64,000 nucleotides of DNA, taken from contig JAPLZF010000019.1 in assembly GCA_026395175.1 (NCBI GenBank), positions 3,115-67,114 on the forward strand. Reading direction: 5' to 3'. Positions 1 through 64,000 of the stretch are shown piece by piece (within the stretch, counting starts at the first letter, position 1; the number at the start of each line of letters is the position of its first letter). The DNA comes from Candidatus Staskawiczbacteria bacterium (GTDB lineage Bacteria; Patescibacteriota; Minisyncoccia; Minisyncoccales; Staskawiczbacteraceae). Both the position numbers and the translations under genes were made by a program. The notes under the pieces were generated by a model. The model searched no databases. It saw nothing but the letters and a program-made list of their open reading frames with translations, and was not told the DNA's origin.

Positions 1-62
1 TCCATATTTTATGATTTTATATTCTAATTATAATCCTACAAAAAATGCTGTCAAATTTTTTG

Positions 63-1097
63 TTAATATTCTTTGGTCTTTTTGATTACGACCAGCTCGC
101 CCTTCATAACTTCATCTTTTATGGCTTTTACAACCTCGGGATGTTCTTTTAAATAGGTTTTTGCTCCTTCTGTTCCTTGACCCATTTTTTCTCCGTTATA
201 AGAGAAATAACTGCCAGATTGTTTTATTAGGCCACGGTCTATGGCAACTCTTAAAGCATCTCCAACTTTTGAAATTCCCTCGTTGTAATAAATATCAAAT
301 TCGGCAATTTTAAAGGGAGCCGCCACTTTATTTTTTACAATTTTGGCTTTTACTCTATTTCCAATAATTTCATCTCCAGATTTTATTTGAGCTGTTCTTG
401 CCAAGTTAACTCTTACCGAAGCATAAAATTTTAAAGCCATTCCGCCCGGAGTTGTTTCCGGATTTCCAAAAACCATTCCAATTTTCATTCTTGTCTGGTT
501 TAAAAATATAACCATTGTGTTTGTTTTAGACATCATCCCTGAAAGTTTTCTGCAGGCCTGGCTCATCAAACGCGCCTGAAGCCCCATGTGCTGATCACCA
601 ATTTCTCCTTCAATTTCCACACGCGGAGTTAAAGCTGCAACAGAATCAACCACAATAACTGCAATGCTTTCTGATTTTACAAGGGTTTCTACAATTTGCA
701 AGCCTTGCTCGCCAGAATCTGGCTGGGAGATTAAAAGATTATCTACATCAACGCCAATGCGCCTGGCGTAATCCGGGTCCATTGCGTGCTCGGCATCAAC
801 AAAAGCGCAGGTACCGCCCTTTTTTTGCGCCTCAGCTATCACGTGAAGCGATAATGTGGTTTTACCGGAAGATTCAGCGCCATATATTTCAATAATTCTG
901 CCTCTTGGCATTCCGCCAACTCCCAAAGCCAAATCCATGGCAATAGAACCAGTTGGCACAACATCAACATCAACAGCATGAATCTCGCGCATTGTCATAA
1001 TTGCGCCTTCCCCAAAGCGTTCTTTAATTTCACTAACCACGTTATTTAACGCCTTATTTTCCTTTTTATTTTCTTTTTCTTTCTTTTCTTTTACCAT
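63..1097 (-). CDS. recA: Recombinase RecA
   Basis: 344-aa ORF; Walker [37 protein letters not shown] loop region typical of bacterial RecA. Confidence 0.96.
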
Positions 1098-1130
1098 GTT
1101 TAAATTATTTTAATAATTACAAAATTAAAA

Positions 1131-3371
1131 TTAAACTTTTTTCCAGTCAGAGTCTTCTTCGGATTCATCTAAACCTCCACCGGGAACTAATTTTACATTG
1201 CCTGCATTGTTTGGGCTTCCAAAAACTTCGCGCGGTTTGGCTCCGTCGGCAGGGCCAACAAGTCCCTGTTCTTCAAGCATATCAATCAGTCTTGCAGCCC
1301 TTGAATAGCCAATTCGCAGCCTTCTTTGCAAAAATGAAGCAGATGCTTTTTTGGTTTCCAAAACAATGGATTTCACTTCTTCAAACAAAGGGTCATTGTC
1401 TGCTCCGCCAAAAAATTCTCCGCCTTCACCGCCCTTGCCATTTGCTACAGCTTCAGACCTCTCCAAACTTTCTGCCAAGCTTTGGCTTAAGGCTGTCTGC
1501 GGGTCTTCCATTTTTTTGCCCTGGTCTATAATATAGTTGGCAACTTTTTGAACTTCTTTTTCTGTAATATACGGACCCTGCACCCTGATAATTTTTGAAG
1601 ATTTTGAAGATAAGAAAAGCATATCTCCAGAACCAATTAACTTTTCAGCTCCAGAGGTGTCAATAACTGTTCTTGAATCAATTTGCGAAGAAACTTGAAA
1701 TGTAATTCTGGTTGGCACATTGGCTTTAATCAAGCCGGTAATAACTTCAACCGACGGCCTCTGCGTTGCCAGCACTAAATGGATGCCGGTTGCCCTTGCC
1801 ATTTGCGCCAATCTTACAACTCCAGCCTCAATTTCTCTTCCTTTTGCCGCCATCAAGTCTGCCAATTCATCAACCACAAAAACAATGTAGGGCAGTTGCA
1901 AACCCGAAGCAATAATAGATTTATTCTGGTTATATGTGGCAAGATTTCTTGCAGGCACTTCTGAAAATACCTCAAAACGCCTTTCCATTTCTCTTGTCAG
2001 CCACTGCAAGGCATTTATTGTTTTTGTGGCGTCATAAATTACCGGGCACAGCAAATGCGGAATGTCATTGTAGTGCTGGAATTCAACTCTTTTCGGGTCA
2101 ACCATAATCAAGCGCAAATTTTCCGGAGTGCATTTATATAACAAGCTCAAAATTAAAGTATTCAAAAAAATTGTTTTTCCTGTTCCAGTTGCTCCGGCAA
2201 CCAGCAAGTGCGGGCCATCAACAATATCTGTATAAACCGGCGCGCCGGAAACATTTCTGCCCAAAGCAATCATTAAAGGGCTTGTGGCATTTTGAAAAGC
2301 TGTTTGCGACATTAAATTTCTTAATGTTACAGTAGACCTCACTTTGTTAGGCACTTCAATTCCCACCAAAGATTTGCCCGGAATTGGAGCTTCAATTCTA
2401 ATAGGATGTGCAGCAAGTGCGAGCGCGAGATTATTAGATAAGGTTGTAATTTTTGAAAGTTTTACCCCTTCGGCAGGCTTGAAAGCATATTGGGTAACCG
2501 TAGGTCCCACATTAACTTCTGCCATTTCAACAGGAATTCCAAAATTTTCCAGCGTACTCTTAATTATCATTGAGTTTTCTTTTATATTTCCGGAAGTTGG
2601 AGCTGCCTCATTTTTATTAAGCAAATCCAAAGGCGGTAAAACATAATTATTTTTGTTTGCTGAAGGTTTTCTAATTTCTGCCTTCTCTGCTCCATCATCG
2701 CCCTTTTTAAACAATGTCATTTTTGAATTTGCAGGTTTTGCAGATGGTTTTTCCTGTATGCCTTTAATTTTTACTTCCTCTTCTTGTTTGTTTATTGCAA
2801 AAGTTGGTTTGTCTTCTTTTTCTTTTTCCTTCTTTTCTCCCCATGGAATAAATTGCAGGAAAATAAACAATCCAATCAACAAAACAACCGCAAAAACAAT
2901 GTTGGCAACAATAATTCCAAAAAATTTAAAAAGTAAAAGCCCCAACAAATATCCTATCCAGTTGCCGTTGTGAACCGGCAAATCTTTAACTGCCAAAATT
3001 CCAGATATTCCAATAACAGAAATTATAACTGCCAATCCCATTGCCAAATCTTTACCTTTTTTTCTGGTTTTTAAAAATATTAATCCCGAAACAAACAAAA
3101 ATAAGGGTATTGTGTAAAATGCCTTTCCAATTAAAAAGTCGCAAACCTTTACGAAAAGCTCGCCGGCATATCCTGCCTTATCAAAATATGGAAAAGACAA
3201 AACCACAATTACGGCAACTAAAAAAAGCAAAGTTGCTTTTATCCAGCGTTTTGTCCAATTGCTTAAAAGGGAATTTTTTACCTTCTCATCTTTTCCATTT
3301 CTGCCATTCTTTCCATTTCCATTATTCCTATTTTTATTATATTTTTTATCTTCTTTATCTCTTTTCGCCAT
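1131..3371 (-). CDS. ftsK: DNA translocase FtsK/SpoIIIE
   Basis: 746-aa ORF; N-terminal TM helices, linker, motor domain with Walker A GATGTGKT, DELADLM, and C-terminal winged-helix gamma domain (ASASFLQRRLRIGYSRAARLIDMLEE). Confidence 0.92.
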   Translation of the reverse strand: MAKRDKEDKKYNKNRNNGNGKNGRNGKDEKVKNSLLSNWTKRWIKATLLFLVAVIVVLSFPYFDKAGYAGELFVKVCDFLIGKAFYTIPLFLFVSGLIFLKTRKKGKDLAMGLAVIISVIGISGILAVKDLPVHNGNWIGYLLGLLLFKFFGIIVANIVFAVVLLIGLFIFLQFIPWGEKKEKEKEDKPTFAINKQEEEVKIKGIQEKPSAKPANSKMTLFKKGDDGAEKAEIRKPSANKNNYVLPPLDLLNKNEAAPTSGNIKENSMIIKSTLENFGIPVEMAEVNVGPTVTQYAFKPAEGVKLSKITTLSNNLALALAAHPIRIEAPIPGKSLVGIEVPNKVRSTVTLRNLMSQTAFQNATSPLMIALGRNVSGAPVYTDIVDGPHLLVAGATGTGKTIFLNTLILSLLYKCTPENLRLIMVDPKRVEFQHYNDIPHLLCPVIYDATKTINALQWLTREMERRFEVFSEVPARNLATYNQNKSIIASGLQLPYIVFVVDELADLMAAKGREIEAGVVRLAQMARATGIHLVLATQRPSVEVITGLIKANVPTRITFQVSSQIDSRTVIDTSGAEKLIGSGDMLFLSSKSSKIIRVQGPYITEKEVQKVANYIIDQGKKMEDPQTALSQSLAESLERSEAVANGKGGEGGEFFGGADNDPLFEEVKSIVLETKKASASFLQRRLRIGYSRAARLIDMLEEQGLVGPADGAKPREVFGSPNNAGNVKLVPGGGLDESEEDSDWKKV

Positions 3372-3640
3372 GTGATTTTATAGAGCGTAGCGAATAAAAT
3401 CATCCCGAGTCCCTACGGGACGAGGGAATGCCTTATCAAAAAATTAAACTCTAAATTACTTCATTATATCACTTCAGCATTTTCATTCAAGTTCACCCTG
3501 TTAAATAATTTTGCTTTGCAAAATTAAAATCCAAAGGATTTTATTTAACATGGTAAATTTTTGCACAATAAAAAAGGCCTCCAGTCCACCGAAGCGAACC
3601 ATTGGCCTCAACGCCATTCATATCAGAACGGGCGTATCAA

Positions 3641-4072
3641 CTACACACGGAAAATCTCCTTTGTTCGGCAGTCGATATCCAATCCCGTCCCTTTAGGAAC
3701 GGTAAGATACGGTAACCTGACATTCAGATGTGTCTTCCCAAACCATTTTGGAAAAAGCTCTACTTGAACGTGGGCGACTACCACCACGGTTTCAGCTTGA
3801 TTTGTATGGGCAGAAATTAGTGAGACCAATTTCTGGTTATCCCACTCGTCATAGAGAAACCTGTGGCTTTCAAAAGTTGTGCTAAATTTCTCGGCGATGA
3901 TCATGGCGCTGTCAATTGCGCGCGGCGCAGTAGAAGAAAGAACCAGCATTGAACTCCCATTAATATTATCGGCGAGTACCTCTGCTAATTCTACAATCTG
4001 TTGCCGCCCCGTATCGGATAGATGGCCGTCAAGACCATAATCTCCGTGCCTAACCAAAACTAGTCTTTCCAT
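3641..4072 (-). CDS. Histidine phosphatase family protein (SixA/phosphoglycerate-mutase-like)
   Basis: 143-aa ORF starting MERLVLVRHGDY (RHG motif) with later VVAHV; GGAG RBS upstream; visibly GC-richer than flanks. Confidence 0.6.
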   Translation of the reverse strand: MERLVLVRHGDYGLDGHLSDTGRQQIVELAEVLADNINGSSMLVLSSTAPRAIDSAMIIAEKFSTTFESHRFLYDEWDNQKLVSLISAHTNQAETVVVVAHVQVELFPKWFGKTHLNVRLPYLTVPKGTGLDIDCRTKEIFRV

Positions 4073-4160
4073 GTTATATCTCCTTTTTTGATATCAAGGT
4101 TCGGGTTTGCATTTATATAATATCATTATAAAATAATTATGTCAAGAGGTTAGCAACAAA

Positions 4161-4190
4161 AATACCCCACCGGGTTAGGGTGAAGTATTT
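4161..4190 (-). terminator. Hairpin plus U-run downstream of the 4230..4772 gene
   Basis: minus strand AUACUUCACC-loop-GGUGGGGUAU (two G-U pairs) followed by UUUUUG. Confidence 0.45.
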
Positions 4191-4195
4191 TTGAA

Positions 4196-4233
4196 ATAGT
4201 AGGTTTTTTGGCTCGAGCCAAAAAACCTACTAT
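4196..4233. repeat. 38-bp perfect palindrome, family 2 copy 1 (ATAGTAGGTTTTTTGGCTCGAGCCAAAAAACCTACTAT)
   Basis: read directly; centred on CTCGAG; overlaps stop codon of the 4230..4772 gene. Confidence 0.9.
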
Positions 4234-4772
4234 AATCCGAACTTTAATTTAATTTTGTCCTGATTGTCTATAAAATCTAACAGCCCAAATCTGACATATT
4301 TTTCAAGCTTAAATAATTTTACAAAGTCATCAACTTCCTTTTTACAATCATATGGGTGCAAAAAAATGCTTTCTTGTAACTCATAAAACCCTCCCATTTT
4401 TAACCTATAATTAAGAGCATTCCTGCCCTTTCTGCATTCGTTAGGTATATCAAAAGCTACCATGCGCCACTTGCCATCCCATTTTTCTTTTTTGTTGTTA
4501 AGTCTTCTAAATCTAAAATTGATCGCTCGAAGTAATCCCCTCTCAGTTAAAGAAACCAAAACAGCCCCTTCGTAATTTTTCTTTTTCTCAATTAACTTTT
4601 CCTTTTTAAGGTCGTAAACCGCAGTGCTTAATTGTTTTGAGCTAAAATTATGTATGTCTTTAAGCACATCATTCAAAAGAAAAAATCTGGCATCATCACG
4701 CCCACCAACTCGACACTGTTCGGTTTGATAATATATGTTCCACAATATTTCTTCTATAATTTGATTCTTCAT
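4230..4772 (-). CDS. PaaX-family / Cas2-fold (VapD-like) domain protein
   Basis: 180-aa ORF; segment WDGKWRMVAFDIPNECRKGRNALNYRLKMGGFYELQESIFLHPY resembles the Cas2-like ferredoxin fold found in PaaX C-terminal regions; assignment by eye only. Confidence 0.5.
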   Translation of the reverse strand: MKNQIIEEILWNIYYQTEQCRVGGRDDARFFLLNDVLKDIHNFSSKQLSTAVYDLKKEKLIEKKKNYEGAVLVSLTERGLLRAINFRFRRLNNKKEKWDGKWRMVAFDIPNECRKGRNALNYRLKMGGFYELQESIFLHPYDCKKEVDDFVKLFKLEKYVRFGLLDFIDNQDKIKLKFGL

Positions 4773-4821
4773 GTTTAGATGTCTTTATATGTTTTATTAT
4801 ACCAAAATTCTTTTCTTTCAT

Positions 4822-4859
4822 ATAGTAGATTTTTTGGCTCGAGCCAAAAAACCTACTAT
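4822..4859. repeat. Palindrome family 2 copy 2 (one mismatch)
   Basis: ATAGTAGATTTTTTGGCTCGAGCCAAAAAACCTACTAT, 50 nt upstream of the 4230..4772 gene start. Confidence 0.9.
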
Positions 4860-5003
4860 TCTCTGTTCCTTTTATTTTTTATGTCAGCTATTTTCTATCT
4901 CACGTAAAAAAAAAATACAAAAAAAGAGCGCTGGGCGAACCATGCGCTATGTGATGCTGTATCGCCTGATTTTCGCGCTTACGCGCAATTATCATTTGAT
5001 GGG

Positions 5004-5234
5004 TCAGCGTCCAGTTCCTTCATTGTCGTCCTTAGTTGTAGTTCCCCAAATCATTATCTGAGAGAAAGTGGGAAGTAAGAGGAACCATAACACGACAAGT
5101 TCTGAACTGACTCGCTTCTTCGCCAGAGCTTTCTCCGCTGGGCTAAGTATTTTGTAGGATTCTATTCCCACATTTATACAATAGCCCGCTACACACCAAA
5201 GAAAAAACCCTAAAGCTAGTATGAAATATACCAT
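5004..5234 (-). CDS. Small hypothetical membrane protein (76 aa)
   Basis: two hydrophobic helices; strong SD GGAGGTG 7 nt upstream of ATG; lies in a GC-richer patch; hairpin plus T-run downstream (about 4921..4950). Confidence 0.4.
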   Translation of the reverse strand: MVYFILALGFFLWCVAGYCINVGIESYKILSPAEKALAKKRVSSELVVLWFLLLPTFSQIMIWGTTTKDDNEGTGR

Positions 5235-5346
5235 GGCAATTCACCTCCCTTCAGAAGTTTAGCTTGCCTGCCGTCCCACGATGCGGGAATTATTGTCAAG
5301 TTACACACGTCAATCGTATAATTTATTTCATATATTGTCAATTTTT

Positions 5347-5383
5347 ACAACAAAATACCCCACTTTTTTGAAGTGGGGTATTT
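5347..5383 (-). terminator. rpoC intrinsic terminator
   Basis: AAATACCCCACTT-loop-AAGTGGGGTATTT perfect stem followed by T-run on minus strand, 10 nt after rpoC stop. Confidence 0.75.
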
Positions 5384-5393
5384 GCTAATTTTT

Positions 5394-8300
5394 TTATTCC
5401 TCTTCGTCTTTGACTTTTGGAATAAAGCCTGTGCCTACTGGAATTAATTTTCCAATAATTACGTTTTCTTTTAATCCGCGAAGTTTGTCTTCTTTGCCTT
5501 CAAGACATGCTTTAATTAAAACTCTTGAGGTTTGCTGAAAGGAAGCCGCTGACAAGAATGATTCTGAGTTTAAGGCAACTTCAGAAATTCCAAGCAATAT
5601 TTGCACGCCGGTTGGCGGAATTTTTTTGTCTTTCTTCAACCTGTCGCATTCTTCGTTGAAAATTTCTCTTTCAACAACTTCTCCCCTTATCCAGTCAGAT
5701 TCGCCCTCTTCTTTAACTTTCACTCTTGAAAACATCTTTTGGATAATTACTTCAATGTGTTTGTCGTTAATATCAACACCCTGTGAAGAATAAATTTTCT
5801 GCACTTCCTGCAAAATATATCTTTGGGTTGGTTCAACGCCGGCAGATTTGTAAAGCTTTTTTAAATCCAAACTTCCTTCGCACAATGGTTGGTTTTCCTT
5901 AATTTCCTGGCCTTTTTCAACAATAATTGCAATTCTGCCGGGAATTTTGTATTCCATTGTTTCTTTTTTCAAAGCTGATTTCTTGCCTTCTTTTTCTTGT
6001 GCCACGGGCTGAATTCTAATAATTCTGTTTTCTTCATCAATTGAAAGAACTTTTCCTGCTGTCAAAGACATTATTGCTTCTCCTTTTGGCGCTCTGCATT
6101 CAAAAATTTCTTCAATTCTTGGCAAACCTTGCGTAATGTCGCCTGCTCCCACAATTCCTCCCAAATGGTGAGTTCTTAAAGTAAGCTGTGTGCCAGGTTC
6201 TCCAATTGCTTGAGCTGCAACAATTCCAACTGCCTCTCCCAATTTAATTGAAGCATTTCTGCCCAAATCCCAGCCATAACATTTTTGACAAACTCTCTGA
6301 GAAGATTTGCAGGTTAATGGTGAAGCAACAATTACTCTTTCTATTTTTTCATCAACTGCAATTGCTTTGGCAGCCTGCCAATTTATAATTTCGCCTTTCT
6401 TTACTGAAATATCTCCTGATTGGACTGATTCTAAAGCAGTTCTGCCGACAATTTTGAAAACAAAATCTTGTTCAATTAAGTCTGCGTCTTTTTTGTAAAC
6501 AACCAAGCCTGCTTTGTCTCCGCAGTCTTCGTCGGTAATAATTACGTCGTGAGCCACGTCAACCAATCTTCTTGTTAAATATCCTGCAGAAGAAGTTCTT
6601 AAGGCTGTGTCGGCTGTTCCTTTTCTGGCTCCGTGAGTTGAAATGAAATATTCCAATACATTAAAGCCTTCGGTAAAAGATGATTTCACCGGAAGCTCAA
6701 TAATATCTCCTGAAGGATTGTTCACCAAACCTTTCATTCCTGCCATCTGGACGGGTTGGGCCCAAGTGGCTCTGGCGCCGGCTGTAATAATTGACATAAC
6801 CGGACCATCTGGCGGTAAAGTGGTTTTCAACAAGGCTTCAAGTTTTGTTTTGACTGTCTGCCAAATTAAAATCTTCTGAGATGTTTTTTCATCTGGGCTC
6901 AAAAGTCCTTTTTCAAAGTGGCTGTCAATTTTTCTTACTTCATCTTCTGCTGCGTCAACCAATTCTTTCTTTTCTTTTGGAACAATCAAGTCATCCATTC
7001 CCCATGAAACGCCAGATAACGTGCAATATTCAAATCCCAATGTTTTAATTCTGTCTATAATTACAACTGCTTCCTCATTTGGATATTTTTCAATAATTTC
7101 TCGGACAATGCCTTTTAATTGTTTGTTATCAACCAATCTGTTCACAAAAGGATAGTCATACGGCAAAACATCATTCAAAATTAATCTGCCCACGGTTGTC
7201 TCAATCATTTCAATCTTTTCAACGTTTTTTGGACTTGGAACTTTTATCAAATCGTTTTGGCCCAAAAATCCATATTCAAAAGCTGTTGTGGCTTCCGAAG
7301 CGCTTGAGTATGTTTTTATTTTTTTTGTGTCTGAAACATCCTGCAATCTGTTTAGTTTTGTCAAAAAGTAGCAACCCAAAGCAATGTCGCGGAATGGTCC
7401 AATTACCGGCATTCCGGTTGCAGGCCTTAAAAGATTTAATGTTGAAAGCATAATTTCTCTGGCTTCTTTTTGAGCCTCGTCTGACAAAGGCAAATAAACC
7501 GCCATTTGGTCGCCGTCAAAGTCAGAGTTGAAGGCTTCGCAAACCAACGGATGTAATTTTATTGTTTCTCCTTCTGTCAAAATTGGTCTAAATGCTTGAA
7601 TGCCAAGCCTGTGCAAAGTTGGAGCCCTGTTCAACAGAACCAACTTGTCTTTGATAATTTCTTCTAAAATTGCCCAGACATCCGGGGTTTTTTCTTCAAC
7701 CAATCTGGCAGCTCCCCTAATGTTGTAAGCCAATTCTTTGTCTAAAATTCTTTTGATTACAAATGGTTTGAAAATTTCCAAAGCCAATGTTTTTGGCAAA
7801 CCGCATTGAGAAAATTTTAATTCTGGCCCCACCGCAATAACAGATCTGCCAGAATAGTCCACACGTTTTCCCAAAAGGTTTTGTCTGAATCTTCCCTGTT
7901 TTCCTGCCAAAATGGCGGCCAAAGATTTTAACAATCTTTTGCCTCCTGTGGTTGCGGTTGTCGTGACTCCTTTTCTCATTTCGTTGTCAATTAAGGCGTC
8001 AACAGCTTCCTGCAACATTCTTTTTTCGTTACGCACAATTACCGGCGGAGCTTTTATTTCCTGCAAATATTTTAACCTGTTGTTTCTGTTGATGACTCTT
8101 CTGTACAAATCGTTTAAGTCAGAAGAAGCGTATCTTCCGCCGTCCAACTGAACCATTGGTCTTAAATCTGGCGGCAAAACAGGCAAAACATCCAGAAACA
8201 TCCATTCTGGCTTAACTCCCGCTTTCAGCATTCCCTGAAAAAGTTTTAACCTTCGTAAAATTTTCTTTTTTGTTGCCGGCGGAGCATTTCTGGCTTCCTC

Positions 8301-8996
8301 GGCAATTAATTCTGTTTCCTTTTTTAAATCAATTTTTTCAAAAATCTTTTTCACAACTTCAGCTCCTGTTCCCGCCTCAAAAACTTCTCCATATTTCATG
8401 GACAAAGTATGATAAACAACTTCAGACAAAATTCTCATTTCCTTAATTTCTAAAACTTCTTCCTTGGCTTTTTCTCTTGCCTGTTTTAAGTCATTTTTGG
8501 CGGCTTCTGTTTTTTCTTTCTTCACTTTTGACTTGTATTCTGATTCAATTGCATCCAAAATTCCGTCTCTGGCTTTTTCGTCAACTTTTGTAATAATATA
8601 TGAAGAAAAATAAATAACTTTTTCCAGTTGCTGAGATGATTTATCCAAAACCAAACCCATTCTTGAAGGAACTCCCCTTAAAAACCAAATGTGAGATACC
8701 GGAGTATATAATTTAATGTGCCCCATTCTTTCTCTTCTTACAGATGACTTTGTAACTTCAACTCCGCATCTGTCGCAGACAACCCCTTTGTATCTTATTC
8801 TTTTATATTTTCCGCAAGCGCATTCGTAATCTTTTTCAGGACCGAAAATTCTTTCATCAAAAAGCCCGTCCTTTTCAGGCTTTTGAGTTCTATAATTAAT
8901 TGTTTCCGGTTTAATTACTTCTCCGTGAGACCAGGACATTACATCCTCGGGAGAGGCAATTTTGATTCTTATTGATTCTAAGTCTAATACTCGCAT
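5394..8996 (-). CDS. rpoC: DNA-directed RNA polymerase subunit beta'
   Basis: 1200-aa ORF; zinc-binding CxxC motifs near N-terminus, NADFDGDQM catalytic motif (here NSDFDGDQMAV). Confidence 0.98.
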   Translation of the reverse strand: MRVLDLESIRIKIASPEDVMSWSHGEVIKPETINYRTQKPEKDGLFDERIFGPEKDYECACGKYKRIRYKGVVCDRCGVEVTKSSVRRERMGHIKLYTPVSHIWFLRGVPSRMGLVLDKSSQQLEKVIYFSSYIITKVDEKARDGILDAIESEYKSKVKKEKTEAAKNDLKQAREKAKEEVLEIKEMRILSEVVYHTLSMKYGEVFEAGTGAEVVKKIFEKIDLKKETELIAEEARNAPPATKKKILRRLKLFQGMLKAGVKPEWMFLDVLPVLPPDLRPMVQLDGGRYASSDLNDLYRRVINRNNRLKYLQEIKAPPVIVRNEKRMLQEAVDALIDNEMRKGVTTTATTGGKRLLKSLAAILAGKQGRFRQNLLGKRVDYSGRSVIAVGPELKFSQCGLPKTLALEIFKPFVIKRILDKELAYNIRGAARLVEEKTPDVWAILEEIIKDKLVLLNRAPTLHRLGIQAFRPILTEGETIKLHPLVCEAFNSDFDGDQMAVYLPLSDEAQKEAREIMLSTLNLLRPATGMPVIGPFRDIALGCYFLTKLNRLQDVSDTKKIKTYSSASEATTAFEYGFLGQNDLIKVPSPKNVEKIEMIETTVGRLILNDVLPYDYPFVNRLVDNKQLKGIVREIIEKYPNEEAVVIIDRIKTLGFEYCTLSGVSWGMDDLIVPKEKKELVDAAEDEVRKIDSHFEKGLLSPDEKTSQKILIWQTVKTKLEALLKTTLPPDGPVMSIITAGARATWAQPVQMAGMKGLVNNPSGDIIELPVKSSFTEGFNVLEYFISTHGARKGTADTALRTSSAGYLTRRLVDVAHDVIITDEDCGDKAGLVVYKKDADLIEQDFVFKIVGRTALESVQSGDISVKKGEIINWQAAKAIAVDEKIERVIVASPLTCKSSQRVCQKCYGWDLGRNASIKLGEAVGIVAAQAIGEPGTQLTLRTHHLGGIVGAGDITQGLPRIEEIFECRAPKGEAIMSLTAGKVLSIDEENRIIRIQPVAQEKEGKKSALKKETMEYKIPGRIAIIVEKGQEIKENQPLCEGSLDLKKLYKSAGVEPTQRYILQEVQKIYSSQGVDINDKHIEVIIQKMFSRVKVKEEGESDWIRGEVVEREIFNEECDRLKKDKKIPPTGVQILLGISEVALNSESFLSAASFQQTSRVLIKACLEGKEDKLRGLKENVIIGKLIPVGTGFIPKVKDEEE

Positions 8997-9094
8997 AATT
9001 TTCGAGCGAAGCGAGGAAATTACACTGAGCTTTAGATGGATATATCGGTTTCATTATCTAAAGCGAAGTGTATGCCTTGCTAGTTTTTAATTTT

Positions 9095-9670
9095 TTATTT
9101 CGCAAATTTAAAAGTGGAAAGTATTTGAGACACGTCGCTATTAAAAGAAAAAATATCAATAACATAAACTAAATTATTTTTTTCTAAAATATACGTAGCA
9201 CTAGTGTCCGTTTTTGGGTCCCTGCCAAAATAAAACTTTTCAGCTCGAAGTCCATTTATATAAACTGTTTCTCTTGTATGAGTTGCCTTATTACTTAACC
9301 ATGAATCTATATTTCCGCTTTGGATATACAAATCTAGACCAATAGGCACACCATTCGGCTCGCCAATTGCTGATATTTGCATCCAATGAAGAGTTTTTCC
9401 CTCAGGAGTTTCAACAAATAAGCTCCACTTATCAGCTGGATATTTTATAGAAAATCCATACTGAGAATTTGTATATGTTTTCCAACCAGCAGTTTGGGTT
9501 TGGATTTGGTTGGTTTTTTGGCTCGAGCCAAAAAACTTACTATTTTGTTGTGCTTTTGTTGCAAATGTTGCAAAATATTGCCAAGCAAAAACTCCGCCGA
9601 AAAGAATAATTGCTATGGCGATGATAATTATGATGCCGACTAACGTTGAAATTCCTTTTTGTTTTTGCAT
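9095..9670 (-). CDS. Hypothetical membrane-anchored protein inserted between rpoB and rpoC
   Basis: 191-aa ORF; N-terminal TM helix (LVGIIIIIAIAIILFGGVFAW) then soluble domain; contains palindrome family 2 copy 3 in frame. Confidence 0.5.
   Translation of the reverse strand: MQKQKGISTLVGIIIIIAIAIILFGGVFAWQYFATFATKAQQNSKFFGSSQKTNQIQTQTAGWKTYTNSQYGFSIKYPADKWSLFVETPEGKTLHWMQISAIGEPNGVPIGLDLYIQSGNIDSWLSNKATHTRETVYINGLRAEKFYFGRDPKTDTSATYILEKNNLVYVIDIFSFNSDVSQILSTFKFAK
9507..9543. repeat. Palindrome family 2 copy 3 (degenerate arms) inside a CDS
   Basis: GGTTTTTTGGCTCGAGCCAAAAAAC core identical to copies 1 and 2; encodes KFFGSSQKT in the 191-aa ORF. Confidence 0.8.
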
Positions 9671-9974
9671 ATTTTTATGTTTTTTAATAATAATTTTTAA
9701 TTTTAACTAACTATTGACAAGGGTGTTTAATCTGATATACTTAATATAGTTATCAGGTTTTCGAACTCCGTTCGAAAGAATCCGCAAAAAACAATCTCTA
9801 ACTGGGGTTGTTTTTTGTTGTTTCTTTTTCTGATATAATTGAATTGCGGGGGTGGAGGGCATAGTTGCACGGTTGCAACCCTAACCTGATAACTTATGGA
9901 TTCTTTAATTAGAATGGAGTTCAACTCTCCTACCCTCCGCACAAGGAATTCGCAGAAATGCGGATTTTTTGTTG

Positions 9975-12900
9975 CTATTTTTTGTCGTCGCGGTTGTCGC
10001 GTCTGTTTTCTCGGTCATCTCGTTCCATACGAGGTCTTTCTTTAACTTCCACCGCCATGCCAAGTGATTTTAACTCGGCAACAAGCAAGTTAAAGGATGC
10101 TGGAATATTTGGATTTCTAATTGGCTCGCCTTTCAAAATTGATTCATAAGCTGCAGCCCTTCCTTGCACGTCGTCAGATTTTATGGTCAACATTTCTTGC
10201 AAAGTGTGTGCAACTCCGTAACCTTCCAAAGCCCAGACTTCCATTTCTCCAAATCTCTGGCCTCCAAACTGGGCTTTTCCTCCTAATGGCTGTTGAGTAA
10301 TTAATGAATAAGGACCAATTGACCTTGCATGGACTTTGTCGTCAACCATGTGAATCAATTTCATCACATACATATATCCCACTGTAATTGGCGTTGGAAA
10401 AGGTAATCCTGTTCTGCCGTCATAAACTGTAACCTGTCCAGACTCGGGCAAACCTGCCAATTTTAATTCTTCTTTCACGTCTTCCTGATTGGCTCCCAAT
10501 AATGCGGGAGAAATTGCAATGTAATTTAATTTATGGGCTGCCCAGCCTAAGTGAGTTTCCAAAATTTGTCCCAAATTCATACGAGAAGGAACAGACAATG
10601 GCGAGACTACCAAGTCAATTGGAGTTCCATCGGCCAAGAATGGCATTTCGTGCTCAGCCAAAATTTTTGAAACAACTCCTTTGTTTCCGTGCCTTCCCAC
10701 AAGCTTGTCTCCAACTTTTGCTTTTCTGGTTTCGGCGATTTCAACTTTAATTCTTTTTATAACTCCAGGCTCTAATTTGTGCCCAAGTTCTCTTGAAAAT
10801 ATTTTTACGTTGACAACTTTTCCTTTTTTTCCATGTTCCATTCTCAAAGAAGAATCTTTTACGTCTTTTGCCTTGTCTCCAAAAATTGCGCGAAGCAATC
10901 TTTCTTCCGGAGTCAGTTCTGCTTCTCCTTTTGGCGAAATTTTTCCAACCAAAATGTCATTTGGTCCAACTTCCGCCCCAACTCTTATAATTCCTTCTTC
11001 GTCCAAATCTTTCAATTTTTCTTCTCCAACATTTGGAATGTCTGAAGTTGTAACTTCAGGCCCAAGTTTTGTTTCCCGGACATCGCAAGTAAAATCTTCA
11101 ATGTGGATTGACGTAAATTCGTCTTCCTTTGTCAATCTTTCTGAAATGGTGATTGAGTCTTCAAACCCTCCTCCTCTTAAAGGCAAAAAGCAAACCAAAA
11201 CATTTCTGCCCAAGGCCAATCTGCCCTGTGAAATTGCAGCGCCGTCAGCCAACACATCGCCTTTCTTAACTTCTTCTCCCTTATAAACAATTGGTTTTTG
11301 ATGAAAGCATGAATATTGGTTTGTCCTAACAAAAGTCTGCAATTCGTAATCTTCCTCCCGCTTTTTTCCAGAAATATTATACTCAACTTTAATATGCTGT
11401 GCGTCAACCTCTTTTATAACTCCGGACGCTTGGGCCAAAATTACCTGCCCAGAATCGCGGGCAACATTTCTTTCTGTTCCTGTTCCAACCAATGGAGCTT
11501 CCGGTCTTATCAGCGGGACTGCCTGTCTTTGCATGTTTGAACCCATCAATGCCCTTGAAGCGTCGTCATGATTTAAAAACGGAATCAGCGAAGTGGCAAC
11601 CGAAATAAACTGCTTTGAAGAAACATCGCAATAATCAATTTCATCTATTTCAACTTCTTCCGGCTCGCCTTTTACTCTGGCTTCAACTTTGTTTGGTTCA
11701 ATTTCTGGAAGAATTTTTAATGCGTCTGTTAACGGCACCGATGCCGGCGCTATATTGTGCCTTTCTTCTTCCTGAGCTGACAAATAGTCAACTTGTTCGG
11801 TTACTTTGCCGTTTTTTACTTTAAAATATGGAGCCTCAATAAAGCCATAAGGATTTATTTTAGCAAAAGATGCCAAATGTCCCACCAGTCCAACGTTAGG
11901 ACCTTCCGGCGTTTCAATAGGACAAATCCTTCCATAGTGAGATGGCTGGACGTCCCTAACTTCAAATCCTGCTCTTTCCCGAGTCAAACCGCCAGGCCCG
12001 GTTGTTGTCAGACGTCTTTTGTGCTCCAATTCTGCCAATGGATTTTCGTTATCCATAAATTGGGAAAATGTCGAAGCAGTAAAAAATTCTTTTACAACAG
12101 CTATCAGCGGTCTTGGATTTATTAACTGAATAGGAGTTACTGTGTCGGCTTCCAAAGTGGACATTTTGTCTTTAATAATTCTTTCCATTCTCATCAAGCC
12201 AACTCTCAACCTGTTCTGCAAAAGCTCAGACAATGTCCTAACCCTTCTGTTTCCCAAATGGTCAACTTGGTCAGCTTTTGCGTCGGGGTCGTTATTCAAC
12301 CGAATAACTTCTTTAACAACTTCAACAATGTCATTTATGCTTAATATCCTGTCTTCTTTTGTAATTTCTTTATTTAAATTTTTCGGAGCCAAACCAGGCA
12401 GTCTCAGCCAAGTTTTCCATCTGCCGACTTTAGACAAGTCATACCTGTCAAAATTAAAAAACATTGAAAATATCAAATCTTGCGCCGTGTCCGGAGTAAC
12501 CAAATCGCCTGGCCTTAATCTTCTGTAAACTTCAACCAATGCTTCTTTCTGGTCTTTACAGGTGTCGCGTTTTAAAGTTTCTTTTATGTATTTTATTTCT
12601 CCTGTGTCAACATCTTTAAATGCTTTTTCAACCTTATCAACTCCGTCCAAGCCCAAAGCCATAAGCAAAGTTGTTGCCGGAACTTTTCTTTTTCTGTTTA
12701 TTTTTACTCCAATGAATCCAGATTCTTCTGTTTCAAATTCAAGCCAGGCTCCTCGGTTTGGAATAATTTTTGAGCCAAAATAATTTCTGCCACGAAATGT
12801 GCGGTTTGTAAAAAACGCTCCGGGGCTTCTGATAAGCTGTGAAACAACCACTCTTTCCACTCCGTTTACAACAAAAGTTCCCCTTTCTGTCATAACAGGG

Positions 12901-13235
12901 AAATCGGCAAGATATACTTCCTGCTCTTTAACTTCTTTTGTTTTTAAGTTTACAAGCTTAATTTTTACCCTTAAAGCAGCTTCCAAAGAATCGTTGTTCT
13001 TTTTGGCTTCCAGACCGTTTTTGTAATTCGGCTTTGCCAGTTTGTAATCGCCAAACCAAAGCTCGAATTCTTTTCCGGTATAGTCGCGAATTGGAGAAAT
13101 TTCTTCTAAAAGTTCTTTTACCCTGACTTTCCAAAAATCTTCCCATGTTTCCTTTTGCATCGTCAAAAGGTGGGGAGTTGAAAACTGAAGTTTAGATTTT
13201 GAAAAGTTCTTTACTTTGCTTATAATTTCTACCAT
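9975..13235 (-). CDS. rpoB: DNA-directed RNA polymerase subunit beta
   Basis: 1086-aa ORF; conserved RpoB blocks (GRHGNKGVVSKI, FGEMEVWALEGYGVAHTLQEMLT); TAG stop. Confidence 0.98.
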   Translation of the reverse strand: MVEIISKVKNFSKSKLQFSTPHLLTMQKETWEDFWKVRVKELLEEISPIRDYTGKEFELWFGDYKLAKPNYKNGLEAKKNNDSLEAALRVKIKLVNLKTKEVKEQEVYLADFPVMTERGTFVVNGVERVVVSQLIRSPGAFFTNRTFRGRNYFGSKIIPNRGAWLEFETEESGFIGVKINRKRKVPATTLLMALGLDGVDKVEKAFKDVDTGEIKYIKETLKRDTCKDQKEALVEVYRRLRPGDLVTPDTAQDLIFSMFFNFDRYDLSKVGRWKTWLRLPGLAPKNLNKEITKEDRILSINDIVEVVKEVIRLNNDPDAKADQVDHLGNRRVRTLSELLQNRLRVGLMRMERIIKDKMSTLEADTVTPIQLINPRPLIAVVKEFFTASTFSQFMDNENPLAELEHKRRLTTTGPGGLTRERAGFEVRDVQPSHYGRICPIETPEGPNVGLVGHLASFAKINPYGFIEAPYFKVKNGKVTEQVDYLSAQEEERHNIAPASVPLTDALKILPEIEPNKVEARVKGEPEEVEIDEIDYCDVSSKQFISVATSLIPFLNHDDASRALMGSNMQRQAVPLIRPEAPLVGTGTERNVARDSGQVILAQASGVIKEVDAQHIKVEYNISGKKREEDYELQTFVRTNQYSCFHQKPIVYKGEEVKKGDVLADGAAISQGRLALGRNVLVCFLPLRGGGFEDSITISERLTKEDEFTSIHIEDFTCDVRETKLGPEVTTSDIPNVGEEKLKDLDEEGIIRVGAEVGPNDILVGKISPKGEAELTPEERLLRAIFGDKAKDVKDSSLRMEHGKKGKVVNVKIFSRELGHKLEPGVIKRIKVEIAETRKAKVGDKLVGRHGNKGVVSKILAEHEMPFLADGTPIDLVVSPLSVPSRMNLGQILETHLGWAAHKLNYIAISPALLGANQEDVKEELKLAGLPESGQVTVYDGRTGLPFPTPITVGYMYVMKLIHMVDDKVHARSIGPYSLITQQPLGGKAQFGGQRFGEMEVWALEGYGVAHTLQEMLTIKSDDVQGRAAAYESILKGEPIRNPNIPASFNLLVAELKSLGMAVEVKERPRMERDDRENRRDNRDDKK

Positions 13236-13417
13236 TATAAATTTTTTGTAGAAAGAGTTCGATTCTACAGATTAAAATGTTTTAATAAAAAAAATTCCGA
13301 ACGCAATAAAAAATCGCCGGACGAGGTTTTTATTTTTTCTCTAGAGTAAAGTAGCCACTTCTTTTTATATAACTATATCTTATTCTATTTAATATAAGGT
13401 GTCAAGGGGTTAATATC

Positions 13418-14509
13418 CTATCGCCTGATTTTGATGCTTTGGAGGATGCCAAGGCAAATAAAGTTGCCGATTAAGCCCGAGCCTCCATAACTGATAAACG
13501 GCAAATAAATTCCCACAACCGGCAACAAAGAAAGGTTCATTCCAATGTTAATAAAAAACTGGGCGGTCAAAATTATTGCAAAGCCCGAAGCAAAAAGCCG
13601 GGGAAAATTAGACTTTGACATAATTGCAATTTTTAAAACTCGCCAAACCAAAAACCCATAAATTGCAAACAAAAATATAACTCCGATTATTCCCCACTCT
13701 TCGGCAATTACAGAAAAAATAAAATCTGTGTGAGGCTCGGGCAAAAATCCGTATTGCACCTGGCTCCCCTTTGCCATTCCCTGCCCTAAAATTTGACCAG
13801 AACCAATTGAAATTTTTGTTTGGTTTTGACTCCACGAAGCGCCCAAATAATCATAGGGAAACAAAAAAGATGTAATGCGTTGTTTTTGATAATCGTGAAG
13901 CAAAAAACCCCAGGCAAACCCGGCCACCAGCAAAAAACATAAAGACAAAATTAAAAAGTGTTTTAGCTTAATCCCTGAAACCAGTAAAATTCCCAGCCAA
14001 ATCAGCAGTAAAACCATGGTTCCGCCCAAATCCGGTTTTATGAAAACCAGCAAGGCAGGAGTTAAAACATATAAGCCGGAAAAAATAATGTTCCTAAATT
14101 TATACATTTCAACGTGACGCATTGAAAAATATTTTGCCAGCAGAACAACCAAAACAATTTTTGTCGGCTCAATCGGGTCTAAAGACAAAATTCCAACTTT
14201 GTACCAGCCCCTGGTGCCTCTTATCACCGGCGCAAAAAAATGAAGTCCCGCCAGCATCAACAAGCAAATTGCGTATAAAATTAAAATTAAATAAGAATTG
14301 TTTCTTAAAATTCTGTAGTCAAAAAAACTGAACAAAATCATCAGTAAAAACCCTATAACAAAAAAAACAATCTGCTTCTCAAAATTAGAAAAATTGTTTT
14401 TTGCCACGCAGGTTGACCAAATTCCAGCTAATCCAAAACAAACCAGCAAAATTGCCGGTATTATTATCCCCCAATCAAGTTTTCTCAACTGACTTGTTAA
14501 AATCCCCAT
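13418..14509 (-). CDS. SEDS-family peptidoglycan polymerase (FtsW/RodA)
   Basis: 363-aa polytopic membrane ORF; PEPHTDFIFSVIAEEWG and LPFISYGGS motifs typical of FtsW/RodA/SpoVE. Confidence 0.85.
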   Translation of the reverse strand: MGILTSQLRKLDWGIIIPAILLVCFGLAGIWSTCVAKNNFSNFEKQIVFFVIGFLLMILFSFFDYRILRNNSYLILILYAICLLMLAGLHFFAPVIRGTRGWYKVGILSLDPIEPTKIVLVVLLAKYFSMRHVEMYKFRNIIFSGLYVLTPALLVFIKPDLGGTMVLLLIWLGILLVSGIKLKHFLILSLCFLLVAGFAWGFLLHDYQKQRITSFLFPYDYLGASWSQNQTKISIGSGQILGQGMAKGSQVQYGFLPEPHTDFIFSVIAEEWGIIGVIFLFAIYGFLVWRVLKIAIMSKSNFPRLFASGFAIILTAQFFINIGMNLSLLPVVGIYLPFISYGGSGLIGNFICLGILQSIKIRR

Positions 14510-16521
14510 TATTTTACTAATTTCAAAAATTCTTTTTCAGAAAGCGTTTTTACTCCAAGTTTTTTGGCCTTATCTGCCTTGCTTCCTGGTTCTAACCCTA
14601 CCACAACATAACTTGTTTTTGAAGATACAGATTCAGAAATATCCCCGCCCAATTCCCTAATTTTTGCTTTTGCTTCGTCACGACTCATTGATTCTAAAGT
14701 TCCGGTCAAAACAAAACTTGACCCGCTCAACTTTTGGGTTTTGGGTTTTGGGTTTTGAGTTTTAACAAATTTTTGGAGTTTCTCTAAAAATTTGACATTG
14801 TCTTTTTCTTCAAACCACTCATAAATAGACTTTGAAACAATTGGCCCAATATCTGAAATTTTATCAAAATCCTCCAGTTTTGCTTCTTTAATTTTTTTGA
14901 TGCTTCCAAAATGTTTTGCCAGGTCAATTGCTGTTTCTTCTCCAACGTTGCGAATTCCCAAGGCATAAATAAATCTCGATAAAGCAATTTCCCGTTTTTC
15001 CTGAATTGATTTTATTAAGTTTTCAGCTGACTTTTCCGCAAATCTCTCCAAACCTTTTAAATCACCTTCTTTTAACTCAAATAAGTCTGCCGGCGTCTGC
15101 ACCAGTCCTTCATCCAGCAACTTGTCTATAATTTTTGGCCCCAAGCCGTCCATGTTAAAAGCAGCGCGAGAAACAAAATGGTAGAAATTCCTTCTTTTCT
15201 GCGCAAAGCAGTTTTTGTTGGGACAACGCAAAAGCACTTCTCCCTCAACTTTTTCTAATTTTGTTCCGCAGGAAGGACATTTTTCCGGCATTTTAAAATT
15301 TTTCTCGTGGCCGGTTCGCAATTCCGGCAAAACTTTTATAATATCCGGAATTACGTCGCCTGCTCTACCAACAATCACCGTGTCGCCAATTTTCAGGCCC
15401 AGTCTTTTTATTTCGTCTTCATTGTGCAAAGTTGCCCTTGAAATTGTAATTCCTGTAACTTGCACAGGTTCTAAAATTGCCACCGGTGTCATGGCTCCTG
15501 TTCTGCCAACCTGCACTATTACGTCTAAAACTTTTGTGGTTGACTGCGCCTGAGGAAATTTATAGGCAATGGCGCCCCGCGGAGCTTTGCCCACAAAACC
15601 CAATTTTTCAAAAATTTCATTATTGTTTATTATCACAACAATTCCGTCAATTTCGTAATCCAGCTTTTCCCTTCCTTTTATCCAGTGTTCTCTGAAATGC
15701 AAAACTTCCTCTAAACTTTTACAATATTTGTTGTGCTTATTTGTTTTAAAGCCTAAATCTTTTAAAATTTTGTGAGTTTGCTCGTGGGTTGCCTGGCTAA
15801 AATTAGTTTTTAAGTCATATATAAAAGAATCCAGTTTTCTTAAAGCAGTAATTTTGGGGTCTAATTGCCTCACAGAACCTGCTGCAATATTTCTTGGATT
15901 TGCATAAACTGCCAAGCCTTTTTCTTTTTGTTCTTTGTTTATTCTTTTAAATTCTTTTTTAGTAATAAAAACTTCCCCCCGCACAACTAAAGTTTTGGGG
16001 ACGTCCGACGTCCCACCGGACGTCGGACGTCCTAAGACTAATGGGATTGCTTCAACTGTTTTTAGGTTTTGTGTAATATCTTCTCCAATATTTCCATCTC
16101 CCCTTGTAGAACCTGTTTGTAAAAATCCGTCTTTATAAATTAATTCAATTGCCAGGCCGTCAATTTTTAATTCGCAATAATAATTTATTTTATTTTTGTC
16201 TTTTTCAGGAACTAATTTTATAAATCTTTCCTGCCAATCTGTAATATCGTCTTTTGAAAATGCGTCGTTAAAAGAAAGCATTCTTTGGCTATGCCTTATT
16301 TTTTTAAACTCTTTTAAGGGCTGGCCTCCCACTCTTTGCGTTGGCGAATCTTGTGTAATTAAATCTGGAAATTGGTTTTCCAAATCAAAAAGTTCCTTTT
16401 TTAAAGAATCCAAAGCAGAATCGGAAATTTCCTGTCGGTCTTGTACATGATAAAGATAACGATGATGATTTATCGTTTTTCTTAATTTTTCAATTCTTTG
16501 TTTTATTTCTTGCTTATCCAT
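14509..16521 (-). CDS. ligA: NAD-dependent DNA ligase LigA
   Basis: 670-aa ORF; adenylation motif CELKIDG, Zn finger CPSCGTKLEKVEGEVLLRCPNKNC, HhH and C-terminal BRCT (FVLTGTLESMSRDEAK). Confidence 0.96.
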   Translation of the reverse strand: MDKQEIKQRIEKLRKTINHHRYLYHVQDRQEISDSALDSLKKELFDLENQFPDLITQDSPTQRVGGQPLKEFKKIRHSQRMLSFNDAFSKDDITDWQERFIKLVPEKDKNKINYYCELKIDGLAIELIYKDGFLQTGSTRGDGNIGEDITQNLKTVEAIPLVLGRPTSGGTSDVPKTLVVRGEVFITKKEFKRINKEQKEKGLAVYANPRNIAAGSVRQLDPKITALRKLDSFIYDLKTNFSQATHEQTHKILKDLGFKTNKHNKYCKSLEEVLHFREHWIKGREKLDYEIDGIVVIINNNEIFEKLGFVGKAPRGAIAYKFPQAQSTTKVLDVIVQVGRTGAMTPVAILEPVQVTGITISRATLHNEDEIKRLGLKIGDTVIVGRAGDVIPDIIKVLPELRTGHEKNFKMPEKCPSCGTKLEKVEGEVLLRCPNKNCFAQKRRNFYHFVSRAAFNMDGLGPKIIDKLLDEGLVQTPADLFELKEGDLKGLERFAEKSAENLIKSIQEKREIALSRFIYALGIRNVGEETAIDLAKHFGSIKKIKEAKLEDFDKISDIGPIVSKSIYEWFEEKDNVKFLEKLQKFVKTQNPKPKTQKLSGSSFVLTGTLESMSRDEAKAKIRELGGDISESVSSKTSYVVVGLEPGSKADKAKKLGVKTLSEKEFLKLVK
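14732..14766. repeat. Heptanucleotide tandem repeat (TTTTGGG x3 then TTTTGAG, TTTTAAC) inside ligA
   Basis: read directly; encodes KTQNPKPKTQK linker just before the BRCT domain. Confidence 0.85.
15997..16032. repeat. GC-rich palindrome family 1 (REP-like) doublet inside ligA
   Basis: GGGGACGTCCGACGTCCCACCGGACGTCGGACGTCC; encodes GRPTSGGTSDVP in frame. Confidence 0.9.
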
Positions 16522-16530
16522 ATTTAAGAA

Positions 16531-17334
16531 TTATTCAGGAATAGCAGCAATGCTTGTGCAATAACCATTATTGTTATTAACAGCGGCAATGCTTACATAA
16601 TAAGTTACTCCTATTGTTCCTTCTTGCCACACCTTTTTATAATGGCCCTGCCCTTGAGCCGTAAGTTGCACCGTATCTACAAGAGTTCCGTCTTGATATT
16701 GTACATAGGCTGTAACTGTCACATCATTACCATACGGACTAACAGTAGCTGAAATGGTTATTTTCCCGTTATTGCTGACAACGCTAACCGCATTTGTTAT
16801 GCTCGGGCCCAAATCGGCTCTGACTTCTCTTGTGATATTTAAATTCACAGCCCTGTTTGCATCTGCATAAGTCCCGTATGATTGCAGATACCCTCCGGAC
16901 AGTTTGCAGAATTCTCCGGAAAGCAAAGAAATATTGACAACCTCATTATAATATTTTTGCGGATCAGAATTCATATTAGTTTTAAAAACAATACGGCAAT
17001 CTGTGCAGTTTGCGCAACCGTCTGCAGAATTAGGAGTGGCAGAACAAGTATCGCATCCTGTTGTGAAAATATCTGACGCGCAGTAATTCAATGCCGCGCA
17101 AATATTGCAAACACCTCTTGACGCGCCGTCCGGTATAACTTGCCTGTCGTAATAAAGAACTTTTTCAGCTCCGCTGTCGGCTACATAAAAAGCTATTGTG
17201 GAATTGCCTATATTTCTTGCAATTTTTATCTCGCTGTATAAAAGAGCGCTTACAGACAAAACCACAGATAGGATAATTACCATTATGAAAAAAATGATTA
17301 TTAATGATACCCCTTTTTGCAAATTATTCAACAT
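16531..17334 (-). CDS. Putative PilX-like minor pilin / pilus-associated protein
   Basis: 267-aa ORF; N-terminal hydrophobic helix (GVSLIIIFFIMVIILSVVLSV) as in the PilX N-terminal domain, Cys-rich C-terminal part; last gene of minor-pilin run. Confidence 0.5.
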   Translation of the reverse strand: MLNNLQKGVSLIIIFFIMVIILSVVLSVSALLYSEIKIARNIGNSTIAFYVADSGAEKVLYYDRQVIPDGASRGVCNICAALNYCASDIFTTGCDTCSATPNSADGCANCTDCRIVFKTNMNSDPQKYYNEVVNISLLSGEFCKLSGGYLQSYGTYADANRAVNLNITREVRADLGPSITNAVSVVSNNGKITISATVSPYGNDVTVTAYVQYQDGTLVDTVQLTAQGQGHYKKVWQEGTIGVTYYVSIAAVNNNNGYCTSIAAIPE

Positions 17335-17345
17335 TTATAAAATTA

Positions 17346-17975
17346 TTACTTAACATTAAGATTTCTTTGCGAAACCGTTATTTGAACCGGCATAGCCGAC
17401 TCGCCCAAAACATTGATATTAAAAAATATAGTCAATCGGGGCTGGACATTATCTGCATTTGAAACTCCATCACTCAGACCTCCGTTAAAATAAACATTGG
17501 CAGAAGTTATCTGCAAGTTGCCAGAAATAATAGGCGCGGCGTCATCATCATTGCCATTGCTGACGCCATTGGCGCCTTTCAATTCTTTCAAAACCATTGG
17601 AGAATTCAAATCTCCGTGGATGTAATTATCAAAGAAAAATTCCTGGCAGTAGCCGTTTGACTGGTTTATAAATTTTATGCCTCCCGATGCGCTGGTGCGG
17701 GTAAGCAGATAAATGTATCCCATATGGTCTTCTCCCAAACAGTTTCCTGAAACATCTGTTGTTGCCATTCTCAAAGCTTTTGACATATATTCTTCAGCAT
17801 AACTGACTTGGTTTAGAAGCTGCTGTTGCGCCAAAACTTTTTTCTGCTGGCCGACAATAGAAAGAAAAATGCCAATAGCCACTCCGACAATAAACAAAAA
17901 CACAGCCATAACCACAATAAGCTCAACAATGGTAAACCCCTTATTATTCTTAAATTTTAAATTATAAATTGTCAT
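17346..17975 (-). CDS. Type IV minor pilin (PilW-like), prepilin-type N-terminal methylation motif
   Basis: NNKGFTIVELIVVMAV class III signal peptide. Confidence 0.75.
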   Translation of the reverse strand: MTIYNLKFKNNKGFTIVELIVVMAVFLFIVGVAIGIFLSIVGQQKKVLAQQQLLNQVSYAEEYMSKALRMATTDVSGNCLGEDHMGYIYLLTRTSASGGIKFINQSNGYCQEFFFDNYIHGDLNSPMVLKELKGANGVSNGNDDDAAPIISGNLQITSANVYFNGGLSDGVSNADNVQPRLTIFFNINVLGESAMPVQITVSQRNLNVK

Positions 17976-18643
17976 TAGTGGTTTATATAATTATACCAGT
18001 CATATAATGTTCCTTCTGTTGAAATGCAATTAGATGGGCCGCAACCATCGCTTTGAGCTGTAACTCCGGGACTTAAAATAGTTGATTTTTTATCCCAAAA
18101 AACTTCTACAGTAACTTTTATGATATGGTCTGACTTTCCATCAATATCTTCAACCGGAGAAATTATAATTTTTCTTTGAAACTTGGTAATTGTGGCATTG
18201 TTTTGATTATATCCATAAAAACCATTTTCATTATTTATATAAAGATATTCTCCTGAATTGCCGGACATGCTTGTTTTAGAAGTATAATCTGCCTCGCATC
18301 CTGTATTAATATTGCTGCAGGCGCTAATTTCGCTAAACCCGTCCAACCAAGAAGCCGGGCACGACACGCCGTCAGGAAGAGGAGTAACGCCCGAAGCGCA
18401 AATATCCATATGTAGCCAATTCGTGTCTCTTATGTTTCTGACTATTTCCATTCCCTCTTGCGCCAAATAAGTTGCCGTAAGCCTGTCCGATGAATCTGAA
18501 GTCAAAACAACAACCATTGAAAAAATGCTGAAAATTCCTATGACGCCCACAGACAAAACAAAAATAGAAATAATCAATTCTATTATTGTAAATCCCGTTT
18601 CTTCTTTGAAATTAAAATTCATAAAGTAAAATTTATGGGACAA
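17975..18643 (-). CDS. Type IV minor pilin (PilV-like)
   Basis: EETGFTIIELIISIFVLSVG prepilin motif. Confidence 0.75.
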   Translation of the reverse strand: MSHKFYFMNFNFKEETGFTIIELIISIFVLSVGVIGIFSIFSMVVVLTSDSSDRLTATYLAQEGMEIVRNIRDTNWLHMDICASGVTPLPDGVSCPASWLDGFSEISACSNINTGCEADYTSKTSMSGNSGEYLYINNENGFYGYNQNNATITKFQRKIIISPVEDIDGKSDHIIKVTVEVFWDKKSTILSPGVTAQSDGCGPSNCISTEGTLYDWYNYINH

Positions 18644-19280
18644 TATTTATAAGTCCCGATGTATTTACAAAAACTTTTCTGGCTGACAATCCGTTGTTCA
18701 AGACAATGTTAATTCCAGATTGCCCTAAATTAAGAGTATCTATTGTTGTAATCGGGTCTGGCGGAGTGAAATTTACGCTGGCATAACTACCCATAATATT
18801 TTCAATGCCTTCAATGTATAAACTTGGATTTTCCTTGCTCACATCAATTTCGTCTATAACGCAATCGGTCGCAAGCGGATATATAATTGGGTTTCCCTGG
18901 TCGGCTTCATCGCAAAAAGGATATGACAGGTCGCCACTATATTTTTTATCTCCGTTTACATCGGCATATATCACATATTTTATATTTTCGCGCGGGTTTG
19001 TATTGCTGACATCAAAATAAATTCCGTATCCTTCCACTGTTATCGGCTGGCCGTTTGTGTCATTCAATTTAATTCCGGACAATCCCAAATCCTGAGTTCT
19101 TCTCAAATCCTGCGCCAGCTTATAAGCAGCTCTGGAAAGCGCATATTGCTTTTGAATTCTGGGAAAATCAGAAATTACAATAAGCGAAAACAAAGCAATT
19201 ATAAAAATCATAACAACGATTTCGACGAGAGTAATTCCTTTGCTATATTTTTTTAAATTTGAAAAAAATTTAGATACCAT
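18633..19280 (-). CDS. Type IV minor pilin (GspH/FimT-like)
   Basis: SKGITLVEIVVMIFIIALFS prepilin motif. Confidence 0.7.
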   Translation of the reverse strand: MVSKFFSNLKKYSKGITLVEIVVMIFIIALFSLIVISDFPRIQKQYALSRAAYKLAQDLRRTQDLGLSGIKLNDTNGQPITVEGYGIYFDVSNTNPRENIKYVIYADVNGDKKYSGDLSYPFCDEADQGNPIIYPLATDCVIDEIDVSKENPSLYIEGIENIMGSYASVNFTPPDPITTIDTLNLGQSGINIVLNNGLSARKVFVNTSGLINIVP

Positions 19281-20041
19281 TGAATTATTTGACTTCCATA
19301 AAGCAGCGCCAAAAAAGTTCCCGCAATCAAAAATGGTCCAAAAGGTATTTCGCTTTTCAAACCTTTTTTCTCAAAAACCATCAATATTATTCCTATTATA
19401 GCACCAAAAAAGAATGCTAAAAACAGAGCAGTTAAAATATTCGGAAAGCCCAGCAAAAGTCCCATCAAAACAGCTAGTTTTACGTCTCCAAAACCCATCC
19501 ACCGCCCTTTTGAGATTAAAAATATAAACAAGAAAAAACCGGCTGCGATGATTAGCGCAATAAAAACATTTAATATGTTCTGCCAATTGGTTAAATTATA
19601 AATTAAGGAAATTACTATTGCCGGGAATAAAACTTTGTCGGGAATCAAATAATGCTTCAAATCATAAACAAAAATTACAATTAAGGAGCTGGCAATATAA
19701 AATAAAAAAGCAAGGTTTAAAAATTGAAAAATTTCGATTTGATTCGAAATTCGAAATTCGAAATTCGAAATTAGCAGGAATATGATTCCTGCGGCAAGTT
19801 CGACTAACGGATATTGCAATGATATTTTTGCTTTGCAATACCTGCATTTTCCGCGCAGAAATAAAAAGCTTAAAACAGGAAATAAATCATACCAAAATAA
19901 AGTGTGTTTGCAATGCGGACAAAATGACCGGCCTTTTAAGCTTTTTTCTTCTTCTAACCTGTAAATTAGGCAATTCAAAAAACTGCCGATACAAACCCCG
20001 AACAAAAAAACAAAAAAACTTATTATATAACTGATAAACAT
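19253..20041 (-). CDS. pilD: Prepilin peptidase (A24 family) PilD
   Basis: 262-aa polytopic ORF; N-terminal CxxC...CxxC (CPHCKH, CRYCK), GFGDVKL aspartyl-protease motif. Confidence 0.9.
   Translation of the reverse strand: MFISYIISFFVFLFGVCIGSFLNCLIYRLEEEKSLKGRSFCPHCKHTLFWYDLFPVLSFLFLRGKCRYCKAKISLQYPLVELAAGIIFLLISNFEFRISNQIEIFQFLNLAFLFYIASSLIVIFVYDLKHYLIPDKVLFPAIVISLIYNLTNWQNILNVFIALIIAAGFFLFIFLISKGRWMGFGDVKLAVLMGLLLGFPNILTALFLAFFFGAIIGIILMVFEKKGLKSEIPFGPFLIAGTFLALLYGSQIIQWYLNFFQI
19733..19772. repeat. Heptanucleotide tandem repeat (TTCGAAA x4) inside pilD
   Basis: read directly; encodes NFEFRISN segment. Confidence 0.85.
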
Positions 20042-20065
20042 TAAATTATTTTACCATTTTTATAA

Positions 20066-20092
20066 TAAAAAAACACCTTTTGCAAAAAGATG
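20066..20092 (-). terminator. Hairpin plus T-run after the AbiEii-like gene
   Basis: minus strand ACATCTTTT-tgc-AAAAGGTGT followed by TTTTTTT. Confidence 0.5.
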
Positions 20093-20109
20093 TTTGTTTG
20101 CTTCCTGTT

Positions 20110-20760
20110 TTATTTTAAAATTCTTCCTCGTAATTCTTTAGCTGTTTTTTCGAAAAATTCTTTAAGCTCATCAATTGTTATTTTTTTTATCATTCTTGGC
20201 AACGCTTCTATCCTCTTTACTTTTGCCAACTCCCCGCCAAGAAAAATATCTTCAATTTTAATGCCGAATTTAATCTCTGCATCTTCGCGTATTTCGTCCA
20301 AACTAAATTTACTGAGCAAAAAATAAATATCAACAAAATCTTTTGGATCAAATCGGTCAAGCAAAGTCATTAGTTTATTGGCCGCGATATCTCTTAAGCT
20401 GTCTGTTTTTATATTTTTCCATTCGGTTGGTTTTTCTAATTGCTTGAAAGGATATCTTGTAAATTCAACTTTTAATTCTTCTTTTCCAATTTCAAAATAA
20501 AACTGGCTTCTGTCATAAATTTTTTCATAATTAATTTCGTTTGCTCCGATTATGCCTTTCAGTTTTTCCGCAAAGCTATGCAAGAAAGCTCTGTCGGGCT
20601 CTTCAAAAATAAAAAAATCTAAATCATCAGAAAAACGATGCTGCAGATAGCAAACTGCCAGCGCCGTTCCGCCGGATAAATAAAAACCTTCTAAATTTGG
20701 TTCTTGCCCTACTGCGCTGATAACCTTTTCCTGAATATTTGTTAAAATTTCTTGTCCCAT
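20110..20760 (-). CDS. Nucleotidyltransferase AbiEii/AbiGii toxin-family protein
   Basis: 216-aa ORF; GGTALAVCYLQHRFSDDLDFF nucleotidyltransferase motif characteristic of AbiEii (type IV TA toxin). Confidence 0.75.
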   Translation of the reverse strand: MGQEILTNIQEKVISAVGQEPNLEGFYLSGGTALAVCYLQHRFSDDLDFFIFEEPDRAFLHSFAEKLKGIIGANEINYEKIYDRSQFYFEIGKEELKVEFTRYPFKQLEKPTEWKNIKTDSLRDIAANKLMTLLDRFDPKDFVDIYFLLSKFSLDEIREDAEIKFGIKIEDIFLGGELAKVKRIEALPRMIKKITIDELKEFFEKTAKELRGRILK

Positions 20761-20942
20761 AGAAGCAATTCCAAAAATGCCCGTCGATTTTCAGGAATTT
20801 TTAGTTTATGAATATACTTTTCTAAAAGCTCGCGGTCTATTTTTTCTTTGCCCAAGCCGAAATTGATAAGGCGTTCTAGCCCCCAAATTGGGTCTTTCTC
20901 CATTTGCTTTGCATATTCTCTTTTATTATAATCCCATGCCAT
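20742..20942 (-). CDS. Small hypothetical protein, possible partner of AbiEii-like gene
   Basis: 66-aa ORF overlapping the AbiEii-like start by 19 nt (translational coupling geometry); no recognisable AbiEi domain. Confidence 0.4.
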   Translation of the reverse strand: MAWDYNKREYAKQMEKDPIWGLERLINFGLGKEKIDRELLEKYIHKLKIPENRRAFLELLLWDKKF

Positions 20943-21046
20943 ATATCATCAATTTCATTATACACAAATTATAATAAAAAAACAGAGCTCAACAAAGAGC
21001 CCTGCTTTTAATTCCAACTTTACAAAAACTTTTTTTGCGTTGATAT

Positions 21047-21514
21047 TTATGGACAAGCTCCTGTGGCGCAAGTCGCGCTAGCAGTTGCTGCCTCTACTTT
21101 TTTGCCGGAAGAATCAACGCAAAAACTTTTTGTTGCATCGTTTTTTAATACTACGCTGGCGCACCATTTAGTAGATGGGTCGGTGCATGTATTAGTGGCG
21201 CCTGAATCGCAGGCACAGGTCATGGTATATCCTGCGGCCGTTAAAGCTGTATTGATAGAGGCTCCGCCAGTTGTTGCTGTACAGAAGGTATTATACTTGC
21301 CGTTGTTCGCAGGGGTATCAATATATACAGTGCCCCTAGTCATCATACTTGCCAAATTACCTCTTGCTGCCGCGTCTTTGCCTTTGTTGATGTATTGGGT
21401 GACGTTAACCAACACAATGGCGGCTAATACCGCGATGATTGCGATAACGACGATTAATTCAATGATTGTAAAACCCTTCGATTGGCTCAGGGCTAAGCCT
21501 TTTGATTTATTCAT
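21047..21514 (-). CDS. Type IV major pilin paralog 1
   Basis: MNKSKGLALSQSKGFTIIELIVVIAIIAVLAAIVLVNVTQYINKGKDAA; Cys-rich variable C-terminus. Confidence 0.88.
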   Translation of the reverse strand: MNKSKGLALSQSKGFTIIELIVVIAIIAVLAAIVLVNVTQYINKGKDAAARGNLASMMTRGTVYIDTPANNGKYNTFCTATTGGASINTALTAAGYTMTCACDSGATNTCTDPSTKWCASVVLKNDATKSFCVDSSGKKVEAATASATCATGACP

Positions 21515-21558
21515 TTTGTTGTTATATAAAAGTTTTTATTAATTTATTATATTTACTT

Positions 21559-21605
21559 ATTATATTCTTTAACAAAATAGCAAGCAACATATAGGGTGTG
21601 GATAA
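21559..21605 (-). promoter_or_regulatory. Promoter of pilin paralog 1 with upstream TTATCCACA box
   Basis: minus strand TTATCCACA (21597..21605) - 9 nt - TTGCTT - 17 nt - TATAAT. Confidence 0.6.
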
Positions 21606-21678
21606 CTCAAAAAAAACAGAGCTCAATAAAGAACTCTGTTTTTAATTTTAATTTCGCAAAACAATTCTTGCTTTATAA

Positions 21679-22137
21679 TTACAAGCAAGTTCCTGTTGCA
21701 ACTAGACATGTCCCGCTAGCTTTACTCAACTTGTTTCCAGTAGAATCCACGCAATACGTGTTCGTGGACGATTTCAAGGTAACTTGCGCACACCAATTTG
21801 TAGATGGATCAGCACAAGCAGCAACATTGCAAGTGGCTGTAACTGTGTAACCAGCGGCAACTAATGCGTTATAAACAGAAACATAACCAGCTGCGCCAGT
21901 TCCAGTACCCGTAATAAAACCATTATAAGTGCCCGGTTTAGCATTGACGGGTGTAGTATCACCCGCAAACCATGTGGCTCCGTTTGTTATTAAAGAAGCC
22001 AAGTTGCCTTGTGCTGCTGCGTCTTTGCCTTTGTTGATGTAGCCGGTGACGTTAACCAACACAATGGCGGCTAATACCGCGATGATTGCGATAACGACGA
22101 TTAATTCAATAATTGTAAAACCTTTTGATTTATTCAT
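21679..22137 (-). CDS. Type IV major pilin paralog 2
   Basis: MNKSKGFTIIELIVVIAIIAVLAAIVLVNVTGYINKGKDAA; divergent C-terminus. Confidence 0.88.
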   Translation of the reverse strand: MNKSKGFTIIELIVVIAIIAVLAAIVLVNVTGYINKGKDAAAQGNLASLITNGATWFAGDTTPVNAKPGTYNGFITGTGTGAAGYVSVYNALVAAGYTVTATCNVAACADPSTNWCAQVTLKSSTNTYCVDSTGNKLSKASGTCLVATGTCL

Positions 22138-22179
22138 TTTGTTATTATTTTATTTTTTAAGCTCGACCTTTCTTAAATA

Positions 22180-22587
22180 TTATGGACAAACTGTGGCATC
22201 AAAATCGGCGCAAGCGGCAGTAACTGATTTCTTGGTTCCAGAACTGTCAACGCACCAATAATTTGCGGCTGTTGTAAGCAATTGAGAACAAGCGGCCCAT
22301 TCTGTAGCGCTTTCGACGCATACTTTGTCTGCTGTTGCTGATGGGTCTTGGTCAAAGATAGGTTTTCCGGCGGCAAAATTGGCAGCGCAGAATCCTGTGT
22401 AAGTATGATTTGTATCGTAGAATGTGGCTCCGTTTGTAAGCAAGGTTGCCATGTTTCCTTCTATTGCCGCGTCTTTGCCCTTGTTGATGTATTGGGTGAC
22501 ATTAACCAACACTATGGCGGCCAATACCGCGATAATTGCGATAACGACGATTAATTCAATAATTGTAAAACCTTTTGATTTATTCAT
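22180..22587 (-). CDS. Type IV major pilin paralog 3
   Basis: MNKSKGFTIIELIVVIAIIAVLAAIVLVNVTQYINKGKDAA; divergent C-terminus. Confidence 0.88.
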   Translation of the reverse strand: MNKSKGFTIIELIVVIAIIAVLAAIVLVNVTQYINKGKDAAIEGNMATLLTNGATFYDTNHTYTGFCAANFAAGKPIFDQDPSATADKVCVESATEWAACSQLLTTAANYWCVDSSGTKKSVTAACADFDATVCP

Positions 22588-22628
22588 TTTATTTTTTAAG
22601 TTTAAATTGTTTAATTTATTAGATTTTC

Positions 22629-22679
22629 TATACTTCGCCTTACGGCTCAGTATCTCGCCCCGTCAAACGGGACTCGACC
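22629..22679 (-). promoter_or_regulatory. Conserved two-hairpin 5' leader element, copy 1
   Basis: minus strand GGTCGAG-TCCCG-loop-CGGGG-CGAGATACTGAGCC-GTAA-GGCGAAGTAT; near-identical copy at 46751..46805 with compensatory stem changes. Confidence 0.5.
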
Positions 22680-22697
22680 TTTTTTATATTTTACTTC

Positions 22698-22743
22698 ATT
22701 TTACAGAATTAAAGATATTGACGCAATAGCAAGATGTGGATAA
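22698..22743 (-). promoter_or_regulatory. Promoter of pilin paralog 3 with upstream TTATCCACA box
   Basis: minus strand TTATCCACA (22735..22743) - 8 nt - TTGCGT - 17 nt - TAAAAT. Confidence 0.55.
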
Positions 22744-22805
22744 CTTCGTAGCGAGCAAGGCGAGCGGAGATCCTGACGCCCGAAGGCGGAAGGATAATAA
22801 CTGAT

Positions 22806-23279
22806 TTAATCAGGGCAGTGCGTTATATCCTCTCCGTCTGGACAAATGGTAATATCGCCAACGCAATGGTTATAGCATATTTCTTTTTTCATTCCCCTGC
22901 TGTCAACACAAAAAGCCAAATTCGGATTTGTAAATTCCCTGGCGCAGGCAGCCCATGCTTGGGAAATGGCGCCGCAACAAGCTCCGGTGGGATTCGAATT
23001 TTCGTCGTAGCATATAGTTGAAGGATTTGCCGGCGCTTGGGAAGCGATATTTGCAACAACAGGGGAAGTGCAAAAACTGACTCCTTCTTTGTTATAGCTG
23101 TTGCCGTTGTTGTTATAAAAAACTTCTCCGGCAGGAATTAAAATAGCCAAACTGCCGGAAACATTAGCGTCTTTACCCCTGCTGATGTATTGAGTAACCG
23201 AAAACAAAATAATTCCGGACAAAACAGCGGTTATCGCAATAACAACAACTAATTCTATAATTGTGAATCCTTTATCCAT
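22806..23279 (-). CDS. Type IV pilin paralog 4 (more divergent)
   Basis: start moved to MDKGFTIIELVVVIAITAVLSG (internal Met of the 172-aa track ORF, avoiding overlap with pilC); Cys-rich C-terminus. Confidence 0.8.
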   Translation of the reverse strand: MDKGFTIIELVVVIAITAVLSGIILFSVTQYISRGKDANVSGSLAILIPAGEVFYNNNGNSYNKEGVSFCTSPVVANIASQAPANPSTICYDENSNPTGACCGAISQAWAACAREFTNPNLAFCVDSRGMKKEICYNHCVGDITICPDGEDITHCPD

Positions 23280-23301
23280 AAATAATTTAAAATTTAAAAT
23301 T

Positions 23302-24510
23302 TTAGATGGTTCCCAAAGCTCCATACAACGGCTCTAAAATGGAAACCGCCACCAAAGCCACGCCTGCTCCTAAAAAAATTATCAGTATGGGCTCCAAAAG
23401 CGCTGTAAATGTTTCCACTGCTCTTTTTATTTCTTTATTGTAAAAATTAACTATCTCCATTAAATTCTTGTCCAACGTTCCTGTTTCTTCGCCAACTTGA
23501 ATCATCTGCACCACAAACGGCGGGGCATAATCGGGATATCTTACCAACACCGAGCTTATTTTTTCTCCTTGTGAAACTCTTTCTTCAGTTTCAGTCAGAA
23601 TTTTTTTATAAACAGAATTGCCCACCGTGTCTTTGGTGATTTTCAGCGCGTTGTTGATTGAAAGCCCGGCTCCCACTAAAGTGGAAACACTTTCGGCAAA
23701 CCTGACAAGAAATGTTTTTTTGAAAAATCCTCCTATAAACGGCACTTTTAAAGACCATTCATCATATCTTTTTTTGCCTTCTTTGGTTGTAAAATAATAA
23801 ATTATAAATCCGACCAAGATAAAAAATCCGACCAGCAAAATCCAGCCGTAATTCGCCAGAAAACCATAAAAGCTAATCATAAGCTGGGTAAATAACGGAG
23901 GCTTTGCCGTGGTCTGCTTCAATAAATCAACCAATTTAGGCATGACGAAAAATATGATAATTGGAACCACCACCAACAAAACCGATATGACGAAAATAGG
24001 ATAAATCATAGCTCCTTTTATTTGGGACGATATGTCCGATTCTCTTTCTAAATGGTCTGAAAGGAAATAAAGCGATTCGGAAATTTTTCCTGACGCCTCC
24101 CCTGTTTTTATCAAGCTGACGTAAAAAACATTGAAAACATCGGGAAATTCAGCGAATGCGTCCGACAGGGAATTCCCTTCTTCCACTAATTGGGAAATCT
24201 TTAAAATTTTTTCCTTAAAGTTCTGATTTTTTATTTGGAGAGCCAAACTTTTCAAACTCTGGGTAACAGGAACCCGCGACTGCACCATCACGGCCAATTG
24301 CCTGGAAAATATCGCCAAGTCTTTCTTGGAAACTTTGTTCAAAAATTCTATATTTCCAGTCTGAAAAATCAGAGGAGATTGCTCCTTTATAGATGTGACA
24401 AAAATATTATATTTTTGCAGAAGAAGGACTGCCGCTTCTTTGGAAGATGCCTCAACCGCGCCTGTTTCAATCTTGCCCTCCTTGGACCTGGCTTGATAAA
24501 AATATTTCAT
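23302..24510 (-). CDS. pilC: Type IV pilus platform protein PilC (T2SS F family)
   Basis: 402-aa ORF, duplicated T2SSF domains, three TM segments. Confidence 0.9.
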   Translation of the reverse strand: MKYFYQARSKEGKIETGAVEASSKEAAVLLLQKYNIFVTSIKEQSPLIFQTGNIEFLNKVSKKDLAIFSRQLAVMVQSRVPVTQSLKSLALQIKNQNFKEKILKISQLVEEGNSLSDAFAEFPDVFNVFYVSLIKTGEASGKISESLYFLSDHLERESDISSQIKGAMIYPIFVISVLLVVVPIIIFFVMPKLVDLLKQTTAKPPLFTQLMISFYGFLANYGWILLVGFFILVGFIIYYFTTKEGKKRYDEWSLKVPFIGGFFKKTFLVRFAESVSTLVGAGLSINNALKITKDTVGNSVYKKILTETEERVSQGEKISSVLVRYPDYAPPFVVQMIQVGEETGTLDKNLMEIVNFYNKEIKRAVETFTALLEPILIIFLGAGVALVAVSILEPLYGALGTI

Positions 24511-24517
24511 TTAAAAG

Positions 24518-25582
24518 TTATCGCAATAAGTTTCTTATTTCAGAAGGGTCCAGCGAGTAATCTGTCGCATTCTTCAAAGATATTTCTTTTTTCCTTACCA
24601 AGTCCACCATTGCCCTGTTGAAAGAAATCATTCCTTCTTTCGCCGATGTTTCTATGACAGCCGGAATTTCGTGTATTTTGTTTTCTCTTATCAGGTTGGA
24701 AATGGCATTATTGCAAATCAGCACTTCGCAGACAGGTATGAATCCTCCTTTAATTCTGGGAATCAATCTTTGAGAAATTATGCCCAAAAGAGAGCTCGAC
24801 AGCTGAAATCTTATTTGGCTCTGCTGGTCGGCCGGAAAAACATCAACTATTCTGTGGATTGTCTGGGCCGCTGAATTGGTGTGCAAAGTTGCAAAAACTA
24901 AATGTCCTGTTTCAGCCGCCGTAATTGTCGTGGCAATTGTTTCTAAATCCCTCATTTCGCCAACCATAATCACATCAGGATTTTGGCGCAGGCTGGCGCG
25001 CAAAGCATTGTTAAAATTCAAGGTGTCTGTTACAACCTCTCTTTGGTCGATAATCGCCCGGTCAATAGGATAAGTATATTCAATCGGGTCTTCAACCGTA
25101 ATTATATGAACCGACCTGGTATGATTTATTTCGTCTATCATTGCTGCCAAAGTGGTTGATTTTCCCTGGCTGGTGGCTCCAGTCACCAGAATAAGCCCTT
25201 GGGGACGCGATGTAAAATCGTGCAAAACCGGAGGAAGATTCAGCTCTTCTATTGTCCTTACTTTTGACGGGATAAAACGCAACGCCAAGCTGATTGAGCC
25301 CCTCTGGAAAAAAATATTGATTCTAAACCTGCCCCTATCTTCATACTGGTAAGAAAAATCAATTTCTTTGTCTTCTAAAAATTTCTTGCGCTGGACTTCC
25401 GACATTATGGAAAACGCCAATTCCTCGGAATCTTTTGCCATAATTATCTTTTCCTGGCTAAGGGGAATGAGCTGGCCGGTAATGCGTATATTGGGCGCAT
25501 GACCGACGGAAATATCCAAGTCAGAGGCTTCTTCTCTAACTGCTATGTCTAAAAGTTTTTTAAGATAATTTAAATAATCCAT
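24518..25582 (-). CDS. pilT: Twitching-motility retraction ATPase PilT
   Basis: 354-aa ORF; Walker A GATSQGKSTT, VGEMRD, HLVFATLHT motifs. Confidence 0.9.
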   Translation of the reverse strand: MDYLNYLKKLLDIAVREEASDLDISVGHAPNIRITGQLIPLSQEKIIMAKDSEELAFSIMSEVQRKKFLEDKEIDFSYQYEDRGRFRINIFFQRGSISLALRFIPSKVRTIEELNLPPVLHDFTSRPQGLILVTGATSQGKSTTLAAMIDEINHTRSVHIITVEDPIEYTYPIDRAIIDQREVVTDTLNFNNALRASLRQNPDVIMVGEMRDLETIATTITAAETGHLVFATLHTNSAAQTIHRIVDVFPADQQSQIRFQLSSSLLGIISQRLIPRIKGGFIPVCEVLICNNAISNLIRENKIHEIPAVIETSAKEGMISFNRAMVDLVRKKEISLKNATDYSLDPSEIRNLLR

Positions 25583-25609
25583 AACACAAAAATTTTAAAT
25601 TTTAAATTT

Positions 25610-27331
25610 TTATTTTTCTTCCGTTGCCCTGATAACTTCTTCAATTGTTGTCTGGCCGTTTAAAACTTTCAATATTCCTTCCTGCTCCATGGTAAGCATG
25701 CCTTGTTTCTGAGCCACCTTAAAAATCATGCTTTCCAAAAGGCTGGTTTGCATCAATTCAGCCAGCTCGTCTGACATCGATAAAACTTCAAAAAGTCCCA
25801 TTCTGCCTGAATATCCCAAAAATCCGCAAACTTCGCATCCCTTTGCCGCATATATAAACAATGGCTCTTCTATTTTCACCTCGCTTTTGGCTGAAGCCGG
25901 CATATTTTTTATTTTTTCCAAAATATAACTTTTTATTTTTTCCGAAGGCCTTACTTTTATTTTGCAATGCGGACATAAAACCCTAATTAATCTCTGAGAT
26001 ATGACAACTTTCAGGGTAGACGGAATCAAAAATGGCCTCACTCCCATATCTATCAATCTGGGAATCACGCCGACGGAAGAATTGGTGTGCAAAGTAGACA
26101 GCACAATGTGTCCGGTTAGAGCGGCGTTTATAACCAAGCTGGCTGTTTCTTCGTCTCTGACTTCTCCAACCATTATAATGTTCGGGTCCTGCCTTAAAAT
26201 TTGACGAAGTCCTCTGGCAAAAGTGTATCCTATTTCGGGCTTCACCTGCGACTGGTTGATGCCGGCGATGGAATATTCTATCGGGTCTTCAACCGTAACA
26301 ATGTTGACCGAGTCTTGGTTTAAAATGCGCAAGATGGCATACTGGGTTGTTGTTTTTCCAGAGCCGGTCGGACCGGTGAATAAAATCATTCCGTATGGCT
26401 TTTTTATCGCCGCTTTTACAACTTCCAGGCTTCTTCCCGTCATTCCCAAATCTTCAAAAGACCTCGCTCCAGTTGACGGATCTAACACTCTAATCTCAAC
26501 TTTTTCTCCGTAAAGAGTGGGAAATGTGGAAACCCTGAAATCAACGTCTGAATTATTTATTTTCACGGAAAATCTTCCATCCTGGGGCATTCTGTTTTCA
26601 TCTATTTTAAGCGCTGAAAGAATTTTAATCCTGGCAACAATGGCAGGGTGCACTTTCAAAGGCAAAGACAGGCTCAAATATAAAATTCCATTCAATCGGA
26701 ACCGCACATTCAATTTGTCCCTGCCCGGCTCTATGTGGATATCTGAGGCATTGCCTTCAAGAGCATGCCTCAAAATAACCAAAACCATTTTTATGATTGG
26801 CGCGTCTTCTGTTATTGTTTCGGCTGCAAATTTTTTCTTCGGCGCATCGAAAATTTTTCCGCTTTCTTCGCTCAGGCTTTCCAAAGCTTTTTTCGTCTCA
26901 GAAGATATATTTTTGCGCTGTTTTGAAAGATTTGCCAAGTTTCCCGGAGTTATCAGGCAGATTTGGTAAGTGAAATTTTCCTGATTTGCCAGAAATCTTA
27001 AAGCATTTTGGGCCGCTATATCTTCGGGATAAACCATTCCAATTAAAACAGATTTTCCGTCTTTTTCGACAGAAGCCATTTTATAATTGACAGACGCTTC
27101 TTCGGGTATCAATTCCAAAACATCAGAAGACACTTTCTCCGCATCAATTTTTTTTAAAGGAACGCCGGAAATTTTGCTCTTCAAACCGAAAAGAAAATCT
27201 TCGGAAACAATATTTTTAGATAAAATAATTTCTTCCTCGGTTTTACCGAGTTTTGCTGACTGCGTTTTCAAATCATTAAGCATTTTCTCAGTCAGGAATC
27301 CTTGTGCGAATAATTCTTGCAATAATTTCAT
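25610..27331 (-). CDS. pilB: Type IV pilus assembly ATPase PilB (GspE family)
   Basis: 573-aa ORF; Walker A GPTGSGKTTT, tetracysteine CPHC...CEVC, VGEVRD. Confidence 0.92.
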   Translation of the reverse strand: MKLLQELFAQGFLTEKMLNDLKTQSAKLGKTEEEIILSKNIVSEDFLFGLKSKISGVPLKKIDAEKVSSDVLELIPEEASVNYKMASVEKDGKSVLIGMVYPEDIAAQNALRFLANQENFTYQICLITPGNLANLSKQRKNISSETKKALESLSEESGKIFDAPKKKFAAETITEDAPIIKMVLVILRHALEGNASDIHIEPGRDKLNVRFRLNGILYLSLSLPLKVHPAIVARIKILSALKIDENRMPQDGRFSVKINNSDVDFRVSTFPTLYGEKVEIRVLDPSTGARSFEDLGMTGRSLEVVKAAIKKPYGMILFTGPTGSGKTTTQYAILRILNQDSVNIVTVEDPIEYSIAGINQSQVKPEIGYTFARGLRQILRQDPNIIMVGEVRDEETASLVINAALTGHIVLSTLHTNSSVGVIPRLIDMGVRPFLIPSTLKVVISQRLIRVLCPHCKIKVRPSEKIKSYILEKIKNMPASAKSEVKIEEPLFIYAAKGCEVCGFLGYSGRMGLFEVLSMSDELAELMQTSLLESMIFKVAQKQGMLTMEQEGILKVLNGQTTIEEVIRATEEK

Positions 27332-27356
27332 ATAAATTTTTTATTTTGCGCCGTAT

Positions 27357-27755
27357 TTATTGATAATATGGGATAAAAGGATTGTCTCTGCCGATTTGCA
27401 CTTCCTCCAATTTAGACACGGTCAAGCCCATGTCTTGCAGAATTTTTTGGGCTTCTTCTTTCGAAACAGCAGATATAAAACCTGTTTCTATCTGGCGGTC
27501 GCTGGTAGAAGCCGTATAGGTATATTGCGTTTGCATCGGAGAAAATGTTTGGAGATTTTTGAATTGCTCCGAATCAAAAATACCCATATCAACGTTGACT
27601 TTCGGCTTGTTGAAAACCAAGGATGAGGAAACTTCTTTTGGCTCGGACAAAAAAACTCCAAGAGAAACAATAGTTAAAAACAGCAGGAAAACTATTGTAA
27701 TTCCCATAAAAAATACTTTTTGCCGTTTTTTTGGTGATATGAATACTACTGCCAT
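27357..27755 (-). CDS. Hypothetical membrane-anchored protein in pilus cluster
   Basis: 132-aa ORF with one N-terminal TM helix, position between pilO-like and pilB. Confidence 0.45.
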   Translation of the reverse strand: MAVVFISPKKRQKVFFMGITIVFLLFLTIVSLGVFLSEPKEVSSSLVFNKPKVNVDMGIFDSEQFKNLQTFSPMQTQYTYTASTSDRQIETGFISAVSKEEAQKILQDMGLTVSKLEEVQIGRDNPFIPYYQ

Positions 27756-27757
27756 AA

Positions 27758-28300
27758 TTAGTAGGAATGTGTTTTTATTTGCAAACTGAAATTATACGGC
27801 GGACCTGATTCAGAGCCGAAAGAAATGCTGGTAACTTCAAAAATACGCGATGAATTTTCCAATGAAACGATGAAATTTTCCAATGACTCATAATCTCCCG
27901 ACAGGCTCATTGAAAAAAATATGTCTTTAATATTATTGCCGGCAGTGCCGGCATTGGCATTTACGCCAATCAAGGAAGATTTGGACAAAAATAAATTTTT
28001 GACTATAAGCCCGTTTTCGTTGGCTGTTTCCTGGAGAAAATAAATAGTATTGCCCAAATCGGCGTTTTTCGGCAGGGCATCATCAATTTTCTGGACATCA
28101 TCCTGGCGACTCTGCAGGTCAAAATAAGTTTTAGTTATGGCTGCGTAGTAATCAAATTCCGCGTTAAACTCCGCTTTTTTTTCGCCAAATTCTGTCCGCA
28201 ATTGTTTAAATGTATTATATTCCGGCACTGCCAAAAAGAATATCAACAATAAAATGATGAAAAAAGTTACGGCTATGGCAATGGGACGGTCTATTTGCAT
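27758..28300 (-). CDS. PilO-like pilus alignment protein
   Basis: 180-aa ORF; N-terminal TM helix then coiled-coil-like segment, synteny after pilM/pilN-like. Confidence 0.55.
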   Translation of the reverse strand: MQIDRPIAIAVTFFIILLLIFFLAVPEYNTFKQLRTEFGEKKAEFNAEFDYYAAITKTYFDLQSRQDDVQKIDDALPKNADLGNTIYFLQETANENGLIVKNLFLSKSSLIGVNANAGTAGNNIKDIFFSMSLSGDYESLENFIVSLENSSRIFEVTSISFGSESGPPYNFSLQIKTHSY

Positions 28301-28313
28301 TGAATAAATTATT

Positions 28314-28913
28314 TTATTGCGCCGGCAGTTGGTCTGACGGCGTCGTGGTTTCCAAAATTGGAAGCGTATCAGAAATGTAATCGAATATATTCTGGTTCAA
28401 CACAAGGTCTATGTTGAAAGATATTCTTGCAGATTCTCCCAGTGTAGAATTCAGGGTTCCTATGCTCTTGATATATTTTTTATTGCCTTCATTTTCAAAT
28501 ATTGCCACTTGCCTGGAAAAAGAATCCATGTCGTCAGCCTCGCCGGATAATTGCACAGCACTATTTTTTTCATCCAGGCTAAACTGCTTAAACCAGACAT
28601 TCTGCATAGTCTGCTTTTGCGCAAAAACAAACACATTTGAGGCAAATTCATGATTTTTAAACAGCTCGGAAAAATCATTAATCTTATTCCGGTAATCAAT
28701 GACATTTTTTTCATATTCATTCTGCTGGTAAGTTCCCACTGTCTGCAGAGCTAAAGTTTCTTTTTTTATATCTTCTCTCTGCAAATTGTTCTTAATCAGA
28801 AAAATAAGATAGCAAAGCACGGTGGCTATCAGCAAAGATATCACAAAATAAAATATCACATCCATCCACCAGAATTTTTTATTTCTTAATTGGAATATTG
28901 CAGAAAAATCCAT
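28314..28913 (-). CDS. PilN-like pilus alignment protein
   Basis: 199-aa ORF; single TM helix, synteny immediately after pilM. Confidence 0.5.
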   Translation of the reverse strand: MDFSAIFQLRNKKFWWMDVIFYFVISLLIATVLCYLIFLIKNNLQREDIKKETLALQTVGTYQQNEYEKNVIDYRNKINDFSELFKNHEFASNVFVFAQKQTMQNVWFKQFSLDEKNSAVQLSGEADDMDSFSRQVAIFENEGNKKYIKSIGTLNSTLGESARISFNIDLVLNQNIFDYISDTLPILETTTPSDQLPAQ

Positions 28914-28952
28914 CTTATTATTATATTATACAACAAATTAAATTATAACGCA

Positions 28953-30068
28953 TTATGTTTCCAATCCTCCCAACGCGACTCCCGTTGCCACAGAAAAACT
29001 TGGCGCCATTTTTTCAAGATTTTGTTCCAATATGGGAGGGTATAAAAGTTCGGAAAAGCAATTGGGAATTTCAACTTTCTTTTTTAAAACCTCTGCAAAA
29101 TATTCTTTAAGCCCGGGCAGGCTGGACGTTCCGCCGGTCAGATAAATTACATCTGCTTCTTTACCCTCCTGCTGATAAAAATCAGATAATATTTTTTTCA
29201 CTTCAATTATCAAAGGGTCAATCAGCAGATACAGCGTTTTGGAAATTTCTTCTTTTGAAGAAACCAGCCCTTCTTTATTTTTCAATTCTTCGGCTTCAAC
29301 ATGGCCCAAACCCAAAGCCGAAGATATGTTATAAGTGAGTTGTCTGCCGGCAAAATTAAAGCTATAGCTTTTTTTCAGGCTTTTTTTGTCAATCATACTG
29401 ATAGTCGTGCTTTGGACTCCTATGTCTATCAAGCAAACGCAATTTTTGTTTTCTCTAACCAAAGATCTCACCAGCCCCATTGTTTCAGCTTCAACGGCAT
29501 AAAGCTCCACGCCGGCCAATTGGGCGACTTTCTGATAATCCTGTATAATCTGATTCGGAATGGCAACTAAAAATATTTTCAAAGCCGATTGCTTTTCGCC
29601 GGGAGTTCCTCCTATCAATTTCCAATCCAAAGTTGTTTCTGTTATTGGCAAAGGAATATATTGTGAAGCATTGTAATAAACTGCTTCTTTTAATTCATTG
29701 GCGCCCATGGGCGGCAATTCAAAAGATGTGCAGAAAGTCGAAAAATCAGGAATTGAAAATATGACTGCTTTTGTTTTTATCCTTGCCTCGTCTAAAATTG
29801 CCCTTATTGCCCTGGAAACAAAATAATTGGAAAGCAGATAGCTTCCTTTTTCAATATTACGGAACGGCTCTTTATAAAGAGAGCTTGACTTTATTTCTCC
29901 GTAGTTTTCCAATGCTTTTCCCTGACCCCACCTTGATAATTCAACAACTTTGATTGACGAAGTGCCAACATCGATTCCCACCATTTTTTTAGGAAAAAAC
30001 ATTTTCAAAGGATTGGAAAAAATATTCAACTTTTCTATATTAAAATTTTCCAAAGGATTTGGACTCAT
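28953..30068 (-). CDS. pilM: Type IV pilus assembly protein PilM (actin-like ATPase fold)
   Basis: 371-aa ORF; GIDVGTSSIKVVEL phosphate-1 motif, LTGGTSSLPGL. Confidence 0.85.
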   Translation of the reverse strand: MSPNPLENFNIEKLNIFSNPLKMFFPKKMVGIDVGTSSIKVVELSRWGQGKALENYGEIKSSSLYKEPFRNIEKGSYLLSNYFVSRAIRAILDEARIKTKAVIFSIPDFSTFCTSFELPPMGANELKEAVYYNASQYIPLPITETTLDWKLIGGTPGEKQSALKIFLVAIPNQIIQDYQKVAQLAGVELYAVEAETMGLVRSLVRENKNCVCLIDIGVQSTTISMIDKKSLKKSYSFNFAGRQLTYNISSALGLGHVEAEELKNKEGLVSSKEEISKTLYLLIDPLIIEVKKILSDFYQQEGKEADVIYLTGGTSSLPGLKEYFAEVLKKKVEIPNCFSELLYPPILEQNLEKMAPSFSVATGVALGGLET

Positions 30069-30078
30069 AATTGATTTT

Positions 30079-30116
30079 ATTATACAATAAAATCAATAAA
30101 ACAACCCTGTGGATAA
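30079..30116 (-). promoter_or_regulatory. pilM upstream region with TTATCCACA box and TATAAT
   Basis: minus strand TTATCCACA (30108..30116) ... TATAAT (30079..30084) 10 nt before the pilM ATG; -35 not convincing. Confidence 0.4.
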
Positions 30117-30222
30117 CATAACGCCAAAAACCAAAGAGTTTCTCCTTGATTTGTTTTTCCCGAAGTTTTGTCTGGGATGCCAAAAAGAAGGAACATATTT
30201 ATGCGACGACTGCCGGTAGCTT

Positions 30223-30864
30223 TTGGATATTTCTGAATATAATTATTGCCTTTGCGACAAGCCTGCCAGAATTTTATCAGACTCGAAATTGGGCAAGTGC
30301 AGCCAATGCCAAAAAAAAGAACTTTCCGGTCTTTATTTTGCGCTTCCCTACAAAGAAAAAAACATTACCAGGAAATTAATTTATCAATTCAAATACAAGC
30401 CATATTTGAAAGATTTGGCAAAGACTTTAGCAAGCATTTTAATTGAGCATTTTGTGCTTTCAAAAAATAATACAAATGAAATCTGGGAAAACTCTGTTTT
30501 AATTCCGGTTCCGCTGGATAAGAAGAAAATAAAAATACGCGGTTACAACCAATCTGAAGAGCTGGCAAAAGAATTGTCAAAAGTTCTGCAAATTCCTGTG
30601 ATTTCCAATGTTTTGGTCAAAACAAAATCCACCAAGCCGCAAATGGAACTGAAAAAGGAAGAAAGAGAAAAAAATCTTCTCGGTGCTTTTGTAATAAAAA
30701 AATCCCTGCCTACCGGCGGGCAGGCCGAAAAAATTTCGGGTACAAAAGTATTTTTAGTTGACGATGTTTACACTACCGGCTCTACAATGGCAGAATGCGC
30801 CAAAGTTTTACGCCATGCCGGCGCGAAGCAAGTTTGGGGTATAACTATCGCCCGCGAAGGATAA
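30223..30864 (+). CDS. comF: ComF-family phosphoribosyltransferase-domain protein (open part downstream of an in-frame TAG)
   Basis: 213-aa ORF (TTG start in track); VFLVDDVYTTGSTMAECA PRT motif; the ComF zinc-finger N-terminus is encoded upstream in the same frame from GTG 30109 but separated by TAG at 30217..30219. Confidence 0.75.
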   Translation: MDISEYNYCLCDKPARILSDSKLGKCSQCQKKELSGLYFALPYKEKNITRKLIYQFKYKPYLKDLAKTLASILIEHFVLSKNNTNEIWENSVLIPVPLDKKKIKIRGYNQSEELAKELSKVLQIPVISNVLVKTKSTKPQMELKKEEREKNLLGAFVIKKSLPTGGQAEKISGTKVFLVDDVYTTGSTMAECAKVLRHAGAKQVWGITIAREG

Positions 30865-30867
30865 AAA

Positions 30868-31236
30868 TTACTTCAGCAAGGTTTTTACTTTTTCAACAAT
30901 TTCTTCCGGAGTCAGCTGGGCTTTTACCAGAAAATCTGCGGCTCCCAACTTCAACCCTTTGCTGATTTCCTCCTGCTGTCCAAGGTTAGACAAAATAATA
31001 ACAGGAATCGAGCCTGTTTCGCTGTCTGCTTTTATTTTTGACAAAACCTCAAAGCCGTCCATAGTCGGCAAAACTAAGTCAAGCAAAATTAAATCTGGCA
31101 TTATTTTTTTTGCTTCTTTAACGCCGTCTGCGCCGTCGACTGCCAAAGAAACATCAAATCCTTCCGACGACATTTTTTTGCTTATCAGCTGCCTCAAAAA
31201 GATATCGTCTTCCACAATTAAAATTTTTTTTGCCAT
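30868..31236 (-). CDS. Stand-alone response-regulator receiver domain (CheY/PilH-like)
   Basis: 122-aa ORF; ILIVEDD, phospho-acceptor LILLDLVLP, conserved K in FLVKAQL. Confidence 0.85.
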   Translation of the reverse strand: MAKKILIVEDDIFLRQLISKKMSSEGFDVSLAVDGADGVKEAKKIMPDLILLDLVLPTMDGFEVLSKIKADSETGSIPVIILSNLGQQEEISKGLKLGAADFLVKAQLTPEEIVEKVKTLLK

Positions 31237-31268
31237 GTCTTTTTATTTTGTTATTATATATTATTTTA

Positions 31269-31664
31269 TTATACTACTCTTTCAACAGTCTGCCAATCGC
31301 CATCAACCCACAACATAACAACTTCAATTGGAAATCCGAATGATTCAATTATTCCTTTGCATTTTTTAAGCTGTTCTATTTGCTCTTCTTTTGGAGCCGG
31401 ATTTCCCGCGCACCCGAAATGCCCCACAATGGCAACTGCTTTTGAACCATAGTGATTTACCGAAATTTCAATTCTTTTTTTAATGTCGTCGATAACTGAA
31501 ATATCGCAGTCTTTTCCTTCGCACAAAATCTTGTTTGGTCCGGGCTCGGTAACCATGTCCACATAATCTGCGCCATAATTTTTCTGCATATAAATCTTTA
31601 CAGCATCTTGGACTCTGCCGTCCATACAATTTATTGCGCACGCAAATGTTTTTGTATTTTCCAT
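31269..31664 (-). CDS. Small protein with beta-carbonic-anhydrase-like CxDxR / HxxC motifs
   Basis: 131-aa ORF; INCMDGRVQ and GHFGCAG; assignment tentative. Confidence 0.35.
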   Translation of the reverse strand: MENTKTFACAINCMDGRVQDAVKIYMQKNYGADYVDMVTEPGPNKILCEGKDCDISVIDDIKKRIEISVNHYGSKAVAIVGHFGCAGNPAPKEEQIEQLKKCKGIIESFGFPIEVVMLWVDGDWQTVERVV

Positions 31665-31686
31665 ATTATTTTATTTTTTAGCAAAG

Positions 31687-31771
31687 CGGAGGAGGTGAGA
31701 CTCGAACTCACGAATCCCCTAAGGGATTACGGTTTTCAAGACCGTTGCAATAGCCGCTATGCGACTCCTCC
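31687..31771 (-). tRNA. tRNA-Ser (anticodon UGA)
   Basis: hand-folded cloverleaf: acceptor GGAGGAG/CTCCTCC, anticodon stem ACGGT/ACCGT loop CTTGAAA, long variable arm, T-loop TTCGAGT. Confidence 0.9.
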
Positions 31772-31797
31772 AATAATAATATAACACATTTTTTAAC

Positions 31798-32508
31798 TTA
31801 TGACAATCCTAAACTTTTCAAAAGTTCTGAAAGTTCGTAGCCTTTTATTTCTCGAAAATCCCCTGCCTGCAAGCTTCCCAGCTTAATGTTCATAATTCTT
31901 CTTCTTTCCAAATTTACTATTCCATAACCTAAAGCGTCGCACATTCTTCTTATTTGATGTTTTTTCCCCTCTGTTAAAATTATTGAAAACCTGTCTGAGC
32001 TAATTTTTGTAACACTGCATTTTTTTGTAACATATCCGTCGTCAAGTTTTACCCCATCGGCCATTCTTCTAAAAAATAAATTTTCCAATTTTTTATTTGC
32101 TTTTATTATATATTCTTTTTGGTGGTTATATTCTGGATTTAAAAGCTTGTCTGTCAGCCTGCCGTCGTTGGTTAAAATAATAAGGCCGGAAGAATTTTTG
32201 TCCAATCTGCCCACCGGAAAAACACCTTTGCCAAAATTTACTATATCTTTTATTTCTTTTTCGCCCAATTGTGGGCTGTGCGTGATAACTCCTTTTGGCT
32301 TGTTAAATGCCAAATAAACCAACTTCTTTGTGGCATTATCGGCAACAACCACTTTGTCGTTTTCATTGACTTTATCTCCCAAAACAGCAATTTTTCCGTT
32401 GATTCTAACTTTTTTTTGTATAATTAATTCGTCTGCCTCGCGTCTGGCGCAGATTTTTTTGTAAGCTAAATATTTATTTATCCTCACCGGATATTTAATT
32501 TCTTCCAT
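31798..32508 (-). CDS. Pseudouridine synthase, RsuA/RluB family with S4 domain
   Basis: 236-aa ORF; GRLDKNSSGLIILTNDG catalytic Asp motif. Confidence 0.85.
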   Translation of the reverse strand: MEEIKYPVRINKYLAYKKICARREADELIIQKKVRINGKIAVLGDKVNENDKVVVADNATKKLVYLAFNKPKGVITHSPQLGEKEIKDIVNFGKGVFPVGRLDKNSSGLIILTNDGRLTDKLLNPEYNHQKEYIIKANKKLENLFFRRMADGVKLDDGYVTKKCSVTKISSDRFSIILTEGKKHQIRRMCDALGYGIVNLERRRIMNIKLGSLQAGDFREIKGYELSELLKSLGLS

Positions 32509-32511
32509 AGA

Positions 32512-33285
32512 TTATGCCAAGACTGTATTTATAATTTGCAAAATATCATGTTTATGACTATCAGATAAAATGCCAAACATTTTTAGCATTTCTAGAAATA
32601 CTTTAATGTTATTTTCCGTTATTTCAAAATGGGCAATTTCTTTTGTTTCGGCGGTTCGCCCGATTAAACTAGTTATAGCTTTTAGCTCTGTAATCGGGAA
32701 ACATAAATATAACATCGGCTGTGTACCAACTGCATATTGTTTTTCGGTAATTTTTATCTCAGTAACTATTTCATATCCATTAAATTTATGGATTAAAAGT
32801 GGATATTTAACTTGAGTATATTCAAAATCAAATCCATTTATATTTTTTTCTATTGGGTGGCTGCGATCAATTTGCAACTCAGAATTGTTAGCAATCAAAT
32901 CGTGGCTTTGTATTGAATTAAGATAAGTGATAACACCTTCTAATTCTTCTCTCGACACTATGTTCCATTTATAAAAATACCAAATATACTCCGATAATTC
33001 ATAAAGCGCTTTAATTTTTCCATTTGCGCCAGTGAATTCGGTTTCTGGCAATGATGACTCTGCGAGTTTTTCGATTTCCTTTTTAACAACGTCATAACCG
33101 ATTTGCCATTCAACATAATTACTCAAAGCAAATCCGTCGCGTTTAACAGCTACGGGCGTTCCATATTCATTTACAATCGAACGATTTTTAACGCGAATTT
33201 TTCCGCTGACAGCGGTTAATAAAATTGGCACTTCAATTTTATGTTCCTGCTCGTTAACTAAAATTTTTGGCATATTTTTCTCCAA
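32512..33285 (-). CDS. Hypothetical protein, candidate cognate restriction endonuclease
   Basis: 257-aa ORF directly downstream of and overlapping the methyltransferase gene; no motif recognised, call rests on position only. Confidence 0.3.
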   Translation of the reverse strand: MEKNMPKILVNEQEHKIEVPILLTAVSGKIRVKNRSIVNEYGTPVAVKRDGFALSNYVEWQIGYDVVKKEIEKLAESSLPETEFTGANGKIKALYELSEYIWYFYKWNIVSREELEGVITYLNSIQSHDLIANNSELQIDRSHPIEKNINGFDFEYTQVKYPLLIHKFNGYEIVTEIKITEKQYAVGTQPMLYLCFPITELKAITSLIGRTAETKEIAHFEITENNIKVFLEMLKMFGILSDSHKHDILQIINTVLA

Positions 33286-34426
33286 ATTTAGCTCCTAATA
33301 ATTCTTTAAAATAATTTTCTATTTTTAGTTTAGCATTAGGAATTTCTCTAAATTTAAATTTATTTTTTAAAATAGGATTTGTGTGAACGCTCTGAGCAAT
33401 AAAACATTCTTTTATCTCATTAAATTTTTTATTATCAATTATCACATCACAATTTCCGATAAAATACGGCATCTTATCTGCGTATTGTTTAAAGACATCA
33501 ATATAACAATAGTATGGGAGCTTTTCCATAAATATATAAACAGTGTTATAAGTATCAGAATCGATAAAAGTACGATTACGTTTAAGCGCATTTATATCCC
33601 TTAAAGTCCAAAACTTTGCCACTGGTTTGTCATTTTTATTTAAATATTTTTTATTTGGATATTTTTGAACATAATGAACTATTGTGTCAAAATCTTTTAA
33701 ACGAAAAAGTCCGTCATCTTTTACTCTAAATTGATAATCTTGAATATAATCATAAGTCATCCCATCTTGATCTCTTTTATAAAGAGATATTAAGATGGGA
33801 AAAGCCATTCCGCGAGAAGTATCAGAAAATTCATGACTGCTTATTATTAATCCGTCAATTAATTTATAGTTTTCGGCAAATTTTGAGAGCAAAGCAAAAT
33901 TCGCTTTCTTTATTAGATAGGACAGCGGATGCAAAACACAAACGTAATCCGCTTGAAGTTTATTGTAAGAAAGCAAAAAAGACATCCCTAAATCTCTGGT
34001 TTTTATATCCGGGTCAATTTTATCTTGAACGGAAGCATCTTTTATAGAATTGCGGATTATAGAAGTTGTATCATTATACGGCGGATTACCTATGACTATA
34101 AGTTTTTCATTATTTCCAATCGTCAAGTTTTTCCGAAAAACACTTAAGAGTGAATTTTGATAAATAAAATCTACATCATCGATTCTTTTTTTTGCTTCAG
34201 AGATAGCTTTCTCATCGATATCAGCGCCGATCAATCTTTTTGCAATATTTTTTTTTGTTAAAAATGAACCATAGCCACAAGACGAATCTAAAATTGTAAA
34301 ATCTTTGATACTTTGAATGTTTTTTTGCAAAATAGAATAAGCCAAATCAACAATAACCTCCGGCGTATAATAAGAGCCAAGATTAACCGTGTCCGTATGA
34401 TTTAAATGTTCCTGATTTCTATTCAT
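33254..34426 (-). CDS. N6-adenine DNA methyltransferase (gamma-class, TaqI/Eco57I-like)
   Basis: 390-aa ORF; motif I LDSSCGYGSFL and motif IV VIGNPPYN. Confidence 0.85.
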   Translation of the reverse strand: MNRNQEHLNHTDTVNLGSYYTPEVIVDLAYSILQKNIQSIKDFTILDSSCGYGSFLTKKNIAKRLIGADIDEKAISEAKKRIDDVDFIYQNSLLSVFRKNLTIGNNEKLIVIGNPPYNDTTSIIRNSIKDASVQDKIDPDIKTRDLGMSFLLSYNKLQADYVCVLHPLSYLIKKANFALLSKFAENYKLIDGLIISSHEFSDTSRGMAFPILISLYKRDQDGMTYDYIQDYQFRVKDDGLFRLKDFDTIVHYVQKYPNKKYLNKNDKPVAKFWTLRDINALKRNRTFIDSDTYNTVYIFMEKLPYYCYIDVFKQYADKMPYFIGNCDVIIDNKKFNEIKECFIAQSVHTNPILKNKFKFREIPNAKLKIENYFKELLGAKFGEKYAKNFS

Positions 34427-34456
34427 AACTTTATTATATCAGTTTTTCATAATATT

Positions 34457-34543
34457 TGGCGGAGGAGGTGGGAGTCGAACCCACAAGCCCCCGAAGGGGC
34501 AGAGATTAGCAATCTCTTGCAATAACCATTATGCGACTCCTCC
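34457..34543 (-). tRNA. tRNA-Ser (anticodon GCU), CCA encoded
   Basis: same acceptor stem as the other tRNA-Ser; anticodon stem AGAGA/TCTCT loop TTGCTAA; long variable arm. Confidence 0.9.
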
Positions 34544-34656
34544 CAATTGTTTTTTATTCTACCTTCAAAAACACTTTAAGTCAATTTGAAATTTTTGTGT
34601 TTGTTCATTCGGATAGATTATAGTATAATTAATCAATATGATTTGTACGAATCAAA

Positions 34657-35352
34657 ATGCGAGGAAAAAGTTATTCAGCGGGAGACAAAGAAAAAGTTAA
34701 AAGATTAATATTGAGTGGCAAAAGTTATAATGAAATAACCAAAATTTTGGGTACACCTAAAAGCACAATCAGCGTTTGGTTTGGAAAGACATTGAAAAAA
34801 CCTGTAAGTCGTAGGGCGATGCTTAATCATTTAAAAGAGGCTCGTAAGATTGCTGTAACAAAATTAAAAATTAAATGGGATAAAATTAGAAATGACGAAA
34901 ATAAATTAATATCAGAAATAGTTGAAAAAGAATTGCCTACCTACCCTTTGGACAATATCGGATTTTACAAAGCCATGCTTTCAATGCTATATTGGGCAGA
35001 GGGAGCAAAACGTAAGGGTATGTCCGGTATGAAATTAGCAAATAGCGATCCTAAACTAATAAAATTATTTATAGCATTAATGAGAAAATGTTATAATATA
35101 GATGAAAGAAAATTTAAGGTAGGATTATATTTACATTACTATCATTCGATTAAAAAGGTAAAAAATTTCTGGTCTGACTTGTTGGGCATTCCCCTATCTC
35201 AATTTCACAAAGTTTATATTAAAAAAAGAAGCAAAACAAAAAGATACAGAAAAAATTTTGTTGGCGTCTGTTTTTTATATTATTCAGATAATAAGATAAG
35301 AAAAGAGTTATTAGAATTGGGAAACCAGTTACAAATGTATTTTTCAAAATAA
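34657..35352 (+). CDS. HTH plus LAGLIDADG-like domain protein, paralog 1
   Basis: 231-aa ORF; N-terminal HTH-like GKSYNEITKILGTPKSTISVW; MLYWAEGAK...LANSDPKLIKLF resembling a LAGLIDADG helix plus following strand; paralogs at 59193 and 61755. Confidence 0.45.
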   Translation: MRGKSYSAGDKEKVKRLILSGKSYNEITKILGTPKSTISVWFGKTLKKPVSRRAMLNHLKEARKIAVTKLKIKWDKIRNDENKLISEIVEKELPTYPLDNIGFYKAMLSMLYWAEGAKRKGMSGMKLANSDPKLIKLFIALMRKCYNIDERKFKVGLYLHYYHSIKKVKNFWSDLLGIPLSQFHKVYIKKRSKTKRYRKNFVGVCFLYYSDNKIRKELLELGNQLQMYFSK

Positions 35353-35359
35353 AAACAAT

Positions 35360-35431
35360 GCCCTCGTGGTCTAATGGATAAGACGCAACGTTGCGGACGT
35401 TGTAATGCAGGTTCGAATCCTACCGAGGGCA
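35360..35431 (+). tRNA. tRNA-Arg (anticodon GCG)
   Basis: acceptor GCCCTCG/CGAGGGC, anticodon stem CAACG/CGTTG loop TTGCGGA; one mismatch in T stem. Confidence 0.8.
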
Positions 35432-35449
35432 CAATTAAAAATAAAAAAT

Positions 35450-36184
35450 ATGAAAAAAACAAAATTAATTTTATTAATAATTTTACTAGCTATAATTGGA
35501 ACTTGTTTTTTACTTTATAAAATTACTATTAAAAAAGACATTGAGCCAGTAAATAAAACTTCCGAAATTTCTATTCAAGACCAAAAAATAACAGACAACA
35601 CAAAACCTTTTAAAATAGACATCACCTACCCGCAAATAACCGGGCTAGATGATTTTAACCAAAAATCAAAAGCAATTATTGATAAAGAATTAGCTGATTT
35701 TAAAACAAACTCTTTGGCAAACGACGAAGCTGTAAAAAAAGTTGACCCAGTAGATTATGCAAAATTTCCAAGAGAATATGACTTGAATATTGGCTATGAT
35801 AAAGGCGAAATTGATGAAAACATTGTCAGCGTAATTTTTAATGTTTATAATTTTGAAGGCGGAGCTCATGGAGCCAGTTATTTTGTGCCGTTAAATTATA
35901 ACCCAAAAACAAAGCAAGAAATAAAATTAGCCGACTTATTTGCCGGTCAGCCAGACTATCTTCAAAAAATTTCTGATTTTTGCATTAAAGATTTAACAAA
36001 ACAATTAACCGACTCTGGCGGAATTGAAATGACAGACTCAAGCTGGATACAAAGAGGAGCCGGCCCCACAGCAGAAAATTTCCAGTTTTTCCTAATTAAT
36101 ACAAATAATATTGTATTTTACTTCCCACAATATCAAGTAGCCGCCGGCGCAGCTGGTGATTTCAAAGTCACAATGCCAAAATAA
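35450..36184 (+). CDS. DUF3298/DUF4163-type (RsiV/PdaC-like) membrane-anchored protein
   Basis: start moved to MKKTKLILLIILL (track ORF start lies inside the tRNA); FEGGAHGASYF motif typical of DUF3298. Confidence 0.65.
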   Translation: MKKTKLILLIILLAIIGTCFLLYKITIKKDIEPVNKTSEISIQDQKITDNTKPFKIDITYPQITGLDDFNQKSKAIIDKELADFKTNSLANDEAVKKVDPVDYAKFPREYDLNIGYDKGEIDENIVSVIFNVYNFEGGAHGASYFVPLNYNPKTKQEIKLADLFAGQPDYLQKISDFCIKDLTKQLTDSGGIEMTDSSWIQRGAGPTAENFQFFLINTNNIVFYFPQYQVAAGAAGDFKVTMPK

Positions 36185-36188
36185 AAAA

Positions 36189-38402
36189 ATGATTTCGCTG
36201 AGTACAAAAGTTGAGGAAATACCGAAGATTGGAACGGTTTATGCAAAAAGATTGAAAAAGTTCGGCATAAAAACAGTGCAGGACCTGCTTTTTTATTTCC
36301 CGGCAAGATACGACGACTTTTCAGAAATAATTTCAATTAGTCGGGCCCGCCAAAGGTTAAACGATGTTGTTTGCGTGCAGGGGCAAATTACAGAAATTGA
36401 AAATTCTAATAGTTTTAAAAAGTTTATGTCGCTTACAGAAGCGACAATTCAAGATAATAGCGGAGAAATAAAAATTATTTGGTTTAACCAGCCATATTTG
36501 TCAAAAAATTTAAAAGAAGATGATTTTGTGTGCTTGGCGGGAAAAATAAGCTTGGGAAAAGATGGAGTTTATTTTAACAGCCCAAGCTATGAAAGAATAA
36601 ATGAAATTGGAGAAAATGAAGAGCTGACTCACACGGGCAGAATTGTGCCGGTTTATTCAGAAACAAAAGGTGTGACGAGCCGCTGGCTAAGATATGTAAT
36701 AAAACCTTTGCTTTATCGCTTTTGCGAACAAATTCAGGAATCTTTGCCAGAAGAAATTATTAAAAAATACAAATTTTTGCCAATACAAGAAGCTGTTTGG
36801 CAATTGCATTTTCCAAATTCTTTTGAGCACGCAGACGCAGCCAAAGCCCGCTTTTCTTTTGAAGAATTATTTTTAATCCAACTTAATGTTTTAAAAGAAA
36901 AAATAAAGTTGATGGTAAAAAAAGCTCATGCCTGCCCAATGGATTCAGATTTAATGAAAAGTTTTACCGATTCTTTGCCATTTTGCCTGACAGACTCGCA
37001 AAAAAAATGCGCATATGCAATTTTAAAGGATTTAGAAAAAACAGTTCCAATGTCCCGGCTTTTAGAGGGTGATGTTGGCTCTGGAAAAACTGTTGTCGCC
37101 ACGTTGGCGACACTGAACGTAGTGAAGTGTGGCCACCAAGTAGCCCTCATGGCACCAACGGAAATTTTGGCAAAACAACATTTTAAAACCGTTTCAGAAT
37201 TGTTAAAAGATTTTGACGTAAAAATTGGAATGCTGACTGGTAAAGATGCAAGAATTTTTAAAGAACAAAACACATATGAGGTTTCTAAAAAAAGTTTTCT
37301 TGGAGACTTGGAAAACGGGCAAATTGATATTGCTATCGGCACACATTCATTAATTCAAAAAGGAGTAGATTTTAAAGATTTGGCTTTGGTAATTTTAGAC
37401 GAACAGCACCGTTTTGGAGTAGAGCAAAGAGACCATTTAATAAAAAACAAAAAACTGGTTCCACATTTGCTTTCAATGACAGCAACTCCAATTCCAAGAA
37501 CTTTGGCTTTGACAGCTTATGGCGACTTAGATTTGTCTTTAATTGACGAAATGCCAGCCAACAGAAAAAAAGTAAAAACAATTATTGTTGAACCTAGCCA
37601 AAGAAAAGAAGCTTACAATTTTATTGACAAAGAAGTTAAAGAAGGCAAAGGAGTTTTTGTTATTTTCCCAAAAATTGACTCTGCGGCGACAAAACAAAAA
37701 GAATTGGAAGCAAAAGGACGTCCGACATCCCGCGGGATGTCGGACGTCCCAATAACTGGTTCTTTTGTGCCACAAAATTATGGCCCAATGTCTTTAGCGT
37801 CTTTAGCGGTCAACGAAGTTAAAGCTCTAAAAGAAGAATATGAAAAATTATCAAAAGAAGTTTTTCCCGATTTAAGAATTACAATGCTACACGGGAAAAT
37901 GAAGGCGCCTGAAAAAGAAAGAATAATGCTGGACTTTAAAAAAGGAGAAATTGATATTTTGCTTTCAACTTCTGTTGTTGAAGTTGGAGTTGATGTTCCA
38001 CGAGCAACTATAATGATGATTGAGGGAGCCGAGCGTTTTGGGCTGTCCCAGCTTCACCAGTTCAGAGGACGTGTTGGAAGGTCAGATATGCAGTCTTATT
38101 GCTTTTTGTTCACCACAGACCCAAGTATGCTTAATAGAAAGCGCCTAAAAGCCTTGGTTGAGTCAAACAACGGGTTTGAGCTTGCCGAAAAAGATTTAGA
38201 AATTAGGGGCCCGGGTAGTTTATATGGCACTCAGCAATGGGGAATTCCCGACATGGCAATGCAAGGCTTAACAAACATATTTTTAGTTGAAAAAACTCGC
38301 GCCGCCGCCAAAGAGCTTTTAGAAAAAGATCCTTCTTTGGAAAAACATCCTCAATTGAAAGAGCGCTTAAAAGAATTTGAAAAGCGCATCCACTTTGAGT
38401 AA
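36189..38402 (+). CDS. recG: ATP-dependent DNA helicase RecG
   Basis: wedge domain, helicase motifs GDVGSGKT, DEQHRFG, SMTATPIPRT, QLHQFRGRVGRS; start moved to MISLSTKVEE. Confidence 0.93.
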   Translation: MISLSTKVEEIPKIGTVYAKRLKKFGIKTVQDLLFYFPARYDDFSEIISISRARQRLNDVVCVQGQITEIENSNSFKKFMSLTEATIQDNSGEIKIIWFNQPYLSKNLKEDDFVCLAGKISLGKDGVYFNSPSYERINEIGENEELTHTGRIVPVYSETKGVTSRWLRYVIKPLLYRFCEQIQESLPEEIIKKYKFLPIQEAVWQLHFPNSFEHADAAKARFSFEELFLIQLNVLKEKIKLMVKKAHACPMDSDLMKSFTDSLPFCLTDSQKKCAYAILKDLEKTVPMSRLLEGDVGSGKTVVATLATLNVVKCGHQVALMAPTEILAKQHFKTVSELLKDFDVKIGMLTGKDARIFKEQNTYEVSKKSFLGDLENGQIDIAIGTHSLIQKGVDFKDLALVILDEQHRFGVEQRDHLIKNKKLVPHLLSMTATPIPRTLALTAYGDLDLSLIDEMPANRKKVKTIIVEPSQRKEAYNFIDKEVKEGKGVFVIFPKIDSAATKQKELEAKGRPTSRGMSDVPITGSFVPQNYGPMSLASLAVNEVKALKEEYEKLSKEVFPDLRITMLHGKMKAPEKERIMLDFKKGEIDILLSTSVVEVGVDVPRATIMMIEGAERFGLSQLHQFRGRVGRSDMQSYCFLFTTDPSMLNRKRLKALVESNNGFELAEKDLEIRGPGSLYGTQQWGIPDMAMQGLTNIFLVEKTRAAAKELLEKDPSLEKHPQLKERLKEFEKRIHFE
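37716..37750. repeat. GC-rich palindrome family 1 doublet inside recG
   Basis: GGACGTCCGACATCCCGCGGGATGTCGGACGTCCC; encodes GRPTSRGMSDVP in frame. Confidence 0.9.
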
Positions 38403-38483
38403 TTAAAAAACCGCCTCTCGGCGATTTTTTAATTTATTTTTATTTTAGTTTACCCCCCCGCAAGCTGTTTGTCAACAGCACAA

Positions 38484-38505
38484 ACAAAAAACCGGCTTAC
38501 GCCGG
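38484..38505 (-). terminator. Hairpin CCGGC-ttac-GCCGG with T-run on minus strand
   Basis: downstream of the 38542..38886 ORF. Confidence 0.5.
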
Positions 38506-38541
38506 AATTCATTTAAAAAATAATTATTTTTATTTTTTTAT

Positions 38542-38886
38542 TTAAAACACACTGGATTTAGAAATTTGTACTACCTCTTCGTCCGTTAAAATTTTATTCC
38601 TCCTTAAAGCATCATTATGAATTTCCAAAACTTTTTTCTGTCTTTTATCTTGAGCGTCTTTAACTACTTTTTCGTCTTTCAAAGATTTCAGTTCATCCAA
38701 TATTTTATCTAATTTTGACAAAGATGTATTTTTAAATTTATTAAAATCTTTTTTTACCACAAATGTTTCATGCAAATAAGGAAACAAAATTTCCTTATCA
38801 TATTCAATAAGTCCATCTAGTGTCAAGGGAGTTTTTTTATTTTTTGCCATACCTTTATTGTTTATAGTCTTATTATAATCTTTCAA
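38542..38886 (-). CDS. Hypothetical protein (114 aa)
   Basis: ORF only; Lys-rich, no motif recognised. Confidence 0.35.
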   Translation of the reverse strand: MKDYNKTINNKGMAKNKKTPLTLDGLIEYDKEILFPYLHETFVVKKDFNKFKNTSLSKLDKILDELKSLKDEKVVKDAQDKRQKKVLEIHNDALRRNKILTDEEVVQISKSSVF

Positions 38887-38903
38887 AAGTGCTTGTCAAA
38901 TTT

Positions 38904-40442
38904 TTATTTGCGGATTTTTTCGGTTACCCAAAATCCCATGTATTTGCCCAGCATTAAGCGTATTTGAGCGTCTAAGGCCGGCAAAGAACCAAATAAAATT
39001 AAGGTAACCGGCAAAAATACCCACTGCACAAAAACAGTGGATTTTTTAAACCACCTTACATACCATTTCATAGTTTTTGGAACCGGTGGCAAAAGCATTG
39101 TGCTTAAAATTGCCGACACAAACATTCCGGTCATCCCAACAGTCATAATTTGGCCGGTTAGAATTGGCAGGTTAAAAGACAAAACCGTAAAGTTGAATTT
39201 TTGTCCGCCCAAAAGTATTGGCAACCAGCCCAGCAAAAACATTAAAAGAGCTGCTGTTGCCCAAGACCAATATCCGTCTAGAATTGTAAAAAGATGCCCT
39301 GCTTTATGCCAAACGGCTATTTTCTTATTGTTTAAAAATCCAAACATTATATAAGGAATTTCGGCGCATCCCCAAGCCCAGCGTTTTTGCTGTGTGTATT
39401 GATTTAAAGCTGTACGCCAAAAACTTTTTGCTTGCACAGCATCCATAGAAACCAAATAATAAATGGGCACAACCCGGTAATTTCCGTCATAATATAAATA
39501 TGCCCGCCAAAAAATTCGCGAGTCGTCCTGCACAACATTTGCAGGATATCCAACTTCAAAAAAAACTTTAGCCGGGGTTGAATGTGAAGAATAGGTTGTG
39601 AGTTTTTCTGCCCTTTCCTGCTGAATCATTTGCCAAAAAGTGTTTGAAGTTGAGACAACTCGGGAAAAAAAGTTAGCCGACCAGATATTATTATTATAAA
39701 CCGGCACCGGCTGATAGCTGGCTTTCTCGGGATTTTTTTCTGTTAAATAATACCACGTCAAACAGGCAAAATATTGAGGGAAAATTTTTGTATCAATGTC
39801 AAAAGTTGAAATTAGAATATTTTCGTAAGGAATTTTTAGTTGGTCAATAATTTTTTCTTTCACTTCTTTCCCGGCATATGCAGTGTTTGACCCCTTACCT
39901 CCAATTTCTCCCGCAACATTGTCCGGATGAACAAAAACTAAAAATTTATAAAATTTGCCGGAATATTTTTTTGCAATATTGTTGGCTTGTTCTTCAAAAA
40001 TTTTTCCTGCCCGAGCCTCTACAGCCAAAACAACAATCATTTTTTCTTTAGGATAGTCCGATTCTATTAGGGTTTCTATGCTTTCTTCAATAATTTCTTT
40101 TCCCTCTTTGTATGTCGGCAGAATAATTACATGATAAATATTTTTCCAATCTTTGCCTTTTAATTCTTTCAACCAATTTCTTTTCATGTGGCTTTTCACT
40201 CTGAAATATCCGACAATCTGCTGTATAGAAAAATAAAATATTCTGAAAAGGTAATAAAAGCAGAAGCAAATAATGAATATTGCCACATAGCTTGGTAGCA
40301 TCCACGAAAAAATAAGCACGCCAAAAAGCGTGCCTAAGCTTAAAAATGCAGGGATTATTTCAAAAAATCTATATAGCCGCCTCTCTTTAGAATTTTTCAA
40401 ATCCGAAGCTTTTGAGATATCTAAATAGTCTTTTTTATCCAT
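38904..40442 (-). CDS. Membrane-embedded family 2 glycosyltransferase (processive, cellulose/chitin-synthase-like)
   Basis: 512-aa ORF; N- and C-terminal TM helices, ILPTYKEG, QDDSRIFWRA and QQKRWAWG (QxxRW) motifs. Confidence 0.75.
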   Translation of the reverse strand: MDKKDYLDISKASDLKNSKERRLYRFFEIIPAFLSLGTLFGVLIFSWMLPSYVAIFIICFCFYYLFRIFYFSIQQIVGYFRVKSHMKRNWLKELKGKDWKNIYHVIILPTYKEGKEIIEESIETLIESDYPKEKMIVVLAVEARAGKIFEEQANNIAKKYSGKFYKFLVFVHPDNVAGEIGGKGSNTAYAGKEVKEKIIDQLKIPYENILISTFDIDTKIFPQYFACLTWYYLTEKNPEKASYQPVPVYNNNIWSANFFSRVVSTSNTFWQMIQQERAEKLTTYSSHSTPAKVFFEVGYPANVVQDDSRIFWRAYLYYDGNYRVVPIYYLVSMDAVQAKSFWRTALNQYTQQKRWAWGCAEIPYIMFGFLNNKKIAVWHKAGHLFTILDGYWSWATAALLMFLLGWLPILLGGQKFNFTVLSFNLPILTGQIMTVGMTGMFVSAILSTMLLPPVPKTMKWYVRWFKKSTVFVQWVFLPVTLILFGSLPALDAQIRLMLGKYMGFWVTEKIRK

Positions 40443-40453
40443 AGAAATAAATG

Positions 40454-40528
40454 TGGCCCTACCGGGATTTGAACCCGGGTTCTCAGCTTGAAAAGCTGGT
40501 GTCCTAGACCAGGCTAGACGATAGGGCC
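40454..40528 (-). tRNA. tRNA-Glu (anticodon UUC)
   Basis: GGCCCTATCGTCTAGCCTGGTCTAGGACACCAGCTTTTCAAGCTGA...; loop TTTTCAA. Confidence 0.85.
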
Positions 40529-40590
40529 ATTTACTTCTATATCCTACATCAAAAATTGATTTTTTTCAAGTTTTAGGTTAAAAACAACAT

Positions 40591-41775
40591 ATGAAAATAC
40601 TTGCCATAGAAACATCCTGCGACGACACGGGAATTGCCATTTTGGAGGTCTCAAAGACTGGAGATTTTGCTGTTAAGGCAAATGTTATTGCTTCACAAGT
40701 AAAAATTGGCAAAAAATACGGCGGAGTTTATCCAATGATGGCAAAACGCGAGCACCAAAAAAATATTCTGCCGGCCTTAATTAGCGCTTTGGAAAAAGCC
40801 AGGATGCTGAAAAAACCCGACAAAAGCCCAAAGGAGCATTTTGACGGGCCCGCCACAATCTCGCTAGAAGCGAGTTTGGGCGCGGTTTTAGAGAGAGAAC
40901 CGGAGTTGCTGAAAAAAATAATTCCATTCTTTAAGAAATATGAAAAACCAGATGTAGATTTAATTTCTGTCACAAATGGACCCGGTTTAGAGCCGTGTTT
41001 GTGGGTTGGAATAAATTTTGCAAAATGTTTGTCTTACTTTTGGAATATTCCGATTGTGCCGGTAAATCATACTGAATCTCACATTTTGGTAAATACTTTA
41101 GAAAATAAAAATATTAAATTCCCTGCCATTGCCTTAGTTGTTTCTGGCGGGCATACGCAAATTATTTTAGTGAAAGGCAAACCCCACTTCGCTAAAGCTT
41201 CGCGGGGCGCGTACAAAATTTTGGGTGAAACCAGAGACGATGCAGCAGGAGAATGCTTTGACAAATGCGCAAAAATTTTAGGTTTAGGCTACCCTGGCGG
41301 ACCAATTATTTCCAAATTAGCAGTAAAGTCGGTGGGATGTCGGACGTCCCACCGACTTCCGAGACCAATGATGGGCTCGGGTGATTATGATTTTAGTTTT
41401 TCAGGGCTGAAAACAGCTGTTTTGTATCAAGTGAAGAAAGACAAGAACAATTCTATGGAATTGTTCAATAAAGAATATAAAATGAAAATGGCGGCAGAAA
41501 TTCAGCAGGCAATAATTGATGTCTTAATTAAAAAAACAATAAAAGCCGGCACAGATTATAAAGCAAAAACAATAATTCTTGGAGGGGGAGTTTCTGCAAA
41601 CCAAGAATTAAGAAAACAATTTCTAGAATTTTCCAACGAATTTAAAATAATTTTTCCAAAACCAGAATTATCAACCGACAACGGTTTAATGATTGCTATT
41701 GCCGGGTTTTATCACAAAAATAAAATTACAAATTGGAAAAAGATATCTGCCAACGGCAATTTACGAATAAACTAA
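40591..41775 (+). CDS. tsaD: tRNA N6-adenosine threonylcarbamoyltransferase TsaD (with lineage-specific inserts)
   Basis: MKILAIETSCDDTGIAIL, VSGGHTQ, DDAAGECFDK, GGVSAN motifs; 394 aa versus about 340 typical. Confidence 0.92.
   Translation: MKILAIETSCDDTGIAILEVSKTGDFAVKANVIASQVKIGKKYGGVYPMMAKREHQKNILPALISALEKARMLKKPDKSPKEHFDGPATISLEASLGAVLEREPELLKKIIPFFKKYEKPDVDLISVTNGPGLEPCLWVGINFAKCLSYFWNIPIVPVNHTESHILVNTLENKNIKFPAIALVVSGGHTQIILVKGKPHFAKASRGAYKILGETRDDAAGECFDKCAKILGLGYPGGPIISKLAVKSVGCRTSHRLPRPMMGSGDYDFSFSGLKTAVLYQVKKDKNNSMELFNKEYKMKMAAEIQQAIIDVLIKKTIKAGTDYKAKTIILGGGVSANQELRKQFLEFSNEFKIIFPKPELSTDNGLMIAIAGFYHKNKITNWKKISANGNLRIN
41328..41356. repeat. GC-rich palindrome family 1 single unit inside tsaD
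   Basis: GTCGGTGGGATGTCGGACGTCCCACCGAC; encodes SVGCRTSHRLP in frame. Confidence 0.9.
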
Positions 41776-41796
41776 AAAATGTTAAGATAATTAAAT

Positions 41797-43863
41797 ATGG
41801 AACTGCCTTCTCAATACAACGCAAAAGAGGTTGAGGATAAAATTTACCAGCTTTGGGAAAAAAGCGGTTTTTTTAATCCCGACAATTTACCCACCCGCCA
41901 CAAAAAACCGTTTTGCATAATAATGCCTCCGCCAAATTCTAATGGCAGTCTGCACATTGGACACGCGCTTTTTGTGACTTTAGAAGATGTAATGACAAGA
42001 TACCAAAGAATGCAAGGGAAAAAAGCTTTGTGGCTACCGGGAGCCGACCACGCTGGTTTTGAAACCCAGGTTGTTTATGACAAAAAGTTGGAAAAGGAAG
42101 GCAGAAATAGATTTCAAATTCCAAAAGACCAATTATATCAAGAAATTTTGGAATTTACTTTGGCAAATAAAAAAGTGATGGAGCGCCAACTAAAAAAATT
42201 AGGAGCTTCCTGTGACTGGTCGCGTGAAAAATTTACCTTAGATGAGAATATAATAAAAGTTGTTTATGAAACTTTTGAAAAATTAAAAAAAGACGAATTG
42301 GTTTACAAGGGAAAAAGAATTGTAAACTGGTGCGTAAAACACCAGACTTCCCTTTCAGAATTGGAATTAAAATATGAAGACAGAACAAGCCCTCTTTATT
42401 ATATAAAATATCCCTTTTCAGATAAAAATGGCTTTTTAATCGTTGCCACAACAAGGCCTGAAACAATGCTGGGAGACACAGCTGTTGCTGTTAATCCAAA
42501 AGATGAGAAGTATAAGGGTTTAATTGGCAGAAAAATTATTTTGCCTCTGACGGGCAGGGAAATTGAGATTATTTCAGATGATGCAATTGATAAGGAATTC
42601 GGCACGGGAGCTGTAAAAGTGACACCGGCTCACGACATGGTTGATTTTGAAATAGGACAAAAGCATAAATTAGAAACAATTCAAATTATCAGCAACAGAG
42701 GAAAAATTATAAATTCGCCAGAAAAATATAACGGACTGAATGTTGAAGAAGCAAGAAAAAAAATAGTTGAAGATTTGCAGGCTGAAGGATTGCTGGAAAA
42801 AGTTGATTCTGATTATAAAAACCGGGTTAGTTTATGCTATAAGTGCGCAAGAGTGATAGAACCAATGCCTTTAGACAACCAATGGTTTGTGAGAATGACT
42901 GCCAAACCGAAATCTGGAAAATTATCTTTGAGAGATTCTGCAGTAAAAGCAGTAAAAGATAAAAAAATTGTTTTTGTTCCCAAAAGAATGGAAAAAATAT
43001 TTTTGCACTGGATGAAAAATCTGCGGGACTGGAACATTTCCAGGCAGATTACCTGGGGAATTCCAATTCCGGGCGACGAAAACGGCCAGGTTTTTGATAC
43101 TTGGTTTTCATCCGGGCAATGGCCGTTTGCTACTTTAAAATCAACAAAAAAAGGCGACTTTGAAAAATTTTATCCGACAGATGTAATGGAAACCGGCTGG
43201 GACATTTTATTTTTCTGGGTAGCCCGTATGACTATGCTTGGCATTTATGCAACAGGAGAAGTTCCTTTTAAAAATGTTTATTTGCACGGATTAGTTCGCG
43301 ATAAAGACAAACAAAAAATGTCAAAATCTAAGGGAAATGTTATTGACCCCTTGGGAGTTATGGATATTTATGGCACAGATGCTTTGAGAATGGCGCTGGT
43401 TGTTGGCAACACTCCGGGGAATGACTTGGCAATATCGGAAGAAAAAATAAAAGGATACAGAAATTTTGCCACAAAAATTTGGAATGCAAGCCGGTTTGTA
43501 ATGATGCAAACCGGAAATTCGAAATTCGAAATCCGAAATCCGAAACAAACTCTAAATTCTAAAGACAAAAAATTAATAAAAGATTTTAAAAAAATTGCAA
43601 AAGAAGTCACAAAAGAAATGGACGAATTTAAATTTTACGTAGCCTCTGAAAAAATTTACCATTATTTTTGGCACACATTCTGTGATAAAATTATTGAAGA
43701 TTATAAAGAAAAAAGGGTAAGCCAATATGTTTTGCTAACTTTGCTTTCTGAATCGTTAAAGCTTTTGCATCCTTTTATGCCTTTTGTAACCGAAGAAATC
43801 TACCAGCAATTGCCCATCAAAAAGAAACAGAAATGTTTGATGGTTGAAAGCTGGCCGAAATAA
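41797..43863 (+). CDS. valS: Valine--tRNA ligase (short form lacking C-terminal coiled coil)
   Basis: 688-aa ORF; PPPNSNGSLHIGHA (HIGH) and KMSKSKGN (KMSKS) motifs, ValRS-type N-terminus. Confidence 0.9.
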   Translation: MELPSQYNAKEVEDKIYQLWEKSGFFNPDNLPTRHKKPFCIIMPPPNSNGSLHIGHALFVTLEDVMTRYQRMQGKKALWLPGADHAGFETQVVYDKKLEKEGRNRFQIPKDQLYQEILEFTLANKKVMERQLKKLGASCDWSREKFTLDENIIKVVYETFEKLKKDELVYKGKRIVNWCVKHQTSLSELELKYEDRTSPLYYIKYPFSDKNGFLIVATTRPETMLGDTAVAVNPKDEKYKGLIGRKIILPLTGREIEIISDDAIDKEFGTGAVKVTPAHDMVDFEIGQKHKLETIQIISNRGKIINSPEKYNGLNVEEARKKIVEDLQAEGLLEKVDSDYKNRVSLCYKCARVIEPMPLDNQWFVRMTAKPKSGKLSLRDSAVKAVKDKKIVFVPKRMEKIFLHWMKNLRDWNISRQITWGIPIPGDENGQVFDTWFSSGQWPFATLKSTKKGDFEKFYPTDVMETGWDILFFWVARMTMLGIYATGEVPFKNVYLHGLVRDKDKQKMSKSKGNVIDPLGVMDIYGTDALRMALVVGNTPGNDLAISEEKIKGYRNFATKIWNASRFVMMQTGNSKFEIRNPKQTLNSKDKKLIKDFKKIAKEVTKEMDEFKFYVASEKIYHYFWHTFCDKIIEDYKEKRVSQYVLLTLLSESLKLLHPFMPFVTEEIYQQLPIKKKQKCLMVESWPK
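43514..43546. repeat. Heptanucleotide tandem repeat (GAAATTC x2, GAAATCC x2) inside valS
   Basis: read directly; reverse complement of the pilD repeat unit; encodes NSKFEIRNPKQ. Confidence 0.85.
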
Positions 43864-43868
43864 ATAAA

Positions 43869-44600
43869 ATGGACTACAGCATAATAGTTTATATAATTTT
43901 CGGCGTATTGCCCAGCCTGATTTGGCTTGGTTATTACCTAAGAAAAGACGCTCATCCAGAACCAAAAAAAATGATAGTAAGGATATTTTTGTGGGGAGCA
44001 TTGATAACTTTGCCGGTATTTTTGGTGCAGATAGGATTAAAATTTCTTTTAGATAAAATAAGTATTGATTTGTTTATTTATGATTTGATATACTGGTTTT
44101 TAATAATAGCTTTTTCGGAAGAATTTTTTAAATATTTGGTGATAAAAATAAAAGTAGTCAACAGCCCGCATTTGGACGAACCGCTGGACATAATGCTTTA
44201 CATGGTGGTTGCAGCTTTGGGTTTTGCAGCAGTTGAAAATATTTTATATCTTTTTTCTCCATCCGGGCAAATGTCTTTCAACCAATTGGTGAACAGGGCT
44301 TTAGTTATAGATATTGTGAGATTCATCGGCGCCACATTTTTGCACACTTTATGCTCGGCAGTCATCGGCTACTCACTGGCAATTTCCTTTTGCGAGGTAA
44401 AAACAAAGTATATATCCGCTGTTTTTGGCATATTTGTAGCCGTGCTCTTGCATGGCCTGTATGATTTCTCTATAATAAAGTTAAGCGGATATGCAAAATT
44501 TGCTATTCCTGTAATTATCATACTAACGCTTGCTTTCCTTGTTTTTTCAGGGTTTAATAAATTAAAGAAGATGAAAAGCATTTGCAAATTAAATAATTAA
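43869..44600 (+). CDS. PrsW-family intramembrane metalloprotease
   Basis: 243-aa polytopic ORF; EEFFKY and HGLYD motifs. Confidence 0.8.
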   Translation: MDYSIIVYIIFGVLPSLIWLGYYLRKDAHPEPKKMIVRIFLWGALITLPVFLVQIGLKFLLDKISIDLFIYDLIYWFLIIAFSEEFFKYLVIKIKVVNSPHLDEPLDIMLYMVVAALGFAAVENILYLFSPSGQMSFNQLVNRALVIDIVRFIGATFLHTLCSAVIGYSLAISFCEVKTKYISAVFGIFVAVLLHGLYDFSIIKLSGYAKFAIPVIIILTLAFLVFSGFNKLKKMKSICKLNN

Positions 44601-44611
44601 AAAATAAAAAA

Positions 44612-45100
44612 ATGGCAAGAAAAACAAAACAAGCAAAATTAGAAGAAAGGGTAGAAGAAGTAATTATACCGCCCGAACCAGAAAACATAGAAAAAGACGA
44701 GCCCGTTACTCAGAGCACTTTTGCCACAGCCGAGGCGAGCAAAGATAAACCGGCTAGCGGAATTTTTGACGAAGTTGGCGAGCTTGTTGTAGATGTTTTT
44801 GAAACAAGCGCTGATTTTGTGGTGTCAGCTGCAATTGCCGGCATACAAATAAAAGATTTGGATATTTCTCTTGAAAAAGATATGATGGTAATTAAAGGCG
44901 ACAGATGCAACCCACACTCAGACCCTGACAAAAAATATTTCTACCAGGAATGCTATTGGGGCCCGTTTTCCAGAAAAATTATTTTGCCCGAAAACATTGA
45001 CATAGACAAAGCAGATGCCCAAATTGACAAGGGAATTCTGACAGTTAAAATTCCAAAAAATGAACCCAGCAACGGCAAAATTGGAGTAAAAATTTCTTAG
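44612..45100 (+). CDS. Hsp20/alpha-crystallin family small heat-shock protein
   Basis: 162-aa ORF; alpha-crystallin domain with C-terminal GILTVKIPK. Confidence 0.85.
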   Translation: MARKTKQAKLEERVEEVIIPPEPENIEKDEPVTQSTFATAEASKDKPASGIFDEVGELVVDVFETSADFVVSAAIAGIQIKDLDISLEKDMMVIKGDRCNPHSDPDKKYFYQECYWGPFSRKIILPENIDIDKADAQIDKGILTVKIPKNEPSNGKIGVKIS

Positions 45101-45104
45101 TCGT

Positions 45105-45144
45105 CACAAAAACAAAAACTGCCTTAAGGCAGTTTTTGTTTTTG
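45105..45144. terminator. Bidirectional hairpin terminator between hsp20 and tRNA-Leu
   Basis: CACAAAAACAAAAACTGCC-ttaa-GGCAGTTTTTGTTTTTGTG perfect 19-bp stem. Confidence 0.75.
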
Positions 45145-45226
45145 TGCTCCCGAGAGGACTCGAACCTCTAACCCTTGCGGGACTGCGTCCTAAGCGCAGT
45201 GCGTATTCCAATTCCGCCACGGGAGC
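45145..45226 (-). tRNA. tRNA-Leu (anticodon UAG)
   Basis: acceptor GCTCCCG/CGGGAGC; anticodon stem CTGCG/CGCAG loop CTTAGGA; long variable arm. Confidence 0.9.
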
Positions 45227-45315
45227 ATAATAATGCTATCTTCGAGTATAACAAAAAATGGCGAAAAAAACCAGTTTCCGCCATTTTAAAATCCTACTAT
45301 TAAAAAGCATTTAAT

Positions 45316-45624
45316 TTAGAGAGAAGCAGGAATACCGAATGTGGTTCTCACAAGCGAGATGGCAACGCCAGACAATACTATTAACAATGTTCCAATAACA
45401 GCTGCTATCAAGGCCTTTTTGGCAGTTCCCGTTTTTTCTGGGCTACCGGCTGAAGTAAGATATAAAATTCCGGCAATAACCCAGCCAACAACTATAAGTG
45501 GCACGCCTACATTAACGACAGCCGTTTGAACCGAGCCTGCTATACTCCCGACATCTGCTGCATATGCGAAGCCAGGCAATACTAAAATTCCTAATAATAC
45601 TAAAAATAGCGTTTTCTTATTCAT
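45316..45624 (-). CDS. VirB2/TrbC-like (T4SS-pilin-like) small membrane protein, paralog a
   Basis: signal peptide MNKKTLFLVLLGILVLPGFAYA then two TM helices joined by LTSAGSPEKTGTAKKA loop. Confidence 0.6.
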   Translation of the reverse strand: MNKKTLFLVLLGILVLPGFAYAADVGSIAGSVQTAVVNVGVPLIVVGWVIAGILYLTSAGSPEKTGTAKKALIAAVIGTLLIVLSGVAISLVRTTFGIPASL

Positions 45625-45649
45625 ATATTTTTATCTATAAAATTATACA

Positions 45650-45997
45650 TTAAAGACCGAAAGAATTTGCCACAAATGACATGGCCCCATTAGCTAAAAT
45701 AATTAAAATTGTGCCTCCTATTGCCGAAAACAGAGCTATTTTAGCAGAATTTAATTTACTAGGGTCTCCTTGGGCTATCAAAAACAGAATGCCTGTCATA
45801 ACCCACATAATGACAACTATCCAAGTACCCACAATAACAACCACTCCCGCGATAGCTTGAGCCATACCTCCAACAGTTGCTCCACCGCCCCCGCTCCCAC
45901 CGCCGGAACAGGGAACATCACCGCATGGTCCTGCCAATGCTAAAGTAGGTGAAGCTAAAACAACCAATAAAATTAAAAATAATATTTTTTTATTCAT
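45650..45997 (-). CDS. VirB2/TrbC-like small membrane protein, paralog b (Gly-rich insert)
   Basis: same architecture; loop IAQGDPSKLNSAKIA. Confidence 0.55.
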   Translation of the reverse strand: MNKKILFLILLVVLASPTLALAGPCGDVPCSGGGSGGGGATVGGMAQAIAGVVVIVGTWIVVIMWVMTGILFLIAQGDPSKLNSAKIALFSAIGGTILIILANGAMSFVANSFGL

Positions 45998-46008
45998 ATT
46001 CTTATTTT

Positions 46009-46311
46009 CTAAGTTAATGCGGTAGTTACGATATTAATTATTGAAAAAGCTAATATAGCAACTATTATTCCTGCTATTCCCCATATTAAAGATGCTCTTG
46101 CTGTGCCAAGTTTTTCTGGAGCTCCTCCGGCAGTTAAAAACATAATACCAGCTATTATAAAACAAATAACGGCAATGCCTGTAAATACTACCCAAACAAC
46201 GTTTGCAACTGCCACGCTCAATGTTTGTATACTGTTAACCAAAGCGTGTGCTGTAATTGGCAATGTAAAAACCACTGCCAAAAGAACCAAAAATGCTGTT
46301 TTTTTATTCAT
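46009..46311 (-). CDS. VirB2/TrbC-like small membrane protein, paralog c
   Basis: same architecture; loop LTAGGAPEKLGTARAS. Confidence 0.6.
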   Translation of the reverse strand: MNKKTAFLVLLAVVFTLPITAHALVNSIQTLSVAVANVVWVVFTGIAVICFIIAGIMFLTAGGAPEKLGTARASLIWGIAGIIVAILAFSIINIVTTALT

Positions 46312-46372
46312 AAACAGGATTTTAGTTTTGCTCCGCCCGAAAGCGGAGCAAAACTAAATATATATGATTTGC

Positions 46373-46705
46373 CTAAACATGCATAGCTGTACCCACTATC
46401 GCAAGTATCGAATAAGCAAGAATACCAACTACTATACCTGCTATTCCCCAAATCGCGGCTGTCCTCGCTGTTGCAACTTTTTCTGGAGCTCCTCCTGCTG
46501 TTAAAAACAAAATACCGGCTACCACAAAAGAGATTACAGCTATTGCCCCGAATATCATCCATACAAAAGTTTCAATAGATGTTATTAAATTACCTATATT
46601 TCCAATTCCTCCCACTGTTGGGGGTGTATTTGCATCTAGAGCAAATACCACAACTGGCAAAAGCAAAGCGCCGAGTGAAGCTAAAGTTATTTTAATTTTT
46701 TTCAT
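46373..46705 (-). CDS. VirB2/TrbC-like small membrane protein, paralog d
   Basis: same architecture; loop LTAGGAPEKVATARTA. Confidence 0.6.
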   Translation of the reverse strand: MKKIKITLASLGALLLPVVVFALDANTPPTVGGIGNIGNLITSIETFVWMIFGAIAVISFVVAGILFLTAGGAPEKVATARTAAIWGIAGIVVGILAYSILAIVGTAMHV

Positions 46706-46750
46706 TTTTTTATTTATTTAATTTTTTTAATCATCATTAATCATTGAATC

Positions 46751-46805
46751 GATACTTCGCCCTGAGGCTCAGTATCTCGACCCCGCTCATGCGGAGTTCT
46801 CGACC
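46751..46805 (-). promoter_or_regulatory. Conserved two-hairpin leader element, copy 2
   Basis: minus strand GGTCGAG-AACTCCGC-atga-GCGGGGT-CGAGATACTGAGCC-TCAG-GGCGAAGTATC. Confidence 0.5.
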
Positions 46806-46816
46806 TTTATAAATTT

Positions 46817-47194
46817 TTAAAAGAAATTTTTGAAATAAGTTAATGCTGCGCTTGCCCCAGGTTGTGCTTGCACACCAATAATTCCTTGTATAATTCCAAC
46901 TATTGTTTTTGCCGCTAACCCTATGGCTATTCCAATTATAGCATATACTAAAGCTTTTTTGGCTGTGCCCATTCTTTCAGGACTGCCTGCTGAAGTAAGA
47001 TACAGAATTCCTGCAACCACAATCATCATACCTCCCAAAACTGCGATAAGGTCTCCAACTGCACCGGCAATGCCCAAAAGAAGAGCGGAAAAGTCATTAT
47101 ATTTTAATGGATTTGTTAAACCTTGAGCTGAAACAAAGCTTGCCAAGCAGAATAAATCTACAAATACGACTAAAAAAATTATTTTTTTATTCAT
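46817..47194 (-). CDS. VirB2/TrbC-like small membrane protein, paralog e
   Basis: start moved to MNKKIIFLVV because TATAAT overlaps the track start; loop LTSAGSPERMGTAKKA. Confidence 0.6.
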   Translation of the reverse strand: MNKKIIFLVVFVDLFCLASFVSAQGLTNPLKYNDFSALLLGIAGAVGDLIAVLGGMMIVVAGILYLTSAGSPERMGTAKKALVYAIIGIAIGLAAKTIVGIIQGIIGVQAQPGASAALTYFKNFF

Positions 47195-47201
47195 TAAAGT
47201 C

Positions 47202-47249
47202 ATTATACAACTTTACACAAAATATATGCAACACTCTGCTTGTGGATAA
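47202..47249 (-). promoter_or_regulatory. Promoter of the VirB2-like gene array with upstream TTATCCACA box
   Basis: minus strand TTATCCACA (47241..47249) - 9 nt - TTGCAT - 18 nt - TATAAT, then 7 nt to ATG (near-leaderless geometry). Confidence 0.55.
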
Positions 47250-47334
47250 TTCATAAACTACAAAATTACTAATCTATACGAATATACTAATAATTCTGTA
47301 TTCGTATATTAGTATTTATTCGTAATTTAGTAGT

Positions 47335-49854
47335 TTACTCTTTTAGGCATGCTCCCGAGGCAACTTTGTCGCCGTCTTCCAACCGCATTATTCTTACCCC
47401 TTGCGTTGCCCTGCCCAACAAAGATATTGATTTTACGCTTGTTCTTATAACCTGGCCTTTTCTGGAAATAACAATCAAATCTTCTTCTTCGGCTGAATCT
47501 TCCAAGATAGATGAAAGTATTGCGTGTCCGGTTTTGCTTGTAATTTTTGCCGCTTTAACTCCAGACCCTCCTCTGCCCTGAATTTTGTACTGGGAAATTT
47601 CTGTGCGCTTTCCATATCCGTTTTCCATAACCATCAACAAATACTGCTTTGCCTTATTTTTGTCTATGACATCCATTCCAATAACTTCGTCTCCGCCCTT
47701 CAAGCGCAAACCTTTTACTCCGGCAGCTCCTCTGCCCATAGGCCTTATATCTTTCTCTTTAAATCTGATAGAAATTCCGTTTTTGGTTGCCAAAATTATG
47801 TCATTTTCGCCTGTTGTTTTAACAACTTTTTTCAAGGCATCTCCTTTTTCAAGCTTTATGGCAATAATTCCGGATTTTCTGACATTTTCAAATTCCGACA
47901 AATCTGTCTTTTTAATTCTGCCGTTTTTTGTAATCATTACCAAATATTTCTCTTTACTGACAGCTTCTTTGCCGGGAGCCGGTTTTTCCATTGGCACTAA
48001 CGACAAAACCTTTTCTTCGTTGGAAAGCTCCAAAAAGTTTAAAAGTCCTCGGCCTCTGGCGACCCTGTTGCCTTCCGGAATTTCGTAAACCTGTGTTTGG
48101 AAAACTTTTCCGGAATCTGTAAAAAACATTAAATTGTCATGCGTTGAGGCGGTCAAAAAATGCTCAACAATGTCGTCTTGCATTGTTTTCATTCCCATAA
48201 TTCCTTTTCCGCCTCGTTTTTGAATTTTGTAAGTTGCAGGATTTATGCGTTTTATGTATCCGCCGGTTGTTAAAGTAACAATTGTTTCTTCTAAAGGAAC
48301 CAAGTCAACTTCGGTAATTTCTCCCAGCTTTCCTTTGACAACTTTTGTTCTTCTTTTATCTCCAAATTTTTCTTTCAGTTCTAAAAACTCTTTTTTGATA
48401 ATAGATTTCAGTCTTTCCGGGCTCTTCAAAATTGCCATCAAGTCTTTTATTTGCTCTAAAATTGCTTTCAGCTCGTCTTCTATCTTTTTTCTTTCCAATC
48501 CTGCCAGTGTTTGAAGCCTCATTTCCAAAATTGCCACTGCCTGTCTTTCGGTAAGCTTAAATTTTTTAATTAAATTGACTCGGGCTTCTTCCTTATCTGC
48601 TGATTTTTTAATTGTTTGAATAACCGCGTCAATATTTTTTAAAGCAACCATTAAGCCCTCTAAAATGTGCGCCCGCTCTTTGGCTTTTTCTAAGTCATAT
48701 TTTGTTCTGCGGGTTACAACCTCTTCTCTGTGCTTGATAAAATATTTTAAAACATCTGACAAAGACAAAATTTCAGGCTGAATGCCGTCAACCAAAGCCA
48801 GCAAATTCAAGTGGAAAGTTTTTTGCAAACTTGTAAATTTATAAAGCCTGTTTAATGTCCTTTGAGGCTGAAATCCTCTTTTTATATCAATAACAATTCT
48901 CATTCCTTCCCTGTCTGACAAATCGCGAATGTCTTTTATTCCTTCAATTTTCTTTTCAGAAACCAATTCCGCCATTTGCTCAACCAAAGTTGACTTTAAA
49001 ACCTGGTAGGGGATTTCTGTAATTATAATTTGTTCAGAACCGTCTTTTTTTTCTACAACATCTGCTTTGCCTCTCATCAAAATAGCTCCCTTGCCTTGAG
49101 AATAAGCAGAAATTATTTCTTTTTGGTCGTAAATTATTCCGCCGGTTGGAAAATCTGGGCCTTGAATAAATTCAAATAAATCTTCTGTTTCTGCTTTTGG
49201 ATGGTCTAGCAAATGTATAGAAGCATCTAAAACTTCTGTTATGTTGTGGGGCGGAATATTTGTTGCCATCCCAACTGCAATTCCCAAACTTCCATTTAGA
49301 AGCAATTGTGGCAAAGGCGAGGGCAAAACAGTTGGTTCTTGCGTTGAGCCGTCATAGTTATCAATAAACTTAACAGTGTCTCTTTCAATGTCGCGCAGCA
49401 TTTCGTCTCCAATTTTTGACAATCTACACTCTGTATAACGGGCAGCGGCAGCACCATCGCCGTCTATACTGCCAAAGTTTCCTTGGCCGTCAACCAAAGT
49501 GTAGCGCATGTTAAAATCTTGCGCCATTCTGACCAAAGACTCATAAACTGCTGTATCTCCGTGCGGGTGATAACTTTTTAAAACTTCTCCAACAACCGCC
49601 ATAGACTTTCTGTGCTTTGTGTTTGACCGCAATCCAGAATCCATCATTGCATACAAAATCCTTCTGTGGACTGGCTTTAACCCATCTCTGACATCGGGAA
49701 GAGCGCGCGCCACAATAACTGACATTGCATAATCAATGTATGATTCTTTAAGCTCTGTTACCATTTCCCTTTGGCTCACATTTCCTCTGTTGCTGTCTCC
49801 TTGCTTCCCGTCTTCTTGAGCGTGGGCTCTTGATTTTTTATCTTCTTCAGCCAT
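47335..49854 (-). CDS. gyrA: DNA gyrase subunit A
   Basis: 839-aa ORF; active-site region [10 protein letters not shown], GyrA-box-type C-terminal beta-pinwheel repeats. Confidence 0.96.
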
Positions 49855-49863
49855 TTAAATTAT

Positions 49864-50013
49864 TTATTTTATTTTTGACAAACTATTCATTGCGCTTACA
49901 ATCCAAAAATATCCCATTATCACAGCCAGAATAACAACAATTGTCCAAAGAATAATCTTTTTTTTCTGTTCTGGCAAATTCTGAAGTTTTATAATAAATT
50001 CTCTAATTTTCAT
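49864..50013 (-). CDS. Small hypothetical membrane protein (49 aa, below ORF-track cutoff)
   Basis: hand translation MKIREFIIKLQNLPEQKKKIILWTIVVILAVIMGYFWIVSAMNSLSKIK; one TM helix; fills the gyrA upstream gap. Confidence 0.3.
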   Translation of the reverse strand: MKIREFIIKLQNLPEQKKKIILWTIVVILAVIMGYFWIVSAMNSLSKIK

Positions 50014-50019
50014 TTAAAA

Positions 50020-50679
50020 TTACGGCTGTAAAACTACTATTTCCATTCCGTCTTTCGACAATGTTGAATCTTTAACAATTAATTTGTCCTGCGGGACAAT
50101 AGAGGGCTTGCCCATTGTTTTTAAAAATTTTGAAACTTCGTCAAGCTTTATTTTGTTTTTTGGCAACGCATAATGCATAGGAATTACAATTCTTGGTTCA
50201 ATTTGCGCAATTATTTTTTGCGCAGCCTGCGAGTCAATTGTGTATCCTTCACCGCCAACAGGAATCATCAAAACATCAACTGCGTCAATTTTTTCCAATT
50301 GTTCGTCTGTTAATTCTTTTTGGCCCAAGTCTCCCAAATGGCAAAATCTTAAATCTTCTGCTTCAATTAAATAAATTGTGTTCTGTCCTTTTTCTTTGCC
50401 TTGTTTGTCGTCATGAAAAGACGGAATGCCTCTTATAAAAACTTCCTTTACTTCATATTCTCCAGGTCCATTTATTACAAAAGGCTCGCCCTTTACAGAT
50501 TTTACATCATTGTGGTCGTAATGGTCGTGAGTAACCAAAACAATGTCAGCTGAAAGATTTGGAAGTTTTAGCCCAATTTTTTCATCATACGGGTCTATTA
50601 CAATGTCAGCCGAGTGATCTCTGGAATTTGAAACTTCAATTTGAAAGCAGGATTGCCCTGCCCAATATATCTTTGCCAT
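50020..50679 (-). CDS. MBL-fold metallo-hydrolase (UPF0173-like)
   Basis: 219-aa ORF; VTHDHYDHND metal-binding motif. Confidence 0.8.
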   Translation of the reverse strand: MAKIYWAGQSCFQIEVSNSRDHSADIVIDPYDEKIGLKLPNLSADIVLVTHDHYDHNDVKSVKGEPFVINGPGEYEVKEVFIRGIPSFHDDKQGKEKGQNTIYLIEAEDLRFCHLGDLGQKELTDEQLEKIDAVDVLMIPVGGEGYTIDSQAAQKIIAQIEPRIVIPMHYALPKNKIKLDEVSKFLKTMGKPSIVPQDKLIVKDSTLSKDGMEIVVLQP

Positions 50680-50691
50680 TTTTAAAAAATT

Positions 50692-51063
50692 TTAAACTAA
50701 TTTGTTTATTTTTAACTCTTTTAACAAACCTGCCATTTTTTCTTTTAGTTCTGGAATATCTTCTTTTATAGTTTTCCAAACCACTTTTATATTTACTCCA
50801 AAATATTCGTGTATCAATTTATTCCTCATCCCCTTTACCTTTGCCCACTTTATTTCGCTGTTTATTTTTTTTATTGATGTGGGAACATTTTTTGTTGCTT
50901 CTCCAATAATTTCTATTGCGCGGACAACTGCATAAATCGTTTTTTTGTCGTTTTGGAACTCTTCAAAACTAAAACCTTCAACAAATTTTTCTATCTCTTC
51001 TATTGAATTATAGATATCTAGAATATAATCCTTATATTCTCTCTTCGACGAATTCTTTTTCAT
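50692..51063 (-). CDS. hepT: HepT-like (DUF86) ribonuclease toxin
   Basis: 123-aa ORF; RNKLIHEY = Rx4HxY motif. Confidence 0.8.
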   Translation of the reverse strand: MKKNSSKREYKDYILDIYNSIEEIEKFVEGFSFEEFQNDKKTIYAVVRAIEIIGEATKNVPTSIKKINSEIKWAKVKGMRNKLIHEYFGVNIKVVWKTIKEDIPELKEKMAGLLKELKINKLV

Positions 51064-51362
51064 ATATAAATTACTTCTTCTAAAATATGCTTTCCAATGT
51101 ATGGCTTCAGAGAATCTTTCATCACCAAATCAATTTTAGTTCCCAAAAGTTTTTTCAAATAATCCTCCAAATCCATAAGTTTAAAAAGGCTTGGCTCATC
51201 AATAAACTCAACCAAGATATCAATATCGCTTCCTTTCCTTTGTTCGCCACGTGAATACGAACCAAAAACGCCGATTTTTTTTACCAAAAATTGTTCTTTC
51301 AAAAATTGCTCGGAATTCTTCAATTCTTCTTTTACATTTTTAAGTTTCGCCAAATTTTTCAT
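51060..51362 (-). CDS. mntA: MntA-like nucleotidyltransferase antitoxin
   Basis: 100-aa ORF; GVFGSYSRGEQRKGSDIDILV (GSx10DxD) motif; 4-nt overlap with hepT. Confidence 0.8.
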   Translation of the reverse strand: MKNLAKLKNVKEELKNSEQFLKEQFLVKKIGVFGSYSRGEQRKGSDIDILVEFIDEPSLFKLMDLEDYLKKLLGTKIDLVMKDSLKPYIGKHILEEVIYI

Positions 51363-51428
51363 AATTTATTATATCTTATTTTATCACAAAACAAATTTCA
51401 CTTCAAGTCCATTAAATGTGCCGATCAA

Positions 51429-51456
51429 GTCGGTGGGACGTCGGACGTCCCACCAC
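51429..51456. repeat. GC-rich palindrome family 1, copy flanking the RAYT gene 3' end
   Basis: GTCGGTGGGACGTCGGACGTCCCACCAC, 9 nt after the stop codon. Confidence 0.9.
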
Positions 51457-51464
51457 TATCAATG

Positions 51465-52199
51465 TTATTCTAACGCCAATTTTTCAAGATCTGGTAGCTT
51501 ATTCTTATTTTTTATCCAGCCGTCAATTCCAGCTCTACATCCTACTGGACCACCCATAAACTCCAAAAAGAAATCTCTTTGCGTTACCGAAGGAAAAGTT
51601 TTTTTACCTAAATAATCAACATAACTGTGGCGCTTATTGTTTTCCAAAAATTCTTTGACTTTTTTGGGATTTTTTATCCCTTTTTCCTTCCAGCCGGGCT
51701 CAATTATAGAAATTAGATTAGCGTGCACATATAAAAATGCATTTCTCAATTGGTCGTCGTCCTTAATATGAACTGCACGAAATTTATTAAAAAGATGCCC
51801 CATACGCTGATATTTCTTGTTAAAATATTTAGCGTATCCGCCATTAACTTTTTTCATGAATTCAGTTATACCATTGTCCTCTAACTGCTTTACAATTAAA
51901 TGTAAATGATTGGGCATAAAGGAAAAAGCAAGCACATCCACTAATTTATCTCTCTCGTCAATATATTCAGAAAGGTGGGATGTCGGACGTCCCACCGACT
52001 CTCTTTCTTGCTTCTTAAATCTATTACGAGCCCTTCTCCGTTCCCAAATTTCTACCTTTTTACTATTATTAAATTCGTAAATAGAAAAAATACCGCGATA
52101 AAAATCACTCTCGTCAACAAAAATAACTGTGTCTCCGACGGCCCTGCTCACGACATGATAAATTTCGTCGTTAACTAAAAGAGGTTTGATATAACTCAT
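51465..52199 (-). CDS. IS200/IS605-family Y1 (HUH) transposase, RAYT-like
   Basis: start moved to MSYIKPLLVNDEIYHVVSRAV; HUH motif MPNHLHLIV; later FLYVHANL Tyr region; the track ORF N-terminal extension runs through a repeat and overlaps the next gene. Confidence 0.7.
   Translation of the reverse strand: MSYIKPLLVNDEIYHVVSRAVGDTVIFVDESDFYRGIFSIYEFNNSKKVEIWERRRARNRFKKQERESVGRPTSHLSEYIDERDKLVDVLAFSFMPNHLHLIVKQLEDNGITEFMKKVNGGYAKYFNKKYQRMGHLFNKFRAVHIKDDDQLRNAFLYVHANLISIIEPGWKEKGIKNPKKVKEFLENNKRHSYVDYLGKKTFPSVTQRDFFLEFMGGPVGCRAGIDGWIKNKNKLPDLEKLALE
51974..51999. repeat. GC-rich palindrome family 1 copy inside the RAYT CDS
   Basis: GGTGGGATGTCGGACGTCCCACCGAC; encodes SVGRPTSHLS in frame. Confidence 0.9.
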
Positions 52200-52249
52200 T
52201 TTTTTTATTTTATTTATTATATTATTTATTATACCAAAAATAATTAAAA

Positions 52250-52275
52250 GGTGGGATGTCGGACGTCCCACCGAC
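52250..52275. repeat. GC-rich palindrome family 1 copy upstream of the RAYT gene
   Basis: GGTGGGATGTCGGACGTCCCACCGAC, 51 nt upstream of the ATG. Confidence 0.9.
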
Positions 52276-52297
52276 TCGCTAAACTGTTTTCTGCAAA

Positions 52298-52330
52298 AAA
52301 AATCCCCACCTATGCTAGCGTGGGGCCTTG
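52298..52330 (-). terminator. Hairpin CCCCAC-loop-GTGGGG plus T-run after the 52357.. gene
   Basis: minus strand GGCCCCACGCTAGCATAGGTGGGGATTTTTTTT. Confidence 0.6.
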
Positions 52331-52356
52331 CCTGAAAAAACGGAAAGTGAGCGTTG

Positions 52357-52767
52357 CTACGCTCGGGAAGCGAGCTCTCTGATGTTGGCAAACTCTCGAC
52401 TGGACGCCAGCTTTTTCTTTGAGATACCAACTTTGAGAGATGGATTGTCTGCTAGAATTCGGTCAGTCTGTAAGGCGAGTTTCTCCAAGCTCGTTGCAGC
52501 TACCTGATATTCGGGAAGACTGGCGCTTGGTTTTGGCATATGCATTTCCGCAGTATCACACAGCCGCAGACATTCAGCAACGAGCGTGTAAAAAGGCTCC
52601 CCCAACTCCGGTTTAACCGCTCGCAATTCGTTCACGCCCTCCCATGCTGCAACCCGTAAACAGTACTTCTTCGATTTGGCATCTGGGGTAGCCAAATACG
52701 CCAACGCCATATCCAAGACGCTCATCAGTATTTCATTCACCTCCGAAAAATCACCCAATCTACACAT
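52357..52767 (-). CDS. Hypothetical protein in GC-rich island
   Basis: start moved to MCRLGDFSEV (AAGGA 8 nt upstream); GC-rich; no motif recognised. Confidence 0.45.
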   Translation of the reverse strand: MCRLGDFSEVNEILMSVLDMALAYLATPDAKSKKYCLRVAAWEGVNELRAVKPELGEPFYTLVAECLRLCDTAEMHMPKPSASLPEYQVAATSLEKLALQTDRILADNPSLKVGISKKKLASSREFANIRELASRA

Positions 52768-52833
52768 ATTGTTTTCCTTAAAGGTTGCATTCCCATTCCA
52801 ATCAATACTTACTCTCCTTGTCTTCAAATAGAA

Positions 52834-53325
52834 TCACCTACTATTAACGAGCCAGATGTGACGGCCGGTGTCCAGGGTAGAGCAATCCCAGCATAAGCCA
52901 GTTTCGCCCATGTGGTCCACGAAGGGGAAATAATTGAAGCTATCCCCTTGTTTAAGGAACGAGTTGTCGGGAATCCCGATAAACCCTCCACAATGGGGAA
53001 AGATTGTCTGGAGAAGTTCTTGAAGGCGACCATAATCCAAAAACGCCGCCACCCACTGTCCGGAAATCTGGCCATATTCCTCCTCCAACGCCTCTGTGGC
53101 ATTAGCACCATTAGCCATACCGGCTCCCCAACCACACTCGACCAGTGCAAACCTCTGGGTGATTGCACTTTCTACTGCAACTGGTTCAGCGTTGTCCCGC
53201 CTTCTCCGTCCTCTCCATTCAAAGCGAGGAGATAGCCTGCTTGCGACAGCAAGCGGGGAATTCTCGGGAGCAACGCCGTCAAGCGTCAACTCGATGGGTT
53301 CCCATTTCAATGTTATCAATTGCAT
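52834..53325 (-). CDS. Possible SMI1/KNR4 (SUKH)-family immunity-like protein in GC-rich island
   Basis: 163-aa ORF; LEEEYGQISGQWVAAFLDYG and FPFVDHMGETGLCWDCS...GRHIWLV resemble the two conserved SUKH-1 blocks; by eye only. Confidence 0.4.
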   Translation of the reverse strand: MQLITLKWEPIELTLDGVAPENSPLAVASRLSPRFEWRGRRRRDNAEPVAVESAITQRFALVECGWGAGMANGANATEALEEEYGQISGQWVAAFLDYGRLQELLQTIFPHCGGFIGIPDNSFLKQGDSFNYFPFVDHMGETGLCWDCSTLDTGRHIWLVNSR

Positions 53326-53483
53326 GACATACCCTTTCTCTGTTATGTTCCCATTCCAATGCTTACACGCTTTAAATTACAAGATTTTGCAATCTAAAGC
53401 GTGCAAGCATAAATTTTATTAACAAAGAACTATTAATCACTTTGTCCTGGATTATATAAAATCTACATAATTATGTCAACAGC

Positions 53484-53512
53484 TTGCAAAAATTAAACTA
53501 ATGGTGTATATT
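53484..53512 (+). promoter_or_regulatory. Candidate rpsA promoter
   Basis: TTGCAA - 17 nt - (TGt)TATATT; would give a leader of about 200 nt. Confidence 0.4.
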
Positions 53513-53726
53513 TGATATATTAATTAGTAACACTGCTGACCCTTCAACTTCATTCAGGGTAGACCTGCAGCAGGATCCTTCGGCTCGCTCATTTGAGCTC
53601 GCTCAGGAGAGAAAAATAAACAGGGAATTTTTTATTGAAAAATTATAGAAATTGCTAACACAATTTATATAATTTATCGCTCGGTCGATATGAAAATAAA
53701 TTTTCATATCTTCCTCACTCAAAATT

Positions 53727-54806
53727 ATGATAAAAGATATAATTAAAAAAGTAGACACAGCTTCTCCACAGCTTTCGGTTGGTTCAACAGTTGAAGGAAA
53801 AGTTGTTGCCAGAGATCGCTCGTCTCTTTTCATTGATTTGGGCATTCATGGAACCGGCATCATATATGGAAGGGAGTTTTACAATGTCAAAGAAATTGCA
53901 AAAAGCCTTGAAATTGGCGACAAAGTTCATGCCAAAATTGTGGAAATGGAAAACGATGAAGGATACAAAGAACTTTCATTGAAAGATGCCACAAAAGAAA
54001 TCAGCTGGCAAAGATTGAAAGAATTAAGAGATTCAGAGCAGGTTTTAAGCGTAAGAGTTATGGGAGTCAACAAAGGCGGACTTTTGACATCTTTAGACGG
54101 CATTCAGGCTTTCTTGCCTGTTTCGCAACTGGCTCCAGAGCACTACCCTCGAGTGGCAGATGCAGACAAATCAAAAATTCTAAAAGAATTGCAAAAATTT
54201 ATTGGTAAAACTTTGGAAGTAAAAATTCTTGACTTGCTGGCTTCAGAGAATAAACTAATTTTGTCTGAAAAAGCAAAGTCTGAAGAAAAAACCAAAGAAA
54301 CTTTGAAAAACTACAAAAGAGGAGACATTATTGACGGAGAAATAACCGGAATTGCCGACTTTGGAGCTTTTATTAAATTTCCTGTTGATGTTGAAGACAA
54401 AAACGACCAAATTGAAGGCTTAATTCACATTTCAGAGCTTGATTGGCAATTGGTTGAAAATCCTGCAGAAGTTGTGAAAGTTGGAGAAGCAGTCAAAGCT
54501 CAAATTATCAACATAAACAACAACCAGGTTTTTCTTTCTTTAAAATCATTAAAGAAAAATCCTTGGGAAGAAATTGAAAAAGAATACAAAAAAGACGACG
54601 TAATAAAAGGAAAAGTAACCAAATTTTCAACTTTTGGGGCTTTTGTGGAATTGGCTCCAAAAATTAGAGGACTTTGCCACATTTCTGAATTTGAGTCAAA
54701 AGAAGAAATGGAAAAGCAATTGGAAATTGGCAAAACCTATGATTTTAAAGTTTTGTTGATAGAACCAAAAGAACACAGAATGAGCTTGAAATTAGTTAAG
54801 GAATAA
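53727..54806 (+). CDS. rpsA: 30S ribosomal protein S1 (four S1 domains)
   Basis: 359-aa ORF with four repeats of the S1 OB-fold pattern (G..V.G.V....G.F..L....G..H.SE). Confidence 0.85.
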   Translation: MIKDIIKKVDTASPQLSVGSTVEGKVVARDRSSLFIDLGIHGTGIIYGREFYNVKEIAKSLEIGDKVHAKIVEMENDEGYKELSLKDATKEISWQRLKELRDSEQVLSVRVMGVNKGGLLTSLDGIQAFLPVSQLAPEHYPRVADADKSKILKELQKFIGKTLEVKILDLLASENKLILSEKAKSEEKTKETLKNYKRGDIIDGEITGIADFGAFIKFPVDVEDKNDQIEGLIHISELDWQLVENPAEVVKVGEAVKAQIININNNQVFLSLKSLKKNPWEEIEKEYKKDDVIKGKVTKFSTFGAFVELAPKIRGLCHISEFESKEEMEKQLEIGKTYDFKVLLIEPKEHRMSLKLVKE

Positions 54807-54821
54807 AAAAACAAACAAAAA

Positions 54822-54846
54822 AGCTGGGTCCGACCTAGCTTTTTTG
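54822..54846 (+). terminator. rpsA terminator
   Basis: AGCTGGGT-ccg-ACCTAGCT followed by TTTTTTG. Confidence 0.65.
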
Positions 54847-54857
54847 TTTTAGAAAAC

Positions 54858-54886
54858 TTGACAAATACGGCATTGTTTTATAGAAT
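54858..54886 (+). promoter_or_regulatory. Promoter of the NYN-domain gene
   Basis: TTGACA - 17 nt - TAGAAT. Confidence 0.6.
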
Positions 54887-54945
54887 AACATTGCGGGAAA
54901 AGGCTCATTAACATTAACATTTTATAAGTTACAAGGAGTTGTGTG

Positions 54946-55482
54946 ATGCCAACGAATAAGATAAAAATGAAAGATAAAAAAGTCCTTGTCTTGATCGACT
55001 GGGACAATCTCTTTATATGCTTGTGCAATAGATTCGGGGCAGAAATACGCCTTGAATACCGAATACAAAAGTTATTGGAATGGGTGCAAAGCCAAATAGG
55101 AGAAATCCTCAAGGGGTATGGATTTGTTTTTGCTCCCGAACACTTGGCTGATTTTTATCAGAAATTGTGTACAGAGAATAATCTTAGGCTGATGATTTGC
55201 CCTAAACGGCAAACTGATGGAAAAGAAGAAGACACAGTGGACGCAACGCTAATCTGGTTTGCCAGGCTTATGATGAGGCATCCTGATGTTGGGTACATCT
55301 GCCTTGTCGCCGGCGACGATGATTACGTGGCAATGATGAAAGAAGCAGGACTGTGCGGAATCAAAAGGGTTCTTGCTCCGCCAACCATTGGCTCTTTGTC
55401 CAAAAACAAAAAACTGGTGGCAACGGCCGACAAACACCCTACAACATTGAAGAAAATGCTCTTAAGGATAGACACCTTATAG
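54946..55482 (+). CDS. NYN-domain (LabA/DUF88-like) putative ribonuclease
   Basis: VLVLIDWDNL near the N-terminus, VDATLI, CLVAGDDDY: acidic residues arranged as in PIN-like NYN nucleases; AAGGAG RBS before ATG 54946. Confidence 0.65.
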   Translation: MPTNKIKMKDKKVLVLIDWDNLFICLCNRFGAEIRLEYRIQKLLEWVQSQIGEILKGYGFVFAPEHLADFYQKLCTENNLRLMICPKRQTDGKEEDTVDATLIWFARLMMRHPDVGYICLVAGDDDYVAMMKEAGLCGIKRVLAPPTIGSLSKNKKLVATADKHPTTLKKMLLRIDTL

Positions 55483-55488
55483 AGATAT

Positions 55489-55513
55489 GCAGAGCTGACA
55501 ACTCTGCTTTTTT
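55489..55513 (+). terminator. Terminator after the NYN gene
   Basis: GCAGAG-ctgacaa-CTCTGC followed by TTTTTTATTTT. Confidence 0.7.
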
Positions 55514-55526
55514 ATTTTAAATAAGC

Positions 55527-55554
55527 TTGACAACAATTTGTTTTTGAGTATAAT
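55527..55554 (+). promoter_or_regulatory. Promoter of the 468-aa GC-rich gene
   Basis: TTGACA - 16 nt - TATAAT, about 65 nt before an AAAGGAG RBS. Confidence 0.65.
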
Positions 55555-55619
55555 ATAGGCAGTTCTTTGATTCGCTAAATTTTGCAGATTACACAACGCT
55601 CTAAGAAAGGAGCAACGAA

Positions 55620-57026
55620 ATGAGTACTCTCACGGAAAAGCCGGCAAAGAAGCCGACGACAAGGAAAGAGAAAACTGGGCTCGCGCAACTCGGCGACGTG
55701 GTCAAAGGGACTGTGCTGGCAATACCGAAGCTTCGGTCACTGCCCAACCTGAATGGTCTGACGACGACCGTCGAGGAGAAAATGAAATTGGCACGCCAAA
55801 TTGAAGAAGATGTGACGACCGCGGTGAAGTTTCTCGGCGACGCGCGATGCCGGCTCGAGGCGTGCCAAGACCACCTCGAGCGCAAGATAGTGAACTCCGA
55901 AGTGGCGCAACCGATGACCGAAATGAGAGAATACCTTAAGGGCGTACTCGCCCTCGAGGACTTGATTTATCGGTCAACCGCAGCAATGGCATACATGAAG
56001 GCAAGTTTCAGCCAGCAGTTCGCAAGCGAAGAAGAGGCTATCGAGATGCTGACTGGCTTGGTCAACCGCGGTCTCCTTGTTCATGGAAGCGTCAGTAGCG
56101 CCATTACCGTCGGATACAAACACTACGACATCTCGCGGGAATTCGGGCTGGACGAAACCGACATCGCCGATGTCAAGGATGTCATCGCGAAGTTCGCTCG
56201 CGTCCTGAAGACGTTGGTTCGCCTTCAGCGTCAAGCCGAGGTAAAGAAGGCGTTGAAAAACGCCGAAATCACCCTGGACCAAGCGCTGGACGGCGCCAAC
56301 GGCACATGCCTACTGGATATTCCAGCCGAGCAGTACGAGAAAAACGGAGAGACCTTATGGCGCGGTGGCGGACAAATGCTGGTGCGATTCACCAACGAGG
56401 AGGTGATACCCATTCAGGGCATCGGCTCCATTGAACAGAACGTAAAGGAAATGGTGGAGACAGACGTCCGTCTCAGGTGCAACACTCTTTTGTGGGATGT
56501 GCCTCCTGGAAGCGGTGAAACTGCTTTCGAGAAAGTCCGCACCGGAGTGATGCGGAGCATGGACCTCAGCTCCGGCGAGGCGAAGACCTACGTCAGCAAG
56601 ATGAGGATTCTGTGGTACTTTGTCCGCCGGGCAGTGAATGCCGCAAAAGACAAGGAAGCCACGGACAAACTCAAGGACGAGTTTCGTGGCAGGGCAACCA
56701 TCTCGGCAACGGAATTCTTCGGACTTAACGGCAACGGCGGACAACCCTGCCAAGGCACCGCGCTACTGGAGTTCGAGGGTTCGTTTATTGTGAAAGGTGG
56801 CGGAACGGTCCAACACCTTTTCCTCCTGGCGAAAAACTTGGAGGATGACGGCGAAATGGTCGTCGAGGTTGCGGAGGTGCCCGAGCATCTTCAGAAAATT
56901 CTCGGCGAGTTCGTCGGCAAGAAGTACTCCGCGAGAGATGACTTCGCCAGCTGCCCCGAGCAGTTGCGGAGAATCCTCCGAGGAATCCGAGGCCATGCGG
57001 ACATGGCACACGCGACCGCCGAGTAA
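55620..57026 (+). CDS. Hypothetical 468-aa protein, strongly GC-rich orphan
   Basis: long ORF with good RBS, own promoter and terminator; basic N-terminus (KPAKKPTTRKEK); no NTPase, nuclease or RT motif recognised by eye. Confidence 0.7.
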   Translation: MSTLTEKPAKKPTTRKEKTGLAQLGDVVKGTVLAIPKLRSLPNLNGLTTTVEEKMKLARQIEEDVTTAVKFLGDARCRLEACQDHLERKIVNSEVAQPMTEMREYLKGVLALEDLIYRSTAAMAYMKASFSQQFASEEEAIEMLTGLVNRGLLVHGSVSSAITVGYKHYDISREFGLDETDIADVKDVIAKFARVLKTLVRLQRQAEVKKALKNAEITLDQALDGANGTCLLDIPAEQYEKNGETLWRGGGQMLVRFTNEEVIPIQGIGSIEQNVKEMVETDVRLRCNTLLWDVPPGSGETAFEKVRTGVMRSMDLSSGEAKTYVSKMRILWYFVRRAVNAAKDKEATDKLKDEFRGRATISATEFFGLNGNGGQPCQGTALLEFEGSFIVKGGGTVQHLFLLAKNLEDDGEMVVEVAEVPEHLQKILGEFVGKKYSARDDFASCPEQLRRILRGIRGHADMAHATAE

Positions 57027-57060
57027 TCGGCGGAACACAATCTGCAAAGTTAGCGAGTAA

Positions 57061-57112
57061 AGGGCATCGTGATTCATACCTGTTGTGTGATAACGATGCC
57101 CTCTTTTATTTT
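57061..57112 (+). terminator. Terminator after the 468-aa gene
   Basis: AGGGCATCGT-22 nt-ACGATGCCCT followed by CTTTTATTTT. Confidence 0.7.
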
Positions 57113-57138
57113 GCAAGAAAATATGTTAAATTATTTAT

Positions 57139-58971
57139 ATGAACCCACTAATCAAAAATTTTATATTTGTAATATTAATCCTGCTTATTGTCGGCGGAAT
57201 TTTTAGCTTGCTTTATTTTCCAGCTACAACTCCCAATGTGATATCCACCACTCAATTGGTTTCCGATATAAATGCAAGCAAGGTTAAAAAAATTGTTGTT
57301 TCTGGAGACACTTTGAATATAACCTACACAGATAATAAAACTGCCACTTCAATGAAGGAAGCCGGCACAGGTTTGACTGACTTGCTGATAAATTTGGGAG
57401 TTGCCAAGGACAATTTGCAAAAAGTTGATGTTACAAATCAAACAGCCAAAGAGGATTTGTGGTCATGGCTCACTCCGCTTTTGGTGTTTGGAGTTTTGCC
57501 ATTAATTGTTTTTGGATTTTTCTTTTGGACCATGATAAAGCAGGCAAAAACCGGAGCTATGCAGGCGTTTGACTTTACAAAAGCCAAAGCTCGCCTTTTT
57601 GGAGCCGAAGGCCACGGAAAAGAAAGAATAACTTTTAAAGATGTAGCTGGCCTTAAAGAAGCTAAAGAAGAACTGGTTGAAATTGTGGACTTTTTAAAAT
57701 TTCCAAAAAAATATTTGGCAATGGGAGCCAAAATACCAAGAGGAGTTTTGCTTGTTGGAGCAGCCGGAGTTGGAAAAACTTTGCTGGCAAGAGCTGTCGC
57801 CGGCGAAGCCAATGTTCCTTTTTTATCTGTTTCAGGTTCTGAATTCGTTGAAATGTTTGTTGGTGTGGGTTCTGCCCGCGTAAGAGATTTATTTGCCACT
57901 GCTAAAAAATCGGCTCCGTCAATAATTTTTATTGATGAATTAGACGCAATTGGAAGACACAGAGGAAGTGGCTATGGCGGAGGGCACGACGAAAGAGAAC
58001 AGACTTTGAACCAAATTTTGGTTGAAATGGACGGCTTTGAAAAAGAAACAGGAGTTATTATTTTAGCTGCCACAAACAGGCCGGATATTTTAGACCCAGC
58101 TTTATTAAGACCTGGAAGATTCGACAGGAAAATTGTTTTAGATCCGCCCGATGTACACGACCGAGAAGAAATTTTAAAAATTCACTCAAAGGACAAGCCA
58201 TTGGGGGAAGACGTTAAATTTCAAGAAACAGCCGAAAGAACTCCAGGATTTTCCGGAGCTGATTTGGCCAACGTTGCCAACGAAGCTGCCTTGCTGGCAG
58301 CCCGCCAAAACAAAACGCAAGTTGACCAAAAAGAATTTTTGGAAGCAATTGAAAAAGTTTTATTGGGGCCTGAAAGAAAATCGCATATACTTTCTAAAAA
58401 AGAAAAGGAAATTGCAGCTTACCACGAAGCAGGACATGCTTTGGTTTCCACATTTATGCCAGAAACAGAGCCTGTAAGAAAAATTTCTATTATTGCAAGA
58501 GGCATGGCAGCAGGATATACTTTGCAAGTGCCTTCGGAAAGAAAAATGAAAACCAAAACCGGCTTCATTTCTGAAATTGCAACTTTGCTGGGCGGATGCA
58601 CGGCTGAAAAAATAAAATTTGGAGAAATGACAACCGGCGCTTCAAACGACTTGAGCCGGGCTTCAGACATGGCAAGAAGGCTGGTTAAGGAATATGGAAT
58701 GTCTTCTTTGGGACTTATAGCATTCGGTGAAAAAGATGAAATGGTGTTTTTGGGAAAAGAAATTTCAGAACAAAGAAATTACTCTGAAAAAATTGCCGAA
58801 AGAATTGACGAGGAAGTGGACATAATTATAAAAGGCGCGCAGAAAAAAGCAGAAGTGATTTTGATAAAACACACTAATTTATTGGACAAAGTTGCAAAAG
58901 ACTTAGTTGAGAAAGAAACAATTGAAAGAGAAGAATTTGAAAAACTGATTGGAAAAGTTAGCAAAAAATAA
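57139..58971 (+). CDS. ftsH: ATP-dependent zinc metalloprotease FtsH
   Basis: 610-aa ORF; Walker [12 protein letters not shown] region, HEAGHA zinc motif. Confidence 0.97.
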
Positions 58972-59039
58972 AAAATTATAAAAAAAATTCCCGATACCCT
59001 AATTATCACGATAGCGAAAATTAGAGTATCGGTAATGAG

Positions 59040-59111
59040 GGCCTGTAGCTCAGTGGTAGAGCACGTCTCTTATAAAGACGGGGTCGAAGGTCCGATCCCT
59101 TCCAGGCCCAC
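59040..59111 (+). tRNA. tRNA-Ile (anticodon UAU)
   Basis: acceptor GGGCCTG/CAGGCCC; anticodon stem CGTCT/AGACG loop CTTATAA. Confidence 0.85.
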
Positions 59112-59124
59112 AAAAGCAAAAAGT

Positions 59125-59133
59125 TATCCACTT
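59125..59133 (+). promoter_or_regulatory. TTATCCAC(T) box (8 of 9) upstream of HTH/LAGLIDADG-like paralog 2
   Basis: followed by TTGTCT - 17 nt - TAAAAT. Confidence 0.35.
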
Positions 59134-59192
59134 GTCTAATTTGCTTATGTACCTTAAAATAACAATATAAGTATAGTAATTCTTTGGTTTGT

Positions 59193-59879
59193 ATGCTAAC
59201 AGATTTAATAAAAAAAGAGTCAGCAATTAAACTCCGTAAAAAAGGAAAAAGCTATCGCGACATCGAAAATATTTTGAGCGTAAACCGTTCCACATTGAAT
59301 GGATGGCTAAAAAAGATTAAACTGACCAAAGAACAAAAAAATAAACTTCATAATAATTGGCTTAATGCGTTAGTCACTGCCAGAAAAAAAGCTGTTTTAT
59401 GGCATAACAAAGGCAGAAACGAAAGAAGGGAAAAAGCCAGAGAAGAAGTGGAAAAATTTGTTTCTAATATAGACATAGATAAAAATATACAGGAAATAAT
59501 ATTAGCCACGCTTTATTTAGCGGAGGGCGGAAAAACAGAGGATAGTTTTGCCTTAGCAAATTCAAACCCAGAAATATTATTAGGCGTCGTAAATCTTTTA
59601 AGAAAAGTATTTATCATCGACGAATCAAAATTTAGATGTTGTCTTCATTTGAGAAAAGATCAAGACGAAAAAATATTGAAAATTTTTTGGTCAAAAGCCC
59701 TAGATATTCCACTAGCTAAATTTTATAAAACCCAGTTCGATAAAAGAACAGTCAAAAAAACCTATACACATTATAAGGGCGTTTGCGTAGTTAATTATCT
59801 CGACATGGCGCTTCAAAGGAGAGTTCTTTATCTTGGAGAAAAATTATTAAAAATTATAAATAACAATACGGGCGATTAG
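59193..59879 (+). CDS. HTH plus LAGLIDADG-like domain protein, paralog 2
   Basis: ATG at 59193 (track uses TTG 59184); GKSYRDIENILSVNRSTLNGW; LYLAEGGKTEDSFALANSNPEIL; last 10 nt overlap tRNA-Val. Confidence 0.45.
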   Translation: MLTDLIKKESAIKLRKKGKSYRDIENILSVNRSTLNGWLKKIKLTKEQKNKLHNNWLNALVTARKKAVLWHNKGRNERREKAREEVEKFVSNIDIDKNIQEIILATLYLAEGGKTEDSFALANSNPEILLGVVNLLRKVFIIDESKFRCCLHLRKDQDEKILKIFWSKALDIPLAKFYKTQFDKRTVKKTYTHYKGVCVVNYLDMALQRRVLYLGEKLLKIINNNTGD

Positions 59880-59943
59880 CTCAGCCTGGGAGAGCGTTTC
59901 ATTGACATTGAAAAGGTCACAGGTTCAAACCCTGTATCGCCCA
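59870..59943 (+). tRNA. tRNA-Val (anticodon GAC)
   Basis: acceptor GGGCGAT/ATCGCCC; anticodon stem TTTCA/TGAAA loop TTGACAT. Confidence 0.88.
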
Positions 59944-59971
59944 CAAGTTTAATAAAATTAAATCTAAAAAT

Positions 59972-60184
59972 ATGGAAGGAGGATATACAATAGGCGCAGT
60001 AATAACGGGCATAATTGTTTTTATTGGTGTTTGGATTTATGCCATCGCTTCATGGGGATTTCTTATCGGGATCGCCATTGGTTGGCTTCCTGCTATTATC
60101 GCCGCACTCATCGCTGGCTTATTGTGGCCACTAATTGTTTTCGTTATCGTTATTTTTATTTTTTTAATAATGGCAAATTCCTAA
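59972..60184 (+). CDS. Small hypothetical membrane protein (70 aa)
   Basis: three hydrophobic segments; AGGAGG-like RBS (GGAAGGAGG within start region). Confidence 0.4.
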   Translation: MEGGYTIGAVITGIIVFIGVWIYAIASWGFLIGIAIGWLPAIIAALIAGLLWPLIVFVIVIFIFLIMANS

Positions 60185-60193
60185 TTGATTATT

Positions 60194-60901
60194 ATGGAAA
60201 TAAAAATAATATATCAAGACAAGGACGTATTGGTTGTTGACAAGCCAACTGGTTTAGTAGTGTTTCCCGAGGGAGAAAGTTTGAAAAGTGGTGAAAAAAC
60301 ATTAATTGATTATTTGATAGAGCAAAAACCAGAATTGGCGGACATCGGAAGTCCACCAAGGTATGGAATTGTACACAGGCTAGACAAAGACACTTCAGGA
60401 GTTTTATTGGTGGCAAAGAGCACAGAGGCCTTGATTTTTTTGCAAAATAGGTTTAAAAATAGAGAGGTAGAGAAACAATACGTTTGCTTGGTTGAAGGCA
60501 ACATGGAAAACGACTCTGGAATAATTGAAACTTTGATTGCCAGGGCAAAAGGAGACCCAAGAAAACAAAAAGCTTATTCTGCAATAAATGCTCCCAAGTC
60601 TGCCAGAGAAGCAGTTACAGAATATAAAGTTTTAGAACGCTATAAAGATTATACGCTTTTGGAAGTAAAAATAAAAACAGGCAGGCGACACCAAATAAGG
60701 TGCCATTTATCTTATTTACAGCACCCAATTGCAGGAGACAAATTATACGCTTTCAAGAATTCTAAAATACCCGAAGGACTGACAAGGCAATTCCTGCACG
60801 CGCAAAAACTTAAAATCCAATTACCAGGCGGAGAGACAAAAGAATTTTTGTCAGAACTGCCGGAAGAATTACAAAAAATACTTAATAATATAGCGAGATA
60901 A
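60194..60901 (+). CDS. RluA-family pseudouridine synthase
   Basis: HRLDKDTSGVLLVAK catalytic motif; TGRRHQIR; ATG at 60194. Confidence 0.88.
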   Translation: MEIKIIYQDKDVLVVDKPTGLVVFPEGESLKSGEKTLIDYLIEQKPELADIGSPPRYGIVHRLDKDTSGVLLVAKSTEALIFLQNRFKNREVEKQYVCLVEGNMENDSGIIETLIARAKGDPRKQKAYSAINAPKSAREAVTEYKVLERYKDYTLLEVKIKTGRRHQIRCHLSYLQHPIAGDKLYAFKNSKIPEGLTRQFLHAQKLKIQLPGGETKEFLSELPEELQKILNNIAR

Positions 60902-60980
60902 TGAATTTTTTCGAGGCGAAGGGTCCCTCCTGAAAGAGAAGGCTGAGCCGCAGGAAAAATTTATTGCCGAGCGATAAAAC

Positions 60981-61418
60981 ATGACAACATTATTAGAAAA
61001 ATTTAATAAAGAGCAAGAAAAAAAATTGCCAGATTTACGGCCAGGCGATACAATTAAGGTACACCAAAAAATCAAAGAGGGCGACAAAGAAAGAATCCAG
61101 ATTTTTGAAGGAATAATTATTGGCAAGAAGCACGGCTCGGGCATTTCAGCCACAATAACTGTCAGAAAAGTTGTTGACGGAGTTGGAGTGGAAAGAGTTT
61201 TCCCCATACATTCGCCATCCTTAGATAAAATAGAGGTTGTAAGACATGGAAAAGTTAGAAGGTCAAAACTTTACTATTTGAGGACAGCAAAAGGCAAAAA
61301 AGCCAGGCTTAAAAAGAAAGACTTTGCAGCAGCTATCGCCCCGGAACCCGCCTCCGAAGAGGCGAGCCTCGCCCCAGAAGGGCGGGAGCCAGAAGTTTCA
61401 ACTGAAGTAGCAGAATAA
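60981..61418 (+). CDS. rplS: 50S ribosomal protein L19 with acidic/Pro-rich C-terminal extension
   Basis: [35 protein letters not shown] typical L19; about 30 extra C-terminal residues. Confidence 0.93.
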
Positions 61419-61425
61419 ATTCTGC

Positions 61426-61509
61426 GCGCGGGTGGCGAAATGGCAGACGCACTACCTTGAGGTGGTAGCGCCGCAAGGCATGCAGGTTCGACTCCTGTCC
61501 CGCGCACCA
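61426..61509 (+). tRNA. tRNA-Leu (anticodon GAG), CCA encoded
   Basis: acceptor GCGCGGG/CCCGCGC; loop TTGAGGT; long variable arm. Confidence 0.9.
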
Positions 61510-61514
61510 GCTTT

Positions 61515-61587
61515 GGACGATTAGCTCAGTTGGCAGAGCGTCTCATTTACACTGAGAAGGTCGCAGGTTCGAGCCCTGCATCGTCCA
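61515..61587 (+). tRNA. tRNA-Val (anticodon UAC)
   Basis: acceptor GGACGAT/ATCGTCC; anticodon stem TCTCA/TGAGA loop TTTACAC. Confidence 0.9.
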
Positions 61588-61607
61588 CATTTAAATAATA
61601 AAAACAT

Positions 61608-61684
61608 GCCGCGATAGCTCAGGTAGTTAGAGCGCCGGTCTGAAAAACCGTAGGTGGCCAGTGCAAGTCTGGCTCGCGGCACCA
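61608..61684 (+). tRNA. tRNA-Phe (anticodon GAA), CCA encoded
   Basis: acceptor GCCGCGA/TCGCGGC; loop CTGAAAA; atypical T-loop TGCAAGT. Confidence 0.85.
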
Positions 61685-61754
61685 AAAAATTATGCACATT
61701 GACTCAAATATAGACACTGGTATAATAGAATAAAAGATACAATACAATGTTTAT

Positions 61755-62424
61755 ATGACAAAGAAAGAAACTGCTATAAGTTTAAGGCAGAAAGGTAAAA
61801 CCTGCGGAGAAATCGTAACTATTTTGAATACTCCAAAAAGCACAATCTGGTCTTGGATTAAAAAATGCTTGCCTCTCCGAAAAAATCAGAAAAGAAATCT
61901 TAAATAAGAACAAAGGAAAATCCCGAAAAAACATACTTGATTATAATACAAAAGTTCGTCCTGCAGAGGCTGCAAAAATTAGAGACAATTGGACGAACCA
62001 AGCAAGAGAAGATATAAAAAATATTTCTCAAAAGGAGCTTAAATTAATTGGCAGTGCCCTTTATTGGGCGGAAGGAAACACTAAAAATAGAAACAGACTT
62101 CAGTTTAGCAATTGCAACCCACTTTTGATAAAGGTCGCTATTAAATTTTTCAGAGAAATTTGTAAAGTTCAGGATGATAAAATTTGCGCGAGGGTGCATA
62201 TTTACCCAGGACTAAACTATGGGAAAACACTAAAATTTTGGTCACAAATTACAAATTTACCAAAGAAAAATTTTTATCCGCCACAAATTCAAGTAAGCAG
62301 AGCAAGCAAAGGGAAAATGCCCAGAAATACGCTTCCTTATGGAACATTACATTTGACCGTATGCAATACAGAATTATCCAGTAGAGTAAAGGGTTGGATT
62401 CAGGGAATTTCAGAAAAAATTTAA
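61755..62424 (+). pseudogene. HTH plus LAGLIDADG-like paralog 3, interrupted by a +1 frameshift in an A6 run
   Basis: frame 1 MTKKETAISLRQKGKTCGEIVTILNTPKSTIWSWIKK stops 12 codons later; next frame continues ACLSEKIRKEIL...LYWAEGNTKNRNRLQFSNCNPLLIKV... to stop at 62424; shift at 61860..61865. Confidence 0.6.
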
Positions 62425-62427
62425 TCT

Positions 62428-62501
62428 GCGGGTGTAGCACAATGGTAGTGCATTTGGTTGCCAATCAAAGTACGTGGGTCCGATTCCCATCACCCGCTCC
62501 A
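62428..62501 (+). tRNA. tRNA-Gly (anticodon GCC), CCA encoded
   Basis: acceptor GCGGGTG/CACCCGC; loop TTGCCAA. Confidence 0.88.
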
Positions 62502-62639
62502 ATAAAAAACAGCAAAAATTTGCTGTTTTTTTGCGCGTTTTTCCATTTTTTAGCTGGCCATTTTTTTGAGCTTTAACCATTGACCTTGACCCCTAAAAGT
62601 GATATTATAATCAGTATACTTCTGCAAAGGAGTTTTTTT

Positions 62640-63131
62640 ATGAATACACTAAAAAGCTTAAAAAATAGCATCATTTTAACAGGGAAAATCCCTTTTGCCG
62701 GCGCCATATTTGCAGGCATTTTAGTCGGCATCTGCCTCTTTTCAGTGGCTATGCCTCGGGTAATTAATGCTGATTATGCCAATGCAACAAATGCCACATA
62801 TGTGGCTAAAGCTGCAAATGAGGCCAGAAAGGTTGTCAAGACAATTAGAGTTGTGGTTACAGCTTATTCAAGTGCTGAAAACCAGACAGACGAAACTCCG
62901 TTTATAACTGCTTCCAATAAGTATGTGAGAGACGGCATAATTGCAAACAATATGCTGCCCTTTGGGACAAAAGTCAGGATACCGAAATTATACGGAAATA
63001 AGGTTTTCGTAGTGGAAGACAGAATGAATAAAAAGAAAAGCGATTACCATATAGATATATGGATGCCGGAAGAACTTTTGGCAGTAAACTTTGGAGTGAA
63101 AACAGCTGAAATAGAAATATTGGAAAACTAA
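62640..63131 (+). CDS. 3D-domain (RlpA-like double-psi beta-barrel) cell-wall-associated protein
   Basis: start moved to MNTLKSLKN; TM helix; VVTAYSSAENQTDETPFITAS...VEDRMNKK...IDIWM. Confidence 0.7.
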   Translation: MNTLKSLKNSIILTGKIPFAGAIFAGILVGICLFSVAMPRVINADYANATNATYVAKAANEARKVVKTIRVVVTAYSSAENQTDETPFITASNKYVRDGIIANNMLPFGTKVRIPKLYGNKVFVVEDRMNKKKSDYHIDIWMPEELLAVNFGVKTAEIEILEN

Positions 63132-63143
63132 ACAAACAAAAAA

Positions 63144-63171
63144 ACACCCCCGCTAAGCGGGGGTGTTTTTT
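63144..63171 (+). terminator. Terminator after the 3D-domain gene
   Basis: ACACCCCCGC-taa-GCGGGGGTGT followed by TTTTTT. Confidence 0.8.
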
Positions 63172-63309
63172 ATTTACTTTGTGCTCAACATTTCCCCATT
63201 ACCGAACTATTGAAAATATATCCACTGGCCAAACTGAGCATGGAACGAATGGAGAGAATGACCTTTTTCTCAAGATTATCACAAGAAACAGCAAAAATCA
63301 ATTAATACT

Positions 63310-63549
63310 ATGGCAGAACAAAAAACAATTTCAATTACAGCCGAGATCAAAAAGAAACTGCATGAGATCCCGGAGGGCCAGCAAAAAACATACCTTGAGC
63401 TCTTGGTTAACCGGATTATAAAACAGGCAGTGGTGGACGGTAACGAGGAAATGATAATGCAAATCTGGAGTTATATTTATAGCCCGCCAGGGCCAGAGGC
63501 GCCGGCCTCGCCGGTGGTTAATATAGATGTTTTAGGCAAAAATGGATAG
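63310..63549 (+). CDS. Hypothetical protein (79 aa)
   Basis: ORF only; GC-richer Pro/Ala C-terminal tail. Confidence 0.3.
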   Translation: MAEQKTISITAEIKKKLHEIPEGQQKTYLELLVNRIIKQAVVDGNEEMIMQIWSYIYSPPGPEAPASPVVNIDVLGKNG

Positions 63550-63821
63550 AAATCCGAAGTTCGCCTTGACTTGTGAAACCCTTTCGCGCACCCTTTTGAC
63601 AGACAGTTGAAAAATGGCAAGCGTGGGTTCAAAATGAGGCAGTTGGATGGAATAAAGCATTTTACTGGCTGTTGCAAAGGAAAAATCGGATATAATCTGA
63701 CACAATCGTACATAGCTGGCATAATACATATATGCCGTTGTTTTGTTGCCATAATAAAATTGGCATATTCAATGTTTACAAGAAGCACTTTTTTCTATAA
63801 AATGACTTAAAGAATAAGTTT

Positions 63822-64000
63822 ATGCAGAATCCAAGCCCAGAGCATCAAAAATTAGTAGCGGCGCTTATTGAACATTTCAAATCTAAACTTGGATATGTTA
63901 TTTTAAGTGCTTCTCACAGCGGATATAATGATCCAGAAAAACACGGCAGGCATGAACCAGATATAGTAGCTAAGGATTCCAGGGGAGTTCTTCATTTAGC
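63822..64000 (+). CDS. Hypothetical protein, 5' partial at window end
   Basis: hand translation MQNPSPEHQKLVAALIEHFKSKLGYVILSASHSGYNDPEKHGRHEPDIVAKDSRGVLHL; open to the window edge; EPDIVAKD could be a PD-(D/E)xK-like motif. Confidence 0.35.
   Translation, partial: MQNPSPEHQKLVAALIEHFKSKLGYVILSASHSGYNDPEKHGRHEPDIVAKDSRGVLHL

Follow-up and report, generated by a model that had tools for sequence, protein, structure and literature searches.

A GC-rich two-gene cassette with its own promoter and terminator beside rpsA in a Staskawiczbacteria population, probably a moron-like accessory unit in an insertion hot spot

The segment 52277-53483 of the Staskawiczbacteria DNA analyzed here (a stretch of 64 kb, hereafter the window) is a self-contained two-gene expression unit with its own promoter and terminator, in which a sigma-70 promoter, a leader of ~120 nt with a hairpin, orfA (163 aa), orfB (136 aa) and an intrinsic terminator follow one another. 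Among the sequences searched, this unit was found in one Staskawiczbacteria population only, and no homologue of orfA or orfB was detected in the protein and DNA collections searched. Altogether, our results suggest that the cassette is an autonomous accessory expression unit, similar to the ‘morons’ of phages, located in a lineage-wide insertion hot spot, and we give this reading a probability of about 0.6. The features of the cassette and of its two boundaries are the following:

52277..53483, minus strand: whole cassette, ~1.2 kb, with a REP copy at one end and the conserved rpsA promoter at the other
53451..53479, minus strand: sigma-70 consensus promoter TTGACA-17-TATAAT, 12/12 consensus, predicted transcription start near 53444
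53359..53410, minus strand: leader hairpin, 24 contiguous mRNA pairs including 3 G·U, 4-nt loop
53347..53366, minus strand: motif copy 1, GTAAGCATTGGAATGGGAAC, ending 21 nt before the orfA ATG
52834..53325, minus strand: orfA, 163 aa, pI 4.8, soluble, mixed alpha/beta, orphan, RBS AAAGGG
53298..53311, minus strand: motif copy 3, ATTGAAATGGGAAC, one mismatch, within orfA codons 5-9
52789..52812, minus strand: motif copy 2, GTAAGTATTGATTGGAATGGGAAT, ending 21 nt before the orfB ATG
52357..52767, minus strand: orfB, 136 aa from ATG, all-alpha, orphan
52295..52327, minus strand: intrinsic terminator, CCCCAC...GTGGGG stem followed by T8, -29.2 kcal/mol, z = -2.6
52247..52280, no strand: REP palindrome GGTGGGATGTCGGACGTCCCACC of the neighboring RAYT unit, distal boundary of the cassette
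53484..53640, plus strand: conserved rpsA promoter and structured leader, proximal boundary, outside the cassette

The GC-rich island that had been proposed beyond the RAYT module was confirmed, with a GC content of 47.2% for the cassette, 52.2% for orfA and 49.6% for orfB, compared to 37.6% for the whole window (mean of 0.376 and standard deviation of 0.039 in sub-windows of 1100 nt). The tetranucleotide distance of the cassette to the host falls in the top 2% of sub-windows, but its GC-normalized dinucleotide signature is ordinary (delta* of 0.108 vs. a mean of 0.088 +/- 0.031), 22% of sub-windows being at least as distant in dinucleotide relative abundance. Read continuity across 52.2-53.5 kb, which had been recommended as a check against a chimeric assembly, was obtained from 17 Logan unitigs (listed as ten loci) that match the window, nearly all at 100% identity, and that come from runs of the ERR15302xxx series and from SRR20698650, i.e., from more than 10 independent read sets. 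These unitigs span the interior of rpsA (up to 54456), the whole cassette and then the REP at 52248, where they break, and one of them (L006, 99.8% identity, 3 gaps) runs on past the REP into RAYT sequence. An assembly chimera is thus ruled out, because independent read sets reproduce the cassette sequence as well as its S1-side junction (the latter at 100% identity). Note that a replication origin at the switch of gene strand and GC skew (~53.4 kb) was also rejected, since no DnaA-box cluster was found near it.

Both minus-strand ORFs of the original prediction, 52834..53325 and 52357..52767, are present. In 2000 shuffles of the cassette that preserved its base composition (mononucleotide), the longest ORF reached at least 163 aa in 0.4% of cases, and two ORFs of at least 136 aa on one strand were never obtained (0/2000). 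In addition, the GC content of the codon positions follows the order GC1 > GC3 > GC2 in both genes, which is typical of coding sequence. The orfA product is acidic and the orfB product neutral to basic, both being predicted as soluble. The length of orfB depends on its start codon, over which the gene callers are split (136 vs. 156 aa): an alternative TTG start at 52827, whose RBS (AGGTGAT) overlaps the stop codon of orfA, would lead to 156 aa and reduce the gap between the two genes from 66 to 6 nt. The two proteins are not paralogues, as their comparison displayed no meaningful similarity. The single-sequence AlphaFold2 model of orfA was unusable (pLDDT 36, pTM 0.29), and the model of orfB (pLDDT 59), likewise unusable, retrieved only generic helical bundles with Foldseek against the PDB, with E-values of at least 1.

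Concerning the expression signals, only four sigma-70 promoters with 12/12 consensus were found in the 64-kb window, and the cassette promoter is one of them; it stands back to back with the -35 box of rpsA (TTGCAA, 53484-53489), 4 nt apart. The palindrome noted upstream of the first gene (with 18-bp arms) is real and longer than first described, with arms of 24 nt each (53359-53382 and 53387-53410) that are 88% complementary. It had been viewed as a possible operator, which our results do not support: the hairpin lies downstream of the promoter, at ~+35 to +86 relative to the predicted start, clear of the -35 box, the -10 box and the start site, and it folds at -33.7 kcal/mol (z = -9) on the minus strand vs. 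-21.0 kcal/mol on the plus strand, where three internal mismatches interrupt the stem. The mismatches of the arms all read as G·U on the transcribed strand, compared to C·A on the opposite one, which favors an mRNA hairpin over a DNA operator as an explanation of the palindrome. The whole leader (~120 nt) folds at -46.6 kcal/mol (z = -7.5), and the 3′ arm of the hairpin overlaps GTAAGCAT, which forms the start (first 8 nt) of motif copy 1. Rfam covariance models (cmscan of 51000-58000, E ≤ 1) gave only chance-level matches of microRNA models over the hairpin, with scores of 18-21 bits vs. gathering scores of 171-500, so that a known structured RNA or riboswitch leader was rejected for want of a credible Rfam family. 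The hairpin sequence was absent from 1.18 Mb of related loci. At the other end of the unit, a smaller hairpin (52349-52364) overlaps the stop codon of orfB. A tiny spliceosomal-type intron (GTAAGY...YAAC...AG) was set aside in view of the bacterial expression signals and of the bacterial context.

The same motif precedes each gene, as originally proposed, and a third copy was found inside orfA. The two upstream copies, both 21 nt from the ATG, span about -42/-45 to -22 relative to the respective start codons, and the reading frame of copy 3 differs from that of the other two. These three matches are clustered within 570 nt on one strand, and the 64-kb window contains 4 matches with at most 2 mismatches vs. 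2.1 expected, both strands being counted. The two upstream copies share the reading frame of the ORF that follows and would encode (H/D)WNGN(I/A)T, their differences including three synonymous ones; they could therefore be coding relics, or the true N-terminus of a 156-aa orfB, instead of regulatory elements. As the leader of orfB is not significantly structured (z = +0.9), the motif copies have no common structural context. The motif was absent from 1.18 Mb of related loci, and an exact-pattern scan of metagenome and viral contigs returned 132 matches, which correspond to chance, to WNGNxT codons of unrelated proteins and to an 82-nt satellite (L187). Among these matches, 7/132 have a start codon at +21, which is the chance rate, and the apparent excess of GTAAG before the motif was mostly due to a few sequence families. 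Thus, the motif was rejected as a widespread regulatory element.

The search for homologues was carried out on a large scale, with a word-index search of 5.8 billion clustered proteins for both genes and an exhaustive phmmer search of 1.84 billion cluster representatives for orfA only, these clusters standing for roughly 15 billion proteins. The sole match of orfA in both searches, and of orfB in the first, was itself. Scans of JGI metagenomes (orfA only) and of IMG/VR, searches of GenBank phages and PLSDB plasmids by blastn and tblastn, and PDB sequence searches returned nothing. No family was found for orfA or orfB in Pfam, NCBIfam and PADLOC at E ≤ 1, and the only match in PHROGs, between orfA and a family of unknown function, was at chance level (E = 0.17). 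The search for a donor lineage by BLAST, which had been recommended with a high-GC source in mind, therefore yielded only self-matches.

The MBL-gyrA operon and rpsA (ribosomal protein S1) have promoters that stand back to back, and the cassette is inserted between them, in a spacer whose ancestral size is 60-300 bp in most of the 70 loci compared. The flanking genes in the window are gyrA, MBL, HepT/MNT, RAYT and rpsA; the cassette itself adjoins the rpsA promoter upstream and the REP and RAYT downstream of orfB, and HepT/MNT (50692-51362) lies next door. Homologues of similar GC content confined to the same lineage had been considered as a possibility, and none was found there either, as tblastn of orfA and orfB against 80 related loci returned nothing. 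No homology to the cassette DNA was found in the closest RAYT-bearing relatives: by blastn, positions 51378-52276 align with 8272-9174 of locus L014 (83%) and with 8971-9878 of locus L022 (81%), positions 53484-53591 align with 9847-9955 of L014, and the cassette in between is unmatched. L022 is an exact empty site in which the REP lies ~10 bp from the S1 -35 box, and L014 and L026 carry unrelated GC-rich genes in the slot of the cassette. Since the cassette is absent from the 80 loci, with L022 empty and an unrelated gene in the slot of L014, a gain or replacement in this lineage is real. The proposal of a discrete insertion beside the RAYT module, with two genes and a composition of its own, is confirmed, and the insertion was absent from all related genomes examined. 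In addition, RAYT and its REPs predate the cassette, as their orthologues occur at 81-86% in L014 and L022, the latter without any cassette.

The same slot carries other cargo in the relatives, namely HicA/HicB, an MNT-like nucleotidyltransferase, PaaX-like proteins, an ankyrin protein and several GC-rich orphan genes. As an example, homologues of orf468, even at 23-39% protein identity, have a GC content of 0.46-0.62, compared to 0.31-0.42 for the S1 and gyrA genes of their genomes, and the homologues of orf468 and NYN are syntenic and GC-rich throughout, with 23-58% identity vs. 80-90% for the flanking genes. Because such GC-rich and fast-evolving cassettes recur on both sides of rpsA across the lineage, high GC provides no clock for recency and does not show a recent import from a high-GC donor. 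The orf468 family was empty in Pfam and PDB profile searches; in the comparison with viral contigs, its alignment was too divergent for the tool used. Integron cassettes have an attC site at their end and an integrase and attI nearby, and usually lack a promoter of their own. An integron, IS or MITE origin was rejected here, as no integrase was found in the neighboring ORFs and no end repeats are common to the cassette and those of the relatives, RAYT and REPs are older, and the cassette carries its own promoter.

Several other explanations were weighed against these results. The original prediction viewed orfA as a possible SMI1/KNR4-type (SUKH) immunity protein; it would have been imported recently with its partner gene, the donor being rich in GC and perhaps the host of an episymbiont, and a palindromic DNA operator would control the pair. 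This would fit the GC content well above that of the host and the lineage-specific occurrence of the cassette; moreover, the C-terminal stretch NYFPFVDHMGETGLCWDCSTLDTGR of orfA aligns with the SUKH ‘IPIA.D..GN.IC’ motif and, by eye, TEALEEEYGQISGQWVAAFL loosely resembles the N-terminal E..LG..LP..Y..FL helix. However, hmmscan of orfA found none of the Pfam SUKH families (PF09346, PF14567, PF14568 and related ones) at E ≤ 1, and the HMM-profile check, in which hhalign compared orfA with 88 aligned genuine members of the SMI1/KNR4 family, gave a probability of 0.6% over 25 columns (P = 0.1), with a score equalled or beaten by 21 of the 200 shuffles, whereas genuine distant members in leave-one-out controls reached 99-100%. 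These results do not support the SUKH identity of orfA. Furthermore, no toxin domain of a polymorphic-toxin gene (Rhs, CdiA, LXG or similar) was found in the nearby ORFs, the searched clusters, which represent roughly 15 billion proteins, contain no homologue from a donor, the dinucleotide signature is not foreign once normalized for GC, and the palindrome is placed downstream of the promoter with its G·U compensation on the mRNA strand only. With GC-rich cassettes recurring beside rpsA across the lineage, the GC contrast does not show a recent acquisition from a high-GC donor or host, and we consider this combined scenario very improbable. A classical type II toxin-antitoxin operon, in which an acidic antitoxin (orfA) would repress transcription through the palindrome and orfB would be the toxin, would fit the two small co-oriented genes under one promoter and one terminator, an acidic first product (pI 4.8) followed by a neutral to basic one, an AGGTGAT RBS overlapping the orfA stop if orfB begins at the TTG at 52827, and toxin-antitoxin modules that are common in the hot spot. 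It nevertheless appears quite improbable in this strict form, as no toxin or antitoxin family was matched in Pfam, NCBIfam or PADLOC, no DNA-binding fold is recognizable in orfA, and the palindrome shows RNA-type compensation and lies off the -35 box, the -10 box and the start site.

The two remaining explanations concern the history of the locus. On the one hand, orfA and orfB could be diverged or newly arisen occupants of a hypervariable locus that evolves in place, with a GC content upheld by local forces such as GC-biased gene conversion. The host-like dinucleotide signature, the syntenic, fast-diverging and persistently GC-rich homologues of orf468 and NYN, and the position of the cassette promoter, placed like those of other slot genes and like the ancestral MBL promoter at 2 to ~12 nt from the rpsA -35 box, all point in this direction, but orfA and orfB have no detectable similarity to any other slot occupant. 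By comparison, the occupants of L011, L013 and L014 form a recognizable family, which indicates that divergence in place need not erase similarity, and the site in L022 is cleanly empty; evolution in place is thus unlikely, although less so than the scenarios above. On the other hand, the cassette may be decaying or non-functional foreign DNA with ORFs that are pseudogenes or chance products, for instance if the N-terminus of orfA was lost when the palindrome was inserted. The lack of homologues of both genes, the low confidence of the structure models, several further ORFs above 100 aa in other frames of the cassette and the in-frame ‘HWNGNIT’ upstream of orfA, ended by TAA without an intervening start codon, may be read in this way. 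In contrast, tandem ORFs of at least 136 aa on one strand were absent from the shuffles, the consensus promoter, both RBSs and the terminator are intact, the codon-position GC is coding-like and the cassette is fixed and identical across many samples, which makes decay highly unlikely.

We therefore return to the autonomous accessory unit as the best explanation. According to this reading, the most likely origin of the cassette is a replacement by recombination within the conserved flanks, and orfA and orfB would be transcribed as a single bicistronic mRNA. The 24-bp hairpin would act in the RNA, by stabilization of the 5′ end and/or gating of the orfA RBS, the latter being overlapped by a predicted outer helix (UUCUUUGUUA/UAACAGAGAA). 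The 14-19-nt motif, 21 nt before each ATG, may represent a cis element common to both translation-initiation regions, which one trans factor, possibly the product of orfA or orfB, could use to co-control both cistrons. The two proteins are probably paired in a conflict or accessory role (e.g., toxin-antitoxin or effector-immunity), because the slot in relatives and the adjacent DNA of the window contain HicAB, MNT/HepT and variable cargo; a two-protein conflict or accessory module is thus our best inference from the genomic context alone. As a more speculative extension, the two intergenic slots flanking rpsA in Staskawiczbacteria might form a lineage-wide cassette-exchange locus, adjacent to one of the genome's most conserved promoters, in which self-contained and persistently GC-rich orphan genes, each with a promoter and a terminator, would be swapped without integrase or recognizable attachment site. 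We consider this idea doubtful, but if it were true, it would mean either that these ultra-small bacteria have in common an unsampled GC-rich mobile gene pool, to which orfA-orfB, equipped with a private leader motif, would belong as an otherwise unsampled member, or that a local process (GC-biased gene conversion or selection on the slot genes) maintains the GC content.

Among known systems, the cassette can be compared to phage morons (Cumby, Davidson and Maxwell, ‘The moron comes of age’, PMC3594210), which are independent transcription units inserted between conserved genes. Like them, it has its own promoter, a factor-independent terminator and a distinct base composition, lies between two conserved genes and is missing from close relatives; unlike them, it is chromosomal (gyrA/MBL to rpsA), without flanking phage genes and without any match in IMG/VR or GenBank phages. 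With the type II toxin-antitoxin operons (HicAB, MNT/HepT), it shares two small genes that are presumably co-transcribed, an acidic first product, a location in a variable region and genuine toxin-antitoxin modules as neighbors, whereas the lack of a family match, the repeated motif before each cistron and the palindrome in the transcribed leader, not over the promoter, separate it from them. The resemblance to SUKH systems is limited to a similar size class of orfA and to a short C-terminal aromatic-P-F-x-D-x-x-G-x-x-x-C-x-D stretch, the profile comparison of orfA being at chance level and the cassette having no adjacent toxin gene. Concerning the leader, 5′-UTR stabilizers and translational operators are known from the ompA 5′ stem-loop and the T4 RegA-type operators, respectively. 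The cassette has a similarly very stable leader stem-loop and a short purine-rich element at a fixed distance before two starts, but its hairpin begins ~34 nt from the predicted 5′ end and its element has no counterpart in the sequences searched.

Finally, as in integration hot spots or ‘defence islands’, the site holds differing cargo across genomes (TA modules, the transposase-like RAYT and orphans), but it is tiny, with only a few bp between divergent -35 boxes, has no evident integrase or attachment site, and much of its cargo is markedly GC-rich although the genomes are rich in AT. The cassette is more GC-rich than its host, whereas a higher AT content than that of the host is usual for acquired DNA. 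Taken alone, the cassette is an orphan operon restricted to one strain and located in a variable region, as is common in bacterial genomes; nevertheless, two proteins without detected relatives in an intact-looking expression unit make candidates for new functions in conflict or symbiosis within this uncultured lineage of episymbionts. Across the 80 relatives compared, high GC is further seen to be recurrent in the fast-evolving cargo that flanks rpsA, against the usual AT-rich trend, and this recurrence cautions against the use of a GC contrast as evidence for a recent import from a high-GC source.

The GC-rich cassette at window positions 52277–53483 (minus strand) is a genuine, well-delimited and population-specific accessory unit, which encodes two orphan proteins and occupies an insertion hot spot beside rpsA, the ribosomal protein S1 gene. 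The window has a GC content of 37.6% and is part of the genome of a Candidatus Staskawiczbacteria bacterium, a member of the Candidate Phyla Radiation; the organism name is that given in the orfA protein's source record. The minus-strand order near the cassette is gyrA, a 49-aa ORF, an MBL-fold hydrolase gene (MBL), HepT, MNT, RAYT and then orfB/orfA, and the plus strand beyond it carries rpsA, an NYN-domain gene, a 468-aa ORF (orf468) and a 610-aa ORF. The main features are as follows:

41331-41357: REP copy
51406..51378, minus: ancestral MBL-operon promoter, TTGAAG-17-TAAAAT
51429-51462 and 52247-52280: REP copies flanking RAYT
Cassette end, minus: terminator, a CCCCAC/GTGGGG hairpin with a run of eight U after it
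52357-52767, minus: orfB, open frame
52834-53325, minus: orfA, open frame
53359-53382 and 53387-53410: palindrome arms, 24 nt each
53479..53451, minus: perfect promoter, TTGACA-17-TATAAT
ATG at ~54947, to 55482, plus: NYN-domain gene, second slot
55620-57026, plus: orf468, second slot

Both open frames lie where the original prediction placed them, and we regard them, on sequence grounds, as probable genes. A longest ORF of at least 163 aa (the orfA length) occurred in 0.4% of 2000 base-composition-preserving shuffles and two ORFs of at least 136 aa on one strand in none of the 2000, codon-position GC follows GC1 > GC3 > GC2 in orfA and orfB alike, and each has a purine-rich ribosome-binding site 4–7 nt upstream of its ATG; the predicted proteins are both soluble, with pI 4.8 and 6.6, respectively. 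The GC-rich island was also borne out (0.47–0.58 GC per 100 nt across 52300–53300 versus 0.26–0.38 in the flanks), with an ordinary GC-normalised dinucleotide signature, the cassette being an outlier only in the GC-driven tetranucleotide distance. An assembly chimera is excluded by unitig continuity across the cassette, since the exact orfA and orfB proteins were recovered in seventeen Logan unitigs (listed as ten loci) from independent runs. Nearly all of these match the window at 100% identity; they start inside rpsA, cross the cassette and stop at the REP repeat, and one (L006; 99.8% identical, 3 gaps) runs on into RAYT sequence. Note that the read sets hold population variants: the L008 unitig is missing 74 bp (53647–53720) from the stretch separating the rpsA leader from the start codon, the L009 unitig does not match the window over its first 111 nt, and the L006 unitig fuses the REP at ~52250 directly to that at ~51975. 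Such a join would remove the N-terminus of RAYT, or it may reflect an artefact of the assembly graph at the repeat.

Neither protein matched a Pfam, NCBIfam or PADLOC family at E ≤ 1, the sole PHROGs match (orfA, E = 0.17) is at chance level, and no match was found in PDB sequences, GenBank phages, PLSDB plasmids, IMG/VR or, for orfA only, JGI metagenomes. In a word-indexed search of 5.8 billion protein clusters each protein matched itself only, as did orfA in an exhaustive phmmer search of 1.84 billion representatives. AlphaFold2 models built without an alignment reached pLDDT 36 for orfA and 59 for orfB, the latter being all-helical with no fold match. The proposed SMI1/KNR4-type (SUKH) identity of orfA was tested against 88 genuine SMI1/KNR4 proteins found with a family-like seed; PF09346 and PF14568 are present in all 88, and PF14567 is present in most. 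Against their alignment, hhalign gave orfA a score of 15.1 (probability 0.6%, P = 0.1) over only 25 columns, a score reached by 21 of 200 shuffled versions of orfA, and distant true members held out of the alignment scored 99–100%; thus, the SUKH resemblance is a short motif at chance level, and the label is not supported. We infer that orfA and orfB form a two-protein conflict or accessory module, a role which, like the mechanism proposed below, is read from anatomy and neighbourhood only.

On its minus strand, the region has the full anatomy of an expression unit. Its promoter is one of just four in the window that match the consensus at 12 of 12 positions, and the leader of ~120 nt has a minimum-energy fold of −46.6 kcal/mol (z = −7.5) in which a hairpin with 24 consecutive pairs predominates; an outer helix (UUCUUUGUUA/UAACAGAGAA) extends, in the predicted fold, into the orfA ribosome-binding site. 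The palindrome upstream of orfA is present and, with 24-nt arms, larger than originally described. Its arms depart from Watson-Crick pairing at three positions, each of them G·U on the transcribed strand and C·A on the opposite strand, and because of this the hairpin energy is −33.7 kcal/mol in the mRNA sense versus −21.0 kcal/mol on the other strand. This asymmetry, together with a position ~35–86 nt downstream of the predicted transcription start, favours an RNA element and leaves the DNA operator suggested in the original prediction unsupported, although the G·U asymmetry alone is weak evidence (by our own estimate ~1 in 8, provided that all three changes are transitions). The 66-nt orfA-orfB spacer has no significant structure. 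The cassette would be transcribed as a single bicistronic mRNA, its 5′ hairpin having a stabilising or gating role and its two genes sharing a leader motif.

This leader motif does stand upstream of both ORFs, but its copies number three and not two. Copies 1 (53366..53347) and 2 (52812..52789) each end exactly 21 nt upstream of an ATG and are identical at 17 of 19 positions (ATTGGAATGGGAAY-RY-AAC), and copy 3 (53311..53298) lies 14 nt inside orfA; all three are on the minus strand. The motif is most likely a shared cis element of both translation-initiation regions. Alternatively, it could be a coding relic, as copies 1 and 2 share the reading frame of the ORFs that they precede and would be translated as (H/D)WNGN(I/A)T.K, with synonymous differences at three sites. 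Copy 2 would be coding if orfB began at the TTG at 52827, which has a strong AGGTGAT ribosome-binding site, and the orfB start varies between gene callers; in the orfA case, the frame is closed upstream by a TAA at 53379 with no intervening start codon. Copy 3 sits in a different reading frame from copies 1 and 2, which argues for a nucleic-acid element. No further copies of this putative cis element occur in the loci of relatives, and scanning viral and metagenome contigs for the pattern returned chance-type matches only.

Comparison with 80 related loci of GTDB species representatives, fetched via the S1 protein, revealed a conserved order of gyrA, 49-aa ORF, MBL, rpsA and, farther on, the 610-aa ORF. 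Most genomes have MBL and rpsA side by side in divergent orientation, 60–300 bp apart (the ancestral spacer), with −35 boxes separated by just 2–3 nt, and in the window they are 3 kb apart. The closest relatives with a RAYT align to the window at the DNA level over 51378–52276 (promoter, REP, RAYT, REP) and again from 53484, with the rpsA promoter and leader, and 52277–53483 has no DNA match in them. In one relative (L022), the REP abuts the rpsA promoter, i.e., the site is empty, and this interval is occupied in L014 by a 170-aa Cys/His-rich gene and in L026 by a 240-aa gene, both unrelated. Neither tblastn of orfA and orfB against the 80 loci nor blastp against the ORFs occupying this slot found a relative. 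By family search, the other cargo of this slot includes HicA/HicB, an MNT-like nucleotidyltransferase, PaaX-like proteins, DUF202, an ankyrin-repeat protein and an HTH protein, and several more genes there are orphans of 0.43–0.57 GC. Most of these genes are preceded by their own TTGAC(A/T) promoter next to the rpsA −35 box. A different GC-rich orphan family occupies the same slot in three loci (L011 9486–9773, L013 9388–9771, L014 9237–9749, all minus), with a conserved Cys/His-rich C-terminal domain (C..HH...C.C...EF.LL), a conserved 5′-UTR hairpin (GCTCAT...ATGAGC) and no match in Pfam or NCBIfam. The HepT/MNT toxin-antitoxin pair (50692–51362, minus) lies between the MBL gene and the ancestral promoter; it is missing at this position in L014 and L022, and a homologous pair is found between gyrA and the 49-aa ORF in L029, L033 and L078.

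The RAYT gene (IS200-like Y1 transposase, 51465–52202, minus) contains its own REP palindrome in frame (51971–52004), which reads ...ESVGRPTSHLS..., is located after the N-terminal strand and before the HUH motif, and is also present in the orthologues of L014 (8361–9089) and L022 (9072–9803). On the other side of the cassette, a conserved rpsA leader (53484–53640, plus) is shared by all close relatives (L011–L030) directly upstream of rpsA. It comprises a TTGCAA-17-TATATT promoter, two hairpins and a tail, GAGAAAAAUAAAC(A/C)GGU, with a U-run after it; the CUGCUG-N5-CAGCAG stem of hairpin 1 is invariant, an extra stem is inserted in the loop of this hairpin in the window, L014, L017 and L023, and hairpin 2 displays compensatory changes between genomes (CCUCUU/AGAGGA, CCCCGCC/GGCGGGG, CUGGCGG/ACGCUAG). 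This leader, which has no Rfam match, could be an S1 autoregulatory leader. The cumulative GC skew has its minimum at ~53000–53700, where gene orientation turns from minus to plus; the DnaA boxes there, at 53762 and 54505, are single, have one mismatch each and form no cluster, and the switch may simply mark where two divergent operons meet.

Between rpsA and the 610-aa ORF there is a second variable slot (54858–57100, plus; also in L011, L013, L014, L015, L027, L028, L034, L038, L040, L072, L073 and L083), where the NYN gene and orf468 each have a near-consensus promoter and a terminator of their own. Homologues at the same position were found in 21 relatives for NYN (23–58% identity) and in 12–14 for orf468 (23–39%; 14 tblastn hits, including two weak ones on the opposite strand), and flanking genes are 80–90% identical in the closest relatives. 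The orf468 family (13 members, 23–39% identical to the window copy, with conserved W/G/R/P positions) has no match in Pfam or PDB. Its members always have 0.46–0.62 GC versus 0.31–0.42 for S1 and gyrA of the same genomes, and the slot, when occupied, usually has 0.41–0.55. High GC is thus a lineage property that persists across deep divergence, and it therefore cannot be read as evidence of recent import from a high-GC donor; the proposed origin from a host or high-GC donor is not supported. The most interesting by-product of this analysis is the recurrent, GC-rich and fast-evolving cargo around rpsA in the Staskawiczbacteria lineage.
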